Source: Burkholderiales bacterium
GTDB taxonomy: Bacteria; Pseudomonadota; Gammaproteobacteria; Burkholderiales; JAEUOS01
Direction of reading: 5' to 3'
DNA: 48,588 nucleotides
Assembly: GCA_036271855.1 (NCBI GenBank)
Contig: DATAZV010000384.1
Location: forward strand, 1-48,588
The notes under the pieces were generated by a model. That model had not been told where the DNA came from, did not search any database, and saw nothing but the letters and a program-made list of their open reading frames with translations. The position numbers and the translations under genes were made by a program. Positions 1 through 48,588 of this stretch are shown piece by piece (positions within the stretch are counted from its first letter, which is position 1; the number at the start of each line of letters is the position of its first letter).

Positions 1-1997
1 ATGAAGGGCTGCGCCAGCGCCTCCTCGACGCTGGCGCAGCCGAGCAGGCGCACGCAGGCCGGGTTGAGCATCACCGCGCGGCCGTCGCAGACCACGCGGA
101 TGGCGTCGGGCGAGGCGTCGAACAGGGCGCGGTAGCGTTCCTCGCTCTGCGCCAGCGCGGCCTCGGCGCGGCGGGTGGAAAAGGCCAGGCACAGGTTGTC
201 GGCCATCTCGCGCAGCAGGCCGGTCAGCTCGTCGTCGAAAAAGCCGGTCTCGGGGGCATACACGCTGAACACGCCGCTGAGTTCGCCGTCGGTGGTCAGG
301 GCGAAGGTGGCGAAGGCGCGCACGCCGATGGCAGCGGCGTCGGCGCGGGTGCGCGCCGCGTCGCTGTCGGTGGCGATGTCGTTGCAGACGTGGTAGGTCA
401 GTTCGCGCGCGGTGCGCGCGGCATTGCTGTCCGGGTGGTCCAGCGGTATCGCGGTCAGGCCGAAATTGCCGCGCAGGGTGCCGTGGCCGCAATACGGCTC
501 GAGCATGCCGCTTTCGGGGTCGAGCATGCGGATGGCGGCCGACAGCAGGTCGCCGTGGGTGGCGGCGATTTCGCACACCGTCTGGCACAGGTCGAGGTGG
601 CCCGGCACCCGCAGGATCGCTTCGTTGGTTTTCGACAGCCCGGCGTACAGGCTGGTGAGCCGGGCGACGCGGCGCTCGGCGGCTTTGCGCGCGGTGAGGT
701 CGTGCAGGATCGCCATCGCCGCCGGCTTGCCTTCGTAATCCACCGGCAGCAGGGCCGACTCGATTTCCACCTGGCTGCCGTCCGGGCGGCGCAGCACCGC
801 TTCGGTCGCCGGCGCCGGCAGGCGCTGCTCGATCACCATGCGCAGGCGCTCGTCGGCCCAGGCGCGGCTCTGGTCGGCGATGCCTTCCCAGGCCGGCTTG
901 CCGATCATCCCCGCGGCGGCGACGCCGAACAGGCGCTCGGCCGCCGGGTTGACCAGCACCACCCGGCCCTCGCAGATGATGCGCACGCCCTGCGGCATGC
1001 GGGCGTAGAGCTGGCCGTAATACTGCTCGCTGCGCGCCAGCGCCGCCTCGGCGCGGCGCTTGGCCAGGGCGGTGGCGAGGTTGTTGGCCATCTCCTCCAG
1101 CAGGGCGGTGAGCTCGGCGTCGAAGAAGCCGGCCTCGGTCGACAGCAGGACGAACACGCCGCTGCACTCGCCGCCGTCGAGCAGCGGAAAAATCGCGCGC
1201 GCGCGCATCCCCAGCTGGCGCGCCTCGGCGGCGGCGTTGCCCCAGTCGCCTTCGTCGATATCGTTGCGCACCTGCGCGCGCTGCTCGCGCAGCACCCGCA
1301 CGGCGGCGCTGCCGGGGTCGTCCAGGCGCGCCGGCACCACGCCGATGCGCCCCAGCTGCACGCCGGCGGCGCCCAGCACATCGAGGGCGCCGTGCTCGCC
1401 GTCGAGCCGGCGCACGATGGCGCTGGTCACCCCTTCCTGCTCGACGGCAATGGCGCACACCGCCTGCGCCAGCGCGGCCGGGTCGGCGATGCGGAAAATC
1501 GCTTCGTTGGTGCGCGACTGCGCCAGGCGCAAGTTGGAAAGACGCTCCACGCGCTTGGCGGCGCCGCGCTCGCGGGTCAGGTCGCGCATGATCGAAAGCA
1601 CCGCCGGCCGGCCCTGGTAATCGATCGGCAAGGTGGTGCTCTCGACCACCACCCGGCTGCCGTCGCGGCGCAGCAGGGTGAGCACCAGCGGCGGCTGCGC
1701 CGCCCGCTCCTCGACCACCCGGCGCACCAGCTCGCGCGCCCGCAGCAAGTCCGCCGGGTCGACATGCGGTCCGCTCCAGTGGTTGAGCAGCGCGTCGGCG
1801 CTGGCGTAGCCGAACAGGCGCACGCAGGCCGGGTTGGCCAGCACCACCTTGGAATCGCACAGCACCAGCACCGCCTCCGGATTGGCATCGAACAGGCTGC
1901 GGTAGCAGGCTTCGCTTTGCGCCAGCTCGTCGCGCGCGGCCGCCTGCGCCGCGCGGCTGTCTTCGGCGGAGAGGGGCGCCATCTTGCGCTCAGGCAT
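1..1997 (-). CDS. Multidomain PAS/GAF sensory protein, N-terminal ~665 aa (3' end lies beyond the left window edge)
   Basis: Absent from the ORF track because it runs off the edge. My reverse-complement translation from ATG at 1997 (alternative ATG at 1982) stays open to position 1: MPERKMAPLSAEDSRAAQ... PAS-like blocks (YRSLFDANPEAVLVL, YYGQLYARMPQGVRII, RYRALFDASPDAIRVV) alternate with GAF-like blocks. The 643-aa plus-strand ORF 390..2321 is its antisense shadow. Confidence 0.8.
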   Translation of the reverse strand, partial: MPERKMAPLSAEDSRAAQAAARDELAQSEACYRSLFDANPEAVLVLCDSKVVLANPACVRLFGYASADALLNHWSGPHVDPADLLRARELVRRVVEERAAQPPLVLTLLRRDGSRVVVESTTLPIDYQGRPAVLSIMRDLTRERGAAKRVERLSNLRLAQSRTNEAIFRIADPAALAQAVCAIAVEQEGVTSAIVRRLDGEHGALDVLGAAGVQLGRIGVVPARLDDPGSAAVRVLREQRAQVRNDIDEGDWGNAAAEARQLGMRARAIFPLLDGGECSGVFVLLSTEAGFFDAELTALLEEMANNLATALAKRRAEAALARSEQYYGQLYARMPQGVRIICEGRVVLVNPAAERLFGVAAAGMIGKPAWEGIADQSRAWADERLRMVIEQRLPAPATEAVLRRPDGSQVEIESALLPVDYEGKPAAMAILHDLTARKAAERRVARLTSLYAGLSKTNEAILRVPGHLDLCQTVCEIAATHGDLLSAAIRMLDPESGMLEPYCGHGTLRGNFGLTAIPLDHPDSNAARTARELTYHVCNDIATDSDAARTRADAAAIGVRAFATFALTTDGELSGVFSVYAPETGFFDDELTGLLREMADNLCLAFSTRRAEAALAQSEERYRALFDASPDAIRVVCDGRAVMLNPACVRLLGCASVEEALAQPF

Positions 1998-2384
1998 GGC
2001 GCGCGGCCCGGACGTGCGCCCGCTTGCAGTGCCTGCCCGCGGGCAGACGCCGCGCAGGCACTGCAAGCGGGCGGGTCGTCATCGTCGTTCGAACTTTCTG
2101 GCAGTCCACGGCGCTGCGCCGGAAGGCGTTTTCATGGCGCCGGGGATGAATATCCTACCCCCGGCGCCCGCAGGGCGTGTGACGCTTGGGCCAAGCGCCA
2201 AGCGCGTCCATCCAGTATGCGCCCGGCGCCGCCGCGGCAGGCCGCGAACAAGCGGGCATTCCACCGCCCTTTTTGGTCTCGCCGCGCACGGGACAGGCGC
2301 GCGCGCCGCGCTTGCCGGTAGCGGCGCCTATCGGTCAGAATGCCGCCATGCCGCGGCCGCCCGCGGCTCCACCAGGAGAACCCC

Positions 2385-2759
2385 ATGCACGAAGTCCCGG
2401 CCGGCCCCGGCATTCCCCAGGCCTTCGGCCCCTACTCGCAGGTGGTGAAGGCGGGCAACCTGCTGTTCGTCTCCGGCCAGGGCGGCCTGGACCCGGTCAC
2501 CCGCAAACTCGCCGGCACCGACTTCGCCGCCCAGGCGCGCCAGGCCTTCACCAACCTCGCCAACATTTTGCGCGCCGCCGGCAGCGGCCCGGAGCAGGTG
2601 GTCAAGACCACCGTGTTCTTAACCGACGCCGGCGACTTCGCGGTGATGAACGCGCTCTACGCCGAGTTTTTCCCCGACAAGCCGCCGGCGCGCTCGACAC
2701 CGGTGGTGGCGCTGCCGAAGGACCTGCTGATTTCGGTGGAGTGTATTGCGATGGTGTGA
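2385..2759 (+). CDS. ridA: RidA/YjgF/TdcF-family reactive-intermediate deaminase
   Basis: MHEVPAGPGIPQAFGPYSQVVKAGNLLFVSGQGGLDP...KTTVFLTD...ARSTPVVALPKDLLISVECIAMV is a typical RidA-family sequence. ATG at 2385 is preceded by AGGAGA; the track start at 2340 looks like an over-extension. Confidence 0.9.
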   Translation: MHEVPAGPGIPQAFGPYSQVVKAGNLLFVSGQGGLDPVTRKLAGTDFAAQARQAFTNLANILRAAGSGPEQVVKTTVFLTDAGDFAVMNALYAEFFPDKPPARSTPVVALPKDLLISVECIAMV

Positions 2760-2783
2760 AGCCGCGCGGTTTGCCGATAGCAT

Positions 2784-2811
2784 CACTCCGACCCCGATTT
2801 TTTCCGGAGTG
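2784..2811. repeat. REP-like hairpin (cactccg-N14-cggagtg with a gaccccga core)
   Basis: 7-bp inverted repeat just downstream of ridA. It shares the actccgaccccRa core with the elements at 44325-44517 and the tcggggtc/gaccccga arms at 16917-17001. No T-run follows it. Confidence 0.5.
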
Positions 2812-2903
2812 CGCGCAGCAGCGTTGGCGCGGGGATATTTCCCGCGCAACACTGGTCAGACCATCATCCAGCTACAAACGCGCCGGGTCCCGGCGCAATA
2901 ACA

Positions 2904-4328
2904 ATGACCCCCGCCGAACGCAAAACCCTGTTCCTTTCCGGGCCGATTCCCCGCGCCATGCTGACGCTGGCGATCCCGATCATCCTCGGCAACCTGCTGC
3001 AGACCGGCTATCAATTGACCGACGCGTTCTGGGTCGGGCGCCTCGGCGCGGCGGCGGTGGCGGCGGTGTCGGTGAGCTTTCCGGTGACTTTCCTGGTGAT
3101 CGCGCTGGGGGCCGGCCTGGCGATGGCGGGGGCGACGCTCTCGGCGCAGTACATGGGCGCCGGGCGCCAGGACATGGTGAACCACGTGGCGGCGCAGACC
3201 ATGCTGATGGTGGTCCTCACTTCGGTGCTGCTGGGCGGGCTGGGCTATGCGCTGGCGCCGGCGCTGCTGCGCCTGCTGGGAGTGGCGCAAGACGTCTACG
3301 ACGGGGCGCTGGGTTTTTTGCGGGTGTCTTTTGTCGGCATCATCTTCGTCTTCGGCTACGCCATGTTCCAGGCGCTGATGCGCGGCGTCGGGCAGACGCG
3401 CATTCCGCTGTACATCGTGCTGGGCACAGTGGTGCTCAATTTCGCGCTCGACCCGCTGTTCATTTTCGGCTGGGGGCCGCTGCCGGGACAAGGGGTGATG
3501 GGCGCGGCGCTGGCGACGCTGGTCACGCAGGCGCTGGCGGCGGCGATCGGCATCGCCGTGCTGCTGCGCGGGCGCCACGGCATCCAGGTGCAGTGGAAGA
3601 ATTTCAGGCCCGATCCGCCCTACCTCAAGCGCGCCTTCTTCTTAGGCTTTCCCGGCTCGGTGGAGCTTTCCACCCGCGGCCTCGGCCTGGTGGTGATGTC
3701 GTTTCTCGTCGCCAGCTTCGGCACGCTGACGATTGCCGCCTACGGCGTCGGCTCCAACGTGATCCAGGTGATCACCATCCCGGCGATGGGCTTGTCGCAG
3801 GCCGTCTCCACCCTGGTCGGGCAGAACATCGGCGCCGGCAACCTCGGGCGTGCCGAGCGCATCACCTGGCTGGGCACCTTAACCGGCTTCGCCGTGCTCA
3901 GCGGCGTGGGCGTGATCGCCTATCCGGCGGCGCCGTGGATCGTCGCGTTTTTCGTCCCCGGCGATGCCGACGTGATCAGGCACGGCGCGCAGTTCATCCG
4001 CATCATGTGCCTGGCCTGGGGCGGCATCGGCGTGCAGCTATGCGTGGTGGCGGCCTTTCGCGCTTCCGGCAACATGCTCTCGGCGATGGTGATCGCGCTG
4101 GTCTCGCAATGGATGATCCAGTTTCCGCTGGCCTACGTGCTGTCCAGGCAGACGGCGCTGGGTGCCGAAGGGCTGTGGTGGTCGTTCCCGGTGACCAACG
4201 TCGCGGTGGCCCTGGTGTCGATGGCCTGGTTCGCCCGCGGCGGCTGGAAAAAGACGCGCCTCACCGAAGAAGACGAAGAGGTGGCGAAGGTGACGCAGGA
4301 GGTGATGATCGAGGAAGGCGGACGCTGA
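2904..4328 (+). CDS. MATE-family multidrug/toxic-compound efflux transporter
   Basis: 474 aa with about 12 hydrophobic segments. The N-terminus (PRAMLTLAIPIILGNLLQTGYQLTDAFWVGRLG) and the second half (AYGVGSNVIQVITIPAMGLSQAVSTLVGQNIGAG) are characteristic of MatE repeats. Confidence 0.9.
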   Translation: MTPAERKTLFLSGPIPRAMLTLAIPIILGNLLQTGYQLTDAFWVGRLGAAAVAAVSVSFPVTFLVIALGAGLAMAGATLSAQYMGAGRQDMVNHVAAQTMLMVVLTSVLLGGLGYALAPALLRLLGVAQDVYDGALGFLRVSFVGIIFVFGYAMFQALMRGVGQTRIPLYIVLGTVVLNFALDPLFIFGWGPLPGQGVMGAALATLVTQALAAAIGIAVLLRGRHGIQVQWKNFRPDPPYLKRAFFLGFPGSVELSTRGLGLVVMSFLVASFGTLTIAAYGVGSNVIQVITIPAMGLSQAVSTLVGQNIGAGNLGRAERITWLGTLTGFAVLSGVGVIAYPAAPWIVAFFVPGDADVIRHGAQFIRIMCLAWGGIGVQLCVVAAFRASGNMLSAMVIALVSQWMIQFPLAYVLSRQTALGAEGLWWSFPVTNVAVALVSMAWFARGGWKKTRLTEEDEEVAKVTQEVMIEEGGR

Positions 4329-4373
4329 GGCGGCGGGCTTGCGATGCCCGGCCAATACCGGGTCTGGTCCGGA

Positions 4374-4766
4374 CTAATCCTCGTGCCTGCCGTATCCCAT
4401 GCTCGCCAGCATGCGCCGCAGCAGGATCGCCAGCCCCATCACCGGAAAGCCGTAGCCCGGGGTCTTGAGCGTGCAACGATGGCTAGGGCCGAACAGGGTG
4501 AACAGGTCGTCCACCCCGCAGCCGGTAAGCCACGCCAACAGCAGGCACGCCGCGCCGATGCAAAAGAAAATCGACACCTGGACATCGCCGATTTCCTCCA
4601 TGTCCAGGCCGAGCAGCGCCCAGACGAACACCGCCGCCGTCGTCAGGTTGAAAAAAATCGTGCGCGAACTGCTGGCGGGCGGCTGATAGTCGACGCCGAA
4701 CATCTTCATCAGCGCGTAGCAAAACAGCCCGCCGACGATAAAGATGAAAACGACATTGCGCGGCAT
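4374..4766 (-). CDS. Small integral membrane protein, function unknown (~130 aa, ~4 TM)
   Basis: ATG at 4766 preceded by GGGAGA. MPRNVVFIFIVGGLFCYALMKMF... has four hydrophobic stretches. The track ORF extends upstream to 4952 through an Arg/Ala-rich, non-coding-looking segment. Confidence 0.55.
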   Translation of the reverse strand: MPRNVVFIFIVGGLFCYALMKMFGVDYQPPASSSRTIFFNLTTAAVFVWALLGLDMEEIGDVQVSIFFCIGAACLLLAWLTGCGVDDLFTLFGPSHRCTLKTPGYGFPVMGLAILLRRMLASMGYGRHED

Positions 4767-4906
4767 TCGCGTCTCCCGCGGCCGCGCATGGATAACCGCG
4801 CATGCAGGGTGGCCGCATTGGTTCTTGCGTCCAATCTTACACGCTGCGGCGGTGGCATGCCCGCCGCGCCGCCGGGTGGAAAGCCAGGAGCAGCGCCGGC
4901 GCGGCC

Positions 4907-5683
4907 CTAATGCGCCTGCCGTGCCGCGCGCTGCGGAAACACCACGATGCACAGCACGATGAAGGCCAGCAGCAAGGCGGTGGCGGTGTAGCGGCTGAAG
5001 GCCAGGCCGCCGTTGGCCAGCGGCTTGTCGAGCAGGTCGCCGAGCACTGCGCCCAGTGGGCGGGTGAGCACGAAGGCGAGCCAGAACAGCAGGGTGCGCG
5101 ACAGGCGGGTCCAGAAATAGGCGGCGGCCACCAGCGCCAGCAGGCTGCCGAAGACGATGATGCCCCCGCCATAGCCCATGCCCTGGGTATCGGCGGTCCA
5201 GTCGCCAAGCGCCGTGCCGAGCGTCTGCGAGAACATGATGGTGACCCAGTAGAACATCTCGGCGCGCGGCGTGCTGACGCTGGCCACCGAAATGCTGCCC
5301 AGGGTGCGGTGCCAGAAAAACAGCGAGGCCGCCAGCAGCGCCAGCAGCAGCGCCGAGCCGCCGGCGTAGCCGATGCCCAGCGAGCGGTCGGCGAAGTCCG
5401 CCAGGGTGGTGCCCACCGTGGTGGAGGCGAGGATGGTGGTCCAGTAGAGCAGCGGGTGAAAGCGCCTGGCGGCGATTTGCGCGCCGACGGCGACAAAAAA
5501 GAACACCGCGAAAATCGCGGTGGAGAGCAGGTAACCGAGGTTGAGCGACATCGACAGCGCGTCGCCGCCGGTCTCGCCCAGGGTGGTGGCGGCGATCTTG
5601 ATCAGCCAGAACAGCCAGGTGACTTCGGGGACTTTGCTGACGCGGACGGAGTCGGAGTCGGAGTCGGAGTCAAAGTCGGTCAT
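4907..5683 (-). CDS. Conserved integral membrane protein with internal duplication (COG4705-like, from memory)
   Basis: Start at MTDFDSDSDSDS (ATG at 5683). The blocks WLFWLIKIAATTLGETGGDALS and FYWVTIMFSQTLGTALGDWTAD look like two copies of one membrane module. G/C third-position bias is high. Confidence 0.7.
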   Translation of the reverse strand: MTDFDSDSDSDSVRVSKVPEVTWLFWLIKIAATTLGETGGDALSMSLNLGYLLSTAIFAVFFFVAVGAQIAARRFHPLLYWTTILASTTVGTTLADFADRSLGIGYAGGSALLLALLAASLFFWHRTLGSISVASVSTPRAEMFYWVTIMFSQTLGTALGDWTADTQGMGYGGGIIVFGSLLALVAAAYFWTRLSRTLLFWLAFVLTRPLGAVLGDLLDKPLANGGLAFSRYTATALLLAFIVLCIVVFPQRAARQAH

Positions 5684-5768
5684 CTGCGGCTTTCTTTCAG
5701 CGCCGCGCGGGCGGCGCGGCAAATCCGTAGACCGCCCGCGCCCGGTTTGGTTCTGCGCCGCAGCGGGG

Positions 5769-6278
5769 CTAGCTGTTGGCGGCGATGCGCACTTCACCTT
5801 CGCGGCCGAGATTGGGGCGGGTGCCGGTGCTCATTGCCTTGGCCATTTCGTAGAGCTGGGTCAGCTTGTTTTCCTTCACATCCCAGAAGTGCGCGTGGGT
5901 GATGCGCACGCACAGCAGGGCGAGGTCGGGGTCGCCCACGCCGCCGGGGAAGTAGGCCAGCGCCATGCTGCTCCACAACTCTTGCTTTTTCGCCGGGTTG
6001 TCGACGATGGCGCCGGTGCCGGAGACCGAAACATAGCTGTCCTTGCCCGGATGGGCGTAGGCCAGGTTGACCTGGCCTTGCGCCGCCAGGTCGGTGACCG
6101 GCTCGCTGCCGCGCGAGACGAAAAACCAGAGCGCGTCGTCATGGTCGATCGCCTTGTTGAGCGTGGTCACCGGGCGCGAATGCAGGTGGCCGTTGGCATG
6201 CCTGGTGGTGAGCATGGCGTACTTGATGTCCTTGATCAGTTCCCAGAGGGTGTCGCGGGGGCTGGTGCTGGAGGTCAT
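5769..6278 (-). CDS. Pyridoxamine 5'-phosphate oxidase-like / general stress protein 26 family
   Basis: 169 aa. LWELIKDIKYAMLTTRHANGHLHSRPV...DDALWFFVSRGSEPV...VNLAYAHPGKDSYVSVSG...ELWS is typical of the PNPOx-like FMN-binding split-barrel stress proteins. Confidence 0.85.
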   Translation of the reverse strand: MTSSTSPRDTLWELIKDIKYAMLTTRHANGHLHSRPVTTLNKAIDHDDALWFFVSRGSEPVTDLAAQGQVNLAYAHPGKDSYVSVSGTGAIVDNPAKKQELWSSMALAYFPGGVGDPDLALLCVRITHAHFWDVKENKLTQLYEMAKAMSTGTRPNLGREGEVRIAANS

Positions 6279-6440
6279 GGGGGGGTCCTTGGGGTGAGGG
6301 CGCCGGCGGCGGTGAGCACGGCGGCGCGAGTGAGCTAATGCGGCCGCCGCGCCGGGCTTGCGTCGGGCGCGGCGGATGATGGCCGTGGCGTGCTGTCCGC
6401 AACGCGGCGCACCGCAACCGCGGCACGCCGCGCGGCGTCC

Positions 6441-6818
6441 TTACTTGGTCATCGCGGCCGGGCCGGTGGTGGTGGTGGCCGCGCTGCCGCTGCCGGCGGC
6501 GCCGGCGCCGGTGGTGCCGCTGCTGGCGCTGCCGGTGGTCTGCTTGGCGTTGCCGGTGCTGTCGGATTTTTGCATGCTGCTCATCTTCGACTTTTTCGCC
6601 TTTTTCATTTTCGGCGCCTTGGCCGGCTTGCTCATGCTGCTGTCGGTGCTGGCGCTGCCGGTGTTGCTGGCGGCCGAGCCGCCGCTGGTGCCGGTGGTGC
6701 CGCTGCTGGTGCTGCCCTGGGTGTTGGTGCCGGTGCCGGCGGCGTTTTGCGCGTACACCGGCGCGGCCAGGGCGAGGGCGAGGATCGGCAGGCCGATCAG
6801 GGAAAGGCGGGTTTTCAT
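6441..6818 (-). CDS. Secreted low-complexity Ser/Thr/Gly-rich protein with a Lys-rich centre (~125 aa)
   Basis: ATG at 6818 preceded by AAGGAGA. The signal peptide MKTRLSLIGLPILALALAAPVYA|QN is followed by GTGTNTQGSTSSGTTGTSGG...KPAKAPKMKKAKKSKMSSMQK...SGTTGAGAAGSGSAATTTTGPAAMTK. The 371-aa track ORF is an upstream over-extension. Confidence 0.7.
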   Translation of the reverse strand: MKTRLSLIGLPILALALAAPVYAQNAAGTGTNTQGSTSSGTTGTSGGSAASNTGSASTDSSMSKPAKAPKMKKAKKSKMSSMQKSDSTGNAKQTTGSASSGTTGAGAAGSGSAATTTTGPAAMTK

Positions 6819-7007
6819 CGGATGTCTCCTTGGGGTCAGTGTCATGGATAGGCACGCCGCCGTGCACGGGCGCGGGCCATGCAAGCACAATGGACGCGCC
6901 GGCCGGCGGCGTCTGTGGGAGAGGCGGCGAAAGCGCTGTAGGAAGCAGCCGACGCCGCCGCGCCGCCTTGCGTTACCATCGCGGCCTGCCCATTTATTCG
7001 AGACAAA

Positions 7008-7979
7008 ATGCGCCTGCTCCTGCTTCGCGCCGCCGCCCTGTTGTGCGCCGCCTTCGCCCTTTGCGTTTCGCTTGCCGCCGCCGCCCAGGAGTTTCCCAAG
7101 GGGCCGGTGAAAATCATCGTGCCCTTCCCGCCCGGCGGGCCGACGGACACGGTGGCGCGCCTGATCGGGCAAAAGCTCGAAGGCTACTGGGGCCAGCCGG
7201 TGATCATCGACTACAAGCCCGGCGCCGGCACGGTGATCGGCGTCGACTTCGTCGCCAAGAGTACGCCCGATGGTTACACCATGGTGATGGTCAACTCCGC
7301 CTTCGCGGTGAACCCCTCGCTGCGCAAGAGCATGCCCTACAACACGCTGAAAGACCTGGCGGGCGTCAGCCATATCGCCGACTTGCAGCTGGCCATCGTC
7401 GCGCGCAACGACGCGCCCTTCAATACCCTGGCCGAGATGATCGCCTACGGCAAGAAGAACCCCGGCAAGCTCACCTACGGCACCCCCGGCGCGGGCAGCA
7501 CCACGCACCTCGGCGCCGAGCTGCTCAAGCGCACCGCCGGCTTCGACATGCTGCACTCGCCCTTCAAGGGCAGCGCCCCGGCGCAGACCGAGCTGATGGG
7601 CGGGCGCATCGATTTGCTGTTCGACCCCTATCTCTCGGTGCAGCCCTATGTGAAGGCCGGGCGGATGAAAATGATCGCCACCGAGGGCCTGAAGCGCATT
7701 CCCGGCGCCGACTACCCGACGGTGGCCGAGACCATCCCCGGCTTCAGCGTGAATGCGCTGCTGGCCTTCGAAGCGGCGGCCGGCACGCCCAAGACGATAC
7801 TCAACAAGATCGCCGCCGACACCGCGCGCGCATTGAACGAGCCGGATTTGAAAAAGCGTGTCGAGGACTTAGGGATGACTAGCGTCGGCTCGACGCCGGA
7901 GCAGCTCGATGCCTACATCGTCAGCGAGATCAAGCGCTGGGCGAAAGTGGTGGCGGATGCGAATATTCAGCCGGAGTAA
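7008..7979 (+). CDS. Bug-family (TctC-like) tripartite tricarboxylate transporter substrate-binding protein
   Basis: Signal peptide followed by FPKGPVKIIVPFPPGGPTDTVARL...KPGAGTVIGVDFVAKSTPDGYT...LTYGTPGAGSTTHLGAELL...HSPFKGSAPAQTELMGGRID, the hallmark motifs of the Bug family. No TctA/TctB genes are adjacent. Confidence 0.95.
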   Translation: MRLLLLRAAALLCAAFALCVSLAAAAQEFPKGPVKIIVPFPPGGPTDTVARLIGQKLEGYWGQPVIIDYKPGAGTVIGVDFVAKSTPDGYTMVMVNSAFAVNPSLRKSMPYNTLKDLAGVSHIADLQLAIVARNDAPFNTLAEMIAYGKKNPGKLTYGTPGAGSTTHLGAELLKRTAGFDMLHSPFKGSAPAQTELMGGRIDLLFDPYLSVQPYVKAGRMKMIATEGLKRIPGADYPTVAETIPGFSVNALLAFEAAAGTPKTILNKIAADTARALNEPDLKKRVEDLGMTSVGSTPEQLDAYIVSEIKRWAKVVADANIQPE

Positions 7980-8053
7980 AGTGCGGGTGTCACGCCTGCG
8001 CTTACGCGAGCTTGTTGATGCTGTTCATGTATTGCGCCGCAATTCCCTCCACC

Positions 8054-8130
8054 GTTCGCCCTGAGCCTGTCGAAGGGTGTGTGCCCCACTTGGGCAGCGC
8101 ACGGCGCCCTTCGACAGGCTCAGGACGAAC
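8054..8130. repeat. Palindromic REP-type intergenic element (gttcgccctgagcctgtcgaaggg ... cccttcgacaggctcaggacgaac)
   Basis: 24-bp inverted arms with one mismatch, separated by 29 bp. The arm sequence is the widespread element that yields spurious LSLSKG / PFDRLRTNG peptides in ORF calls. Confidence 0.8.
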
Positions 8131-8175
8131 GGGAGGAGTGCGGATAGTTCCACTTCATCCCGGCAGAAAAAACTT

Positions 8176-9054
8176 ATGCCCTTGACCCTCCATCCCCTGC
8201 ACCCCCTGTTCGCCGCCGAAGCCTCCGGCGTCGACCTTACGCAACCCATCAGCGAAGAAGAGCGCAAGCAGATCAACGCCGCGATGAACAAGTACGCCGT
8301 GCTGGTGTGGCGCAAGCAGCCGCTTACCGAAGCGCAGCAGGTCGCCTTCGCCACCTCCTTCGGCCCGCTGGACGTGGGCCTGAAAAAACTCTTCAAGCGC
8401 CCGGAGCGTTTGTCCGACGAGCGTCTGATCGACATCTCCAACGTCGATGCGCAAGGCAATGTGTCGAAGCGCGACTCGCCGAAAAACCTGTCCAACTTCG
8501 CCAACCAGTTGTGGCACTCCGACAGCTCGTTCCAGAATCCGCGCGCCGCCTACTCCCTGCTGCACGCCGTGGTAATTCCGTCCAGCGGCGGCAATACCGA
8601 GTTCGCCGACCTGCGCGCCGCGTGGGACGCGCTCGATGCCGGCCTGCAGGCCGAATGCGCCACGCTGGAAGCCGAGCACTACGCCCTGCACACGCGCATA
8701 TTGCTGGGTGACGACGCCTATACCGACGAGCAAAAGAAGGCCATCGCGCCCGCCACCTGGCCGCTGATGCACACCCACCCCGGCTCCGGGCGCAAGCTGC
8801 TGTTCGTCGGCGTGCATGCGCGGCAAATCGTCGGCTGGCCGGTGGCCGAGGCGCGCGTCTTCCTCTCCGACCTGCTGGAGCACGCGACGCAGCGCCCCTT
8901 CGTCTTCGCCCACCAGTGGCAGGTCGGCGACACCGTGATGTGGGACAACCGCGCCAGCCTGCATCGCGGGCGGCGCTTTCCGATCAGCGAGCGCCGCGAG
9001 CTGCGCCGGACCACCATCGACTTCACGCCGGAGGCGATGCTGGAGGCGGCGTGA
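8176..9054 (+). CDS. TauD/TfdA-family Fe(II)/2-oxoglutarate-dependent dioxygenase
   Basis: MPLTLHPLHPLFAAEASGVDLTQPIS...QVAFATSFGPLD...WHSDSSF...TEFADLRAAWDAL...MWDNRASLHRGR, with an HxD...H facial-triad context typical of TfdA-like enzymes. ATG at 8176. Confidence 0.9.
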   Translation: MPLTLHPLHPLFAAEASGVDLTQPISEEERKQINAAMNKYAVLVWRKQPLTEAQQVAFATSFGPLDVGLKKLFKRPERLSDERLIDISNVDAQGNVSKRDSPKNLSNFANQLWHSDSSFQNPRAAYSLLHAVVIPSSGGNTEFADLRAAWDALDAGLQAECATLEAEHYALHTRILLGDDAYTDEQKKAIAPATWPLMHTHPGSGRKLLFVGVHARQIVGWPVAEARVFLSDLLEHATQRPFVFAHQWQVGDTVMWDNRASLHRGRRFPISERRELRRTTIDFTPEAMLEAA

Positions 9055-9407
9055 ATTACCCGGCGCTTTACTTCATCGCTACGCGCGAGCCGGTCGCTGG
9101 TCCGGCGGGGACATACAAATTCCTTGCCGTGGTCAAGGTCCAGGATGGCGTGGCCGCCTATATCGCGGCACCGACCCGCGAGATCGCGCTGACCGTGCTC
9201 GAGGCGATGAAACCGCCGCACTACTACGAGTTTGTCGAAAGCGCCGCACTGGGCAGCGAGCATTACGTGCGGGAATGCCCCTTTCAGGTTCTGTTGATCA
9301 GCGATGCGCAAATGGCGCGCACCTGGCTCGCCGACCGCGTGAATTTTCCCTACGCTGATCATCTGGGCAGCGTGGAAAGCTTGAATCCGCTGCGGCTCGC
9401 CCGCTGA
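9051..9407 (+). CDS. Hypothetical protein (~118 aa), translationally coupled to the dioxygenase
   Basis: The GTG at 9051 overlaps the dioxygenase stop as GTGA. The frame is open, with moderate G/C third-position bias and ordinary amino-acid composition. I recognise no family. Confidence 0.5.
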   Translation: MNYPALYFIATREPVAGPAGTYKFLAVVKVQDGVAAYIAAPTREIALTVLEAMKPPHYYEFVESAALGSEHYVRECPFQVLLISDAQMARTWLADRVNFPYADHLGSVESLNPLRLAR

Positions 9408-9532
9408 TCCGACTTGCTCTCCCGCTTGTGTGCAAGTGGGGATGCAGGCGGCGCGCCCGGTTTTACCTCCGCGCCCATCGCGCTGGCATCTTTCGTGCTG
9501 CATTGGCTTGGTCCCAAGCGGAGAAGCCAATA

Positions 9533-10489
9533 ATGAAAACATTCGTGCGCGCGTGCGAAGTCTGGGTACCCTCAAAATCCAGAACCCAGCTTGAATACTA
9601 CGGGGGACTCTACCCGGAGGCGGGCAACATCGCGCTGCGCCAGTTTCGCGCGGCCAGCGAGCGCATGGTCTTCGGTTACGACGAGGGCCTGCCGGGGCAT
9701 GCGTGGGCGGTGCGCGGGCCGGTGGTGCTGAAGGACTTGCAGCATTCCTACTTCAAGCGCTCGCGCCAGGCCAAGGCGGCGGGGCTGACCTGCGGCATCG
9801 CGCTGCCGATTTTCGCCGGCGACTATCTGCTGGCGGTGATCGTGATCTATTGCGGCGACGACCAGGAACATTTCGGCGCCATCGAGGTGTGGCATGCGGC
9901 GCCGGGCGCCGACCTGGTGCTGGCCGACGGCTACTACGGCACCGCGCTGGAGTTCGAGGCGGCCTCGCGCGAGCGCAGTTTCAAGCCCGGCGTCGGCCTG
10001 CCGGGGACAGTGTGGCAAAGCGGCATGCCGGAGGTGATGAGCGAGCTGTGGTTTGAAAAGCGCTTCGTGCGCCGCCATGACGGCGCGCCCCTGGGCCTGT
10101 CGCGCGGCCTGGCGCTGCCGATGTTTCTCGACGATGGCCACAGCTTTGTGATGACCTTTCTTTCGGCGCTGGGCTCGCCGCTGGCGCGGCGCTTCGAAAT
10201 CTGGACCTTCGATGAGACACCTGGAGCGCACGAGGCGCTGGTGTTTGCCGGCGGCGACTGCGACCTCAACAAGGCCTTTCCGCAGGACTATGTGAGCGCG
10301 CGCATCGCCCACGGCGAAGGGCCGCTGGGCCGCGTGTGGGCCAGCGGCCTGCCGGAAGCGAATGCGGACATCGCCCACGACGCTTCGGTCAACGGCCGCT
10401 CGGCGCGCAAGGCCGGGCTCACCAGCCTGCTGGCGCTGCCGGTGCTGGCGGCGGGAAGATTGAAGGCGGTGGTGGGGCTGTATTTCTGA
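9533..10489 (+). CDS. Stand-alone protein with three GAF-like modules (318 aa)
   Basis: ATG at 9533 preceded by GGAGAA. Three roughly 100-aa repeats each carry E[VI]W ... G[LP]PG..W..G.P ... A...GL....ALP (for example GLPGHAWAVRGP / GLPGTVWQSGMP / GPLGRVWASGLP). No output domain is present. Confidence 0.7.
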   Translation: MKTFVRACEVWVPSKSRTQLEYYGGLYPEAGNIALRQFRAASERMVFGYDEGLPGHAWAVRGPVVLKDLQHSYFKRSRQAKAAGLTCGIALPIFAGDYLLAVIVIYCGDDQEHFGAIEVWHAAPGADLVLADGYYGTALEFEAASRERSFKPGVGLPGTVWQSGMPEVMSELWFEKRFVRRHDGAPLGLSRGLALPMFLDDGHSFVMTFLSALGSPLARRFEIWTFDETPGAHEALVFAGGDCDLNKAFPQDYVSARIAHGEGPLGRVWASGLPEANADIAHDASVNGRSARKAGLTSLLALPVLAAGRLKAVVGLYF

Positions 10490-10640
10490 AACGCGGCGCT
10501 CCTGCCGCGAGGCCTGCCCTGGTCACGCGGCCGCGGCGGGCGGGCAACATTAGCCGACGCTCATCCTCTCGCACCCCCTCGCCATTTTCATGACGATGGG
10601 ATAGACTGATCCTCCAAAACGATGCTTCGCAGGAGTTCCC

Positions 10641-10928
10641 ATGCAAGCCTTGCTGATCGGCGGCCCTTGTCATGGACAAGTGGTCGCGCTTGACGACACG
10701 CTCGCCACCCGCAGCTCCTTCAAGGCGAAGGACGGCGCGGCCGAATACGAATACGTGCGCCGCAGCGAACGCAGCGGCCACACCGTGGTGCTGTACGCCG
10801 TCGGCGACCCCAGCTACACGCAGGTGGTGGATGCGATCCGCAAGTCGGACCTGCTTTCCTCCACCGGCAAGATGCGCGTGCTCGGGCCGGACTACACGCT
10901 GCCGGCGAATGACAGGGAGCCGGGGTAG
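10641..10928 (+). CDS. Hypothetical protein (95 aa)
   Basis: ATG preceded by AGGAG at good spacing, with strong G/C third-position bias and non-repetitive composition. No family recognised. Confidence 0.6.
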   Translation: MQALLIGGPCHGQVVALDDTLATRSSFKAKDGAAEYEYVRRSERSGHTVVLYAVGDPSYTQVVDAIRKSDLLSSTGKMRVLGPDYTLPANDREPG

Positions 10929-10939
10929 CGCCAAGCGCG

Positions 10940-11371
10940 ATGCCTTTGGACACCACGCAGGACAAACCGGCCAGGCACGAAGCGGCCCGGCACGAACCGG
11001 CCAAAAGCGGACCGGCCAACAGCGAACTGGTGAGCGGCCGCGTGGTGGACCACGCGGTGCGCTATGCCGCGAGCAGCTTTGTATCGCAAATGTCGCTGGT
11101 TACGGCCTTCGTGCCCGGCCTGATCGCATGCGTGGTGGTACCGGCCTTTCCGCTGCGCTACGCTGCCCACCCCGCGCTCGCCGCGCTGATCGTCCAATGC
11201 CAGCCGCTGTTTGTCGTGGCGTCGGTGGCCTTGGTGGCAACCTGGTGGCTGCTGAAACGGCAGGAGCGCGATGCGGGCCTGTCGGTGTGGGGCCAGCTGA
11301 CGGCGTTGTGGGCGGTGGAGGTGGTGTTGGTGCTGCTGCAGATTTGGGGCGTATACCCGGGCGCGGGCTAA
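10940..11371 (+). CDS. Hypothetical membrane protein (143 aa)
   Basis: Sits 11 nt after the previous ORF. A polar N-terminus with duplicated ARHE(A/P)A is followed by three hydrophobic segments. Third-position G/C bias is high and the Shine-Dalgarno is weak. Confidence 0.55.
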   Translation: MPLDTTQDKPARHEAARHEPAKSGPANSELVSGRVVDHAVRYAASSFVSQMSLVTAFVPGLIACVVVPAFPLRYAAHPALAALIVQCQPLFVVASVALVATWWLLKRQERDAGLSVWGQLTALWAVEVVLVLLQIWGVYPGAG

Positions 11372-12054
11372 GGAGCGGCGGCCGACTCGCCATTGGCCTG
11401 GCGGCAATGCGGCGGCAGGCGCTTTTCCGGCGTGCCGGTACACACCCAGTCCAGGCGGCGCGCGCCTGCGGCCGCGCCCGGCTCGGTTGCCGCTGCGCTG
11501 ACCACCCGCGGGGTGAGGACGACGTTCACCTGCAGCGCTTCGCTTTGCAGCGTGATGACGCCGTCGTTGCCGACGCCGGCGCGCGTCAGGCGGGGATTGG
11601 GCGCGATCGCCATGCCCTCGCCGATGCGGGCCAGCGGCGTGCCCGAATAAAAGCGCGTGCGCATTTTTTCCTGCGCTGGCAGCGCACTCTCGATGACGGC
11701 GGTGGTCGCCACCCAGGCGGCCGGCGCGGCAGGCATCACGATGTAGATGCCCGCCGCCGCCAGCACGGCGCCGGCGAACAGGCGCAGCGCCGCCGCAGCC
11801 ATGCGCCGCGCTTTTCTCGTGCTGGTGTTGCCGCCGCCTGCGCCGGCGCGCGCATCCATCGTCGCCTTGACCCAGCACCAGCCAAGCGCGATCAGCAGAA
11901 ACAAATAGGGGATCGCGGGCTGGCCGAACAAGTCCTCGTCCGTCACCCAGGCCAGCAGGCAAAGCGCCAGCATCAGGCCGAGCAGCAGCCCGCTCAGGGC
12001 GACGCCGATGCGCGCCAGGCGCTGCGTGGACGGGGAGGGAATGGTTTCGCTCAT
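11368..12054 (-). CDS. Membrane protein with a pilin-like C-terminal domain, no prepilin leader (228 aa)
   Basis: Three N-terminal hydrophobic segments. The C-terminal tail ...RRLDWVCTGTPEKRLPPHCRQ resembles the W-x-C...K-x-LP-x-x-C-R disulfide loop of type IVa pilins. Third-position G/C bias is high and no clear SD is present. Confidence 0.55.
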   Translation of the reverse strand: MSETIPSPSTQRLARIGVALSGLLLGLMLALCLLAWVTDEDLFGQPAIPYLFLLIALGWCWVKATMDARAGAGGGNTSTRKARRMAAAALRLFAGAVLAAAGIYIVMPAAPAAWVATTAVIESALPAQEKMRTRFYSGTPLARIGEGMAIAPNPRLTRAGVGNDGVITLQSEALQVNVVLTPRVVSAAATEPGAAAGARRLDWVCTGTPEKRLPPHCRQANGESAAAP

Positions 12055-12097
12055 GGCGTGTGCTCGGGGCGTTGGCTTCGGGCCGGGTGCCTATAGC

Positions 12098-12883
12098 CTA
12101 CAGCAAGCCCTTCGCCATGCCGCCATCCACATTGATCGCCTGCCCCACCAGGTAGGAAGCCTGGCGCGACATCATGAAGCAGGCCACGGCGGCGATTTCG
12201 CCGGGCTGGGCGAAGCGCTTGAGCGGAATGTCGGCGGCGAAGCGCTGCACCACCTGCTCTTCCGTCAGCCCTTCCCTGGCGTTGAAATCCGCCGCGCGGT
12301 CTTTCCACAACTTGGTCCAGGTGCGCCCGGGGCAGATGGCGTTGACACGCACGCCTTCGGGCGCGAGTTCATCCGCCAATGTTTTCGCCAGCGCCAAAAT
12401 GCCGGCCTTGTGCACGTTCGACACCACCTGCTGGGGGTGCAGCATTTTCGCGCCGGCGCCGCCGAAAAACAGCACGCGCGCATCGCGGCCTTTTTTCAGC
12501 GCCGGCAGCAGGCCGCGCAGCAGGCGCACCGGCCCCAGCACGTTGAAGGTGTAGTTCTCCATCCACTTCGCGTCGGTGAGTTCGCCGAAGGGCGCGCGGT
12601 AGCTGCCGCCGGTGGCCAGCACCAGGCCGTCGAGGGGCTGGTTGTCCCAGTCGACGATCAGCGCTTCGGTGGCGGCCTCGCTCAATACGTCGATGATGCG
12701 GGTTTCCACCGCGTGGCCGGTGGCGGCGCTGATGCGCTTGGCGGCCGCCTCGATGGCCGCGGCGTTGCGCGAGGCGATGGTGACGCGCGCGCCTTCGTGC
12801 GAAAGCGCCAGCGCGGTTTCATAGCCTATGCCTTCGCTGGCGCCGATCACCAGGATGCGGTCGCCTTCGATGCCGAGATTCAT
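12098..12883 (-). CDS. Short-chain dehydrogenase/reductase (SDR) family oxidoreductase
   Basis: N-terminal VIGASEGIGYETA (TGxxxGxG-type Rossmann motif), a central NVHKAGILALAKTLADEL region where K replaces the usual catalytic Y, and the C-terminal GQAINVDGG. Confidence 0.85.
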   Translation of the reverse strand: MNLGIEGDRILVIGASEGIGYETALALSHEGARVTIASRNAAAIEAAAKRISAATGHAVETRIIDVLSEAATEALIVDWDNQPLDGLVLATGGSYRAPFGELTDAKWMENYTFNVLGPVRLLRGLLPALKKGRDARVLFFGGAGAKMLHPQQVVSNVHKAGILALAKTLADELAPEGVRVNAICPGRTWTKLWKDRAADFNAREGLTEEQVVQRFAADIPLKRFAQPGEIAAVACFMMSRQASYLVGQAINVDGGMAKGLL

Positions 12884-12967
12884 GGGGTGCCCTTCGTGCG
12901 CTGTGCGAAAGGGCGAATTCTAGTCCGGCGGCGCGCCGGCGATGCCTGATCGGCCGGATGCGCCTGC

Positions 12968-13186
12968 TTAAGGGCTGCCGTCCCCGCCTTGGTCCGACAC
13001 TACCAGCCCGGTGACGCTGTAGGCCCCTTCGCCGGTGCCGGCCGGATTGCGCACCACCTGGTGCAGTGCGTGGCAATGGATGCAGGCGCTGGAAAGGGCG
13101 AGCTTATGCGGGTCGACGATCACGCTCAAGGTGGAGGTGAGGCCGCAGTCCGGGTTCAGGCACTTGAACAACTGGAGCAGGGCCAT
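12968..13186 (-). CDS. Small four-cysteine protein (72 aa), possible zinc-ribbon-like fold
   Basis: ATG at 13186 with GGAGAC 9 nt upstream. Very high G/C third-position bias. CLNPDC...(20 aa)...CIHC gives a CX4C/CX2C arrangement. It is the first clearly coding ORF downstream of the sigma-54 promoter at 13502-13517. Confidence 0.65.
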   Translation of the reverse strand: MALLQLFKCLNPDCGLTSTLSVIVDPHKLALSSACIHCHALHQVVRNPAGTGEGAYSVTGLVVSDQGGDGSP

Positions 13187-13443
13187 TACGCGAGGTCTCC
13201 GCTCAGGCCGCCCAGGCCGCCCAGACCGCGCAGACCGCGCAGACCGCGCAGACCGCGCAGACCGCGCAGACCGCGCAGACCGCGCAGACCGCGCAGACCG
13301 CGCAGACCGCTAAGACCGCTAAGACCGCTAAGACCCGCAGCGCCCCGGCGCGCGCGCATGGGCGCGCCGCGTGCGGCAGCAGCGCCATTTGCCTGGTCGG
13401 GGGGGCTTGGGGGAAGCCCGCGATCACCGCCGTTCATGCCCAC
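13186..13443 (-). CDS. Candidate repeat peptide, (Gly-Leu-X)15 frame; an alternative (Cys-Ala-Val)9 frame is at 13203..13388
   Basis: A GTG at 13443 lies 7 nt after AAGGA, and the stop overlaps the next ATG as TAATG. Unit variants are synonymous for Gly and Leu in this frame. The alternative frame (MALLPHAARPCARAGALRVLAVLAVLAVCAVCAV...WAAWAA) has better G/C third-position bias. The track ORF start at 13518 lies inside the promoter and is unlikely. Confidence 0.35.
   Translation of the reverse strand: MGMNGGDRGLPPSPPDQANGAAAARGAPMRARRGAAGLSGLSGLSGLRGLRGLRGLRGLRGLRGLRGLRGLRGLGGLGGLSGDLA
13201..13335. repeat. 15-copy 9-bp tandem repeat (core gcgcagacc x9, flanked by 3+3 variant units)
   Basis: Counted directly: gctcaggcc, gcccaggcc, gcccagacc, then nine perfect gcgcagacc, then three gctaagacc. 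The unit length is a multiple of 3, so copy-number change keeps any frame. Confidence 0.95.
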
Positions 13444-13501
13444 AACAACATCCTTGCTCAATTGCCCCCCGGGATTGCAATACCGCTTGTGGCAGCAGTC
13501 T

Positions 13502-13517
13502 TGCAGGAGGCATGCCA
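13502..13517 (-). promoter_or_regulatory. Sigma-54 (-24/-12) promoter
   Basis: The minus strand reads TGGCATGCCTCCTGCA. The GG and GC doublets are spaced exactly as in the consensus TGGCACG-N4-TTGCW. Predicted transcription start is near 13491, reading toward lower coordinates. Confidence 0.75.
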
Positions 13518-13534
13518 AAAATAGAAGGGTTAAA

Positions 13535-13547
13535 AATCAATAGTTTG
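13535..13547. promoter_or_regulatory. IHF-binding site candidate
   Basis: AATCAATAGTTTG matches WATCAA-N4-TTR exactly. It is embedded in an A/T-rich patch midway (about -50) between the UAS palindrome and the -24/-12 element. Confidence 0.55.
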
Positions 13548-13568
13548 TCTCCGTGAACTGGCTCGAAT

Positions 13569-13607
13569 TGTCCTTTTTGCGGACACCCCCTGTCCGCAAA
13601 AGAGACA
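13569..13607. promoter_or_regulatory. Upstream activator sequence candidate: 39-bp palindrome with two TGTC-N9-GACA units
   Basis: tgtcctttttgcggaca-ccccc-tgtccgcaaaagagaca. The inner 11-bp arms are perfect. It is centred about 97 bp upstream of the predicted start and begins 8 nt after the stop codon of the adjacent NtrC-family activator gene. Confidence 0.6.
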
Positions 13608-13614
13608 ACGCCCT

Positions 13615-14937
13615 TTAGTGCTCGATGCCGTATTGCTTGAGCTTGACGTAGAGCAACTGGCGGCGGATGCCGAGCAGGCGCGCGGCTTTGGCGCGATTGC
13701 CGCCCGCTTGTTGCAGGGCCTGGTTGATCATCAGCTTTTCCAGCCGGGTGACGGCGGTGTGCAGGTCGCTGTCGAGCAGGCCGCGCAATTCGTCGGAGCG
13801 CGAAGAGGTGAGCTGGATTTCGCCGGCGTCGATCACCGCGCCGCGCACCAGCACCGAGAGGCGCTCCATCAGGTTTTTCAGCTCGCGCACATTGCCCGGC
13901 CAGTCGTGGCCGGCGAGCACGTGCGCGGCGCCCGGGGTGAGCACCTTGGGAGCCTCGCTGGCGCGGCCGAGAAAGTGGCGCGCCAGCGGGATCAGGTCCG
14001 GCAGGCGCTCGCGCAGCGGCGGCACGTGGATCGGCACCACGTTCAGGCGGTAGTACAGGTCTTCGCGAAAGCGCCCGGCGCGCACCGCTTCGACCAGGTC
14101 GCGGTTGGTGGCGGCGATCACCCGCACGTCCACCGCCACCGGGGCGCTGGCGCCCACCGGCAGCACTTCGCGCTCCTGCAGCACGCGCAAAATCTTCGCC
14201 TGCATCGGCATGCCCATGTCGCCGATTTCATCCAGGAACAGGCTGCCGCCGTGGGCGGCGCGAAAGCAGCCGGCGGTGTCGGAAACCGCGCCGGTATAAG
14301 CGCCCTTGACGTGGCCGAACAGTTCGCTCTCCAGCAGGTCGGCGGGAATAGCCGCGCAATTGACGGCGACGCAGGCGCGGCTGGCGCGCAGGCTTTTTTC
14401 GTGCAGCACGCGCGCCACCAGTTCCTTGCCGGTGCCGGTCTCCCCGGTGATGAGTACGGTGGCATCGCTGACGGCGGCCATGCCGATGCGCTTTTGCACT
14501 TCGCGCATCGACGGGCTCTCGCCGATCAGCGCGTCGGTGAGCCCCGGCGCGGGCGCGGCCGGCGCCACCCCCTTGGAGCGCAGGGCGCGGTCCACCACCG
14601 TGAGCACGTCGTTGCGCCCGACCGGCTTGGAGAGATGGTCGAAGGCGCCCAGGCGCATTGCGTCGATGGTGTTTTCGCTCGACGAATAGGCCGTCATGAT
14701 GACCACCGGCAATTGCGCGAAGCGGGTCTGCGCCTTGATGCCGCGCAGCGCGTCCAGCCCGCCCATGCCGGGCATGCGCAGGTCGAGGAACACCAGGTCC
14801 TGCTCGGAAGATTGCAGGGCGCGCAGCGCGGCCTCGGCGTTGTGCGCCTCGGCGGCGAGGTGGCCGGCGCCGGCCAGCGTTTCGCGCAGGCCCTCGCGAA
14901 AGGCGGCGTCGTCGTCGGCAATCAGGATACGTGCCAC
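13615..14937 (-). CDS. NtrC-family sigma-54-dependent response regulator (REC + AAA+ + Fis-type HTH)
   Basis: A GTG at 14937 gives VARILIADDD...FLDLRMPGMGG (receiver). Then GETGTGKELVAR (Walker A), GHVKGAYTGA (GAFTGA-type sigma-54 contact loop), LFLDEIG (Walker B) and the C-terminal NRAKAARLLGIRRQLLYVKLKQYGI HTH. The track start at 15252 is an over-extension into the kinase gene. Confidence 0.9.
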   Translation of the reverse strand: MARILIADDDAAFREGLRETLAGAGHLAAEAHNAEAALRALQSSEQDLVFLDLRMPGMGGLDALRGIKAQTRFAQLPVVIMTAYSSSENTIDAMRLGAFDHLSKPVGRNDVLTVVDRALRSKGVAPAAPAPGLTDALIGESPSMREVQKRIGMAAVSDATVLITGETGTGKELVARVLHEKSLRASRACVAVNCAAIPADLLESELFGHVKGAYTGAVSDTAGCFRAAHGGSLFLDEIGDMGMPMQAKILRVLQEREVLPVGASAPVAVDVRVIAATNRDLVEAVRAGRFREDLYYRLNVVPIHVPPLRERLPDLIPLARHFLGRASEAPKVLTPGAAHVLAGHDWPGNVRELKNLMERLSVLVRGAVIDAGEIQLTSSRSDELRGLLDSDLHTAVTRLEKLMINQALQQAGGNRAKAARLLGIRRQLLYVKLKQYGIEH

Positions 14938-15959
14938 GGAATCTCCAGCTCGAAACGCGCACCGATGGCCACCGGCACGTTGTGCAGGGTGCCGCCGTGC
15001 GCCACGGCGACGGCGCGCGCCAGGGTCAGCCCGAGGCCGACGCCGTCTTTGCGCCCGGTGATGAAGGGCTCGAAAATCTGCTCGCGCACCGAGGGGTCGA
15101 TGCCCGCGCCTTCGTCCTGCACGTGGATGCGCAGGCTGCCGGCGTCGGCGGCCACGCCCAGCTCGATGCGCCCGGCGCGCGGGCTGTGGGCGATGGCGTT
15201 GAGCAGCAGGTTTTCCACCGCGCGGGCCAGGTGGTCGGGGTCGAAGGTCCACGACTCCGGCACGCCCTGGGGAATGAATTCGAGCATCACGCCGGCGGCG
15301 TCGGCCGGCGGCTGCACGCTGGCCAGGCGCTCGCGCATCCAGGCGTCCAGCGGCACGCGGCCGGGGGAGAGTTTCAGCGCCTGCGTCAGGCTCAGCAGGC
15401 CGGTGAGCAGGCGCTCAAGGCGCGCCACCTGGTTCAAGGTGAAGTCCATCGCCGCGCGCTCGGCGCCGGGCGGGGCGTGCAGCGCGTTTTCGACTTTCAG
15501 GCGCACCGCCGCCAGCGGGTTGCGGATCTCGTGCGCCAGTCCGGAGGCCAGGCGCCCGAGGGTGGCCATGCGCTCGGACTGCGCCAGCTTTTGCGACAGT
15601 TCCTCGTTGGCCGCGTGCTCGCTGCGCACGCGCCCGTTGAAGTCGTTCAGCGCGGCGACGATGCGGTCCAGCTCGGCGTCGCCGGAAAGCTCGAAGTCGC
15701 GCAACTGCACCAGGGTGTGGGCCGAGAGGGTGCGCTCGATGCCGCCCAAGGCCCCGCGCCAGGTGGCGAACAGGCGCGCCAGCCACAGGCTCATCAGCAG
15801 CGTCAGCGCCAGCAGAAGCATCAACGCGGCCATCATCAGCGTGTAGGCGGTGCCGCCGCTTTCGCGGGACAGGCCGAACATCAGGGCGCAAATCAGCAGG
15901 CAGGGCAAAGCCGCCCCGGCCCAGAGAATTGCGTTGCGTGTCCACAGTGCCTGCTTCAT
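14922..15959 (-). CDS. Sensor histidine kinase, intramembrane-sensing type (2 TM with ~9-aa loop, HisKA, HATPase_c)
   Basis: MKQALWTRN... has two TM helices separated only by SRESGGTAY. H-box LAHEIRNPL, N-box LLLNAIAHS, G-boxes DEGAGI and GVGLGL. The 3' end overlaps the regulator start by 16 nt. The start is uncertain (15959 chosen; no SD). Confidence 0.85.
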   Translation of the reverse strand: MKQALWTRNAILWAGAALPCLLICALMFGLSRESGGTAYTLMMAALMLLLALTLLMSLWLARLFATWRGALGGIERTLSAHTLVQLRDFELSGDAELDRIVAALNDFNGRVRSEHAANEELSQKLAQSERMATLGRLASGLAHEIRNPLAAVRLKVENALHAPPGAERAAMDFTLNQVARLERLLTGLLSLTQALKLSPGRVPLDAWMRERLASVQPPADAAGVMLEFIPQGVPESWTFDPDHLARAVENLLLNAIAHSPRAGRIELGVAADAGSLRIHVQDEGAGIDPSVREQIFEPFITGRKDGVGLGLTLARAVAVAHGGTLHNVPVAIGARFELEIPWHVS

Positions 15960-16282
15960 CCAGGGTAAGGGTCCGGCTGGCGCGATTGAGAGTTGTTGAT
16001 ATTGTTGATGTGCAAAGAAGCGCCTCGCGCACGGCACCCCTTTGAGCTCCTGCGAACCACAGCGGAAGCCTGCCCACTACCAGCGACGCCTTTGCCCCGG
16101 CGCCAATTGGAGGAATTTATTACCTCGCCCCGCCGCCGTATGTCAGGCGCATGCCTACACGGCGGCGACGCTTGCTTGGCGACGCAAAATTGTAAAGGCG
16201 GGGCCGGGAGGGTTCAAAGCGCCGGGCCGCAATCGGCGCCGGTGCGCGGCCGGATGTGGCGAAAAACATGCATAAGTGTTCG

Positions 16283-16336
16283 TTTTTATGGCGCTTTTGG
16301 GTCATTTTTGGCGATTTCCGGGCATTTATCCGTTTT
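16283..16336. other. Six helically phased T-tracts (candidate intrinsically curved DNA)
   Basis: T3-T5 runs start at 16283, 16295, 16305, 16315, 16325 and 16333 (spacing 12, 10, 10, 10, 8). They are bracketed by the inverted repeat tggcgaaaaac / gttttcgcca, in the 510-bp divergent intergenic region. Confidence 0.5.
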
Positions 16337-16471
16337 CGCCAGCCACTTCACGGCAACGGGCAGCATGACGCCGGCGGACGCGGCGTCGGACGCCGCCGAC
16401 ACGCAACTCGGCGCAATGCTGGCTGAGGCGCTGCCTGCCGCATCGCATAGTGACCCCACCAGCACAAAGGG

Positions 16472-16831
16472 ATGAACAACATGAACGGGATAAACAACAT
16501 GAACGAACAGATGCCCACCCAAGCCAGCCCAGTCGCCAACCCGCCCACGACGATGGTGCGCTTCTCGCTCACCCTGGACGACTACATCGCCGAACTCAAC
16601 CGCCGCCTGGAAGCCCATGCGGACTACCGTGCAGGCATGCGCGTGGTGCGCGACCCGCTGGGCGCGGCCATCGGCGGGCGCGGCGGCTATACCTTCGAAT
16701 GGCCCAAGCCGCAGGACGATGACCCGCAAGCCTGGTTCGACACCCGCAACGTGGTGGACGATGTCGAGTTGCAGATGCGCGAGCACTATGTGCTGGAGGA
16801 GATGGCGGATTACGTGGAGCAGGCGGCGTAG
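16472..16831 (+). CDS. Hypothetical protein (~115-119 aa)
   Basis: Open frame with good G/C third-position bias: ...MVRFSLTLDDYIAELNRRLEAHADYRAGMRVVRDPLG... Several in-frame ATGs (16472, 16481, 16499, 16511) fall within a short aacaacatgaacg duplication, so the start is uncertain. Confidence 0.5.
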   Translation: MNNMNGINNMNEQMPTQASPVANPPTTMVRFSLTLDDYIAELNRRLEAHADYRAGMRVVRDPLGAAIGGRGGYTFEWPKPQDDDPQAWFDTRNVVDDVELQMREHYVLEEMADYVEQAA

Positions 16832-16916
16832 GCGGCTGTCCCGGGCGTTGCTCGAATGGGAACGCCACCTTCGCCTGTTTCAGGCTAGGGCCGCGCAGGC
16901 TGCATCCCTCCGTTGC

Positions 16917-17001
16917 GAAAATCGGGGTCAAGGTCACGCAAATGCGATTTCGGTGAAGCTGAAAATCGCATTTGCGTTGCTGGTGACCCCGATTTTTTTT
17001 C
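16917..17001. terminator. Long imperfect palindrome with T8 run; likely bidirectional terminator built from a REP-like unit
   Basis: gaaaatcggggtca..acgcaaatgcgatttc-N9-gaaaatcgcatttgcgt..tgaccccgatttttttt. The inner 16-bp stem is perfect, the outer tcggggtc/gaccccga arms pair, and a T-run follows on the plus strand. It lies between convergent genes. Confidence 0.65.
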
Positions 17002-17009
17002 GGAGCGTG

Positions 17010-18245
17010 CTACTTCGCTTCGCGTGACTGCGCGATGGTGCGCAGCTCCCACGGCAAGATCACCTTCGAGTAGATCACCGGGTCGGTCCAGCCGCGCGCT
17101 TCGCGCCCAAGGTGGCCGCCGACCGGGTTGAGCCACTCCTCCTTCGGCGCGGTGCCGCTGCGCATCAGCAATTCGAGGTCGGCGATCGGCACTTGCGTGT
17201 CTTTGACGCCGCCGACCAATAGCATCGGTGCCATCGGGCGGCCGAGCAGGCCGAGTTTCGCCAGCGACATGGCGGGCAGGATGCGCGCCAGATCATCAAT
17301 GGTTTTCGTGCCTTCGACCACGGCGATGAAGGCGGGCGCGAGGTCGAACAAATATTCGCGATTGCCCAGCGTGCCTTCGCGGGTGAATTTTTCGGAGAAG
17401 AAAATATCAATCGGCGGGGACTGCGCCACCGCGCCGATCAGGCGCTTTTCTTCGGTAATGGCAATCTTCGTCGCCCAGTAGCCGCCGAAGGAAACGCCGT
17501 GGGTGAGAATGCGTTTGCTATCGACTTCCGGGCGCTTGTTCAGGTAATCCAGGATCGCGCTGAACATGCGGTCCGAGGTCGGGCTCACCTTCACCGGCGC
17601 CTGGCCGGTGCCGGGGCTGTCCACCGCGAAAAAGCCGACGCCGTGTTTCAGCACCGCGTCGTAGGTCTCGGCCACGGTTTCCTTGCGGCTGTCCAGGCCG
17701 CTGATGGCCAGCACCAGTGGGACTGGCCCCGTCGCGCTTTTGGGGAGCCGCAAGTAGCCGACGATCTCACTCATCCCATGCCCGGTGTCGAAGGGAATGC
17801 GCACCACTTCCAGCGGCGGGTCCAGCGTGCGCGCGTATTTGGCGTAGGCGTCGAGCGCATTCGCATACGACTGCTGCTTGCCCGGCGAAGCCGGCACCGG
17901 CCACTGGCCGAAGTAATACAGGCGCCAGGCGCGCTTGTAATTGGCGGCGGCCTCGGCGGGCGTTTTCGCCGCCTGCGCCTGCGCCATGTATTTGCCGGCG
18001 ACGGCGCCGAAGCCCGCGGCCCAGTCGTCGCGCTCGCGGGTCTTGATGCGTGAGAGCGCGTCGCGCACGTCGGCCGGGTCCAGCCCGCCCATCGGGTAGG
18101 CGCCGCGCTCGGCGCGCGCCTGCGCCTCCACCTTGATTTCGTCGATGCTGCGCTCGGGCACCTGGGCGTGGGCGGCGCTGAAACATAGCGCCGCAGTGAG
18201 TGCGACGGCACGCGCGAAGGCGCGGCCGGGGAAGGGTAAGGGCAT
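17010..18245 (-). CDS. Secreted alpha/beta hydrolase, FrsA/DUF1100-like esterase
   Basis: ATG at 18245 preceded by GGAGA. Signal peptide MPLPFPGRAFARAVALTAALCFSAAHA|Q. Nucleophile elbow GVSFGG, and LLVGGVKD...GGH in the C-terminal half. Confidence 0.8.
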   Translation of the reverse strand: MPLPFPGRAFARAVALTAALCFSAAHAQVPERSIDEIKVEAQARAERGAYPMGGLDPADVRDALSRIKTRERDDWAAGFGAVAGKYMAQAQAAKTPAEAAANYKRAWRLYYFGQWPVPASPGKQQSYANALDAYAKYARTLDPPLEVVRIPFDTGHGMSEIVGYLRLPKSATGPVPLVLAISGLDSRKETVAETYDAVLKHGVGFFAVDSPGTGQAPVKVSPTSDRMFSAILDYLNKRPEVDSKRILTHGVSFGGYWATKIAITEEKRLIGAVAQSPPIDIFFSEKFTREGTLGNREYLFDLAPAFIAVVEGTKTIDDLARILPAMSLAKLGLLGRPMAPMLLVGGVKDTQVPIADLELLMRSGTAPKEEWLNPVGGHLGREARGWTDPVIYSKVILPWELRTIAQSREAK

Positions 18246-18464
18246 GCGAGTCTCCGTTATGGTTTTGTTGTCGGCGGCGCCGCGAATTCTCAAGGCGCGC
18301 TCGCGGCGATTGTCGCACCAAAGAAATGTTCGCGCGGCGAATGGGGAGGGGGCCGGGTATTGCCGGGGAGGCGCCGTCTTCCGGCTTGCAGCCCGGCCGA
18401 GGTGCTGTTCGATAACGCGCTTGCCCACGTGCGGCGCCGGGCCGCCGGGGCTGCTGGTGCCGGC

Positions 18465-19211
18465 CTACTTGCCGGCGAGCTGGCGCTTGGCGCGCTCGGC
18501 CGCGTAGGCCTTGGCGGCCTTGATCAGCGCGGCGTCGCCCGAGGCCATGGCGTCCTTGAGCGACTTCTGGCCGTATTCCATGTTGTTCATCAGCTTGCCC
18601 AGGTCCAGGGTGCTGCCGAACTTCTTTTTATATAGCGACTGAAAGTCCGACAGCAGCGATACCTCGGCAGCCGAGGGGTGGCTGGAGTGCCGATGATGTT
18701 CGGCGGCGGGCGCTGGTGCTGCCGGGGGCGGCGCCGCCTGGGGTGGCTGCGCCTTCGGCGGCTGGGCTTGCGGTGGCTGCGCCTTGGGCGGCTGCGCTTG
18801 CGATGGCTGGGCCTGCGGCGGCTGCGCCTTGGGTGGCTGCGCTTGCGATGACTCCGCCTGCAGCGGCTCCAGTTGCAGCGGCGCCATCGGTGGCGGGTCC
18901 GTCTGCAAGGGCTCCAGTTGCAGCTCCTGCGGTGCCCCGGCATCGCCGCTTTCCAGCAGTTTCAGCTTGCGGGTTTTTTCCAGGGCCTGCATCGGCGTCA
19001 GGGTGATGGACTCGATCGCTTCCTGCCGCTCGACCTGCAGGTGGGCGGCCATGTTGCGCAGGGTCTGGTTTTCGCTTCGCAGGGCGCGTTCGAAAGCCTG
19101 GAAGGCATAAAGATCGTCGGCGATGAATTCATCGACGTCGAAGGGTTCTTTAAAGACACCGACATACAGCGCGTGAAAGCGCATGTAGCGTTCTTCAATG
19201 GAGTCGGACAT
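18465..19211 (-). CDS. Hypothetical protein with a central Pro/Gln/Ala-rich repeat (248 aa)
   Basis: Start MSDSIEERYMRFHALYVG (ATG at 19211). The middle is LQLEPLQ x2 followed by QAQPPKAQPPQAQPSQAQPPKAQPPQAQPPKAQPPQA, encoded by 15-bp tandem units at about 18735-18850. The C-terminus is helical and Lys-rich. No signal peptide. Confidence 0.6.
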   Translation of the reverse strand: MSDSIEERYMRFHALYVGVFKEPFDVDEFIADDLYAFQAFERALRSENQTLRNMAAHLQVERQEAIESITLTPMQALEKTRKLKLLESGDAGAPQELQLEPLQTDPPPMAPLQLEPLQAESSQAQPPKAQPPQAQPSQAQPPKAQPPQAQPPKAQPPQAAPPPAAPAPAAEHHRHSSHPSAAEVSLLSDFQSLYKKKFGSTLDLGKLMNNMEYGQKSLKDAMASGDAALIKAAKAYAAERAKRQLAGK

Positions 19212-19532
19212 GGTGTGGCGATCTTGCGTGCAGTGCGGCCGGCAAAGGGGCAATGTACAACAGACGGGGCGGCGGTAACAGCGGAAACGGCAGTCTCGCC
19301 GCGAACGGAAGGCAAGGCCGCGTGCTGCTGACTGTGCAATGGCTTGCCCGGGCCAATGGTAGGCAGCGGCAGGCGCCGTGTCCAGTGCCGCGTATCGCCA
19401 TTTAAAGCAAAGTAACAATCTGGACCAGCCATGCCGGAATCAAGAATCAACATTGTTCCGGCGTGGCGCGCAGGTTCATCCGCCCGATTGCCCGGTCCCC
19501 TTGTCTTCAATCGACCCGTTCAATCGACCCGC

Positions 19533-21950
19533 TCAGTTGACTCGCCCGGTCAGTTGAAACGCCGCCCAGAAAAACGGGTGCGGAAAGTTGGCGCGGGTGC
19601 TGAGCTGGGCCTGGCGCAGGGCTTCGTCCTTGTTCATCGTCGGCAGGTTGCGGTAGAACGCCGTCATCAGTTCGCCGGTGGCGCGGTCGTCCACGCTCCA
19701 CAGGCTGGCGACAATCGAGCGGCTGCCGGCGTAGAGAAAGCCGCGCGTCAGGCCCACCACGTCGTCGCCGCTGTTGATCGCGCCCAGGCCGGTTTCGCAG
19801 GCGGAGAGGGTGACGAGGTCGGTGTCCAGGCGGGTCGAATAGAGCTCGCCCGCGGTGAGCAGGCCGGCGTCCGGCGTATCGCCGGCGAGGAACAGGCCGG
19901 AGTGCAAGGGGTTGGCGCTTTCGAATTTGCCGTGGGTGGCAAAGTGCAGGCGCGAGAAGCCGCCGGCGGCGCTGAGAAAGTTGGCCTTGCTGGCTTCCTT
20001 GCGCACCAGCAGCCGCGAGGCGGGCACCATCGCGGCCAGGGTGCGGGCCTCGCCTTCGGCGAATTTGAGGTCGTAATCGGCGCTGCCCAGGTCGGGGTTG
20101 CCGAACACCAGCAGTTGCGCTTGGCCGCCGCCTTGCGCGGCGCGCAGGTATTTGAGCACGCTGGCGCTGGGCAGGTAGTGCATGCGGTACGCATCGATCA
20201 GCAGGCCGCCGTCGGGCTGTTGCAGCACCGCGAAGGGCAGGTAGTGCAGCGCGCCGTGGCCCACCACCACCACGTTCTTCGAGCTGATCAGGGGGGCGAG
20301 CGGCGCCCATAGCTGCTCATGCAGCGCGCGCGCGGGCGCCTGCCAGGCGGCGGAGTTGACGTCTTCGAGGGCCTTGCGCAGGCCGGCGATCTTGTCAGCC
20401 AGGCCGGCGCCCTCGAGTTTCACGCCTTGCAGCTTGTCGCGGCTGACCACGAAAGCGACCAGTTCATCGCCCTGGTAATAATATTCGACCAGGGTTTCGT
20501 CGGCCGCCAGCAGCGCCTGGATCTCCGGTGTCGGCACCGCGCCCACTGTCACCAGCGAAGAAAACTCCGGCGCCGCCGCGCGCACTTCCTGGCGCGCGGC
20601 GATCAGGCCGCGCACTTCGGAGCGGTCGGCGCGGTCGGCTAAGGGGGCGCCGGGTGCGTCGGTGGGCTGCGTCGATTTGCCGCCCTCGGGCGGCGGCACC
20701 GGCAGGTCCGGCGCGTCCAGCCGCTGCAGCAACTGGTTCATCCGCTCCGGCGCCAGGCCCTGGACGGCGAAATTGTTCTTGCCCGAGAGCATGTCCACCA
20801 ACGCGCGCGACTTCGAGCGCTCGACGTAATCAAAAGCCTCCGCGCTCTTGCCCTGCGCCAGCAGCAGCGCCACCAGGCGCGCATACAGCCCCTGCTTGTC
20901 GCCGACAAAGCCGATCTTGCTGCCTTCGGTGTTGATGCTGGAGCGCTGCAGCTCGACCATCTCCACCGCTTTGGCGTAATAGTCCGCCGCCGCGTCCAGC
21001 TGCTGCTCGGCCTGGGCCAGGCGCCCGCGCTCGTACAGCGCCACCCAGTAGAGGTCGCCCATGTCGCGGATGCGCGGCGAGGCCAGCGCCTCGTCGAAGG
21101 TGCTCTTCGCCTCGGCGGTCTTGCCGGTCTCGGCCAGCGCCTTGCCGCGCATCACCAGGCGCGGGATTTCGAGGATCGAAGTCGTGCTGTCGCCGCGATA
21201 GGCATAAGGGCCCAGGCTGTTGACGAAGGAAACCATCACCTTCATCGAGGCCGGGCTGGCGGGGATGTACTTCAGCGCGTCCTGGTAGCGGCCCATCGCC
21301 ATGTAGACCTGGGCCAGCGCGTTGTCCTTGATCCAGGTCCACATGCGCAGGCCGATGATCGGGCGCGAGACGTCTTCCAGTTGCAGGGCCAGGGCCGCCG
21401 CCTCGGCGGGGTGGCCGGCGCGGCTGGCCGCCAGGGTCTGCACTTCGAGCGCGGCCATGCGATAGCGCGCGGTGGGGTAGAGCGAGGTGCCGCCGCGCTC
21501 CGGAATTTTCGCCAGGATCACCAGCGCCTGGGCGGCGGCCGCGCTCGCCTTCGCGTAATCCCCCAGCTCGAACCAGGCGCGCGCGCGCAGCACCTGCGGC
21601 AAGGGCCGCGCGTCCGATGAGGAGATGAACATCACGTACTGGTCGAGGGCGATATCCACATCGCCCGCCTGCGCAATCGCCTCCAGCCGGTCGGCGCAGG
21701 CGAACAGTTTTTCATACTGCTTGAGCTTGCCGTAGGCGATGCACAGGTAGCCCAGCACGCTGGCCTCGGCCTTGGCGCCGCGCGCCAGCTTGGCTTCAGC
21801 CTCGCTTTTCAGGTCGGCGAAGCGGCCGGCAGTTTCAAGGTAGGTCAGGCTTTCTTCGGCCCGCGCCGGGCCGGCCCAGGCGAGCGACGCCGCCACGCAG
21901 GCGCACAGGCCCAAGGCGCGCAGGGCGGCTGATTTCGAGCGTTGCATCAT
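19533..21950 (-). CDS. Signal-peptide-bearing TPR-repeat CHAT-domain (caspase-like) protease, 805 aa
   Basis: Signal peptide ...SLAWAGPARA|EES. The N-terminal ~400 aa are TPR-like helical repeats. The C-terminal CHAT domain has the His/Cys dyad context RLHFATHG and LVTLSACETG and ends ...HPFFWAAFQLTG. Confidence 0.9.
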   Translation of the reverse strand: MMQRSKSAALRALGLCACVAASLAWAGPARAEESLTYLETAGRFADLKSEAEAKLARGAKAEASVLGYLCIAYGKLKQYEKLFACADRLEAIAQAGDVDIALDQYVMFISSSDARPLPQVLRARAWFELGDYAKASAAAAQALVILAKIPERGGTSLYPTARYRMAALEVQTLAASRAGHPAEAAALALQLEDVSRPIIGLRMWTWIKDNALAQVYMAMGRYQDALKYIPASPASMKVMVSFVNSLGPYAYRGDSTTSILEIPRLVMRGKALAETGKTAEAKSTFDEALASPRIRDMGDLYWVALYERGRLAQAEQQLDAAADYYAKAVEMVELQRSSINTEGSKIGFVGDKQGLYARLVALLLAQGKSAEAFDYVERSKSRALVDMLSGKNNFAVQGLAPERMNQLLQRLDAPDLPVPPPEGGKSTQPTDAPGAPLADRADRSEVRGLIAARQEVRAAAPEFSSLVTVGAVPTPEIQALLAADETLVEYYYQGDELVAFVVSRDKLQGVKLEGAGLADKIAGLRKALEDVNSAAWQAPARALHEQLWAPLAPLISSKNVVVVGHGALHYLPFAVLQQPDGGLLIDAYRMHYLPSASVLKYLRAAQGGGQAQLLVFGNPDLGSADYDLKFAEGEARTLAAMVPASRLLVRKEASKANFLSAAGGFSRLHFATHGKFESANPLHSGLFLAGDTPDAGLLTAGELYSTRLDTDLVTLSACETGLGAINSGDDVVGLTRGFLYAGSRSIVASLWSVDDRATGELMTAFYRNLPTMNKDEALRQAQLSTRANFPHPFFWAAFQLTGRVN

Positions 21951-22125
21951 GCAATGCGAACTTTTCAGAGTTCCGCACTGGAGGTCGTGGCAGGCGGAAG
22001 GCCATCGAGCGAACCGGCGGCGGCATCGCGGCCGCCCCGGTGGACCCGGAGTCAGCCCCGCGCACGGGCTGTTGATGCTGCAATATACGCTCCTTTTTAT
22101 GGCCCGCAGTGTTGTTGCGCGGCGC

Positions 22126-22614
22126 CTATTTCTTCGGCGTGATGAAGTCGAAGCCGCTGGACTGGCTGATGTAGATCAGGCAGTCGGTATTCCCCAGGCA
22201 CTTGGTGATGTGGTTGATCTTGCCCTTCTGGAAGTAGTACGAGCCCGGCCCCAGCACCACCTCCGCGTAGGAAGTCGGCCCCGGCGCCACGGCCGCCTGC
22301 CCGACTTCGGCATTGACCACCGAGCCCTCGACGATCACGCCGTAGTAGTCCCCGGTGTGCCAATGCGCCGGGCTGACGAAGCCCTTGGTCAGGCGCAGCA
22401 GGGAGCCGTGCGGGCCGGTCGAGGCCTTGCCCCAGACGGTGCCCAGTTGCGGGCCGCCCAGGTCCTTGTACTTCACCTGGTCGGCCGGCAGGTTCAGCGA
22501 GCGCGGCGCGCGCGGCTGCTGCGCCAGCAGCGCAGGCGCGGCGAGCACGGCGGCGAGGGCGGCCAGGGCGGGAAGGGGGATGAAAAAAGCGGCGGTTTTT
22601 CTGAACATCGGCAT
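22126..22614 (-). CDS. Secreted cupin-domain protein (162 aa)
   Basis: ATG at 22614 preceded by AAGGAA. A signal peptide is followed by PHGSLLRLTKGFVSPAHWHTGDYYGVIVEG (cupin motif 1-like). The track ORF over-extends to 23013. Confidence 0.7.
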   Translation of the reverse strand: MPMFRKTAAFFIPLPALAALAAVLAAPALLAQQPRAPRSLNLPADQVKYKDLGGPQLGTVWGKASTGPHGSLLRLTKGFVSPAHWHTGDYYGVIVEGSVVNAEVGQAAVAPGPTSYAEVVLGPGSYYFQKGKINHITKCLGNTDCLIYISQSSGFDFITPKK

Positions 22615-22684
22615 GAGGGTGTTCCTTCGGGAGCGGGTGGCCGGAATCGGCGGGAAGCGCAGTGTGCCGCCGCGCCATGTATCA

Positions 22685-22700
22685 TTCCAATAGATTGGAA
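22685..22700. promoter_or_regulatory. LysR-type T-N11-A box (TTCCAAT-AG-ATTGGAA)
   Basis: Perfect 7-bp inverted repeat in the 88-bp divergent region, 3 bp upstream of the LysR start and opposite the cupin gene. Confidence 0.6.
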
Positions 22701-22702
22701 CA

Positions 22703-23692
22703 ATGATGACTATTGTTGAAAACGATTTCAGGAAACTCGACCTCAACCTGCTGGTAGCCCTGCAGGTGCTGGTGCGGGAGAAAAGCGTATCGAAGGCGGC
22801 GGCGCGCCTGTACCTCGGCCAGCCGGCGATGAGCGGCACCCTGGCGCGCCTGCGCGAGCTGCTGGGCGACGACATCCTGGTGCGCAGCGGGCGCGGCATG
22901 CAGCCCACCAGCCGCGCGCTGGCGCTGTGCGCGCAACTGGCGCCGGCGCTGGAGAGCATCCGCGCTACGCTCTTCGAGCAGCCGGTGTTCGACCCGGCCA
23001 CGCAGGCGCGCACCTTTCACCTCGGCATGCGCGACTGGGTCGAGAGCTGGCTGATGCCGGGCCTGATGGCGCGGGTGCAGCAGGCCGCGCCCCATGTGCG
23101 CATCGCGGTGCGCGCCAGCGACGCCCAGCAGGGCGCGCGCATGTTGCAGGAGGAGGAGATGGACCTCGGCATCTCGGTGTTTCCCGCCGGCCCGGCCTGG
23201 CAGCGCCGCGAGACGCTGGCGACGATGGGCTACCGTTGCGTGTATGACGGCAAGCGCTTGCGCCTGCGTGCGCCGCTGACCCTCGAGCAATACCTCGCCC
23301 ACCCGCACCTGGTGACGCCGGCGCAGGCCGACTTTCACGGCGCGGTGGATGACGAACTGGTGGGGCGGCGCAAGCGCCGCAGCGTCATCTACACCACGCC
23401 GCGCTTCGCCGCCCTGCCGCTGCTGCTGCGCCGCGCCGACCTGATCGCCACCGTGCCGGAACAGTCGGCGCGGCAATGGGCCGAAGTGTTCGGCCTGACC
23501 GTGAGCCCGGTGCCGCTGCGCATCGCGCCGTTTGAAATCTCGATGATCTGGCACGCGCGGCGCGAAAGCGACGCCGGCCTGCAATGGCTGCGTAGCGTGG
23601 TGCGCGAGGTGGCGGCCGCCGAAATGCGCAGCCTGGCACCGGCGCCAGGCGTACCGGGCGCCGGCTCAAGATCGCCGAAAAAGAGCCGATAA
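22703..23692 (+). CDS. LysR-family transcriptional regulator
   Basis: N-terminal wHTH LDLNLLVALQVLVREKSVSKAAARLYLGQPAMSGTLARLRE, followed by a substrate-binding domain of the NodD/LeuO-like subgroup. Divergent from the cupin gene. Confidence 0.9.
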   Translation: MMTIVENDFRKLDLNLLVALQVLVREKSVSKAAARLYLGQPAMSGTLARLRELLGDDILVRSGRGMQPTSRALALCAQLAPALESIRATLFEQPVFDPATQARTFHLGMRDWVESWLMPGLMARVQQAAPHVRIAVRASDAQQGARMLQEEEMDLGISVFPAGPAWQRRETLATMGYRCVYDGKRLRLRAPLTLEQYLAHPHLVTPAQADFHGAVDDELVGRRKRRSVIYTTPRFAALPLLLRRADLIATVPEQSARQWAEVFGLTVSPVPLRIAPFEISMIWHARRESDAGLQWLRSVVREVAAAEMRSLAPAPGVPGAGSRSPKKSR

Positions 23693-23926
23693 AGCCACTG
23701 GGAGCCTGATTCTCCCGCATTCACAGGGGTTGCGGCGATTGTCCGCACCGCAGGCAGGCATGACAAGGGGGTCGCCTTGCCTGCGTTCCCGACGAGCCCG
23801 CCAGCCGCTTTAGCGCGTCGGGCTGCACCACAGCCATTCGCTTGATGTTCGTGCCCATTGGGTCGGGCGGCGTTGCCTTTGCGGGAGCGCCGGTCCGCCG
23901 AAGATTAACGTACGCCAGAGATATTC

Positions 23927-25306
23927 GTGGAAAAAATGCGACTCCATCTGTCCGATGCCGCCTTCGTGCCCAACCCGGCGCCCGATTTCGAGCGCTATCG
24001 CGTGGCCTTCGAGCGCGCCATCCTGGCCTCGCTGTTCACCGGCACCCTGGTGGCCCTGCTGTTTTTCATCTCCAACGGCCAGACCTTCCGCATCGCCCTT
24101 TCGCTGCAGTTCGCCTTGATCGGCTACGTCGCCTGGCGCCTGCAACGCCAGGGCCGCACGCGGCTGGGCTACCGGGTGGTGATTTTCGGCGTCTGGGCCG
24201 CGTCGCTGGCGGGCATCGCCCTGATCAACGGCGTGCAGGCGCCCGGGGTGAGCGTGCTGATCCCCGTCATCCTGCTGGCCGGCTGGCTGGTGCGCCCGCG
24301 CGCGGCGCTGCTGCTGGCGGCTTGCACCGTGGTGGCGCTGTTCGTGCTGGCCTACGCCGCCGAGCATCACGCCCTGCTGCCGGTGACGCTGGGCGCGGGC
24401 GCGTATTACGCCGCCATCGTTCATTCGCTGACCGTCGCCGTCTCCGGCGCGCTGGGCTACTTCGGCGCGCGCGCGGTGAATGCGCAAATGCGCGCCCTCG
24501 ACAACTCCCGCGCCTGCCTGAGTGCCGCCCTGAACGAACTGCGGGTGCGCGAAGAAGACCTGCAGCGCAGCCGCGCCGAGCTGTGCGCGCTGAACCAGTC
24601 GCTGGAGCGCCACGTCGCCGAACGCACCGTCGCCCTGCAGGCGGCGGTGGAGCAGCTCGAGGGCTTCTCCTACTCCGTCGCCCACGACCTCAACGCGCCC
24701 CTGCGCGCCATCAGCGGCTTCGCTTCCATCCTGCTCGAAGAAGAAGGCGCGCAGCTCTCTGAAGACGGGCGCCGGCAACTGCGCACCATGGCGCAAAGCG
24801 CGGTGCACATGGGCCACCTGGTGGAAGGCTTTCTCACCCTGGCGCAGATCAGCCGCGAAGAGCTGCACCCCTCCACCCTCGACTTCGCCGCCCTGGCGCG
24901 CGAAGCGGCGCGCGGCTTCGAGGGCAGCTACCCGCAAGTCGAATTGCGCATCGGCGAGGCCCTGCCGGCGCAGCGCGGCGACGCCCGCATGGTGCGCCAG
25001 CTGCTGGAAAACCTGCTCGGCAACGCCTACAAATTCTCATCCAAGCAGCCGGCGCCGCTGGTCGAACTGGGCTGGGACGCCGGCCGCCGCGCCTGGTTCG
25101 TGCGCGACAACGGCGTCGGCTTCGATGCACAGTTTTCCAACCGCGCCTTCGGCATGTTCGAGCGCCTGCATTCGCGCGAGGAGTACGACAGCCCCGGCCT
25201 CGGCCTGGCCCTGGTCAAGCGCATCGTCGAGCGGCATCACGGCTACATCTGGGCCGAGTCCAAACCGGGCGAGGGCGCCGCCTTCTTCTTTTCCTTCGAC
25301 GTCTGA
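23927..25306 (+). CDS. Membrane sensor histidine kinase (multi-TM N-terminus, coiled coil, HisKA, HATPase_c)
   Basis: About 6 hydrophobic segments. H-box FSYSVAHDLNAPLR, N-box LLGNAYKFS, G-boxes DNGVGF and GLGLALV. GTG at 23927 or ATG at 23936. No response regulator is adjacent. Confidence 0.85.
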   Translation: MEKMRLHLSDAAFVPNPAPDFERYRVAFERAILASLFTGTLVALLFFISNGQTFRIALSLQFALIGYVAWRLQRQGRTRLGYRVVIFGVWAASLAGIALINGVQAPGVSVLIPVILLAGWLVRPRAALLLAACTVVALFVLAYAAEHHALLPVTLGAGAYYAAIVHSLTVAVSGALGYFGARAVNAQMRALDNSRACLSAALNELRVREEDLQRSRAELCALNQSLERHVAERTVALQAAVEQLEGFSYSVAHDLNAPLRAISGFASILLEEEGAQLSEDGRRQLRTMAQSAVHMGHLVEGFLTLAQISREELHPSTLDFAALAREAARGFEGSYPQVELRIGEALPAQRGDARMVRQLLENLLGNAYKFSSKQPAPLVELGWDAGRRAWFVRDNGVGFDAQFSNRAFGMFERLHSREEYDSPGLGLALVKRIVERHHGYIWAESKPGEGAAFFFSFDV

Positions 25307-25416
25307 CCATCCGCCGCCGCCCGGGCGCCGCGCTGCGCGCGACGGCGCTTGCCGCCGCCTTCCAGCCCCTTATCCTGCTTAAAACCGCAACAACAGCGCG
25401 CCACCGCCCAATCCCG

Positions 25417-27618
25417 ATGAAAATGACCAAACGACTTCGCATCGCCGTATGGGCCAGCATCAGCCTGGCGATCGCCATCGCCGCGCTCCTGTTCAACCTC
25501 TCCGCGCAGGAAGACCGCCGCGAAGTGCTCTCCCACGCCGGCGAGATCAGCGCCGCCGTCTCCGGCTCGCTCGAAGAGCAGGCCTCGGCCGCCCTGCGCG
25601 ACATCACCAACGGGCTGTTCGGCGCGCAGGCGGAAATCCGCAACATGGGCGGCATCGAGATGATGACCCAGGCCAACCTGCGCTACGCCATCGAGCGCGA
25701 GTTCCAGGACCACGCCAACATCGTCGACATCGTCTACCTGGCGATGGACGGCGAGGTGAAGGCGCACATCACCGACACCACCCTGCCGGCGCGCTACCCC
25801 GACGCCCTGGCCCTGCGCTACTACCGCGAGCACCCGGACGACACCGGCGCCCGCGCCCTGCGGCCGCTGTACGAATCGGTCAACCGCAAGTGGCTGCTGC
25901 CGGTGGCGGTGCCCGACTTCAACTACGCCGGCAAGATCGACGGCGTGCTGATCGCCCTGATCGACATCAACTACTTCCAGGCGGTCTATGCCCGCCTCAA
26001 TCCGCGCAAGGGCTGGGAATACACCCTGGCCACCGCGGAGGGCATCATCGTCGCCCGCTACCCGGCGCTCGACGAGGCGCCGCCCGAGCCGGTGGCCGGG
26101 GTAAACATCGGCGGCGAAACCCGGCCGCTGCGCTTTTTCCCGCAGGAAGCGCAAGCCCTGGGCCGGGTGCCGGAGGGCCAGGCCCACCAGTTCACCGCCG
26201 CCAACCCGGTCAGCGGGCGCGACACCATTTACGCGGCGCGGCGCCTGATGAGCCAGCCCTTCATCATGTATGTCGGCCTCGACCGCGAAGAGCACCTGCG
26301 CGAATGGCGCGCCCGCACCCTGGAAAAACTCCTCGGCCTGGCGCTGCTGGCGGCGGTGCTGCTGGCCTCCGCCGTGCTGCTGCTGCGCGCCATCAAGCGC
26401 GCCGCGCGCGACACCGAAATCACCAACGCGGTGATGCGCTGCGCCGGCGACTCCATCCTGATCAGCCGCGGCGCCGGCTTCACCGCCTGCAACGCCGCCG
26501 CGCTGAGCATGTACCGCGCGCGCTCGGCCGAAGAGCTGGTCGGCCGGCCGGTGGGCATCGTCTGCCCCGAGCGCCAGCCCGACGGCGCCGATTCCCTGCG
26601 GGTGATGCAGGACAAATACCGCCTCGCCGACAGCCACGGCGCCACCAGCTTCGAGTTCCAGGGCCGGCGCCTGGACGGCGAGCTGTTCACCGCCGAAATC
26701 AACCTCGCCATGTTCCAGGTCGAGGAGGAAACCTACTACCTCTGCGTCACCCGCGACATCACCGACCGCAAGCGCGCCGAGGAGGAAATCCGCCGCCTCA
26801 ACGTCGAACTGGAAAGCCGGGTGGCGCGGCGCACCGAGCAGCTTTCGCGCGCCAAGAGCCAGCTCGAAGCCTCCAACACCGAGCTGCAGGCCTTCAGCTA
26901 CTCGATCGCCCACGACATCCGCGCCCCGGTGCGCCACATCCTCGGCTTCACCGACATGATCCGGATGGACGAAGGCGCCGGCGCCTTCACCGAAAACGTC
27001 AACCAGCTGATCTCGCGCATCATCAAGTCGGGCCAGCGCATCAACGCGATGATCGACTCCCTGCTCAACCTGGGCAAGGTGAGCCAGAAAAACATGGTCG
27101 AGCAGGAATTCGACCTGGGCGAGATCGCCGATTCGGTGCTCGAAACCCTGCGCACGCGCGAGCCGGCGCGCGCCATCGACCTGAATGTCCACCGCGGCCT
27201 GCGCATCAAGGGCGACCCGGTGCTGATGCACATGGCGATGGAAAATCTGCTCAGCAACGCCTGGAAATTCACCGGCAAGACCGCCAATCCGGCGATCATC
27301 GTCGCCGCCGGCGAAGACGAAGCGGGCTGCCACTTTTTCGTCAGCGACAACGGCGCCGGCTTCGAGATGAAGCATGCGCACCGCCTGTTCGAACCCTTCG
27401 CGCGCATGCACAGCGCCGCCGAATTTCCCGGCACCGGCGTCGGCCTGGCCACGGTGCGGCGCATCGTCGCGCGCCATGGCGGCATCATCCGCGCCGAATC
27501 GGCGCCCGGGCGCGGCACCACCTTCTACCTCGCCTTCGGCGCGCGCGATGCCCGCGTCTACGCCCGCGCGCGCGAGCCGGAGGGCGGCCTGCCGCAAGAG
27601 GCCGCCACCGCGGACTGA
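25417..27618 (+). CDS. Sensor histidine kinase with a Cache-like periplasmic domain, PAS, HisKA, HATPase_c (733 aa)
   Basis: TM1, then a ~290-aa extracytoplasmic region with Cache-like blocks (WLLPVAVPDFNYAGKIDGVLIALIDINYF), then TM2. PAS (ITDRKRAEEEI boundary), H-box FSYSIAHDIRAPVR, N-box LLSNAWKFT, and DNGAGF / GTGVGLA. Confidence 0.9.
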   Translation: MKMTKRLRIAVWASISLAIAIAALLFNLSAQEDRREVLSHAGEISAAVSGSLEEQASAALRDITNGLFGAQAEIRNMGGIEMMTQANLRYAIEREFQDHANIVDIVYLAMDGEVKAHITDTTLPARYPDALALRYYREHPDDTGARALRPLYESVNRKWLLPVAVPDFNYAGKIDGVLIALIDINYFQAVYARLNPRKGWEYTLATAEGIIVARYPALDEAPPEPVAGVNIGGETRPLRFFPQEAQALGRVPEGQAHQFTAANPVSGRDTIYAARRLMSQPFIMYVGLDREEHLREWRARTLEKLLGLALLAAVLLASAVLLLRAIKRAARDTEITNAVMRCAGDSILISRGAGFTACNAAALSMYRARSAEELVGRPVGIVCPERQPDGADSLRVMQDKYRLADSHGATSFEFQGRRLDGELFTAEINLAMFQVEEETYYLCVTRDITDRKRAEEEIRRLNVELESRVARRTEQLSRAKSQLEASNTELQAFSYSIAHDIRAPVRHILGFTDMIRMDEGAGAFTENVNQLISRIIKSGQRINAMIDSLLNLGKVSQKNMVEQEFDLGEIADSVLETLRTREPARAIDLNVHRGLRIKGDPVLMHMAMENLLSNAWKFTGKTANPAIIVAAGEDEAGCHFFVSDNGAGFEMKHAHRLFEPFARMHSAAEFPGTGVGLATVRRIVARHGGIIRAESAPGRGTTFYLAFGARDARVYARAREPEGGLPQEAATAD

Positions 27619-27804
27619 AACGGCACTACGCCCGATTTGCCGTCCGGCGTTTCCCGCGCGGCGCAATCGCAGCGGGGAATGGAAGCGGGGAATTGAAACG
27701 GGAAATTGCAGGCCGGCGGGCGCGTGCCGCCCGGGACTACAATCCGCGCTACCTCGCCCCTTGTTCAACCGGATTCACCTGATCCCCACCACCGGCTGCC
27801 GCGC

Positions 27805-28269
27805 GTGAAAATCCACAACGTCAAATCCTGGGCCCCCACCGGCGCATCGCGCTGGGTGGACACCCTGGCCATTTTCCTGCTGGCGCTTTTCACCCGCATG
27901 AGCCTGCAGCCGCTGCTCGATGCCCACTTTCCGCTGCTGGCCTTCAGCATTGCGACGCTGTATATCCACTACAGGTACGGCCTGGCCCCCGCCATCGTCA
28001 CCGCGATCGCCGCCTTTCCGGCGGCAATTTATTTTTTCATCCCGCCCTATGGCGAATTCGACATCGCCGCGCCGGAAGACGTGCAGACCGCGATCGCCTA
28101 TGGCCTGCTCATCGCCGCCTTCATGTTCACCATCCAGCGCCTGCGCCGGGCGCAATACCGCGCGGAACTATTGGCCGACGTCGCCGAATCGCGCTACCTC
28201 ATGCTGCTGCAATCGGAAGACGATCGCCAGGCCGTCGAGCGCGACCTGAAGGAGCGCGGCTCGCCTTGA
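27805..28269 (+). CDS. Stand-alone DUF4118-like membrane domain protein (~154 aa)
   Basis: Resembles the KdpD-type sensor membrane module (RWVDTLAIFLLALFTRMSLQPLL..., 4 TM) followed by a short coiled coil. It has no kinase core. A GTG start is assumed. Confidence 0.55.
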   Translation: MKIHNVKSWAPTGASRWVDTLAIFLLALFTRMSLQPLLDAHFPLLAFSIATLYIHYRYGLAPAIVTAIAAFPAAIYFFIPPYGEFDIAAPEDVQTAIAYGLLIAAFMFTIQRLRRAQYRAELLADVAESRYLMLLQSEDDRQAVERDLKERGSP

Positions 28270-28417
28270 GCGGCGCGGCCCGCGCGCCCTTTCGTTGCCT
28301 GTCGGAGGCGTCCTCCGCGGATTAACAAAAGCGCTGACGCCAATGTAGGAAGGGGCCGATAGTTGCGCGGCGGCGGATCAGGCAACGTGAGGGCATATCG
28401 AATCCGAGCGCCCCGCC

Positions 28418-28789
28418 ATGCCCTTCGAACAAAATTCCGCCGACCGGCCCCTGATCAGAGGCCTGGAAGACGTAAACAGCGCGGTACGGGTGGTTCATGC
28501 CGCCTGGAACCACTTTTCCCAATGGCAGGAGATCGGCGGCCGCTGCGCGATGACCGCCCGGCAATTGCTGATCGCCCGCGAACTGCTGATCGAAGCCATC
28601 GAAGGCTGGGCTCTTGCCATCAGCCGGCTGCTTGGCCTGGCGCGTGAAAGAGACGGGTTCGAGGCATTGAGCGAAAGCCTGGAAGGCTCGCTGTGCCGCG
28701 CGGGAGTCTACCTGCGCGCGATGTCGGCCGTTGCCGGCCCCGGCGGGACGGATTTCTCCGTGGCCGGTCAGCGGGCTTACCGGGAGTAG
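28418..28789 (+). CDS. Hypothetical protein (123 aa)
   Basis: ATG-initiated frame with moderate G/C third-position bias and helical-looking, non-repetitive sequence. The competing minus-strand ORF 28322..28999 has shadow-like composition. Confidence 0.5.
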   Translation: MPFEQNSADRPLIRGLEDVNSAVRVVHAAWNHFSQWQEIGGRCAMTARQLLIARELLIEAIEGWALAISRLLGLARERDGFEALSESLEGSLCRAGVYLRAMSAVAGPGGTDFSVAGQRAYRE

Positions 28790-28871
28790 CCGGCGCGGAC
28801 GATCAAGCAGTGGCACCGCCGCATTGCCGGCAATTCGGCATAATGTCTGCCGGGCAATGGAGCAAGGCGAC

Positions 28872-29954
28872 ATGCGCAAACTCGGCGGGCTGGTGATCGG
28901 ATTGGGCATGGCGCTGCTGGCGGCCAACGGCGCGCCGGCGGCGGAAATCAGGAGTTGGCCCGGGCAGGCCGAAAGCGATTTCATCATCCGCGACTTCAAA
29001 TTCGCCAGCGGCGAAACCCTGCCGGAACTGAAGATCCACTACACCACGCTGGGCACGCCCAGGCGCAACAACCAGGGCGAGGTGCTCAACGCGGTGCTGC
29101 TGCTGCACGGCACCAGCGGCACCGGCCGCAACTGGCTGCAGCCGGCCTCGGCCGACGAGTTGTTCGGCAACGGCCAGGCGCTGGACGCATCGCAATACTT
29201 CATCATCCTGCCCGACGGCATCGGGCGCGGCGGCTCAAGCAAGCCGAGCAACGGCCTGCGCATGCAGTTTCCGCATTACCGCTACCGCGACATCGTCGAG
29301 GCCGAGCACCGCCTGGTCATTGAAGGTTTAAAAATTCCGCACCTGCGCCTGGTGCTGGGCGCCTCGATGGGCGGCATGCACTGCTGGATGTGGGCCGAGA
29401 TGTACCCCGGCCTGATGGATGCGGTGGTGCCCATCGCCAGCCAGCCGGTGGCGGTGACCGGGCGCAACTGGCTGTATCGCAAGATCGGCATCGAAGCCAT
29501 CCGCCACGACCCGGACTGGAACAACGGCAACTACGCCAAGAACCCGTCGCACTATATCTACACCGCGCCCTTCAGCTCGCTGATGACCGAAAGCCCGGTG
29601 CGCCTGGGCGAGGTCGGCGCCACCCGCGAAGCCGCCGACGCGCAATACCGGCGCTGGGTCGAGGCGGTGAGCAAGAGCGACGCCAACGACACCCTCTACG
29701 CCACCGAAGCGGTGATGGACTACGACCCGGCGGCCGATATCGGCAAAATCCGCGCGCGCCTGCTGGCAATCAATTTCGCCGACGACGAAGTCAACCCGCC
29801 GGAACTGCACACCGTCGAGCCGGCCGTCGCCAGGCTCCCCAATGCCCGCTACGTGCTGATCCCCGCGAGCGAAAAAACCCACGGCCACTTCACCTACAAC
29901 CTGGCGGCGACGTGGCAGGCCCACCTGGCGGAGTTCATGAAGGCGCTGCCGTAA
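28872..29954 (+). CDS. Secreted alpha/beta hydrolase, MetX/homoserine-acetyltransferase-like fold family
   Basis: MRKLGGLVIGLGMALLAANGAPAA signal peptide (alternative ATG at 28857). LLLHGTSGTG, nucleophile elbow GASMGG, and the C-terminal ...IPASEKTHGH. Confidence 0.8.
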   Translation: MRKLGGLVIGLGMALLAANGAPAAEIRSWPGQAESDFIIRDFKFASGETLPELKIHYTTLGTPRRNNQGEVLNAVLLLHGTSGTGRNWLQPASADELFGNGQALDASQYFIILPDGIGRGGSSKPSNGLRMQFPHYRYRDIVEAEHRLVIEGLKIPHLRLVLGASMGGMHCWMWAEMYPGLMDAVVPIASQPVAVTGRNWLYRKIGIEAIRHDPDWNNGNYAKNPSHYIYTAPFSSLMTESPVRLGEVGATREAADAQYRRWVEAVSKSDANDTLYATEAVMDYDPAADIGKIRARLLAINFADDEVNPPELHTVEPAVARLPNARYVLIPASEKTHGHFTYNLAATWQAHLAEFMKALP

Positions 29955-29977
29955 GCCGGAGTAGGGAGGATGCATAG

Positions 29978-31474
29978 ATGAGCGAGCCTGACGACGCCGG
30001 ACCCATGCTGGACCTTGCCCGCTCCTATATGGCGATGGGCGACAGCGAAGGGGCGCGCGCGTTGCTGGAGGAGCTCGCCGCGCAAGGCGTCGACGAGGCC
30101 AGGCGCATGCTCGAACCGGCCGCTGCAAACAGGCCAACGGAAAGCGACGAACACGCCGCACTGGAGCCGCGGGCCAAAGCCGGCGACGCCCAAGCGCAGT
30201 ATCTGCTGGGGCACTACTACCAGCGCTCGCTGGGGAGGGCAGGGCATTTGGACCTGGCGATCCACTGGTGGTCGGCCGCCGCCCGGCAGGGCCACCTGGA
30301 CGCCATGGCGGGTCTCGGCGAATTGCTCGAGCGCCACAGCCGTGGTGAACCGGAACGGGCGCAGCAGGGCCTGGCGTGGTTGCGCCGCGCCGCCGATGCG
30401 GGACACGCGCAAGCGCAACACCGGCTGGGAGTCCAATTGGCCAGCGGTGGGGAACCGGCGAATTTTCCGCAGGCAATCGGCTATCTGCAGCAGGCTGCGC
30501 AACAGGGGCTTCCTGAAGCCGCCTACGACATCGGATGCGTGTTGCTTGACCCGGAGAATCCACAAGCCGACCCCGCGCAAGGACTTGCATGGCTGCACCA
30601 GGGCGCAAATGCCGGTTCCATCCCGGCGTTGCAAATGCTGGCGCGGATTCATCTCCAGAAAGGCAAGCCGCTGCACGATCGGCGCAAGGCCGCCGGATAC
30701 CTGGAGCAGGCCGCCGGCCTGGGGGATTACGCGGCATGCCTCGAACTCGGCAACCTGCTTCGCTCGGGCATCGACGGTGACCCCGACTTCGATGGCGCGG
30801 AACGCTGGCTGCTGGAGGCGCAAAAGGACGACCAATCCGGCGCTGCCGGACGCAAATTGCGGCAGTTGTACCAGGAGGCCGCATTGCAAACCTCGGACCC
30901 TTCCAGCAAAAGCGTCTGGCTGCGCAAGGGCGCGCAAGCGGGCGATGAACTTTGCATGGTGCAGCTGGGCGCGGCGCTGCTGGCTGCCGACCCGGCCGCG
31001 GCCGCCCGCTGGTTCCAGGGTGCCGCCGCCCAGGGAGATTTTTCCGCGATGGTGAGCCTGGCCGATTTGTACAGCCAGGGGCTCGGCGTGCCGCACGACC
31101 CGTGGTCCGCGACATTCTGGCGCGGCGAGGCGGCGCGCCGCCAATCCGCGGACGACGACGCGGAACCGATGAAGGTGCCGCGCGGGACAGGGTTGGCGAT
31201 TCCCGCGCCGACGGACGGACCGCCTATCGCGGACACTGGAAAACCTGCCGTCGAACTGGGCTTAAGCTTCGGCTGGCGCCGCGAAACCGGCGGACTCCTG
31301 ACCAGCGAGAGCGGCTATGTCCTGTTCGAGCATCGATGCAAGGGAGTCGAATTTGCGCCTGGCCTGTACAAGCTGGTCGCCGCACCTCCCGAAGCCACCG
31401 GACTCAAGGCCGGAGACCTGGTCAGGACGGCAAATGGTTACGGCGGCAAACCTTATATCGTCGAGGTGGTCTGA
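29978..31474 (+). CDS. Sel1-like repeat (SLR/TPR) protein with an N-terminal FimV-C-terminal-type motif
   Basis: MLDLARSYMAMGDSEGARALLEELAAQG matches the FimV C-terminal motif from memory. At least 6 Sel1-type repeats follow (AQYLLGHYY, AMAGLGELL, AQHRLGVQL, AAYDIGCVLL, ALQMLARIHL, CMVQLGAALL, AMVSLADLYSQGLGVP), then a ~100-aa unassigned tail. Confidence 0.75.
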   Translation: MSEPDDAGPMLDLARSYMAMGDSEGARALLEELAAQGVDEARRMLEPAAANRPTESDEHAALEPRAKAGDAQAQYLLGHYYQRSLGRAGHLDLAIHWWSAAARQGHLDAMAGLGELLERHSRGEPERAQQGLAWLRRAADAGHAQAQHRLGVQLASGGEPANFPQAIGYLQQAAQQGLPEAAYDIGCVLLDPENPQADPAQGLAWLHQGANAGSIPALQMLARIHLQKGKPLHDRRKAAGYLEQAAGLGDYAACLELGNLLRSGIDGDPDFDGAERWLLEAQKDDQSGAAGRKLRQLYQEAALQTSDPSSKSVWLRKGAQAGDELCMVQLGAALLAADPAAAARWFQGAAAQGDFSAMVSLADLYSQGLGVPHDPWSATFWRGEAARRQSADDDAEPMKVPRGTGLAIPAPTDGPPIADTGKPAVELGLSFGWRRETGGLLTSESGYVLFEHRCKGVEFAPGLYKLVAAPPEATGLKAGDLVRTANGYGGKPYIVEVV

Positions 31475-31506
31475 TTCATTAATTGAAGGGATCTAATTGA
31501 GGGGGG

Positions 31507-31569
31507 CAGTCTCGAATATTTTTTCCAGATCCGCAAGCTTGAGAATTATTCCGATCCAGCCCGCTTTTA
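31507..31569. repeat. Dispersed ~55-60-bp intergenic repeat, copy A
   Basis: cgaatattttttcc-agatccgcaagcttgagaat-tattccgatccagcccgctttta. It shares an identical 14-mer and two further blocks with copy B. Confidence 0.7.
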
Positions 31570-31599
31570 TTTCCATTGCCCCGGACTCTCCCGCAAGCC

Positions 31600-32358
31600 A
31601 TGCATTTCATTCCTGTTGTCCGCCTGCTCGCGGTGGCCGCCGCGCTTTTCGCGGAAATGGCATGGGCCGGGGGCGGCCCACCGATGATCACCGACGACCC
31701 GGGCACACCGGGCAACGGGAACTGGGAAATCAATCTCGCGGCCGTCACCAGCCGCACGGCGGGCGAAACCGACGCCGAGCTGCCCCTGGCCGACTTCAAC
31801 TACGGCGTCGGGGAGCGCCTGCAACTCAAATTCGAGATGCCCTGGGCCGTGCAAGACCGGGGCGGCAGCTACCGCAGCGGCGCCGGCAATGCCTTGGCCG
31901 GGGTGAAATGGCGTTTCTACGACGGCGGCGAAAATGCCTGGCAGGTGTCCACTTATCCCCAGATCGAGTTCCGCACGCCGGTATCCAGTTTCACCCACGC
32001 CAACCTGGCCGACAGCGGCACCAGCCACCTGGTCCCGCTGCAATTCATGCGCACCTTCAAGGGTTTCGATATCAATTTCGACATCGGACGCTGGTTTCGC
32101 CCCGGCGCGCGGCCCGACACCTGGACCGCGGGATTCGCCCTTACCCGTGAGGTCCGCAAGGGCTTCGAACTGATCGCCGAGGTGCATGAGGAGATGGCCG
32201 TTCATCAATCCCAGGAAGAACTGATCCTCAATTTCGGCGCCCGTTACGACTTTTCCCCGCGCTACACACTGTTGCTATCCGCCGGCCGTGATTTGCGCAA
32301 CACGCTCGCCGGCACGAACACGCTGCTTTCGTACATCGGCTTGCAGGTCCACTATTGA
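31600..32358 (+). CDS. Outer-membrane beta-barrel protein (MetA-pathway / transporter-like family), 252 aa
   Basis: MHFIPVVRLLAVAAALFAEMAWA signal peptide, alternating-hydrophobicity strands, and a C-terminal ...LLSYIGLQVHY with a terminal aromatic residue. Confidence 0.7.
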   Translation: MHFIPVVRLLAVAAALFAEMAWAGGGPPMITDDPGTPGNGNWEINLAAVTSRTAGETDAELPLADFNYGVGERLQLKFEMPWAVQDRGGSYRSGAGNALAGVKWRFYDGGENAWQVSTYPQIEFRTPVSSFTHANLADSGTSHLVPLQFMRTFKGFDINFDIGRWFRPGARPDTWTAGFALTREVRKGFELIAEVHEEMAVHQSQEELILNFGARYDFSPRYTLLLSAGRDLRNTLAGTNTLLSYIGLQVHY

Positions 32359-32369
32359 TCCGATAGCGG

Positions 32370-32442
32370 AAAAAAGGCGCCTGGCCCGAATATTTTTTCC
32401 GTGCCCCCGAGCTTGAAAATCATATCGAGCCCGGCCCCTTTA
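32370..32442. repeat. Dispersed intergenic repeat, copy B
   Basis: aaaaaaggcgcctggcc-cgaatattttttcc-gtgcccccgagcttgaaaat-catatcgagcccggccccttta. The left half matches copy C and the right half matches copy A. Confidence 0.7.
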
Positions 32443-32471
32443 GTTCGCAATTCGCCAATGCGCCCGCAAAC

Positions 32472-32894
32472 TCACGCGGCGTCCCAAGGGTTGATCAGGT
32501 CAACGCCTGACCCTCCAAAATCCGCGACATTGCGCGTCACCACCTGCATGCGATGCACCAACGCGGTGGCGGCGATCAAACCGTCACGCACCGGACCCAT
32601 GTCGGGCACATGCAAGCTTGCGCTGCGGCGGGCGACGGCAATGTCGATCGGCAGCACGCGTCCGCTGAACGCGGGAACGACTTGTTGTTCAAACCAGGCG
32701 CGCAGGATCGCGCCCTGTGGCGGATCGCGCCGCTCCATCAGAAGCACGCCGATCTCCAGTTCCTGCAGGGTGATGACGCTAAGATAAAGGTCGGCGGCGT
32801 CCACACTCCCGGCCCAGCGCGCCACGTTGGCATCGGCGCGTCCGCTGCGCACTTTGCGCAGTTCGGAAACGACATTGGTGTCGAGCAGATACAT
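32472..32894 (-). CDS. vapC: PIN-domain ribonuclease toxin, VapC/FitB type
   Basis: MYLLDTNVVSELRK...(first acidic residue)...ITLQELEIG...DGLIAATALVH...VVTRNVADF, the canonical PIN acidic quartet context. Confidence 0.95.
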   Translation of the reverse strand: MYLLDTNVVSELRKVRSGRADANVARWAGSVDAADLYLSVITLQELEIGVLLMERRDPPQGAILRAWFEQQVVPAFSGRVLPIDIAVARRSASLHVPDMGPVRDGLIAATALVHRMQVVTRNVADFGGSGVDLINPWDAA

Positions 32895-32919
32895 CGGCGG
32901 GCGAATGCGCCTGGGCCGT

Positions 32920-33174
32920 TCAGTTCAGGTCAGCCGCCTGGGCCGGATCGCGCGCGCGCGGAAATTCCGGTTCGATATCTTCAGCGCCCGACATGGCAAG
33001 CAGGTCGGCGATATTGACGCGCGTGCCCGTGAGCTTTTTGTAGGCCTCGAAAGTGAGCAGCACATGCGCCGGCCGGCCGCGATCGGTGATGATGAGCGGC
33101 CCTTGCTCGGCAGCCTTTTTGGCGCCGCTGGCGTCCTGGTTGAATTGACGGCTGGTGTAGGTAAGTTGAGTCAT
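32920..33174 (-). CDS. Phd/YefM-type antitoxin partner of VapC
   Basis: 84 aa. SRQFNQDASGAKKAAEQGPLIITDRGRPAHVLLTFEAYKKL is a typical Phd/YefM N-terminal fold. It ends 25 nt upstream of vapC on the same strand. Confidence 0.9.
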   Translation of the reverse strand: MTQLTYTSRQFNQDASGAKKAAEQGPLIITDRGRPAHVLLTFEAYKKLTGTRVNIADLLAMSGAEDIEPEFPRARDPAQAADLN

Positions 33175-33203
33175 GGTTTATCGCACCTCGCTGTGTCCAA
33201 CAA

Positions 33204-33256
33204 TGTAGATATGTTACTACTAATGAGGTATCGAGTAAAGTGTCTACATATCTACA
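33204..33256. promoter_or_regulatory. Candidate TA operator/promoter: inverted repeat tgtagatatg ... catatctaca in an A/T-rich pocket
   Basis: Perfect 10-bp inverted repeat spaced 33 bp apart, immediately upstream of the antitoxin start. The surrounding 33175-33320 is conspicuously A/T-rich. Confidence 0.5.
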
Positions 33257-33323
33257 ATAAATGTATATAAAAAATATGCAACAAAACAGATACTTACAGC
33301 AATGAATGCCGCGGGTGGGGTGT

Positions 33324-34067
33324 TTATGATTTATTGAGGGGCCGCGGGCGTTCCAGGATAGCCACCATCTCGCGGTAGCCGCGCGCTCGCGCCAGCGCCA
33401 GCGGCGTCTTGCCATCACGATCAGCCAACTCGGTTCCCGCCCCGGCATCGACCAGCGCCCTGAGGGCGGCGGTATGGCGCGCGCCCCCGTCACCGAGCAC
33501 GATGGATTCTATTACCGCCGTCCAGCCCAGCGTGTTGACATGGTCGAGCGGCGCGCCCGCGGCGATCAGCACCTTCACCACCTCGGCATGGCCCAGGTGG
33601 GCAGCGGCGATCAGCGCGGTGCCGTCCCAGCGGCTGGTGATGTTCTTGGCGCTGCCGCCCAGGGCCAGCGCTTCCTTCAGGGTGGGCACGTCGTCGGCAA
33701 CGGCGGCGATGGTGACGATGTCGTAGCGGCCCGACTCCAGCGCGTTGGGGTTGGCGCCGCCCGCCACCAGGGCGCGCATCGCCTCGATATGCTTCAGGTG
33801 CGCAGCCACGTGCAGCGCGGTGCGGCCATGGCCGTCGCGCGCATCGACCGGCGCGCCGCCTGCCAGCAGGGTCTTGATGCGCGCGGCGTCACCCGTGGCG
33901 GCCGCTGCGAACAGGCCGGCGTATTGCGCCTGCTCCACGGCTGAAGGCGGCACTTGCGCGGCCGCCTCGCCCGCCAGGACGCCGAGCAAGCCCGGCAACA
34001 AGCAGCCGAGCAGCGCCGCCGCGCGTGCGCGCGCGAGAGTTGATTCTTGCCGGTCTTTTTTGATCAT
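33324..34067 (-). CDS. Secreted ankyrin-repeat protein
   Basis: Signal peptide (...LLGVLAGEAAA|Q) followed by about 5 ANK repeats (GRTALHVAAHLKHIEAMRALVAGGANPN; GTALIAAAHLGHAEVVKVLIAAGAPLD; GKTPLALARARGYREMVAIL). Confidence 0.9.
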   Translation of the reverse strand: MIKKDRQESTLARARAAALLGCLLPGLLGVLAGEAAAQVPPSAVEQAQYAGLFAAAATGDAARIKTLLAGGAPVDARDGHGRTALHVAAHLKHIEAMRALVAGGANPNALESGRYDIVTIAAVADDVPTLKEALALGGSAKNITSRWDGTALIAAAHLGHAEVVKVLIAAGAPLDHVNTLGWTAVIESIVLGDGGARHTAALRALVDAGAGTELADRDGKTPLALARARGYREMVAILERPRPLNKS

Positions 34068-34147
34068 CACATTGGCATTGCCGGTTCAGCCGGCACTTTC
34101 CCTGGCCGAATTATCTCAGCGAGCGAGCGTACGGTGTTGATAGGATT

Positions 34148-34190
34148 AAAAGGGCCTGGCGCGAATGTTTTTCTAGACCCGCGAGCTTGC
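34148..34190. repeat. Dispersed intergenic repeat, copy C (partial)
   Basis: aaaagggcctggcg-cgaatgtttttct-agacccgcgagcttgcc aligns with the left two-thirds of copy B. It abuts the stop of the permease gene. Confidence 0.6.
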
Positions 34191-35093
34191 CTACTTGTGC
34201 CGCGGATCCAGCGCATCCCGCAACCCGTCCCCCAGCAAATTGAACGACAGCACCAGCAGGAAGATCGAAAGCCCCGGCCAGATCGCCATCCAGGGGGCGT
34301 TGTCGATGTAGTTTTTCGCGGTGTTGAGCATGCTGCCCCAGCTCGGCGCCGGCGGCTGCTGGCCGAGGCCGAGGAATGAGAGGCTGGCTTCGGCGATGAC
34401 GGCGGCGGCGATCGACAGGGTGGACTGGACGATCAGCGGCGGCAAAATGTTCGGCAGGATGTGGCGCAGGGCGATGCGCCAGTGCGGGTTGCCGATGGCG
34501 CGCGCGGCCTCGACGTAATCTTCCACCTTCACCGCCAGCACCTGGGCGCGGGTCAGGCGGATGAAAATCGGCGTGGCGGAGAGGCCGATGGCGACCATGG
34601 CGTTGCTCAGGCTGGGGCCGAGAAAGGCGGCCAGCGCGATGGCGAGGATCAAAAAGGGCAGCGCCAGCATGGCGTCGGTGAAGCGCGAAATCAGCGCGTC
34701 GGTCCAGCCGCCGGCATAGCCGGCGAGCAGGCCGATGGGCACGCCCAGCAGCGAAGAGATGCACACCGACACCAGCCCCGCCAGCAGCGAGGCGCGCGCG
34801 CCCCAGATGACACGCGAGAACACGTCGCGCCCCAGCTCGTCGGTGCCGAACAGGTAATGCGCCGAGGGCGCCTTGCGGATCACGCTCCAGCTCGTGGCCA
34901 ACGGGTCGTAGGGCGCCAGCCAGGGCGCGAACAGGGCCAGCAGCACGAAGCCCACCACCACCGCCAGGCCGAGCACGGCGCCACGGCGGCGCAGCAGGCG
35001 GCGCCAGGCCGGGACTGTGTGCGCCCCGGCGGAAAACCCGGCTTGCGGCTGTTCCGCCGCGACGGGGGCGATGGCGAGGTTGGCGGCGCGCAT
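34191..35093 (-). CDS. ABC peptide/nickel-type transporter permease (DppC/OppC-like)
   Basis: ATG at 35093, one nt after the upstream stop (TAGCATG). LGTDELGRDVFSRVIWGAR and the EAA-loop region YVEAARAIGNPHWRIALRHILPN. Confidence 0.9.
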   Translation of the reverse strand: MRAANLAIAPVAAEQPQAGFSAGAHTVPAWRRLLRRRGAVLGLAVVVGFVLLALFAPWLAPYDPLATSWSVIRKAPSAHYLFGTDELGRDVFSRVIWGARASLLAGLVSVCISSLLGVPIGLLAGYAGGWTDALISRFTDAMLALPFLILAIALAAFLGPSLSNAMVAIGLSATPIFIRLTRAQVLAVKVEDYVEAARAIGNPHWRIALRHILPNILPPLIVQSTLSIAAAVIAEASLSFLGLGQQPPAPSWGSMLNTAKNYIDNAPWMAIWPGLSIFLLVLSFNLLGDGLRDALDPRHK

Positions 35094-35094
35094 G

Positions 35095-36036
35095 CTAGCC
35101 ACGCATCCGTGGATTGACGACAAAGTAGGCCAGGTCCGCCAGCAGGTTGAGCAGGATGTACACCGTGGCGGTGAACAGCACCACGCCCTGCACCACCAGG
35201 TAGTCGCGGTTGAACACCGCGTCCACAATCAGCTTGCCGAAACCGGGAATCGAAAACACCTGCTCGGTCAGCACCGCGCCCGAGAGCAGGGTGCCGAACT
35301 CAAGCGCGCCCAGGGTGATGATGGGCGTGAGCGCGTTGCGCAGCGCGTGCTTGAGCACCACGCGCGGCTCGCTCAAGCCCTTGGCGCGCGCGGTGCGCAC
35401 GTAATCGGCATTCAACACCTGCAGCATGGCGCTGCGGGTGTGGCGCATCAGGATGGCGGCAATCGCATTGCCCAGCACGAAGGCCGGCATGATCATCGCG
35501 GCCAGGTTGCCGCGCAAATCCTCCCACGGGCTGATGTAGCCGGAAGCCGGCAGCCAGCCGAGCGTCACCGAGAACAGCAAAATCATCAATATGCCGAGCC
35601 AGAAATTCGGCGTCGACAAACCCCACAGGGCGAACACATTGGCCAGGTAGTCCCAGGCTGTGCCCTTGTACACCGCCGAGACAATGCCGGCGGGAATGCC
35701 GATGATGAGCGCAATGCCCATCGCCAGCAGCGCCAGTTCCAGCGTCACCGGCAGCTTCTCGGCAATCAACTGGCGCACCGGGCGCTGGATGCGCAGCGAC
35801 TCGCCGAGGTCGCCGCGCAGCACGCCCGCTATCCAGTAGCCATAGCGCACCGGCAGCGGCTCATCCAGGTGCATCTTGCGGTGCAGGTAGGCCACCACGT
35901 TGGGGTCCTGTTCCTCCCCCGCCAGCACCAGCGCCGGGTCGCCCGGCAGCAATTGCTGCAGGCAAAACACCATCATCGTCACCAGGATCAGCGTCGGGAT
36001 GACGGCGGCCAGGCGTTTGGCGAAATAGGCGGGCAT
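35095..36036 (-). CDS. ABC peptide/nickel-type transporter permease (DppB/OppB-like)
   Basis: MPAYFAKRLAAVIPTLILVTMMVFCLQQLLPGDPA... and YVRTARAKGLSEPRVVLKHALRNAL (EAA loop). Confidence 0.95.
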   Translation of the reverse strand: MPAYFAKRLAAVIPTLILVTMMVFCLQQLLPGDPALVLAGEEQDPNVVAYLHRKMHLDEPLPVRYGYWIAGVLRGDLGESLRIQRPVRQLIAEKLPVTLELALLAMGIALIIGIPAGIVSAVYKGTAWDYLANVFALWGLSTPNFWLGILMILLFSVTLGWLPASGYISPWEDLRGNLAAMIMPAFVLGNAIAAILMRHTRSAMLQVLNADYVRTARAKGLSEPRVVLKHALRNALTPIITLGALEFGTLLSGAVLTEQVFSIPGFGKLIVDAVFNRDYLVVQGVVLFTATVYILLNLLADLAYFVVNPRMRG

Positions 36037-36070
36037 GGTGGTTGGGTTACGTGAGGCGCGGCGCGCCTGC

Positions 36071-37603
36071 CTACAGCTTCAAACCCTGCACCCGGATCAG
36101 CCCGTCAGGCACCGTGCGCAGCCCCGTCAGCTTCTTGTTGTAGGCCCATAGCCAGTGGCGGTGGTACAGGTAGATGATGGGCCGCTCGCGGTTGACGTCG
36201 GCGGCGATCTGCTCGAACAGCTTGGCGCGCTGCGCCGCGTCGGGCGCGCTGCGCGATTGGTTCAGCAGCTCGTCGGTGGCGGCCTTGCAGTAGCCGGAAT
36301 AGTCCAGCGGCTGCTTGCAGCCGTGGAAGTTGAACAGGTTGCCGTCGGGGTCGGTGCGCCCGCTCCAGTTCAGCAGGTAGGCTTCGAACTGGCCTTTTTC
36401 GGCGAGGTTGAGCGTGGTGGCGAACTCGGTCGCCTGGATCTTGATGTCGAAGCCGGCTTCCTTGGCCATCGCCTGGATCACCTGCGCCAGCTTCTGGTCG
36501 CCGGAGGTGGTGGGGGTCATCATGGTGAAGCTGGGGTTGGGCACCCCGGCCTCTTTGAGCAGGGCCTTGGCGCGCGCGATGTTGCGCGCCGGCACCGGAA
36601 TGCTCTTCACGTAGAACTGGTTGGAGGGCGATACCCACTGGTTTCCCACTTCCCCCTCGCCGTCCACCGCCACCTGCACGATGCCGGCGCGGTCCAGCGA
36701 AAGCTCCAGCGCTTCGCGCACCCGCGGGTCGCGGCCCAGGGGATTTTTCTGCGCCAGGTCGCTCTTGCCGATGTTGATGGTCAGGCCCTGGTAGCCGAGT
36801 TCGGTGATGCGCGCGACGCCGATGCGGCTGTCCGACTTCAGCGCGGCAACGTCGGAAGAGGCGACGCGCTCGATCAGGTCGAGTTGCCCGGCGCGCAGGT
36901 TGGCCAGGCGCACGGTGGCGTCGCCGATCGGCAGGTAGATCACCTTGTCGAAGTGGATGGATGCCTTGTCCCAGTAGTTGGCGAAGCGCTCCAGCACGAT
37001 GCGGTCCTGCGCCACCCGCTCGGTGAACTTGAACGGCCCGGCGCACACCGGCCTGGCGCCGAAGGGCTGCGGCCCGGCCGCCGCCTTCGGCGAGACCATC
37101 ATGCCGGCGCGGTCCGACAGCACCGAGAGCAGCGGGGCGAACGGCGCGGAGAGCACCAGGCGCACGGTGAGCGGGTCCACCACCTCGACGCCGGTCACCG
37201 GCAGCAACTCGCCGCGCCGGGCCGAGCCCATCAGGTTCTTGTGGCGCTCGATGTTGAACTTGACGGCGGCGGCGTCGAACTTTTCGCCGTCGTGAAACAG
37301 CACGCCGGGGCGCAGCTTCAGGGTCAGGGCGCGGCGGTCCGCCGACCATTCATAGCCGGTGGCCAGTTGCGGCACCAGCGCCAGCTTTTCATCGATGTCG
37401 AACAGCTTGTCGCACAGCGAAGCGAACACCACGCGGCCGACGAAGCTGCGCGCCATCGTCGGGTCGAGCGCGTCGGGGTCTTCGGCCAGGCCGATGCGCA
37501 GGGTCTGCGCGCCGGCCAGCGTGGCCAGGCACAAGGCGAGGCCGGCGGTGAGTCCTTGCAGGAGCCGGCGCGCGGCCGGAACGGGGCGGGATGAACAAAG
37601 CAT
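36071..37603 (-). CDS. ABC transporter substrate-binding protein, family 5 (DppA/OppA-like)
   Basis: ATG at 37603 preceded by AGGAGA. A signal peptide is followed by LRIGLAEDPDALDP...GPFKFTERVAQDRIVLERFANYWD..., typical SBP_bac_5 blocks. The track start at 37855 is an over-extension. Confidence 0.9.
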   Translation of the reverse strand: MLCSSRPVPAARRLLQGLTAGLALCLATLAGAQTLRIGLAEDPDALDPTMARSFVGRVVFASLCDKLFDIDEKLALVPQLATGYEWSADRRALTLKLRPGVLFHDGEKFDAAAVKFNIERHKNLMGSARRGELLPVTGVEVVDPLTVRLVLSAPFAPLLSVLSDRAGMMVSPKAAAGPQPFGARPVCAGPFKFTERVAQDRIVLERFANYWDKASIHFDKVIYLPIGDATVRLANLRAGQLDLIERVASSDVAALKSDSRIGVARITELGYQGLTINIGKSDLAQKNPLGRDPRVREALELSLDRAGIVQVAVDGEGEVGNQWVSPSNQFYVKSIPVPARNIARAKALLKEAGVPNPSFTMMTPTTSGDQKLAQVIQAMAKEAGFDIKIQATEFATTLNLAEKGQFEAYLLNWSGRTDPDGNLFNFHGCKQPLDYSGYCKAATDELLNQSRSAPDAAQRAKLFEQIAADVNRERPIIYLYHRHWLWAYNKKLTGLRTVPDGLIRVQGLKL

Positions 37604-37724
37604 TGGTGAATTCTCCTGTTGGTCGCGCCACGCGCCCCGGCGTATCCGTGGGGCGCATGGCAAACAAACTAAAAAAAAGAAAAGCAAAAACAAAAAAACC
37701 GGAACACAAAACCAAAAGCAAACT

Positions 37725-38821
37725 TCAAGCCGTTGCAATGCTCCGTGGCAAAAACGCCGCCTGCAAAGCCTCCAGGCGCCGGTTGCCTGCACCTTCGGCT
37801 GCGGGTGGCGCCGCCGCCGGCGCGATCTCGCGCCAGAAGTGGCAGGCGACTTCATGGCCGTCCTCCGCTCTCAACGCCGGCACCTCATCGGCGCAGCGCT
37901 GCCGCGCATGCGGGCAGCGGGTGCGAAAGCGGCAGCCGGAGGGCGGCGCCAGCGGGTTCGGCACATCGCCCTGCAGCACCACCCGCTCGCGCACCCGCCC
38001 GGGGTCGGGCAGGGGGATGGCGGCCAGCAGCGCCTGCGTGTACGGGTGGCGCGGCTGCGCAAACAATTGTTCCTTCGGCGCCGATTCGACAATCTCGCCG
38101 AGATACATCACCGCCACCTGGGTGGCGATGTGCTTGACCACCGCCAGGTCGTGCGCGATGAACACGTAGGAGAGGCCGAGCCGGTGCTGCAAATCGAGCA
38201 GCAGGTTGATCACCTGTGCCTGGATCGACACATCCAGCGCCGACACCGCCTCGTCGCAGACGATCAGGCGCGGCTCCACCGCCAGCGCGCGCGCGATGCC
38301 GATGCGCTGGCGCTGGCCGCCGGAAAATTCGTGCGGATAGCGTTCAAGATATTGCGCGGACAAGCCCACCAGCGCCATCAGCTCGGCCGCGCGCTCGCGC
38401 TGCCGCCCCGGCGCCAGGCCGTGCAGGCGCAGCGGCTCGGTGAGGGTCTGGCGCACCGTCATGCGCGGGTTCAGCGATGAATACGGGTCCTGGAAAATGA
38501 TTTGCAGTTCGCGCCGCTTGGCGCGCAGCGCCGCCGGGGCGAGGCTCGTCAGGTCTTCACCGTCGAACCAGACCCGGCCGGCGGTCGGCTCCAGCAGGCG
38601 CAGCAGCAGGCGGCCGACAGTCGATTTGCCGCAGCCGGATTCGCCCACCAGTGCCAGGGTTTCGCCGGCGTTCAAACTCAGGTTGACGCCATCCACTGCC
38701 CGTACCACGGCGCCGGCGCGCCCGAACAGCCCGTGCTGGGTAGCGAAGTGCTTCACCAATTGCTCGGCCCGCAGCAGCGGCGCGGGCCGCTGCTGCGGGC
38801 TGGCGGCAGTGTCGGCCGGGC

Positions 38822-38825
<4 letters not shown>
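37725..38825 (-). CDS. ABC transporter ATP-binding protein (DppF/OppF-like)
   Basis: The GTG at 38825 overlaps the upstream stop (GTGA). Walker [10 protein letters not shown], signature FSGGQRQR, Walker [13 protein letters not shown], and a C-terminal oligopeptide-type Cys motif CRFRTRCP. Confidence 0.9.
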
Positions 38826-39804
<979 letters not shown>

Positions 39805-39808
<4 letters not shown>

Positions 39809-40602
39809 GCAGGCGCCGCCGGTGTGGGTGTCGCGGGCGCGGACGCGGGCGATGTCGCAGGCGTTGCGGGCGCCGATGCCTGCGCAGCCGCTGTTGCCTG
39901 GTGTGCGGCGCCGAAGGCCGCCACGTGCGCTTCGATCAGCGTGCGGTCGAACAGCCCGGCGGGGCGCTCGCGGCTGGCCAGGCATTCGACGAAGGGCTGG
40001 AAGCGCTCCAGGCTCACTGTATACAGGCGCATCAGTTCGACGATGGGCTCGGCGTGGTCGTCCACCCGCATGTCCAGCGCCGGGTAGTCCCGCCCGTTGT
40101 AGATCAGCAGCGCGGCGGCCTGCTTGCCGCGCTTGTCGCCGCCGGCCGCCTCACCCGCGGCCAGCGCCGCCAGCAGGCGCAGCGCAAACGGCTGCGCGGC
40201 GTTTGCATCATAGGCTTGCGCGGTGGCCTCGACCACCTGCGGCCCGGCCAGCATATTGCCCGCAACGGAGTAGCCCGCGCGCAGCAGGTGGCCGCTCCAG
40301 GGCACGCACTCTGCGCCGGTGTGCGCGGCGCCGCGCCCCTGCGCGTCGATCAGGTGCACTTGCCGGTGCGCGCTGCCGGCGTCGCCCGCCAGCAGTTCGG
40401 CCAGCAGCCCGGCCGGCTCGCGCCTGGCCGCCATGCCCTCCAGCGCCGGCGCCGCCAGCAAGGGGTTGAGCAGGGCCTGGGTGGAAAGCGCGCCGACCGC
40501 GCTGCGGGCGTGCGGGCACAGGGCGCCCACCGCGAAAAACCGGCTCGCGATGGCCACCCCAAAGGCGCCCGAAGCATCCCGCGCGACGATCGACCAGGTC
40601 AT
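39805..40602 (-). CDS. DUF1028-family (Ntn-hydrolase-like) protein, first gene of the peptide-transport cluster
   Basis: The N-terminal MTWSIVARDASGAFGVAIASRFFAVGALCPH... matches the MT[FW]SIVARD start I recall for DUF1028. The Ala/Pro/Thr-rich C-terminal tail overlaps the next gene's start. Confidence 0.8.
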
Positions 40603-40660
40603 ACCGCTTCCTCAAAAAAGGCAGCGCGATGCGCCGCCCCGATGTCGCTTTGCCGACCCT

Positions 40661-40748
40661 GTTTTGCAAACCCGTTTGCAAACCCGTTTGCAACCCCGCT
40701 TTGCAACCCCGCTTTGCAACCCCGCTTTGCAACTCCGCTTTGCAACTC
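40661..40748. repeat. 7-copy 12/13-bp tandem array with a TTTGCAA core
   Basis: gttttgcaaaccc gtttgcaaaccc gtttgcaacccc gctttgcaacccc gctttgcaacccc gctttgcaactcc gctttgcaactc. It lies 59-146 bp upstream of the DUF1028 start, in a 369-bp divergent intergenic region. Confidence 0.9.
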
Positions 40749-40971
40749 GCATGCCGCCCGGCGCCTGCCCCGCGCACGGCTCGCCGCGACTGCGGGTCAG
40801 TCTATCAAACCGGGGATGGTTGCGAAACCGCTGAAATGCGGAGCGCAGGCTGCCGTGCCGCATCAGCGAGAGATTTGTGGGCCGGCCGGCGCTGGCTGCC
40901 ATGATGACCGGTTCGATTCGCCGGGCGCCGGCCTGCGCAGCGCCGCCCGGCGTGGTATCTTTGACGCAAGT

Positions 40972-41901
40972 ATGAGCGACGCATCGGACGACGATCTGGA
41001 TTTTCTTGGCATGGCGGCGCGGCCCCTGGCGAGCGCACCTGCCCCCGCGGCCGCGCGCCCCGAAGAGCCCGCCGAGCCCCTGCCTTACGACCCGCAACTG
41101 GCCCTGCGCTTTTTCCAGATCGCCGGCAACCAGGAAAGCATCGCCGCCGGCGCGCGCATTTTCGCCGAAGGCGACCAGTCCGGCCTGCTGTCGAAATCGC
41201 GCGTCTACCTGCTGCTCGAAGGCGAAGTGTCGATGACCCTCGCCGGCCGGCCCCTGGCGATGATGCTGCCGGGCGAAACCTTCGGCGAGCTGGCGGTGAT
41301 CTCGGACGCGCCGCGCAGCGCCAGTGCCATCGCGCGCAAGAACAGCCGCCTGCTTTCGCTGGACCAGAAACAGTTCCTCGCCTCGCTCAAGCAGATGCCC
41401 GAATTCGCGGTGATGCTGATCAGCGTGATGGCCGATCGCCTGCGCCGCAGCGTCGAAAAGCTGCTCGCCACCGGCGCCGCGGCGGCCGCGCCCAGCGCCC
41501 GCGCGCAGGGCCTCTCGCGCGTCGACGTGGCCGAGGTCGCCCGCCTCATCGGCAAGTCCGCGCCCTCGCCGATGAAGGCCGGCGACGCCATCATCGCCAA
41601 GGGCGCGCTGGGCGCGATGATGTTCGTGCTGGTGGCCGGCCAGGTCGCCACCGCCATCGACGGCCGGGTGGTCGAAACCCTGGGCCCGGGCGCCATCTTC
41701 GGCGAGACCGCCATGCTCGGCAAGGTACGCCGCGGCGCCTCCGTCACCGCGCAGACCGACGGCGCCTGGCTGCCGCTGACGAAAAACGATTTCCTCAAGG
41801 TGGTCGCCGCCAATCCCGCCATCGGCGTCGCCCTGCTGCGCACCATGAGCGAGCGCATCCGCATGGCCGCCGAGCAGATACGCGCGCATCGGCCCGCCTA
41901 G
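40972..41901 (+). CDS. Protein with two cyclic-nucleotide-binding (cNMP/CAP effector) domains, no output domain (309 aa)
   Basis: Start at MSDASDDDLDF (ATG at 40972). Two beta-barrel motifs are GETFGELAVISDAPRSASAIA and GAIFGETAMLGKVRRGASVTA. The upstream part of the 666-aa track ORF is antisense shadow of the DUF1028 gene. Confidence 0.8.
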   Translation: MSDASDDDLDFLGMAARPLASAPAPAAARPEEPAEPLPYDPQLALRFFQIAGNQESIAAGARIFAEGDQSGLLSKSRVYLLLEGEVSMTLAGRPLAMMLPGETFGELAVISDAPRSASAIARKNSRLLSLDQKQFLASLKQMPEFAVMLISVMADRLRRSVEKLLATGAAAAAPSARAQGLSRVDVAEVARLIGKSAPSPMKAGDAIIAKGALGAMMFVLVAGQVATAIDGRVVETLGPGAIFGETAMLGKVRRGASVTAQTDGAWLPLTKNDFLKVVAANPAIGVALLRTMSERIRMAAEQIRAHRPA

Positions 41902-41966
41902 GTTAGGCGGGGCCGGCCGGCTGCGTGGTCTGGCGGCCGCTGATGGTCAACAAGCATCTTTCCCGC

Positions 41967-41991
41967 ATACGCCTCAATCAGCGAGGCGTAT
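41967..41991 (+). terminator. Hairpin ATACGCCTC-N7-GAGGCGTAT followed by TTTGT; a second weaker copy lies at about 42002-42033
   Basis: 9-bp perfect stem 66 nt after the cNMP-protein stop. The gcatacgcctcaat motif is repeated once more before the convergent tatD stop. The T-tail is short. Confidence 0.45.
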
Positions 41992-42035
41992 TTGTAGGGC
42001 ATACGCCTCAATAAGTGCAGCGTATTTTCAGGCCA

Positions 42036-42818
42036 TCAGTCGGGCAGCCCGAACAACCGCCGGCTATTCGCACTCGCCTGCGCCGCCAGCGCCGCGACGT
42101 CAATCCCCTTCAACTCCGCCACCGCCTGCGCCACAAAGGGCAGCAGCGCCGGCTCGTTATAGGGGCGCGTCTTGCCGGCGTTGCGCGGGCGCAGGTAGGG
42201 CGCGTCCGTCTCCAGGTGCAGTCGGTCAATCGGGATCACGCGCAGCGCATCGCGCAGCGCCGTGCCGCGCGTAAGGTCCGTCACCCAGCCGGTGATGCCG
42301 AGGTCCAGGCCCAGCGCGAGAAAGGCCTCCGCCTGCGCGGCGCCGTCGGTGAAGCAATGCACCACGCCATGCGCGCCCGCGCGCGTCGCCTCGCGCAGCA
42401 TCGCGTGAAAATCCTCGAAGGCGTCGCGGCAATGCAGGAACAGTGGCTTGGCCGTAGTGAGGCTCGCCTGTATCTGCGCCTCAAAGGCGCTGCGTTGCTG
42501 CTCGGCCGGCGAGAACATGCGGTTGTAGTCCAGCCCGCATTCGCCCACGGCCACGATGCGCTCCTCTGTCCACAGCGCCGCCAGCGCCTCGCCGGTGGCC
42601 GCCGTGTACTCCTTCGCGGTGTGCGGGTGCACCCCCGCCGTCGCCCACACGCGCGGGTGGCGGCGCGCGAAGTCCAGCGCCGCGTTGCTGGAGGAAAGCG
42701 AAGTCCCCGTCGCCAGGATGTGCGTGACGCCGGCGTCCGCCGCGCGCGTCAGCAGCTCCGGGCCGACGCTTTTTAGTTGCGAGGCGTGGAAGTTCACGCC
42801 GATGTCGATCAGGTTCAT
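42036..42818 (-). CDS. tatD: TatD-family metal-dependent hydrolase/DNase
   Basis: MNLIDIGVNFH..., AGVHPH, VAVGECGLDY, PLFLHCRDA, GVVHCFTG-type block (VVHCFTDG) and HLETDAPYL. Confidence 0.9.
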   Translation of the reverse strand: MNLIDIGVNFHASQLKSVGPELLTRAADAGVTHILATGTSLSSSNAALDFARRHPRVWATAGVHPHTAKEYTAATGEALAALWTEERIVAVGECGLDYNRMFSPAEQQRSAFEAQIQASLTTAKPLFLHCRDAFEDFHAMLREATRAGAHGVVHCFTDGAAQAEAFLALGLDLGITGWVTDLTRGTALRDALRVIPIDRLHLETDAPYLRPRNAGKTRPYNEPALLPFVAQAVAELKGIDVAALAAQASANSRRLFGLPD

Positions 42819-42849
42819 GCTTTTTTTGACTTCCAAAGCAAGGCTTCCG

Positions 42850-43452
42850 CTAACCACCACCACCCCCATCCCTCCCCCGCCCCCACAAATTCCACGCCAG
42901 CACCAGCACCCCGTGCATCAGCGCCGCCGCGCCGGCCACCACAATCTCGAAGGCTTTGCGCGGGTACACCTCGTCGTCGAGAAACAGCGGGTGGGAGGGC
43001 GGCGGCTCCGAGGAGTTGGCCTCGGAGAGAAAGCCGTGCGGCAGCCAGGCCACCGCGGTGGCGAGCAGGGCGGCGCCGAGCGCGATCAGGCAGAGCGCGC
43101 CGGGGATGCGAAAGCGCGGCAGGCGCGGCGCGTAGAACAGGCCCGCGCCCAGGCCCGCGCCGATCAGCCAGTGCAAATGCGGCACCGGCATGCCGAGTCC
43201 GGCGAAGCCCAGCACGCCGGCGCACAGCAGCAGCAGCACCTGCGGCGAAGTCAGCTCCTGCCATTGGCGCTGGCGGCGTTCGCCGCGCGCCTGCTCGTCG
43301 CCGGGCGGCGGCGTCGGGTTGCCCTGCGGAGTGCCCGGCGTGGCGCCGTGAGCGGGCGCATCGTCGTGCGCGTCCCCATGCCCGCCGCTGTGCCCGCCGC
43401 CGTGCCCGTCATCGGGCTTTTCGTTATGCTTGTTCGCTTCCTCGCCCTGCAT
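42850..43452 (-). CDS. Membrane protein with a His/Gly/Asp-rich N-terminus (~200 aa)
   Basis: MQGEEANKHNEKPDDGHGGGHSGGHGDAHDDAPAHG... followed by about 4 hydrophobic segments. Good G/C third-position bias. Start is ATG at 43452 or GTG at 43464. Divergent from folE. Confidence 0.5.
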   Translation of the reverse strand: MQGEEANKHNEKPDDGHGGGHSGGHGDAHDDAPAHGATPGTPQGNPTPPPGDEQARGERRQRQWQELTSPQVLLLLCAGVLGFAGLGMPVPHLHWLIGAGLGAGLFYAPRLPRFRIPGALCLIALGAALLATAVAWLPHGFLSEANSSEPPPSHPLFLDDEVYPRKAFEIVVAGAAALMHGVLVLAWNLWGRGRDGGGGG

Positions 43453-43623
43453 GTCTCGCTCCACGCGCAGCCGCCCGGGGTAATAGTCCGGATTGCGGCA
43501 AGGTTATGCGCGATATTGACCCTGGTCTTGGGATATTCTCGCACCAATGTTGTCTGACGCTAACTCCTTCCGATAAATCGAGCCCGCTTACGCCTCCCGC
43601 AAGGGCCGCAACCGAGAGACACG

Positions 43624-44238
43624 ATGAGTAAAGAAAACGATTCCGCCGAAGCGAAAGGCTCCTTCGGCGCCGCGCAAGGTTCCTTCGGGGTCAATGACTG
43701 GCGCCACCTGCTGAGGTCGCTGGGCGAAGACCCGATGCGCCAGGGCCTGGTCGAAACCCCGGACCGCGCCTCGCGCGCCTGGGCCCACTGGACCCGCGGC
43801 TACCAGGAAGACCCCAACGCCATCCTCAAGACCTTCGAAGACGGCAGCGAAAACTACAACCAGCTGATCGTGGTCAAGCGCATCCCGGTGTACTCGCATT
43901 GCGAGCACCACCTCGCGCCCTTCTTCGGCCACGCCGCGATAGGCTACCTGCCCACCGGGCGCATCGTCGGCCTCTCCAAGCTCACGCGCCTGGTCAACTG
44001 CTTCGCCGCCCGGCTGCAGGTGCAGGAAAGGCTGACCCAGCAGATCGCGCAATCCCTGCTGCAACACCTGCAGCCCAAGGCCGTGGGCGTGATCATCCGC
44101 TGCCGCCACATGTGCATGGAGTCGCGCGGCATCGCCGTGGCGGGGGAAGAGACGGTTACTTCCGCCATGCTCGGCGACCTGGAGAAAAACCAGGCGCAGC
44201 GCGCGGAGTTTCTCGCGCTGGTGGCGGACAAGGACTGA
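43624..44238 (+). CDS. folE: GTP cyclohydrolase I (FolE, type IA, zinc-dependent)
   Basis: GLVETPDRASRAW..., VYSHCEHHLAPF (Zn-ligand motif), IGYLPTGRIVGLSKLTRLV, QVQERLTQQIA and CRHMCMESRG are all canonical FolE blocks. Confidence 0.95.
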   Translation: MSKENDSAEAKGSFGAAQGSFGVNDWRHLLRSLGEDPMRQGLVETPDRASRAWAHWTRGYQEDPNAILKTFEDGSENYNQLIVVKRIPVYSHCEHHLAPFFGHAAIGYLPTGRIVGLSKLTRLVNCFAARLQVQERLTQQIAQSLLQHLQPKAVGVIIRCRHMCMESRGIAVAGEETVTSAMLGDLEKNQAQRAEFLALVADKD

Positions 44239-44324
44239 GCGCGCGGCACGCGGCGGGGAATTTTCCCTCGCAAACTGACGCCACAGGAATTTTGGGTTAC
44301 GTTTTTCCGCAAGGCAGAGCGCGA

Positions 44325-44381
44325 GGAATTTGGGGTCGGAGTCGTTGTCGCTTTTTGAAAATGACTCCGACCCCAATATCC
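44325..44381. repeat. REP-like palindromic unit 1 (ggaatttggggtcggagt...actccgaccccaatatcc)
   Basis: 13-bp arms tggggtcggagtc/gactccgacccca around a 19-bp loop. Confidence 0.8.
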
Positions 44382-44456
44382 GTGTTGCGAAGTTCCTCAC
44401 TTCGCATGCTGCCAAAAACAAAACGGCAGCAAGTTCACATTTCCACTCCGCACCCC

Positions 44457-44517
44457 GGATATTGGGGTCGGAGTATTTTTTCGGTGATGCTGAAAAACTA
44501 CTCCGACCCCAAATTCC
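44457..44517. repeat. REP-like palindromic unit 2, inverted copy of unit 1 (ggatattggggtcggagt...actccgaccccaaattcc)
   Basis: Same arms and swapped flanks relative to unit 1. Together with the outer gcaagg..gcgcgagg / cctcgcgccttgc arms it forms a nested ~230-bp palindrome (44308-44534). Confidence 0.8.
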
Positions 44518-44753
44518 TCGCGCCTTGCCGTGCGATGCCACGCACCCCATCGCGATCAACAATGCGATGCAGCACCGCCGCCACGTGGCCCACCGGCAAC
44601 AGCCTGACCCCCCGTCACCAGATCGGCCGGGGCAATAAACCACACAAAATCCCCTCCCGCACGCCGGCGTAAGCCCGCCACCGGCAGCGCTGTCCGACAA
44701 GCACTGACAGACTTCCGCGCAAGCGCCAAGTAAGGTTGGCAGCAGGCGGCTTC

Positions 44754-46076
44754 ATGCCGCCGCGAAGGCCTCCCATGCTCATCGGTTTAACCGCGCCGCC
44801 GATTGCCACCCGCACATTCTCGCTGCGCGCCCTCGACTGGCTGAATTTTTTCGTCGCCGACATGCAGGCCTCGGTCGGCCCGTTTCTCGCCGTCTACCTG
44901 GCCGCGCAAGGCTGGAACGAACTGCACGTCGGCATCGCGCTCACCATCATCGGCGTCGCCGCCATCGCCAGCCAGACGCCGGCCGGCGCGCTGGTCGACC
45001 GTACCCGGTCCAAGCGCGGCCTGGTCGCGGCCGCCACCGTGCTCACCGCCCTGAGCGCGCTGGCCATCGCCTTCCGGCCGCAGCCGGCGGTGATCTACGG
45101 CGCCGCCGTCGTCATGGGCGTGGCCGGCGCCGTGCTGGGCACCGCCATCTACGGCATCACCATGGGGCTCTCCGCGCCCGGCGCCTTCGGTGCGCGCCAG
45201 GGCCGCAACCAATCCTTCAACGCCGCCGGCAACATCTTCGCCTCGGTGGCAGTCGGCCTGGCCGCCTACACCATCGACAATCAGACCGCGCTGCTCGCCG
45301 GCGCCGCCTTCGCCTTGCCCGCGCTGGCGGCGCTCGCCGCCCTTTCCCCACACGACATCGACCACGAGCGCGCGCGCGGCGCGCCGCGTGTTGCCACCGC
45401 TTCTGCCACCGCTTCTGTCACCACTCCCCCGCTCACCCTGCGCATGGTCTTCGCCAGGCGCCCGGTGCTGATCTTCATCGCCTGCGCCGTGCTGTTCCAC
45501 TTCGCCAACGGCTCCATGCTGCCCCTGGTCGCGCAAAAGCTCGCCCGCAGCCAGGGCGCCGGCGCCATGGCCTTCATGGCCGCCTGCATCATCACCACGC
45601 AATGCGTCGTCGCCGCCTCCTCGGGCTGGATAGGCCGCGCCGCCGCGCGCGGCCGCAAACCCCTCCTGCTGGTCGGCTTCGCTGTCCTGCCGCTGCGCGG
45701 CCTGCTCTACACCTTCACCGACAACGCAACGCAACTGGTCGGCATCCAGATACTCGACGGCATCTCGCTGGCCGTCTTCAGCGTCATCTCCATCCTGGTG
45801 ATAGCCGACTTCACCGCCGGCAGCGGCCGCTTCAACTACATGCTCGGCGCCATCAACACGGCCGTCGGCATCGGCGCGGCCGCCAGCCAGGTGGCCGGCG
45901 GCGAAATCGTCCACCTCACCAGCTTTCGCACGGGCATGATCTTTCTCTCCGGCATTGCCCTGGTCGCGTTCATTCTGCTGGCGTGGTTGATGCCGGAGAC
46001 GGTGGATCGTCGTTCCGGTTCTTCGCGACGTGCGACGCGCGATGCGCAGGATGCAACGGCTATTGCCAGCGAATAA
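44754..46076 (+). CDS. MFS transporter
   Basis: 12 hydrophobic segments with a central Ala/Thr-rich loop. The TM2-3 loop GALVDRTRSKRG is a typical MFS motif A. The start is ambiguous (44736 TTG, 44754 ATG, 44775 ATG). Confidence 0.85.
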   Translation: MPPRRPPMLIGLTAPPIATRTFSLRALDWLNFFVADMQASVGPFLAVYLAAQGWNELHVGIALTIIGVAAIASQTPAGALVDRTRSKRGLVAAATVLTALSALAIAFRPQPAVIYGAAVVMGVAGAVLGTAIYGITMGLSAPGAFGARQGRNQSFNAAGNIFASVAVGLAAYTIDNQTALLAGAAFALPALAALAALSPHDIDHERARGAPRVATASATASVTTPPLTLRMVFARRPVLIFIACAVLFHFANGSMLPLVAQKLARSQGAGAMAFMAACIITTQCVVAASSGWIGRAAARGRKPLLLVGFAVLPLRGLLYTFTDNATQLVGIQILDGISLAVFSVISILVIADFTAGSGRFNYMLGAINTAVGIGAAASQVAGGEIVHLTSFRTGMIFLSGIALVAFILLAWLMPETVDRRSGSSRRATRDAQDATAIASE

Positions 46077-46196
46077 AAGGGGCCGCGTGCCGTGGCGCTC
46101 CCCTAAGAGTCGCCACCCTCCGCTGTCATTCTGAGCGTAGCGAAGAATCTGCTTTATTCTGGTCTCCAGTCAAGGCCACCAAAGCGGGCAATGATT

Positions 46197-46436
46197 CTAG
46201 CCGCGAGCAAAAAGCAAGACCGCCAAGGCTATCAGGCAAGCGATAGCAAGCGTTCCTACAAGTATCTTGGACGGCGGCCAGAATGGCTGTTCAATCGATC
46301 TAAATTGCTCTTCGGCGCCGCAGAAAGGACATGTGCCGCCTTTAACCGGCCGTTCAAAAGGATGCAGCTGTATACGTCCTCTTGAAAATATCTTAGAGCA
46401 AGCTAAACATTGGACGTTCTTAGGGATAAAAGGCAT
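46197..46436 (-). CDS. Small zinc-ribbon protein with a C-terminal TM anchor (79 aa)
   Basis: CLAC...(21 aa)...CPFC followed by LVGTLAIACLIALAVLLFA. It sits in a locally lower-GC patch. No family recognised. Confidence 0.45.
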   Translation of the reverse strand: MPFIPKNVQCLACSKIFSRGRIQLHPFERPVKGGTCPFCGAEEQFRSIEQPFWPPSKILVGTLAIACLIALAVLLFARG

Positions 46437-46515
46437 ATAGGCTTAAACCATTCGGGGACAGACCACCATTCTTTTGAAATGGTGATCTGCCCCCTATCTG
46501 ATTTGTCGCCGCGCC

Positions 46516-47400
46516 TCACGCGTTCTGCTTCAACCCGCCCGCAGCCACAAGCGCGGGGTGATGCGCCCGCAGGAACGAATGCATTTGCCGTATCGCCAGG
46601 GGCATGCGCTCCTTCGGCTCCTTCCACGGGTACACGCTCACTTCGGCATTCGGCGCCAGCATGGCCGCCTCCATCGCCACCGCGTACGGATGCGGCGGAA
46701 TGTCGTCCGGCAGTATCAGTACCGGCGTGCGGCATTGGCGCACGAAGTCGCGCGTCACGGTAAAGACAAAATCGGGATTGGTCCGGTACATTTTCGTCAG
46801 AAACCGGTCGACCATTTCCATCGTGATCTCGGGCCGGCGCTTCACCAGTTCCGGCCCCCAGCCCTTCATATTGCCGTCGTAGAAAAAGTCGCGCGCTTCC
46901 GGGCGCGACCCGCTTGGCTGCGCCATCACCGCCGCCACAACGCGGTCCGGCGCGCGCCGGATCAGATTCCAGGCCAGCGGGCCGCCGATGCAAAAGCCCA
47001 GCACCATGAACTTGTCGATGCCCAGGTGATCCATCAGCGCCAGGTGGTCATCCGTATAGGCGTCCCACGGCCGCTCCGCTTCGAGCGGCCCGGACGACTG
47101 CCCCTCGTTCGCATTGCGCAGGTCCGACGCGATGCAGCGGTACTCCCCCTTGAACGCCTGCACCGCATCAAACGGATTCGTCAGGCGCGCCATCGTCGAG
47201 TTCAACCCGCCGCCGGCGATGAGCAATAGCGGAAACCCCGAACCGGCCACCTCATAGTGAATGCGAACGGGCCCCTTTTCGTAAATCGACATAGCGTTTG
47301 CTCCCTTGTTGGCCTGCTGCGCAAGCAAGCGCGGCGCCGCCGCTGTTGCCGTCGCCGCCGCGGCCGTTTTCAGAATTTCGCGTCTGACCGAACCCTTCAT
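46516..47400 (-). CDS. Alpha/beta hydrolase with a Tat-type signal peptide
   Basis: MKGSVRREILKTAAAATATAAAPRLLAQQA (RRxhLK twin-arginine motif). LLLIAGGG, nucleophile-elbow-like GFCIGG, and the C-terminal ILPDDIPPHP. The alternative cytoplasmic start MSIYEKGP is at 47292. Confidence 0.8.
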   Translation of the reverse strand: MKGSVRREILKTAAAATATAAAPRLLAQQANKGANAMSIYEKGPVRIHYEVAGSGFPLLLIAGGGLNSTMARLTNPFDAVQAFKGEYRCIASDLRNANEGQSSGPLEAERPWDAYTDDHLALMDHLGIDKFMVLGFCIGGPLAWNLIRRAPDRVVAAVMAQPSGSRPEARDFFYDGNMKGWGPELVKRRPEITMEMVDRFLTKMYRTNPDFVFTVTRDFVRQCRTPVLILPDDIPPHPYAVAMEAAMLAPNAEVSVYPWKEPKERMPLAIRQMHSFLRAHHPALVAAGGLKQNA

Positions 47401-47509
47401 GGCTTGTCTCCCGGATTTGGGCGGTCTATCCGCCTGATTGTAATGGTAGGGGAAAGATCACTATTCTTTATGGAGAAAGGTTCGGCTGCGCTAACTTGGT
47501 TTCAATGAG

Positions 47510-47824
47510 TCATCGGCGTTCATATACCAACTCTCCCTCAGGGACAATTTCAGTTCCTTGAAACCTTCGGTGCCAACAAACGGATGAATGCCACGGTTCT
47601 CCACTTCTTGGCGGTAATTTTGCCGCCAGAGCGTCTACACAACTTTCCAGGGCCTCGGATTTAGGGCCGTCCCAAGCAAATACCTCGCGCTGATAGGTGT
47701 GGATGTTTATCTGCCACGCAACGATCTCTAATGACACAACCTGAACTTCCGTCGGCAACAATGGCACTACCTCATCCAATATGTATTTTCTGGACAGTGC
47801 AATGATCTCTGGAGGCGTTGGCAT
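47510..47824 (-). CDS. Hypothetical protein (104 aa) in the lower-GC terminal region
   Basis: ATG-initiated ORF with ordinary composition. Local G+C is clearly lower than the window average, so the third-position test is uninformative. No family recognised. Confidence 0.4.
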   Translation of the reverse strand: MPTPPEIIALSRKYILDEVVPLLPTEVQVVSLEIVAWQINIHTYQREVFAWDGPKSEALESCVDALAAKLPPRSGEPWHSSVCWHRRFQGTEIVPEGELVYERR

Positions 47825-47893
47825 TACGTTGTACCTGCCTTGTCAAATCATGGACCCGATACCTGAATTGCAGAAAGTTTTGGTTGCCCTGAT

Positions 47894-48376
47894 TCAATTC
47901 GATCCCTGCGCCTCTTTCGGTGCCGGATTGCAGCTTCCCGGCATGAGGTGGCGATAGCTACCGACCATTGCCACATCGACCATTCGGCCTTTAGCATCCT
48001 CTTCGCTCTGTGGCCCATTAGAGGGTAAGTTTTGGATTTCTGGCCCGCCAGCATATACGCGATTAGGCTCAACGCCGTGGCTAACCAAGTAGGCTTTGAC
48101 CGCCTCCGCTCTGCGCTTGGCGAGTATTTGATTGTATGAACGTGGACCGACGTGGTCCGTATAGCCAACGGCGACTATCACTTCTAAATTGATGTTCTCG
48201 ATCTCGGCCAACAACTGATCCAAATCTGCCGCAGCTTTCGGCGAAATGACAATGCTGTCAAAACTAAAATAGACGAAGCTACGAAACGTCGGCTTCCTGC
48301 AGGAAAGTGCCTGGGCCTCGCAAGTAGCCAACATAAATAAAACAGCCAGAGCGAATTTGGCGAAGGAAGCTGTCAT
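47894..48376 (-). CDS. OmpA-like (peptidoglycan-associated C-terminal domain) protein with signal peptide
   Basis: MTASFAKFALAVLFMLATCEAQA signal peptide. VYFSFDSIVISPKAAADLDQLL...VAVGYTDHVGPRSYNQILAKRRAEAVKAYLVSHGV fits the OmpA_C pattern (F.fds..l....l, GhTD..G...YN..LS.RRA.aV). The C-terminal part is divergent. Confidence 0.7.
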   Translation of the reverse strand: MTASFAKFALAVLFMLATCEAQALSCRKPTFRSFVYFSFDSIVISPKAAADLDQLLAEIENINLEVIVAVGYTDHVGPRSYNQILAKRRAEAVKAYLVSHGVEPNRVYAGGPEIQNLPSNGPQSEEDAKGRMVDVAMVGSYRHLMPGSCNPAPKEAQGSN

Positions 48377-48588
48377 TTTGTCTTCTAATTTGGTTGCAGC
48401 GACCCGATTTGAACCTATCAAGACAGTGACTTTGCCGGAAATCTGGGAAGTCCGCAAACGCCCTGAATGAAGCCCTGACAAATCATCCACACTTAGTTGT
48501 CCGACTCGCGTATGTTAGTCACCATGCGCTCGCTTCACTACGGGCACGCTCTTTAACAAACGCAGATTTGATCGCCGGGCAAAAGGCC

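Follow-up and report, generated by a model that had tools for sequence, protein, structure and literature searches.

The locus described here occupies about 3.5 kb of the minus strand within a 48,588-bp stretch of DNA that was analysed in full (hereafter the window). In the direction of transcription it consists of a histidine kinase gene, a gene for an NtrC-family activator, a 41-bp palindrome, an IHF consensus, a -24/-12 promoter, a 9-bp tandem repeat, and an ORF encoding a 72-residue protein with a CX4C...CX2C pattern (the Cys ORF). Each of these features had been listed in the first-pass annotation of this DNA, and its position agreed with the one given there exactly or to within a few bases. 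The cassette is free of frameshifts and internal stop codons throughout.

The kinase (345 aa; 14922..15959, minus strand) was delimited by Pfam matches to HisKA and HATPase_c, by hydropathy, and by alignment to an orthologous protein, P0006. It consists of TM1 (residues 10-28), a loop of approximately 11 residues (the first-pass annotation had given about 9), TM2 (residues 40-58), a HAMP-like linker, HisKA (with the motif HEIRNPL), and HATPase_c. The activator (440 aa; 13615..14937, minus strand) begins at a GTG that overlaps the kinase stop by 16 nt and, as previously annotated, combines a REC domain, an AAA+ domain whose GAYTGA loop is visible in the translation, and a Fis-type HTH (Pfam Response_reg, Sigma54_activat, AAA_lid_14, and HTH_8). 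It reaches no named equivalog cut-off in NCBIfam, and differs from its orthologue at metagenomic locus L001 (96.6% identity) by 46 synonymous and 13 non-synonymous codons. Further upstream, a consensus scan alone picked out TTGAAC-17-TACAAT (16189..16217, minus strand; 9/12 positions matching), a weak candidate for a constitutive promoter of both regulator genes.

What follows the activator reads as a sigma-54 control region. The palindrome begins 6 nt past the TAA stop and has arms of 18 nt each (13568-13585 and 13591-13608; 89% complementary) around a 5-nt spacer, trivially different from the 8 nt and 39 bp first reported. Within it lie two candidate activator-binding sites, TGTCTCTTTTGCGGACA and TGTCCGCAAAAAGGACA (13569..13607, minus strand), which fit TGTCY-N7-GGACA, are 22 bp apart centre to centre, and provide the only two matches to TGTC-N9-GACA in the window (0.41 expected). 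Next is, as had been claimed, an exact IHF consensus, WATCAANNNNTTR / AATCAATAGTTTG (13535-13547, plus strand), which occurs just once in the window (0.23 expected; at least one match in 19 of 100 shuffles). The -24/-12 element, TGGCATGCCTCCTGCA (13517-13502, minus strand; TGGCAT-N5-CTGCA), has the canonical GG-N10-GC spacing noted in the first-pass annotation, is the sole match to TGGCAYG-N4-YTGCW in the window (0.13 expected), and lies 51 nt beyond the proximal site. Taken singly, each motif is weak evidence; however, the window's sole matches to the sigma-54, IHF, and TGTC-N9-GACA patterns all fall within the cassette, and their co-location in the right order, together with their conservation elsewhere, goes far beyond chance.

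This conservation is seen at several levels. In four other metagenomic lineages (L001, L003, L004, and L049), the end of the activator gene remains linked to the two sites and to the Cys ORF with its sigma-54 promoter. A WATCAA-N4-TTR IHF motif is retained in L001, L003, and L004 with differing N4. The gap between site and promoter is 50-53 nt in all four lineages as well as in Nitrosospira and three Paraburkholderia loci, the activators of the latter being 50-56% identical to that of the window. Beside homologous kinase/activator pairs in Nitrosospira, metagenome contig L034, and Paraburkholderia, TGTCY-N7-GGACA again precedes sigma-54 promoters, including (as TGTCC..GGACA) those of other target operons. 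In L049 the Cys ORF is just 48% identical, the leader is unrelated, and the gene downstream encodes a GGDEF protein, not the SDR oxidoreductase found in the window. Motif order and conservation support the regulator-to-target wiring that was first read from this DNA. By analogy with these homologous regulators, the activator would bind the two sites directly past its own stop codon, IHF would bend the 51-nt spacer, and the activator would then remodel the sigma-54 holoenzyme at TGGCAT-N5-CTGCA. The idea of a self-contained module is strengthened by a presence/absence polymorphism: in a close relative (MAG locus L042; SDR 92% identical) the whole 3.5 kb is missing between orf119 and the SDR gene, which makes the cassette a discrete unit.

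The 72-residue protein (12968..13186, minus strand) was assessed by family census, coding GC pattern, and an AF2 model. Its ORF is preceded by GGAG 9 nt upstream of the ATG and has a GC content by codon position of 0.63/0.47/0.86, resembling the real genes of the window. The family is tiny (9 clusters among 5.8 billion proteins) and matches no described family, in agreement with the initial impression that neither downstream product belongs to one; its relatives all lie on contigs of 2.2 kb or less. Invariant positions are F7, C9, N11, P12, C14, S18, C35, H37, C38, H42, V58, and G60, with the Cys and His residues unchanged across 7 members, down to 32% identity and in varied genomic contexts, and the window copy retains every one. 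The coding-type GC pattern and the invariant Cys/His residues establish it as a genuine protein, as first proposed. It has no hydrophobic segment that could span a membrane and, by inspection, no obvious signal peptide. The AF2 model (pLDDT 78) is all-beta with six strands, and Foldseek returned weak matches (best E = 1.8), nearly all of them zinc ribbons (for example RPB9, the Sec23 zinc finger, ELOF1, and eIF5). As these matches are non-significant, our prediction of a zinc-ribbon-like fold rests on the Cys spacing and the predicted beta-hairpins.

Two features that stood out in the first reading do not belong to this conserved design. The first is the apparent absence of a sensor domain in the kinase. 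P0006, the nearest orthologue (86% identical), has a 136-residue periplasmic domain; window residues 1-35 align with P0006 1-35, followed by 'GT', and then residues 38-345 align with P0006 174-481. A conserved periplasmic domain of approximately 140 residues is likewise present in the other full-length kinase relatives (~105 sequences of 440-560 aa). A single relative, L032, shows the full-length kinase, and its contig stops before the target. From the alignment, the window kinase is an in-frame deletion derivative that appears to have lost exactly 136 residues (408 nt) of its periplasmic sensor domain. The second is the tandem repeat (13199..13340, minus strand), described initially as having 15 units and scored by TRF at 15.9 copies (94% matches, score 200): three copies of GCGGTCTTA, 9-10 of GCGGTCTGC, and then variant units. 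In none of the five other loci with visible sequence upstream of the Cys ORF (L001, L003, L004, and L049 among them) is such an array found, and L001 has GGCTTGAGC CGCCTGAGC at the homologous place. We interpret the array as a lineage-specific expansion of a two-unit proto-repeat in the leader, which would have grown to about 16 copies by slippage and would lengthen the leader without being a conserved functional part. To judge from these comparisons, both changes are recent and confined to this genome.

The transcript would consist of a leader of approximately 140-330 nt followed by the Cys ORF with its Shine-Dalgarno sequence. A leader block (13425..13501, minus strand) is near-invariant in an alignment of the window, L001, and L003, contains AAGGA (13455-13451) and GTG (13443-13441), and is missing from the more distant L049. 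The block shows no covariation that would back an RNA structure. Rfam gave no match.

In light of these findings, which other readings of the locus deserve weight? The first-pass annotation saw a true intramembrane-sensing kinase responding to a membrane signal or a small partner, with a hydrophobic (Ala-Val-Cys)n peptide from the repeat as part of the circuit. Two TM helices are indeed joined by about 11 residues, and the ORF at 13427..13203 does read ...AVCAVCAVC..., with the highest third-position GC (0.88) of the three repeat frames. However, the short loop results from a deletion confined to this lineage, and P0006 and the ~105 relatives all carry the periplasmic domain. The repeat, and hence the peptide, is missing from all relatives, and neither the start nor the stop of the frame is conserved (L001 has an 18-aa ORF, L003 runs on, and in L004 ATT replaces ATG). 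With neither repeat nor loop conserved, a link from a membrane-embedded Cys-rich peptide to the kinase is without support; the neighbourhood also holds neither an ABC transporter nor a LiaF-like partner, and we regard this reading as scarcely credible. Nor is there support for a promoter that drives a repeat peptide, given that the array is missing in 5/5 other loci and the leader is without coding-type codon-position GC. Another possibility is that a leader ORF of 85 codons (13186..13443, minus strand), whose coding status is doubtful, is translated and coupled to the Cys ORF, with a collagen-like (Gly-Leu-Arg)n peptide in the window ((Gly-Leu-Arg/Ser)n including variants) and a repeat number that tunes expression. 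Its AAGGA and GTG are conserved in four loci, the window, L001, L003, and L004 all keep its frame open, and the 9-bp period preserves that frame. In the window it ends in TAATG, overlapping the Cys ORF start, and across the four loci the junction is TAATG in two, ATGA in one, and TAG plus 12 nt in the remaining one. Pfam Collagen scores 33.6 bits, above the cut-off; we discounted this match and those to phage-tail proteins as reflecting Gly-X-Y periodicity alone. Against coupling, the codon-position GC is flat (~0.7/0.7/0.7 in L001, L003, and L004, compared to 0.6/0.5/0.87 in real genes), substitutions look neutral (over 47 codons, 9 differ synonymously and 17 non-synonymously, with flat per-position counts in most pairs), open frames of ~45 codons are common at such GC content, L049 has no equivalent, and in the window, L001, and L004 the Cys ORF start is preceded, at a distance of 9 nt, by a separate GGAG/GGAGG/AGGGA. 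We therefore consider a coupled leader ORF unlikely.

The same pair of derived features might also mean that the cassette is decaying, with sensor-domain loss and repeat expansion as early pseudogenisation of a module that no longer functions; these are two unusual lineage-specific changes within one 3.5-kb unit, and the cassette was lost from, or never present in, a close relative. Yet the kinase has lost an exact multiple of three nucleotides and retains both of its TM helices, neither its catalytic motifs (HEIRNPL, N box, and G boxes) nor any regulatory motif is damaged, no invariant residue of the Cys ORF has changed, and no frameshift or stop has accumulated, making decay distinctly unlikely. 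It is more improbable still that the kinase deletion and/or the length of the array are assembly artefacts. The proteins of the window are seen on one metagenomic contig alone (48,588 bp), and tandem arrays near read length are hard to assemble, but microhomology at the deletion junction is limited to 4 nt (CGGC), no repeat that could collapse the assembly flanks it, the 408 nt lost keep the frame, and the array is internally ordered (three TTA units, a TGC run, and graded variants). Finally, the SDR gene (12883..12098) could be the real regulated cargo, reached by read-through, with the Cys ORF a mere upstream passenger. No intrinsic terminator was found between the two, and the SDR gene comes after the Cys ORF in the window, L001/L002, L003, L004, and L047. 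This is improbable, as in L049 the Cys ORF keeps activator, sites, and promoter while a convergent GGDEF gene comes next, an SDR gene with the same TAGAAT box stands without the cassette in L042 and L043, and an indel boundary lies between the Cys-ORF stop and the TAGAAT box.

We draw a distinction between this cassette and several known systems that it resembles. Like ZraS/ZraR-ZraP of Enterobacteria, it pairs a kinase and an NtrC-family activator with an adjacent sigma-54 promoter and a small protein bearing metal-ligand residues, and the named models that score best for its kinase core and activator include ZraS and ZraR; however, the scores fall far below the equivalog cut-offs (132 vs 479 bits and 376 vs 760 bits, respectively). 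ZraP, a metal-binding target protein that feeds back on ZraS/ZraR, is periplasmic, helical, and divergently encoded, whereas the Cys protein shows no evident signal peptide, has a predicted all-beta fold, and is encoded downstream on the same strand. GlrK/GlrR (QseE/QseF)-glmY shares the NtrC-family activator, TGTC-Nx-GACA repeats, an IHF site, and a sigma-54 promoter driving a single short transcript beside the regulator genes. The GlrR site is TGTC-N10-GACA, in contrast to the N9 spacing and extended TGTCC-N7-GGACA core in the window; the window activator scores 345 bits against a cut-off of 763, the product is a protein without an Rfam match and not an sRNA as in glmY, and a QseG-like lipoprotein gene is missing. 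Intramembrane-sensing kinases of the BceS/LiaS type share with the window copy alone two TM helices and a very short extracellular loop, which here is a derived deletion and not a family trait; they have an ABC transporter or LiaF partner and an OmpR/NarL-type output, in place of the HisKA/NtrB-like core and sigma-54 activator found here. A parallel for the kinase is provided by periplasmic in-frame deletion alleles such as cpxA*, laboratory mutants with small deletions that usually no longer respond to the signal and are in many cases constitutively active; both leave the TM helices and the catalytic core intact, whereas here an entire 136-residue domain has gone in a natural genome. The pairs of Paraburkholderia bryophila LMG 23644 and P. 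phenazinium LMG 2247 (activators 50-53% identical) likewise have two TGTCC-N7-GGACA sites past the activator stop and a sigma-54 promoter 51-53 nt further, but their target is a two-gene operon (a secreted protein of ~270 aa and a 188-aa protein, neither matching a described family), without a Cys ORF.

Thus, the locus belongs to a conserved but very rare cassette in which a sensor kinase and a sigma-54 activator are accompanied by the promoter that the activator itself targets and by a four-Cys protein of 72 residues. We are fairly confident of the architecture and wiring and of the view that the kinase deletion and the repeat are derived, all taken jointly, and it is likewise probable that a cytoplasmic Cys4/His2 zinc-ribbon-like protein of ~70 residues is the cassette's only conserved local target. 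In the orthologues, the kinase would sense a periplasmic signal through its undescribed ~140-residue domain and control phosphorylation of the activator, as is typical of the family, and in the window the 408-nt in-frame deletion should leave the system signal-blind, locked either on or off. As for the mini-protein, it would probably bind one metal ion through two Cys knuckles, and its size, fold class, and dedicated regulation lead us to guess at a small adaptor or regulator that acts on another protein or on a nucleic acid, perhaps with feedback on the system. Distant relatives (L038, L039, and L040) do not adjoin two-component genes, and the protein can therefore function without this circuit; within it, we tentatively suggest that a small metal-binding adaptor or regulator may be the cassette's dedicated output.

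Here, we propose that the cassette is a member of the NtrC-type two-component/sigma-54 class for which there is no existing name, with a new small, zinc-ribbon-like protein as its predicted target. All of the features described in the first-pass annotation are present in the window and in the order it gave. A histidine kinase gene (15959..14922, minus strand; 345 aa, HisKA and HATPase_c domains) is followed by an NtrC-type activator gene (14937..13615, minus strand; 440 aa) that overlaps the kinase stop by 16 nt. The palindrome (minus strand; arms at 13568-13585 and 13591-13608, 89% complementary) begins six bases past the activator stop and is 41 bp long, where 8 nt and 39 bp had been given. 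An exact IHF consensus (13535-13547) lies between the palindrome and the sigma-54 element TGGCATGCCTCCTGCA (13517-13502, minus strand), which has GG-N10-GC spacing. A minus-strand leader of roughly 300 nt, holding 15.9 copies of a 9-bp repeat (13199-13340), then leads to the Cys ORF (13186..12968, minus strand), which encodes a 72-aa CX4C...CX2C protein. Across the 48.6 kb scanned, the sigma-54 pattern occurs once, as the cassette promoter (0.13 expected), the IHF consensus has its sole match at the cassette (0.23 expected), and matches to TGTC-N9-GACA are confined to the cassette (0.41 expected).

On the opposite strand, at 13490-13505 (plus), TGGCAGCAGTCTTGCA matches the sigma-54 consensus with one mismatch and shares TGCA with the -12 element of the real promoter. 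It falls inside the invariant leader block, is not conserved in the metagenomic locus L004, and is probably a coincidence.

The regulator-to-target reading of this arrangement is supported by comparison with metagenomic loci that carry relatives of the Cys ORF. In three of these (L001, L003, and L004) the order is the activator 3' end, two TGTC-N9-GACA sites, WATCAA-N4-TTR (with an N4 that varies among the three), TGGCAYG-N4-CTGCW, leader, Cys ORF, and SDR gene. The most informative locus for the wiring is a fourth, L049, where the Cys ORF is 48% identical, the leader is unrelated, and a convergent GGDEF gene lies downstream; this locus still has the activator end, a pair of sites 22 bp apart, and TGGCACGTGTTCTGCA. 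The promoter and the proximal site (the TGTCY-N7-GGACA copy nearest to it) are 51 nt apart in the window and likewise in L001 and L003; the distance is ~52 nt in L004 and 53 nt in L049. Activator end, sites, promoter, and Cys ORF are linked in all four loci, and the arrangement of sites and sigma-54 promoter is kept in eight loci besides the window.

The same motif, with the consensus TGTCCGC-N3-GCGGACA, is also found upstream of sigma-54 promoters beside homologous kinase/activator pairs with different targets. One case is Nitrosospira, where it lies 50 nt from the promoter of an operon that includes a DUF2490 gene; an MFS/DASS/DMT transporter operon is the target on the metagenome contig L034. 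When GTDB genomes were scanned for the pattern, the double site turned up directly 3' of activators 50-56% identical to that of the window, in Paraburkholderia bryophila, P. phenazinium, and a third locus, with a sigma-54 promoter 51-53 nt beyond it. Of the two Paraburkholderia targets, one is a secreted protein of about 270 aa and the other is 188 aa long; no family match was obtained for either. Since the motif recurs beside homologous activators, the assignment of the palindrome to this activator, as its putative binding sites, is well supported.

The activator itself consists of a receiver, an AAA+ sigma-54 domain with a GAFTGA-type loop, and a Fis-type HTH (Pfam Response_reg, 94 bits; Sigma54_activat, 235 bits; HTH_8, 48 bits; AAA_lid_14 as well), which is the domain composition of the NtrC family, and a GAYTGA loop is visible in its translation. 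Also as expected of that family, there is a cognate -24/-12 promoter with upstream sites (TGGCAT-N5-CTGCA, unique in the window, with two sites 51 nt upstream). The activator scores below every named NCBIfam equivalog cut-off (NtrC, AtoC, ZraR, GlrR, and PrsR), with TIGR01818 the best at 440 vs 558.6 bits, and the kinase is likewise below the named cut-offs (AtoS, ZraS, and PrsK), with AtoS the best at 136 vs 646 bits. A literature search on sigma-54 two-component systems with small zinc-ribbon proteins returned nothing relevant.

What might the missing sensor domain of the kinase mean? The first-pass annotation took the kinase to be of the intramembrane-sensing type, without a periplasmic sensor domain, and the short loop is real: TM1 (residues 10-28) and TM2 (residues 40-58) are too close for a sensor domain to fit between them, as in that class. 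The neighbouring genes encode an SDR, a hydrolase, and unknown proteins, with neither an ABC transporter nor a LiaF-like membrane partner among them. What also speaks against the class is the comparison with P0006, the closest kinase homologue (on locus L032; 86% identical, 481 aa), and about 105 relatives of 440-560 aa, all of which share a periplasmic domain with the motifs GVEGGxW, AYAFPTxxG, KxDxPxxE, and AWTMxR. Residues 1-35 of the window kinase align with residues 1-35 of P0006, and residues 38-345 with 174-481, a net in-frame loss of 136 residues (408 nt) whose junction shows only CGGC as microhomology. Thus, we read the sensor-less kinase of the window as the product of a recent deletion. 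Its catalytic motifs are intact, and we infer that it is signal-blind, locked either on or off. Among GTDB genomes, no close kinase orthologue above 35% identity was found. P0018, P0028, P0051, P0087, and P0103, considered as further sensor-less kinases, are truncated gene calls without TM1 that start at the internal Met of WTMxR.

In the alignment of the kinase homologues (P0006-P0124) the domain that was lost covers ~140 residues with an invariant GG-W, Y, P, G, and W, and it is present in about 100 clusters, including ones from Nitrosospira, Paraburkholderia, Herbaspirillum, and Pseudomonas. With no match in Pfam or among PDB sequences, it looks like a periplasmic sensor domain not described before, and a fairly widespread one, that comes to light with the cassette.

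The Cys ORF is, by its composition, a real gene, since its GC content by codon position (0.63/0.47/0.86) matches that of the window's genes (about 0.67/0.48/0.88). The family to which we assign it is very small: a search of 5.8 billion proteins gave three relatives, 1.84 billion cluster representatives searched by profile yielded three further small ones, and with a profile of seven sequences the count rose to nine clusters. It is absent from the GTDB genomes scanned, and a scan of metagenome contigs added a single new locus, the partial L047. Searches against Pfam, NCBIfam, PADLOC, and PHROGs gave zero matches and PDB sequences gave none of significance (best profile E-value 0.14), in keeping with the earlier view that the product belongs to no known family. 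Down to 32% identity, F7, C9, N11, P12, C14, S18, C35, H37, C38, H42, V58, and G60 are invariant, and 7 members share both Cys pairs, C9-X4-C14 and C35-X2-C38, without change, in keeping with the two CX2-4C pairs on beta-hairpin knuckles that mark zinc ribbons. The protein has no hydrophobic segment. An AlphaFold2 model from seven sequences (pLDDT 78, pTM 0.62) is all-beta with six strands. Foldseek searches of the PDB, two in all, reached no E below 1.8, and the weak matches are zinc ribbons almost without exception, among them RPB9, the Sec23 zinc finger, ELOF1, and eIF5. On this model and these matches, the label "zinc-ribbon-like" is reasonable but unproven. Outside the invariant blocks the protein changes fast: of 71 codons compared between the window and L001, 19 differ non-synonymously and 11 synonymously; for the activator the figures are 13 and 46, respectively, in 352 codons.

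Two candidate relatives from the profile search, P0127 (660 aa) and P0129 (711 aa), were judged spurious; both are repetitive, and their match covers a short beta-hairpin stretch. The distant homologue P0126, on locus L040, comes after MFS_1 and DMT_6 transporter genes and has directly 3' of it a GGCATG-type hexamer array of ~8 copies (1130-1205). The most distant relative, P0128 on locus L038, lies 2 nt past the gene for a 100-aa C-terminally TM-anchored protein, and every gene of that locus is flanked by copies of a ~60-nt element (CCTTCCATCGAGCGGAC...GCCGCTCATGTCAAACGTTAGGC).

In the first-pass annotation, a peptide encoded by the 9-bp repeat was a second product of the promoter, a claim that found no support. 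The array is missing from L001, L003, L004, and L049, and neither the start nor the stop of the (Ala-Val-Cys)n frame is conserved in the relatives compared. At the homologous place, just upstream of the Cys-ORF Shine-Dalgarno sequence, L001 has the two-unit proto-repeat GGCTTGAGC CGCCTGAGC. The (Gly-Leu-Arg/Ser)n frame (13186..13443, minus strand) has more in its favour: a conserved AAGGA-N7-GTG precedes it, four loci keep it open, in three of them its stop runs into the start of the Cys ORF (TAATG twice, ATGA once), and it scores 33.6 bits against Pfam Collagen (cut-off 27.2). Against its translation, frames as long as this are often open at ~70% GC, L049 lacks a counterpart, GC stays flat across codon positions whichever frame of the leader is read, and leader substitutions look neutral. 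We think a collagen-like protein unlikely given the absence of the repeat from relatives, the lack of a coding GC pattern, and the neutral-looking substitutions, and take the Pfam match, along with PHROGs matches to a phage "collagen-like tail", as mere Gly-X-Y periodicity. Over its first ~75 nt the leader hardly differs among the window, L001, and L003. We claim no RNA element there, since leader folding gave z = -0.15 and the alignment fold of the block showed neither covariation nor compensatory pairs; scanned against Rfam, 12500-14000 gave no match above the chance level. The repeat is best regarded as a lineage-specific expansion in a leader of non-coding appearance. Tandem arrays in leaders recur within this lineage, which points to slippage as a general tendency and not to a dedicated function.

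One such array, a 13-bp repeat (TTTGCAACCCCGC, 7.8 copies, 40646-40756), is in the leader of the gene at 40602..39805 (minus strand); read on that strand it starts right after the sigma-54-like CGGCATGCGAGTTGCA, and each unit repeats the -12 box TTGCA. In the close-relative MAG locus L042, another 13-bp repeat (CACAGTCCCGCCT, about 8 copies, 4876-4975) fills the space from the TAGAAT box to the SDR start codon.

The cassette as a whole is a discrete unit, as had been proposed. L042 has an SDR gene 92% and a hydrolase gene 87% identical to those of the window, and in it the SDR promoter region comes straight after orf119, the kinase, activator, and Cys ORF all being absent. Homology between the two resumes about 25 nt upstream of the TAGAAT box, which is conserved ahead of the SDR gene whether or not a locus has the cassette. 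L042 has nothing that corresponds to residues 1-27 of orf119, which places the right-hand boundary of the indel in the 16260-16505 stretch; an 18-bp direct repeat at the orf119 start encodes NNMN repeats. Flanking mobile-element repeats were looked for and no convincing pair was found. No terminator was found after the Cys ORF, so read-through into the SDR gene (12883..12098) would be possible. Together, L049, L042, and a further locus, L043, show that gene, on comparative grounds, to be an ancestral neighbour rather than a conserved target.

Other features of the surroundings may be recorded. An imperfect hairpin, GCCCTTTCG...CGAAGGGC, covers the SDR-gene Shine-Dalgarno sequence (12884-12925 and the homologous parts of L001 and L003), with one position pair changed from C-G to T-A in L001; it may serve translational control of the SDR gene or be a protein-binding site. 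Upstream of the kinase gene is a relatively AT-rich patch (16260-16505, GC about 0.59). At 18465-19418 (minus strand), a 317-aa ORF with (Q/K)AQPP-type repeats (15/45-bp coding repeat at 18727-18868) and no family match adjoins the gene for an 805-aa TPR and CHAT-domain protein (19533-21950, minus strand).

Overall, comparison backs the regulator-to-target reading, which we take to be right, and the kinase deletion and the repeat are best seen as derived peculiarities of this genome. A more ambitious reading joins them: the mini-protein would be the dedicated output, possibly the feedback partner, of an undescribed sigma-54 two-component family whose periplasmic sensor domain is of a new type, in a circuit rewired in this genome by the natural sensor deletion, and the variable-copy, in-frame 9-bp repeat would have made a translated (Gly-Leu-Arg)n leader peptide, TAATG-coupled, that tunes mini-protein output. 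As a whole we think this improbable.

The cassette overturns nothing in current understanding; its value is that of a well-delimited lead, not a surprise. It is a clean minimal case in which the predicted sites, spacing, and single target of a sigma-54 activator can be read from sequence and checked by comparison, and it defines TGTCC-N7-GGACA as the predicted recognition motif, with a promoter offset fixed at 51-53 nt. It also brings out a very rare, uncharacterised Cys4/His2 mini-protein family. The Paraburkholderia homologues offer a culturable entry to this regulator family, and the window copy, as a natural deletion of a whole sensor domain, offers a ready-made test of how a sensor-less kinase behaves in vivo.

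Follow-up and report, generated by a model that had tools for sequence, protein, structure and literature searches.

A tandem array of fifteen 9-bp units in the 48,588-nt stretch of Burkholderiales DNA analysed here (the window) lies in a candidate leader ORF between a putative sigma-54 promoter and a conserved gene for a 72-aa protein. Comparison with related loci marks the array as an almost certainly recent, lineage-specific expansion. Taking all observations together, we lean towards an ordinary in-frame 9-bp expansion in the leader ORF of a sigma-54 operon, and not a new kind of gene, as the best explanation. An earlier note on this DNA had left two minus-strand readings in conflict, a collagen-like Gly-Leu-X peptide (frame A) and a hydrophobic (Cys-Ala-Val)9 peptide (frame B). 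The relatives settle this conflict in favour of the Gly-Leu-X frame, with the tract as a recent add-on.

The array and its counterparts in related loci

TRF detects a single array at 13199-13340 (period 9, 15.9 copies, 94% matches), with a score of 200 that is the highest of the window. Unit parsing places the fifteen units at 13201..13335 on the minus strand, where they read (GGTCTTAGC)3 (GGTCTGCGC)9 GGTCTGGGC GGCCTGGGC GGCCTGAGC from 13335 to 13201 and translate in frame A into (G-L-S)3 (G-L-R)9 (G-L-G)2 G-L-S. This parse agrees with the earlier description of nine perfect units between two sets of three variant units, and with the remark that variation at two of the three variable sites is silent in frame A. 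The nine identical units form a homogeneous core with degenerate edges. The assertion that every frame is open across the repeat needs correction, as six-frame openness is confined to the nine perfect units. Over the full array, the three CTTAGC units each contain a TAG in the third minus frame and a TAA in one plus frame, and frame B meets a TGA inside unit 15. The same fifteen units, variants included, are present in L094, a contig of an independent JGI metagenome that is 99.78% identical over 7184 nt (16 SNPs), and the array is therefore not an assembly artefact.

The interval is covered by four lineages only, that of the window and those represented by L001, L003 and L004. In the latter three, the frame-A ORF comprises 34-46 codons and the array is missing; the Shine-Dalgarno (SD) motif and the ATG downstream of it are 275 nt apart in the window, compared with 155, 149 and 132 nt in the others. 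The closest relative, L001, carries two proto-units (GGC TTG AGC CGC CTG AGC) at exactly the array site, and copy number ranges from 15 in the window over ~2 in L001 to 0 in L003 and L004, among lineages at ~80-94% nucleotide identity. Relatives that lack the array but possess the frame-A ORF thus identify the array as a lineage-specific in-frame expansion. The copy-number variation that the earlier note had anticipated is found between lineages, whereas the two near-identical samples do not differ. Its suggestion that a repeat-free orthologue would turn the region into an untranslated leader holds by half: the orthologues indeed lack the repeat, but the conclusion does not follow because they retain the frame-A ORF. 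A further JGI contig from another population, L002, begins exactly at the first proto-unit.

Beyond these loci, a scan of 185,579 species genomes yielded no ortholog of the 72-aa gene, and a metagenome scan for further orthologues returned the same contigs again together with one partial contig. Relatives of the adjacent activator at <= 61% identity drive unrelated genes, e.g., that of a secreted protein in L012, and distant relatives of the 72-aa zinc-ribbon protein occur in unrelated contexts from which the leader is missing.

The predicted sigma-54 unit around the array

The control region upstream of the array is conserved in its elements and their spacing in the window and four other loci (L001, L003, L004 and L094). 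The promoter TGGCATGCCTCCTGCA (13502..13517, minus strand) has its -24 GG and -12 GC elements at the canonical spacing, is the sole match in the 48.6-kb window (0.23 expected) and recurs at the same position in all four other loci. An IHF consensus site, AATCAATAGTTTG (13535..13547, plus strand), is also the only match in the window (again 0.23 expected); it precedes the -24 element by 30 nt and is conserved in 5/5 loci. It lies between the promoter and an inverted repeat, TTGTCCTTTTTGCGGACA / TGTCCGCAAAAGAGACAA (13568..13608), which consists of 18-nt arms with 89% complementarity and a 5-nt gap. In every locus, 71.5-72.5 nt separate the centre of this repeat from the -24 GG further downstream, and the half-site of the repeat has no second occurrence in the window. 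We infer that the inverted repeat is the enhancer (UAS) to which the adjacent activator binds.

This activator is an NtrC/AtoC/ZraR-like sigma-54 enhancer-binding response regulator of 440 aa (13615..14937, minus strand), assigned by the Pfam domains Response_reg, Sigma54_activat and HTH_8 and by NCBIfam. Its gene is overlapped by that of an AtoS/ZraS-like sensor histidine kinase (14922..15959, minus strand; HisKA and HATPase_c), for which synteny with L094 gives a 345-aa model. An AAA+ activator domain (Sigma54_activat, 5.9e-70), an upstream inverted repeat and an IHF bending site are thus combined with a canonical promoter, and it is very probable from this arrangement that minus-strand sigma-54 transcription runs through the array.

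The first conserved product downstream is a 72-aa CxxC...CxHC zinc-ribbon-type protein (12968..13186, minus strand), whose gene has a good codon score and a GC3 of 0.88. Searches of billions of predicted proteins returned only some seven relatives, among them three close and three distant ones. Its AF2 model, of modest confidence, is all-beta (pLDDT 64.5); Foldseek gave zinc-ribbon matches only, all non-significant (E > 2), and no sequence match was obtained in Pfam, NCBIfam or PDB. The next gene encodes a short-chain dehydrogenase/reductase (SDR; 12098..12883, minus strand; Pfam adh_short_C2, 1.5e-43) and is syntenic in L003 and L094. It is followed by the gene of a predicted 228-aa membrane protein with no family match (11368..12054, minus strand), which is syntenic in L094 and the last one before convergent plus-strand genes. 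PADLOC, which covers defence systems and phage proteins, had no match for the upstream ORF product, the 72-aa protein, the SDR or the 228-aa protein.

Reading frame of the leader and rival explanations

The stretch that separates the promoter from the 72-aa gene contains a candidate upstream ORF of 85 codons in frame A (13186..13443, minus strand), which extends from a GTG at 13443, or alternatively an ATG at 13437, to a TAA at 13188-13186. The signals that the earlier note had seen in the window are all confirmed: AAGGA at 13455-13451 is followed after 7 nt by the GTG at 13443-13441, and the TAA overlaps the ATG at 13186-13184 in a TAATG junction. Moreover, the other lineages likewise have this ORF, together with its start context and stop/start junction. 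The SD motif (13451..13455, minus strand) is part of a 13-nt block, TTGAGCAAGGATG, that is invariant across lineages, and 4-7 nt separate AAGGA from the GTG in 4/4 of them. Frame A ends in TAATG in the window, L094 and L001, in ATGA (a different configuration) in L003, and in a TAG 15 nt upstream of the ATG in L004; it is the sole frame without a stop from the SD to the downstream ATG in the three lineages other than L004.

The substitutions point in the same direction. Pairwise comparisons with the relatives place 10/21, 15/36 and 15/37 changes at third positions of frame A, counts that are not statistically significant with ~29 codons and three related sequences. The frame-specific substitution check proposed earlier speaks for frame A (pN/pS 0.60-0.77) and against frame B (0.94-1.13), with 1.2-1.7 in frame C, although these values again derive from ~29 codons and are not statistically significant; the downstream 72-aa gene has a pN/pS of 0.50-0.88.

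An opposing reading, which we consider unlikely, is that the whole interval from the promoter to the 72-aa gene is untranslated, that the array is a neutral non-coding minisatellite and that frame A is open owing to GC-richness. As a statistical test, the openness of frame A is indeed not significant, with dinucleotide shuffles of this 67% GC DNA open in 36-81% of trials per locus. GC3 is genome-typical in no frame of any lineage, the highest orthologue value being 0.80 for frame A of L001; in the window, frame A has a GC3 of 0.68 versus 0.86 for the window's genes and a negative codon score. The ORF is recorded by no gene caller, neither in the window nor in the orthologues, its peptide is poorly conserved, and the length of the interval varies freely. 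In addition, the ATG of the 72-aa gene is preceded in 4/4 loci by its own purine-rich SD-like motif 9-10 nt upstream, so that coupling may be unnecessary. Against an untranslated leader stand the consensus SD and GTG of the invariant block, and the fact that the frame set by this conserved GTG ends over the next ATG in two configurations, TAATG and ATGA. Furthermore, the other two frames are interrupted by stops in several lineages, the third-position excess and a pN/pS below 1 occur in frame A only, and both the 9-bp unit and the 120-nt length difference to L001 preserve the frame, in line with the earlier claim for the unit. With these arguments on both sides, frame A is in our judgement probably translated, with support that is moderate and circumstantial. 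Translation of frame B, in contrast, is hardly credible. It would yield a hydrophobic M..(VLA)3(VCA)9 peptide from a start at 13427 or 13388 to 13203 (13203..13427, minus strand). The coordinates and high GC3 (0.89-0.93) given earlier for this ORF are correct, and in the window no stop interrupts it over 61-74 codons. Yet its fit to the genome's coding style is a property of the window only, in which one 9-bp unit is counted 15 times; since GC3 and codon statistics over a tandem array represent one observation repeated 15-fold, they are unfit for choosing a frame. As a real alternative, frame B breaks down in the relatives, with four stops in L001, two in L003 and no ATG in L004. It has no conserved SD, its pN/pS is ~1, three of its units carry TTA (which encodes 1% of the leucines in the window's genes), and the variation between units is non-synonymous in this frame and includes a stop codon.

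The two remaining rivals assign a role to the array itself. In one, the array would be a tuning or contingency locus, in which slippage sets the strength or timing of the 72-aa/SDR cassette by copy number, acting through upstream ORF length, the rare GGT and CTT codons (used in the window's genes for 5% of Gly and 6% of Leu, respectively) or mRNA structure. The nine perfect internal units with degenerate edges form the pattern of an active slippage tract, the array separates the promoter from the first conserved gene, copy number varies among lineages, and the contig from another population begins exactly at the first proto-unit. Two independent samples that are 16 SNPs over 7184 nt apart nevertheless share exactly 15 units, changes by a 9-bp unit are unable to toggle the frame and hence give no on/off switching, the transcript is no more stably folded than its shuffled counterparts (z = -0.25), and the other lineages do without the array; we regard such a role as improbable. 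We give still less credence to the frame-A product as a functional small protein whose Gly-Leu-Arg tract is active as a collagen-like or polyproline-II trimer, or as a polycationic binder of nucleic acids or polyanions. Here, glycine does occupy every third residue over ~17 triplets (G-A-A, 15 x G-L-(S/R/G), G-D-L), Pfam Collagen (PF01391) scores 30.6 bits versus a cut-off of 27.2, the predicted product is very basic (pI 12), and small single-triplet Bucl proteins of Burkholderia, some without signal peptide, are known (PMC4565658). The Pfam score reflects the glycine periodicity only, however, and NCBIfam collagen-adhesin models reach ~20 bits versus cut-offs of 325-500. The tract is missing from the three other lineages covering the site, has no proline and carries 9 Arg per chain without acidic partners; the product shows no hydrophobic segment, signal peptide, anchor or flanking domain in Pfam and NCBIfam, and rare codons are found throughout. 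The unusual collagen-like product envisaged in the earlier note is not borne out by these observations.

Several other candidates were rejected. With +15, the plus-strand A-Q-T frame ranks first by codon score, yet it has no start codon, and the plus-strand P-R-R ORF (12989-13543) has coding-atypical GC positions and is antisense to the conserved 72-aa gene and the sigma-54 unit. For a structured RNA or riboswitch, Rfam returned nothing at E <= 1 for 12800-13800 and the MFE z was -0.25 versus shuffles; alifold of the leader (four sequences) revealed hardly any covariation. For an attenuator, no terminator-like site was found in 12000-14000.

Proposed origin and comparison with known systems

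For the favoured in-frame expansion, we propose that replication slippage led to a minisatellite-type growth of the 9-bp unit in the length-variable C-terminal part of the upstream ORF, and that growth from ~2 to 15 copies was possible without harm because the unit is divisible by three. The activator would bind the enhancer and trigger transcription from the sigma-54 promoter into the repeat; ribosomes would translate frame A, and termination at TAATG would load or reload them on the 72-aa gene by translational coupling. Selection may then act mainly on read-through of the frame to the TAATG junction and not on the peptide sequence, which would leave the 45-residue Gly-Leu-(Arg/Ser/Gly) tract as a by-product within a very basic, probably disordered 85-aa peptide. 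We see even chances for this coupling with a near-neutral peptide. A more far-reaching version, to which we attach little probability, holds that the frame-A ORF encodes a sigma-54-induced small protein and that the window captures the birth of a Gly-X-Y (Gly-Leu-Arg) domain, from ~2 to 15 units in <10% divergence, with a role either as a peptide of polycationic or polyproline-II-like character or as a 'timer' whose length governs coupled zinc-ribbon translation. Were the peptide functional, it would clearly exemplify the de novo birth of a repeat domain, which is unlikely on present evidence. The biological value of the in-frame expansion is modest: it brings to light an unannotated, positionally conserved leader ORF that heads a rare sigma-54 operon with an orphan zinc-ribbon protein as its first conserved product, and a dated example of a single-triplet Gly-X-Y tract that arose from two proto-units.

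Two hallmarks of a coupled leader ORF are present, a conserved ribosome-binding site and start, and a stop that overlaps or abuts the downstream start. The coupled leader ORFs of the S. meliloti uRBS/uORF set (PMC13285730) and the copper-responsive uORF of Bordetella (PMC9426467) are likewise reported to be short 5'-leader ORFs with their own SD, to terminate on or beside the start codon of the first conserved gene, and to be conserved in position but only weakly in peptide sequence. The frame-A ORF differs by its 34-85 codons, which is long for a regulatory uORF, by its sigma-54 dependence and by having no evident sensing mechanism, with translation and coupling being putative. It also resembles attenuation leader peptides of the his, leu and thr type in having stretches of repeated codons (9 CGC, 12 CTG and 13 GGT) within a leader ORF. 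Unlike in these, there is no terminator/antiterminator, the downstream genes are not for amino-acid biosynthesis, the codon runs are missing in the orthologues, and the sigma-54 promoter is activator-dependent.

The closest known kind for the tract itself is the single-triplet Gly-X-Y VNTR tract of the Burkholderia Bucl proteins. The Gly-X-Y periodicity is uninterrupted, with Pfam Collagen above its cut-off. The array shares with Bucl tracts, as well as with B. anthracis BclA and L. pneumophila Lcl (PMC4565658, PMC2639597), a tandem in-frame repeat with Gly at every third residue, and with Bucl tracts the dominance of 1-2 triplet types, intragenic accumulation and a copy number that is variable between lineages. 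Burkholderia single-triplet tracts grow by repeat accumulation within the gene (PMC4565658). Both occur in a GC-rich, Burkholderiales-like host, and some Bucl proteins are likewise small and devoid of a signal peptide. The carrier, however, is an unannotated 85-codon candidate leader ORF, in whose 85 aa no flanking non-collagenous domain, signal peptide, membrane segment or anchor was found. The G-L-R tract lacks proline and charge pairs, and with them the triple-helix-stabilising composition (proline-rich and/or with paired charges; PMC4565658). It is absent from the orthologous ORFs in L003 and L004 and limited to ~2 units in L001, instead of being present there at variable length.

Intragenic bacterial repeats typically have a unit length divisible by three (PMC2639597). 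The array conforms to a coding VNTR by its head-to-tail similar copies and by a unit of this kind, and it further shares with intragenic VNTRs the near-identity of the copies, a homogeneous core with degenerate edges and length differences between lineages. It differs from them in that it resides in a putative leader ORF and not in an established protein gene, and in its equal copy number in two near-identical samples. A second in-frame array in the same genome, with a 15-bp unit, is located within a real gene at 18727-18868.

Structure and origin of the 9-bp array

The 9-bp array is a real, reproducible and ordinary in-frame minisatellite expansion inside a candidate leader ORF (uORF; 13443..13186, minus strand). 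Tandem Repeats Finder places it at 13199-13340 with a period of 9, 15.9 copies and 94% matches, and its score of 200 is the maximum of the window, which has a G+C content of 66.8%. The 15 units run on the minus strand (13335..13201) as (GGTCTTAGC)3 (GGTCTGCGC)9 GGTCTGGGC GGCCTGGGC GGCCTGAGC, i.e., nine perfect units with three variants on either side, located precisely where an earlier note had put them. An assembly artefact as the source of the array is excluded because exactly the same 15 units are present in L094, a contig from a different JGI metagenome whose 7184-nt alignment to the window is gap-free with 16 mismatches (99.78% identity).

The repeat was sought in the orthologous loci, a comparison suggested by the earlier note, using three metagenome contigs (L001, L003 and L004) that bear close relatives of the 72-aa protein encoded downstream of the array. 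The whole upstream architecture of the window is common to these contigs, and the array is absent from all three. In the window, 275 nt separate the Shine-Dalgarno (SD) motif from the ATG downstream, versus 155, 149 and 132 nt in L001, L003 and L004, respectively. The nearest lineage, L001 (activator gene 90.8% and SDR gene 94% identical at the nucleotide level), has only GGC TTG AGC CGC CTG AGC at the homologous site. The array is therefore a lineage-specific expansion out of about two proto-units, which postdates the separation of the L001 lineage and predates the ~0.2% divergence of the window and L094.

Three contigs of JGI sample 3300031251 break within or beside the uORF interval. Position 1 of L002 is exactly the first proto-unit (GGCGGCTTGAGC...), position 1 of L007 lies 8 nt into the 72-aa gene, and L093 ends (position 1791) inside the enhancer palindrome. 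Such breaks could stem from a heterogeneous population or from a repeat at the site in those lineages. Elsewhere in the window, an in-frame 15-bp repeat with a 45-bp super-unit (18727-18868) within the minus-strand ORF 18465..19418 encodes A-Q-P-P-K / A-Q-P-P-Q / A-Q-P-S-Q units in the central part of a ~250-aa protein that is otherwise ordinary, which shows that this genome tolerates further in-frame coding minisatellites. In L. pneumophila, all intragenic repeats examined are divisible by three (PMC2639597).

The sigma-54 control region and the downstream genes

Upstream of the array, the minus strand encodes a histidine kinase and an NtrC/AtoC/ZraR-like sigma-54 activator (Sigma54_activat 5.9e-70). 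From the activator stop codon towards the array follow an inverted repeat with 18-nt arms (13568-13608; the putative enhancer), whose half-site is absent elsewhere in the window, an IHF-consensus site (13535-13547) and a minus-strand sigma-54 -24/-12 promoter TGGCATGCCTCCTGCA (13517-13502), both being the sole match in the window, and the minus-strand leader with AAGGA-N7-GTG as its 3' end. Downstream of the array, the same strand carries the 72-aa CxxC...CxHC gene (13186..12968), whose coding statistics are good (GC3 of 0.88 and a codon score of +22.8), an SDR gene and a gene for a 228-aa membrane protein, after which convergent plus-strand genes come next. Given these elements upstream and the three genes downstream, the array lies near the 5' end of a predicted sigma-54-dependent, minus-strand transcription unit, for which binding of the activator and the precise start of the transcript are predicted from sequence. 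The spacing is constant across the five loci (71.5-72.5 nt between enhancer and -24, 30 nt between IHF site and -24, 45-47 nt between -12 and SD), and the leader sequence is nearly invariant.

Many relatives of the activator (40-58% identity) likewise have a sigma-54 promoter match ~100-170 nt beyond the activator gene on the same strand, as in L012 (promoter 5406-5421), L024, L036, L038, L043, L062 and L087. The targets of these promoters are unrelated genes, e.g., that of a secreted protein in L012. The layout of an activator gene followed by its own target promoter therefore looks general for this clade.

The minus-strand interval 13434-13460 of the window holds an invariant leader block, TTGAGCAAGGATG (RNA GCAAGGAUGU), that is also present in L001, L003 and L004; its RNA resembles RUACARGGAUGU, the high-affinity consensus of CsrA/RsmA. 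In the same interval, a mini-ORF, ATG TTG TTG TGG GCA TGA (13451..13434, M-L-L-W-A-stop), begins within the SD and ends in a TGA that overlaps the ATG of frame A at 13437. It is identical in L001 and reads M-W-L-stop in L003.

The 72-aa protein belongs to a very rare orphan family (P0002-P0006, P0008). A search of 5.8 billion clustered proteins gave three close relatives and an exhaustive profile search three distant ones, and none was found in 185,579 species-representative genomes. The protein matches nothing in Pfam, NCBIfam or the PDB and is describable only as a predicted small all-beta, zinc-ribbon-like fold. The gene of the distant relative in L092 abuts an unrelated upstream small gene, whose stop lies 2 nt before the ATG.

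Reading frame and nature of the leader peptide

The earlier note had set a Gly-Leu-X reading (frame A) against a Cys-Ala-Val reading (frame B). The AAGGA with a GTG 7 nt further on, the TAATG junction and the frame-B ORF were all recovered at the coordinates it reported. Its statement that all frames are open across the array does not hold, as stops occur inside the 15 units in three of six frames: each of the three CTTAGC units carries a TAG in the third minus frame and a TAA in one of the plus frames, and a TGA within unit 15 closes frame B.

In all four lineages, frame A begins at the conserved SD/GTG. Between the SD and the ATG downstream, it alone is stop-free in the window, L001 and L003, and in L004 it stops 15 nt short of this ATG. 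Such openness is non-significant by itself, since shuffles stay open in 36-81% of trials. Overlap between the frame-A stop and the downstream ATG takes the form TAATG in the window, L094 and L001, and another configuration, ATGA, in L003. The third positions of frame A collect the most substitutions (10/21, 15/36 and 15/37, small counts from 87 nt aligned gap-free), and pN/pS is 0.60-0.77 for frame A, 0.94-1.13 for frame B and 1.2-1.7 for frame C (0.50-0.88 for the 72-aa gene). Frame B is broken by stop codons in L001 (four) and L003 (two) and its ATG is missing from L004, on which grounds the Cys-Ala-Val reading is rejected. The frame conflict is thus settled in favor of the Gly-Leu-X reading. 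The GC3 argument for frame B falls as well: the signal in the window is one unit counted 15 times, and no frame has genome-like GC3 in the orthologues, where the maximum in L001 belongs to frame A (0.80). Frame A itself uses the rare codons GGT and CTT, and no gene-calling pipeline calls an ORF here in any frame. RNA-level and other alternatives find no support: no Rfam family matched, the RNA folds no more stably than its shuffled controls (z = -0.25), no terminator is present, and the cassette proteins match no defence system or solved structure. Overall, frame A is probably translated.

The products of frame A across lineages are 34-85 aa long, mostly basic, and have just a loose core in common, G-x-(R/G)-G-L-x-P-x-P...A-(N/D)-G-A-A. 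The term collagen-like, as used earlier for the peptide of the window, is a resemblance of composition only. Because Gly occupies every third residue, the tract marginally passes the Pfam Collagen threshold (30.6 vs 27.2 bits), and this part of the claim stands. The remaining hallmarks of bacterial collagen-like proteins are lacking: the tract has no proline or charge pairs and is not conserved among orthologues, and the peptide carries neither a signal peptide nor an anchor nor a flanking domain. The likeness to the single-triplet Gly-X-Y tracts of the Burkholderia collagen-like proteins (Bucl) lies in the manner of origin.

We propose, based on textbook architecture, that the palindrome-bound activator, aided by IHF bending, would fire the sigma-54 promoter. 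Ribosomes would initiate at the conserved SD/GTG and read frame A, and termination on the ATG of the zinc-ribbon gene would promote its translation. Selection would act mainly on read-through to this stop/start junction, leaving the C-terminal part of the uORF free in length, so that the 9-bp unit could expand by slippage without cost.

A separate intergenic tandem array (40646-40746; TRF score 137) has ~8 units of 12-13 bp with the consensus CGCTTTGCAACCC and TTTGCAA in each. It sits 45-145 nt upstream of a minus-strand gene starting at 40602 and could be an array of regulator-binding sites.
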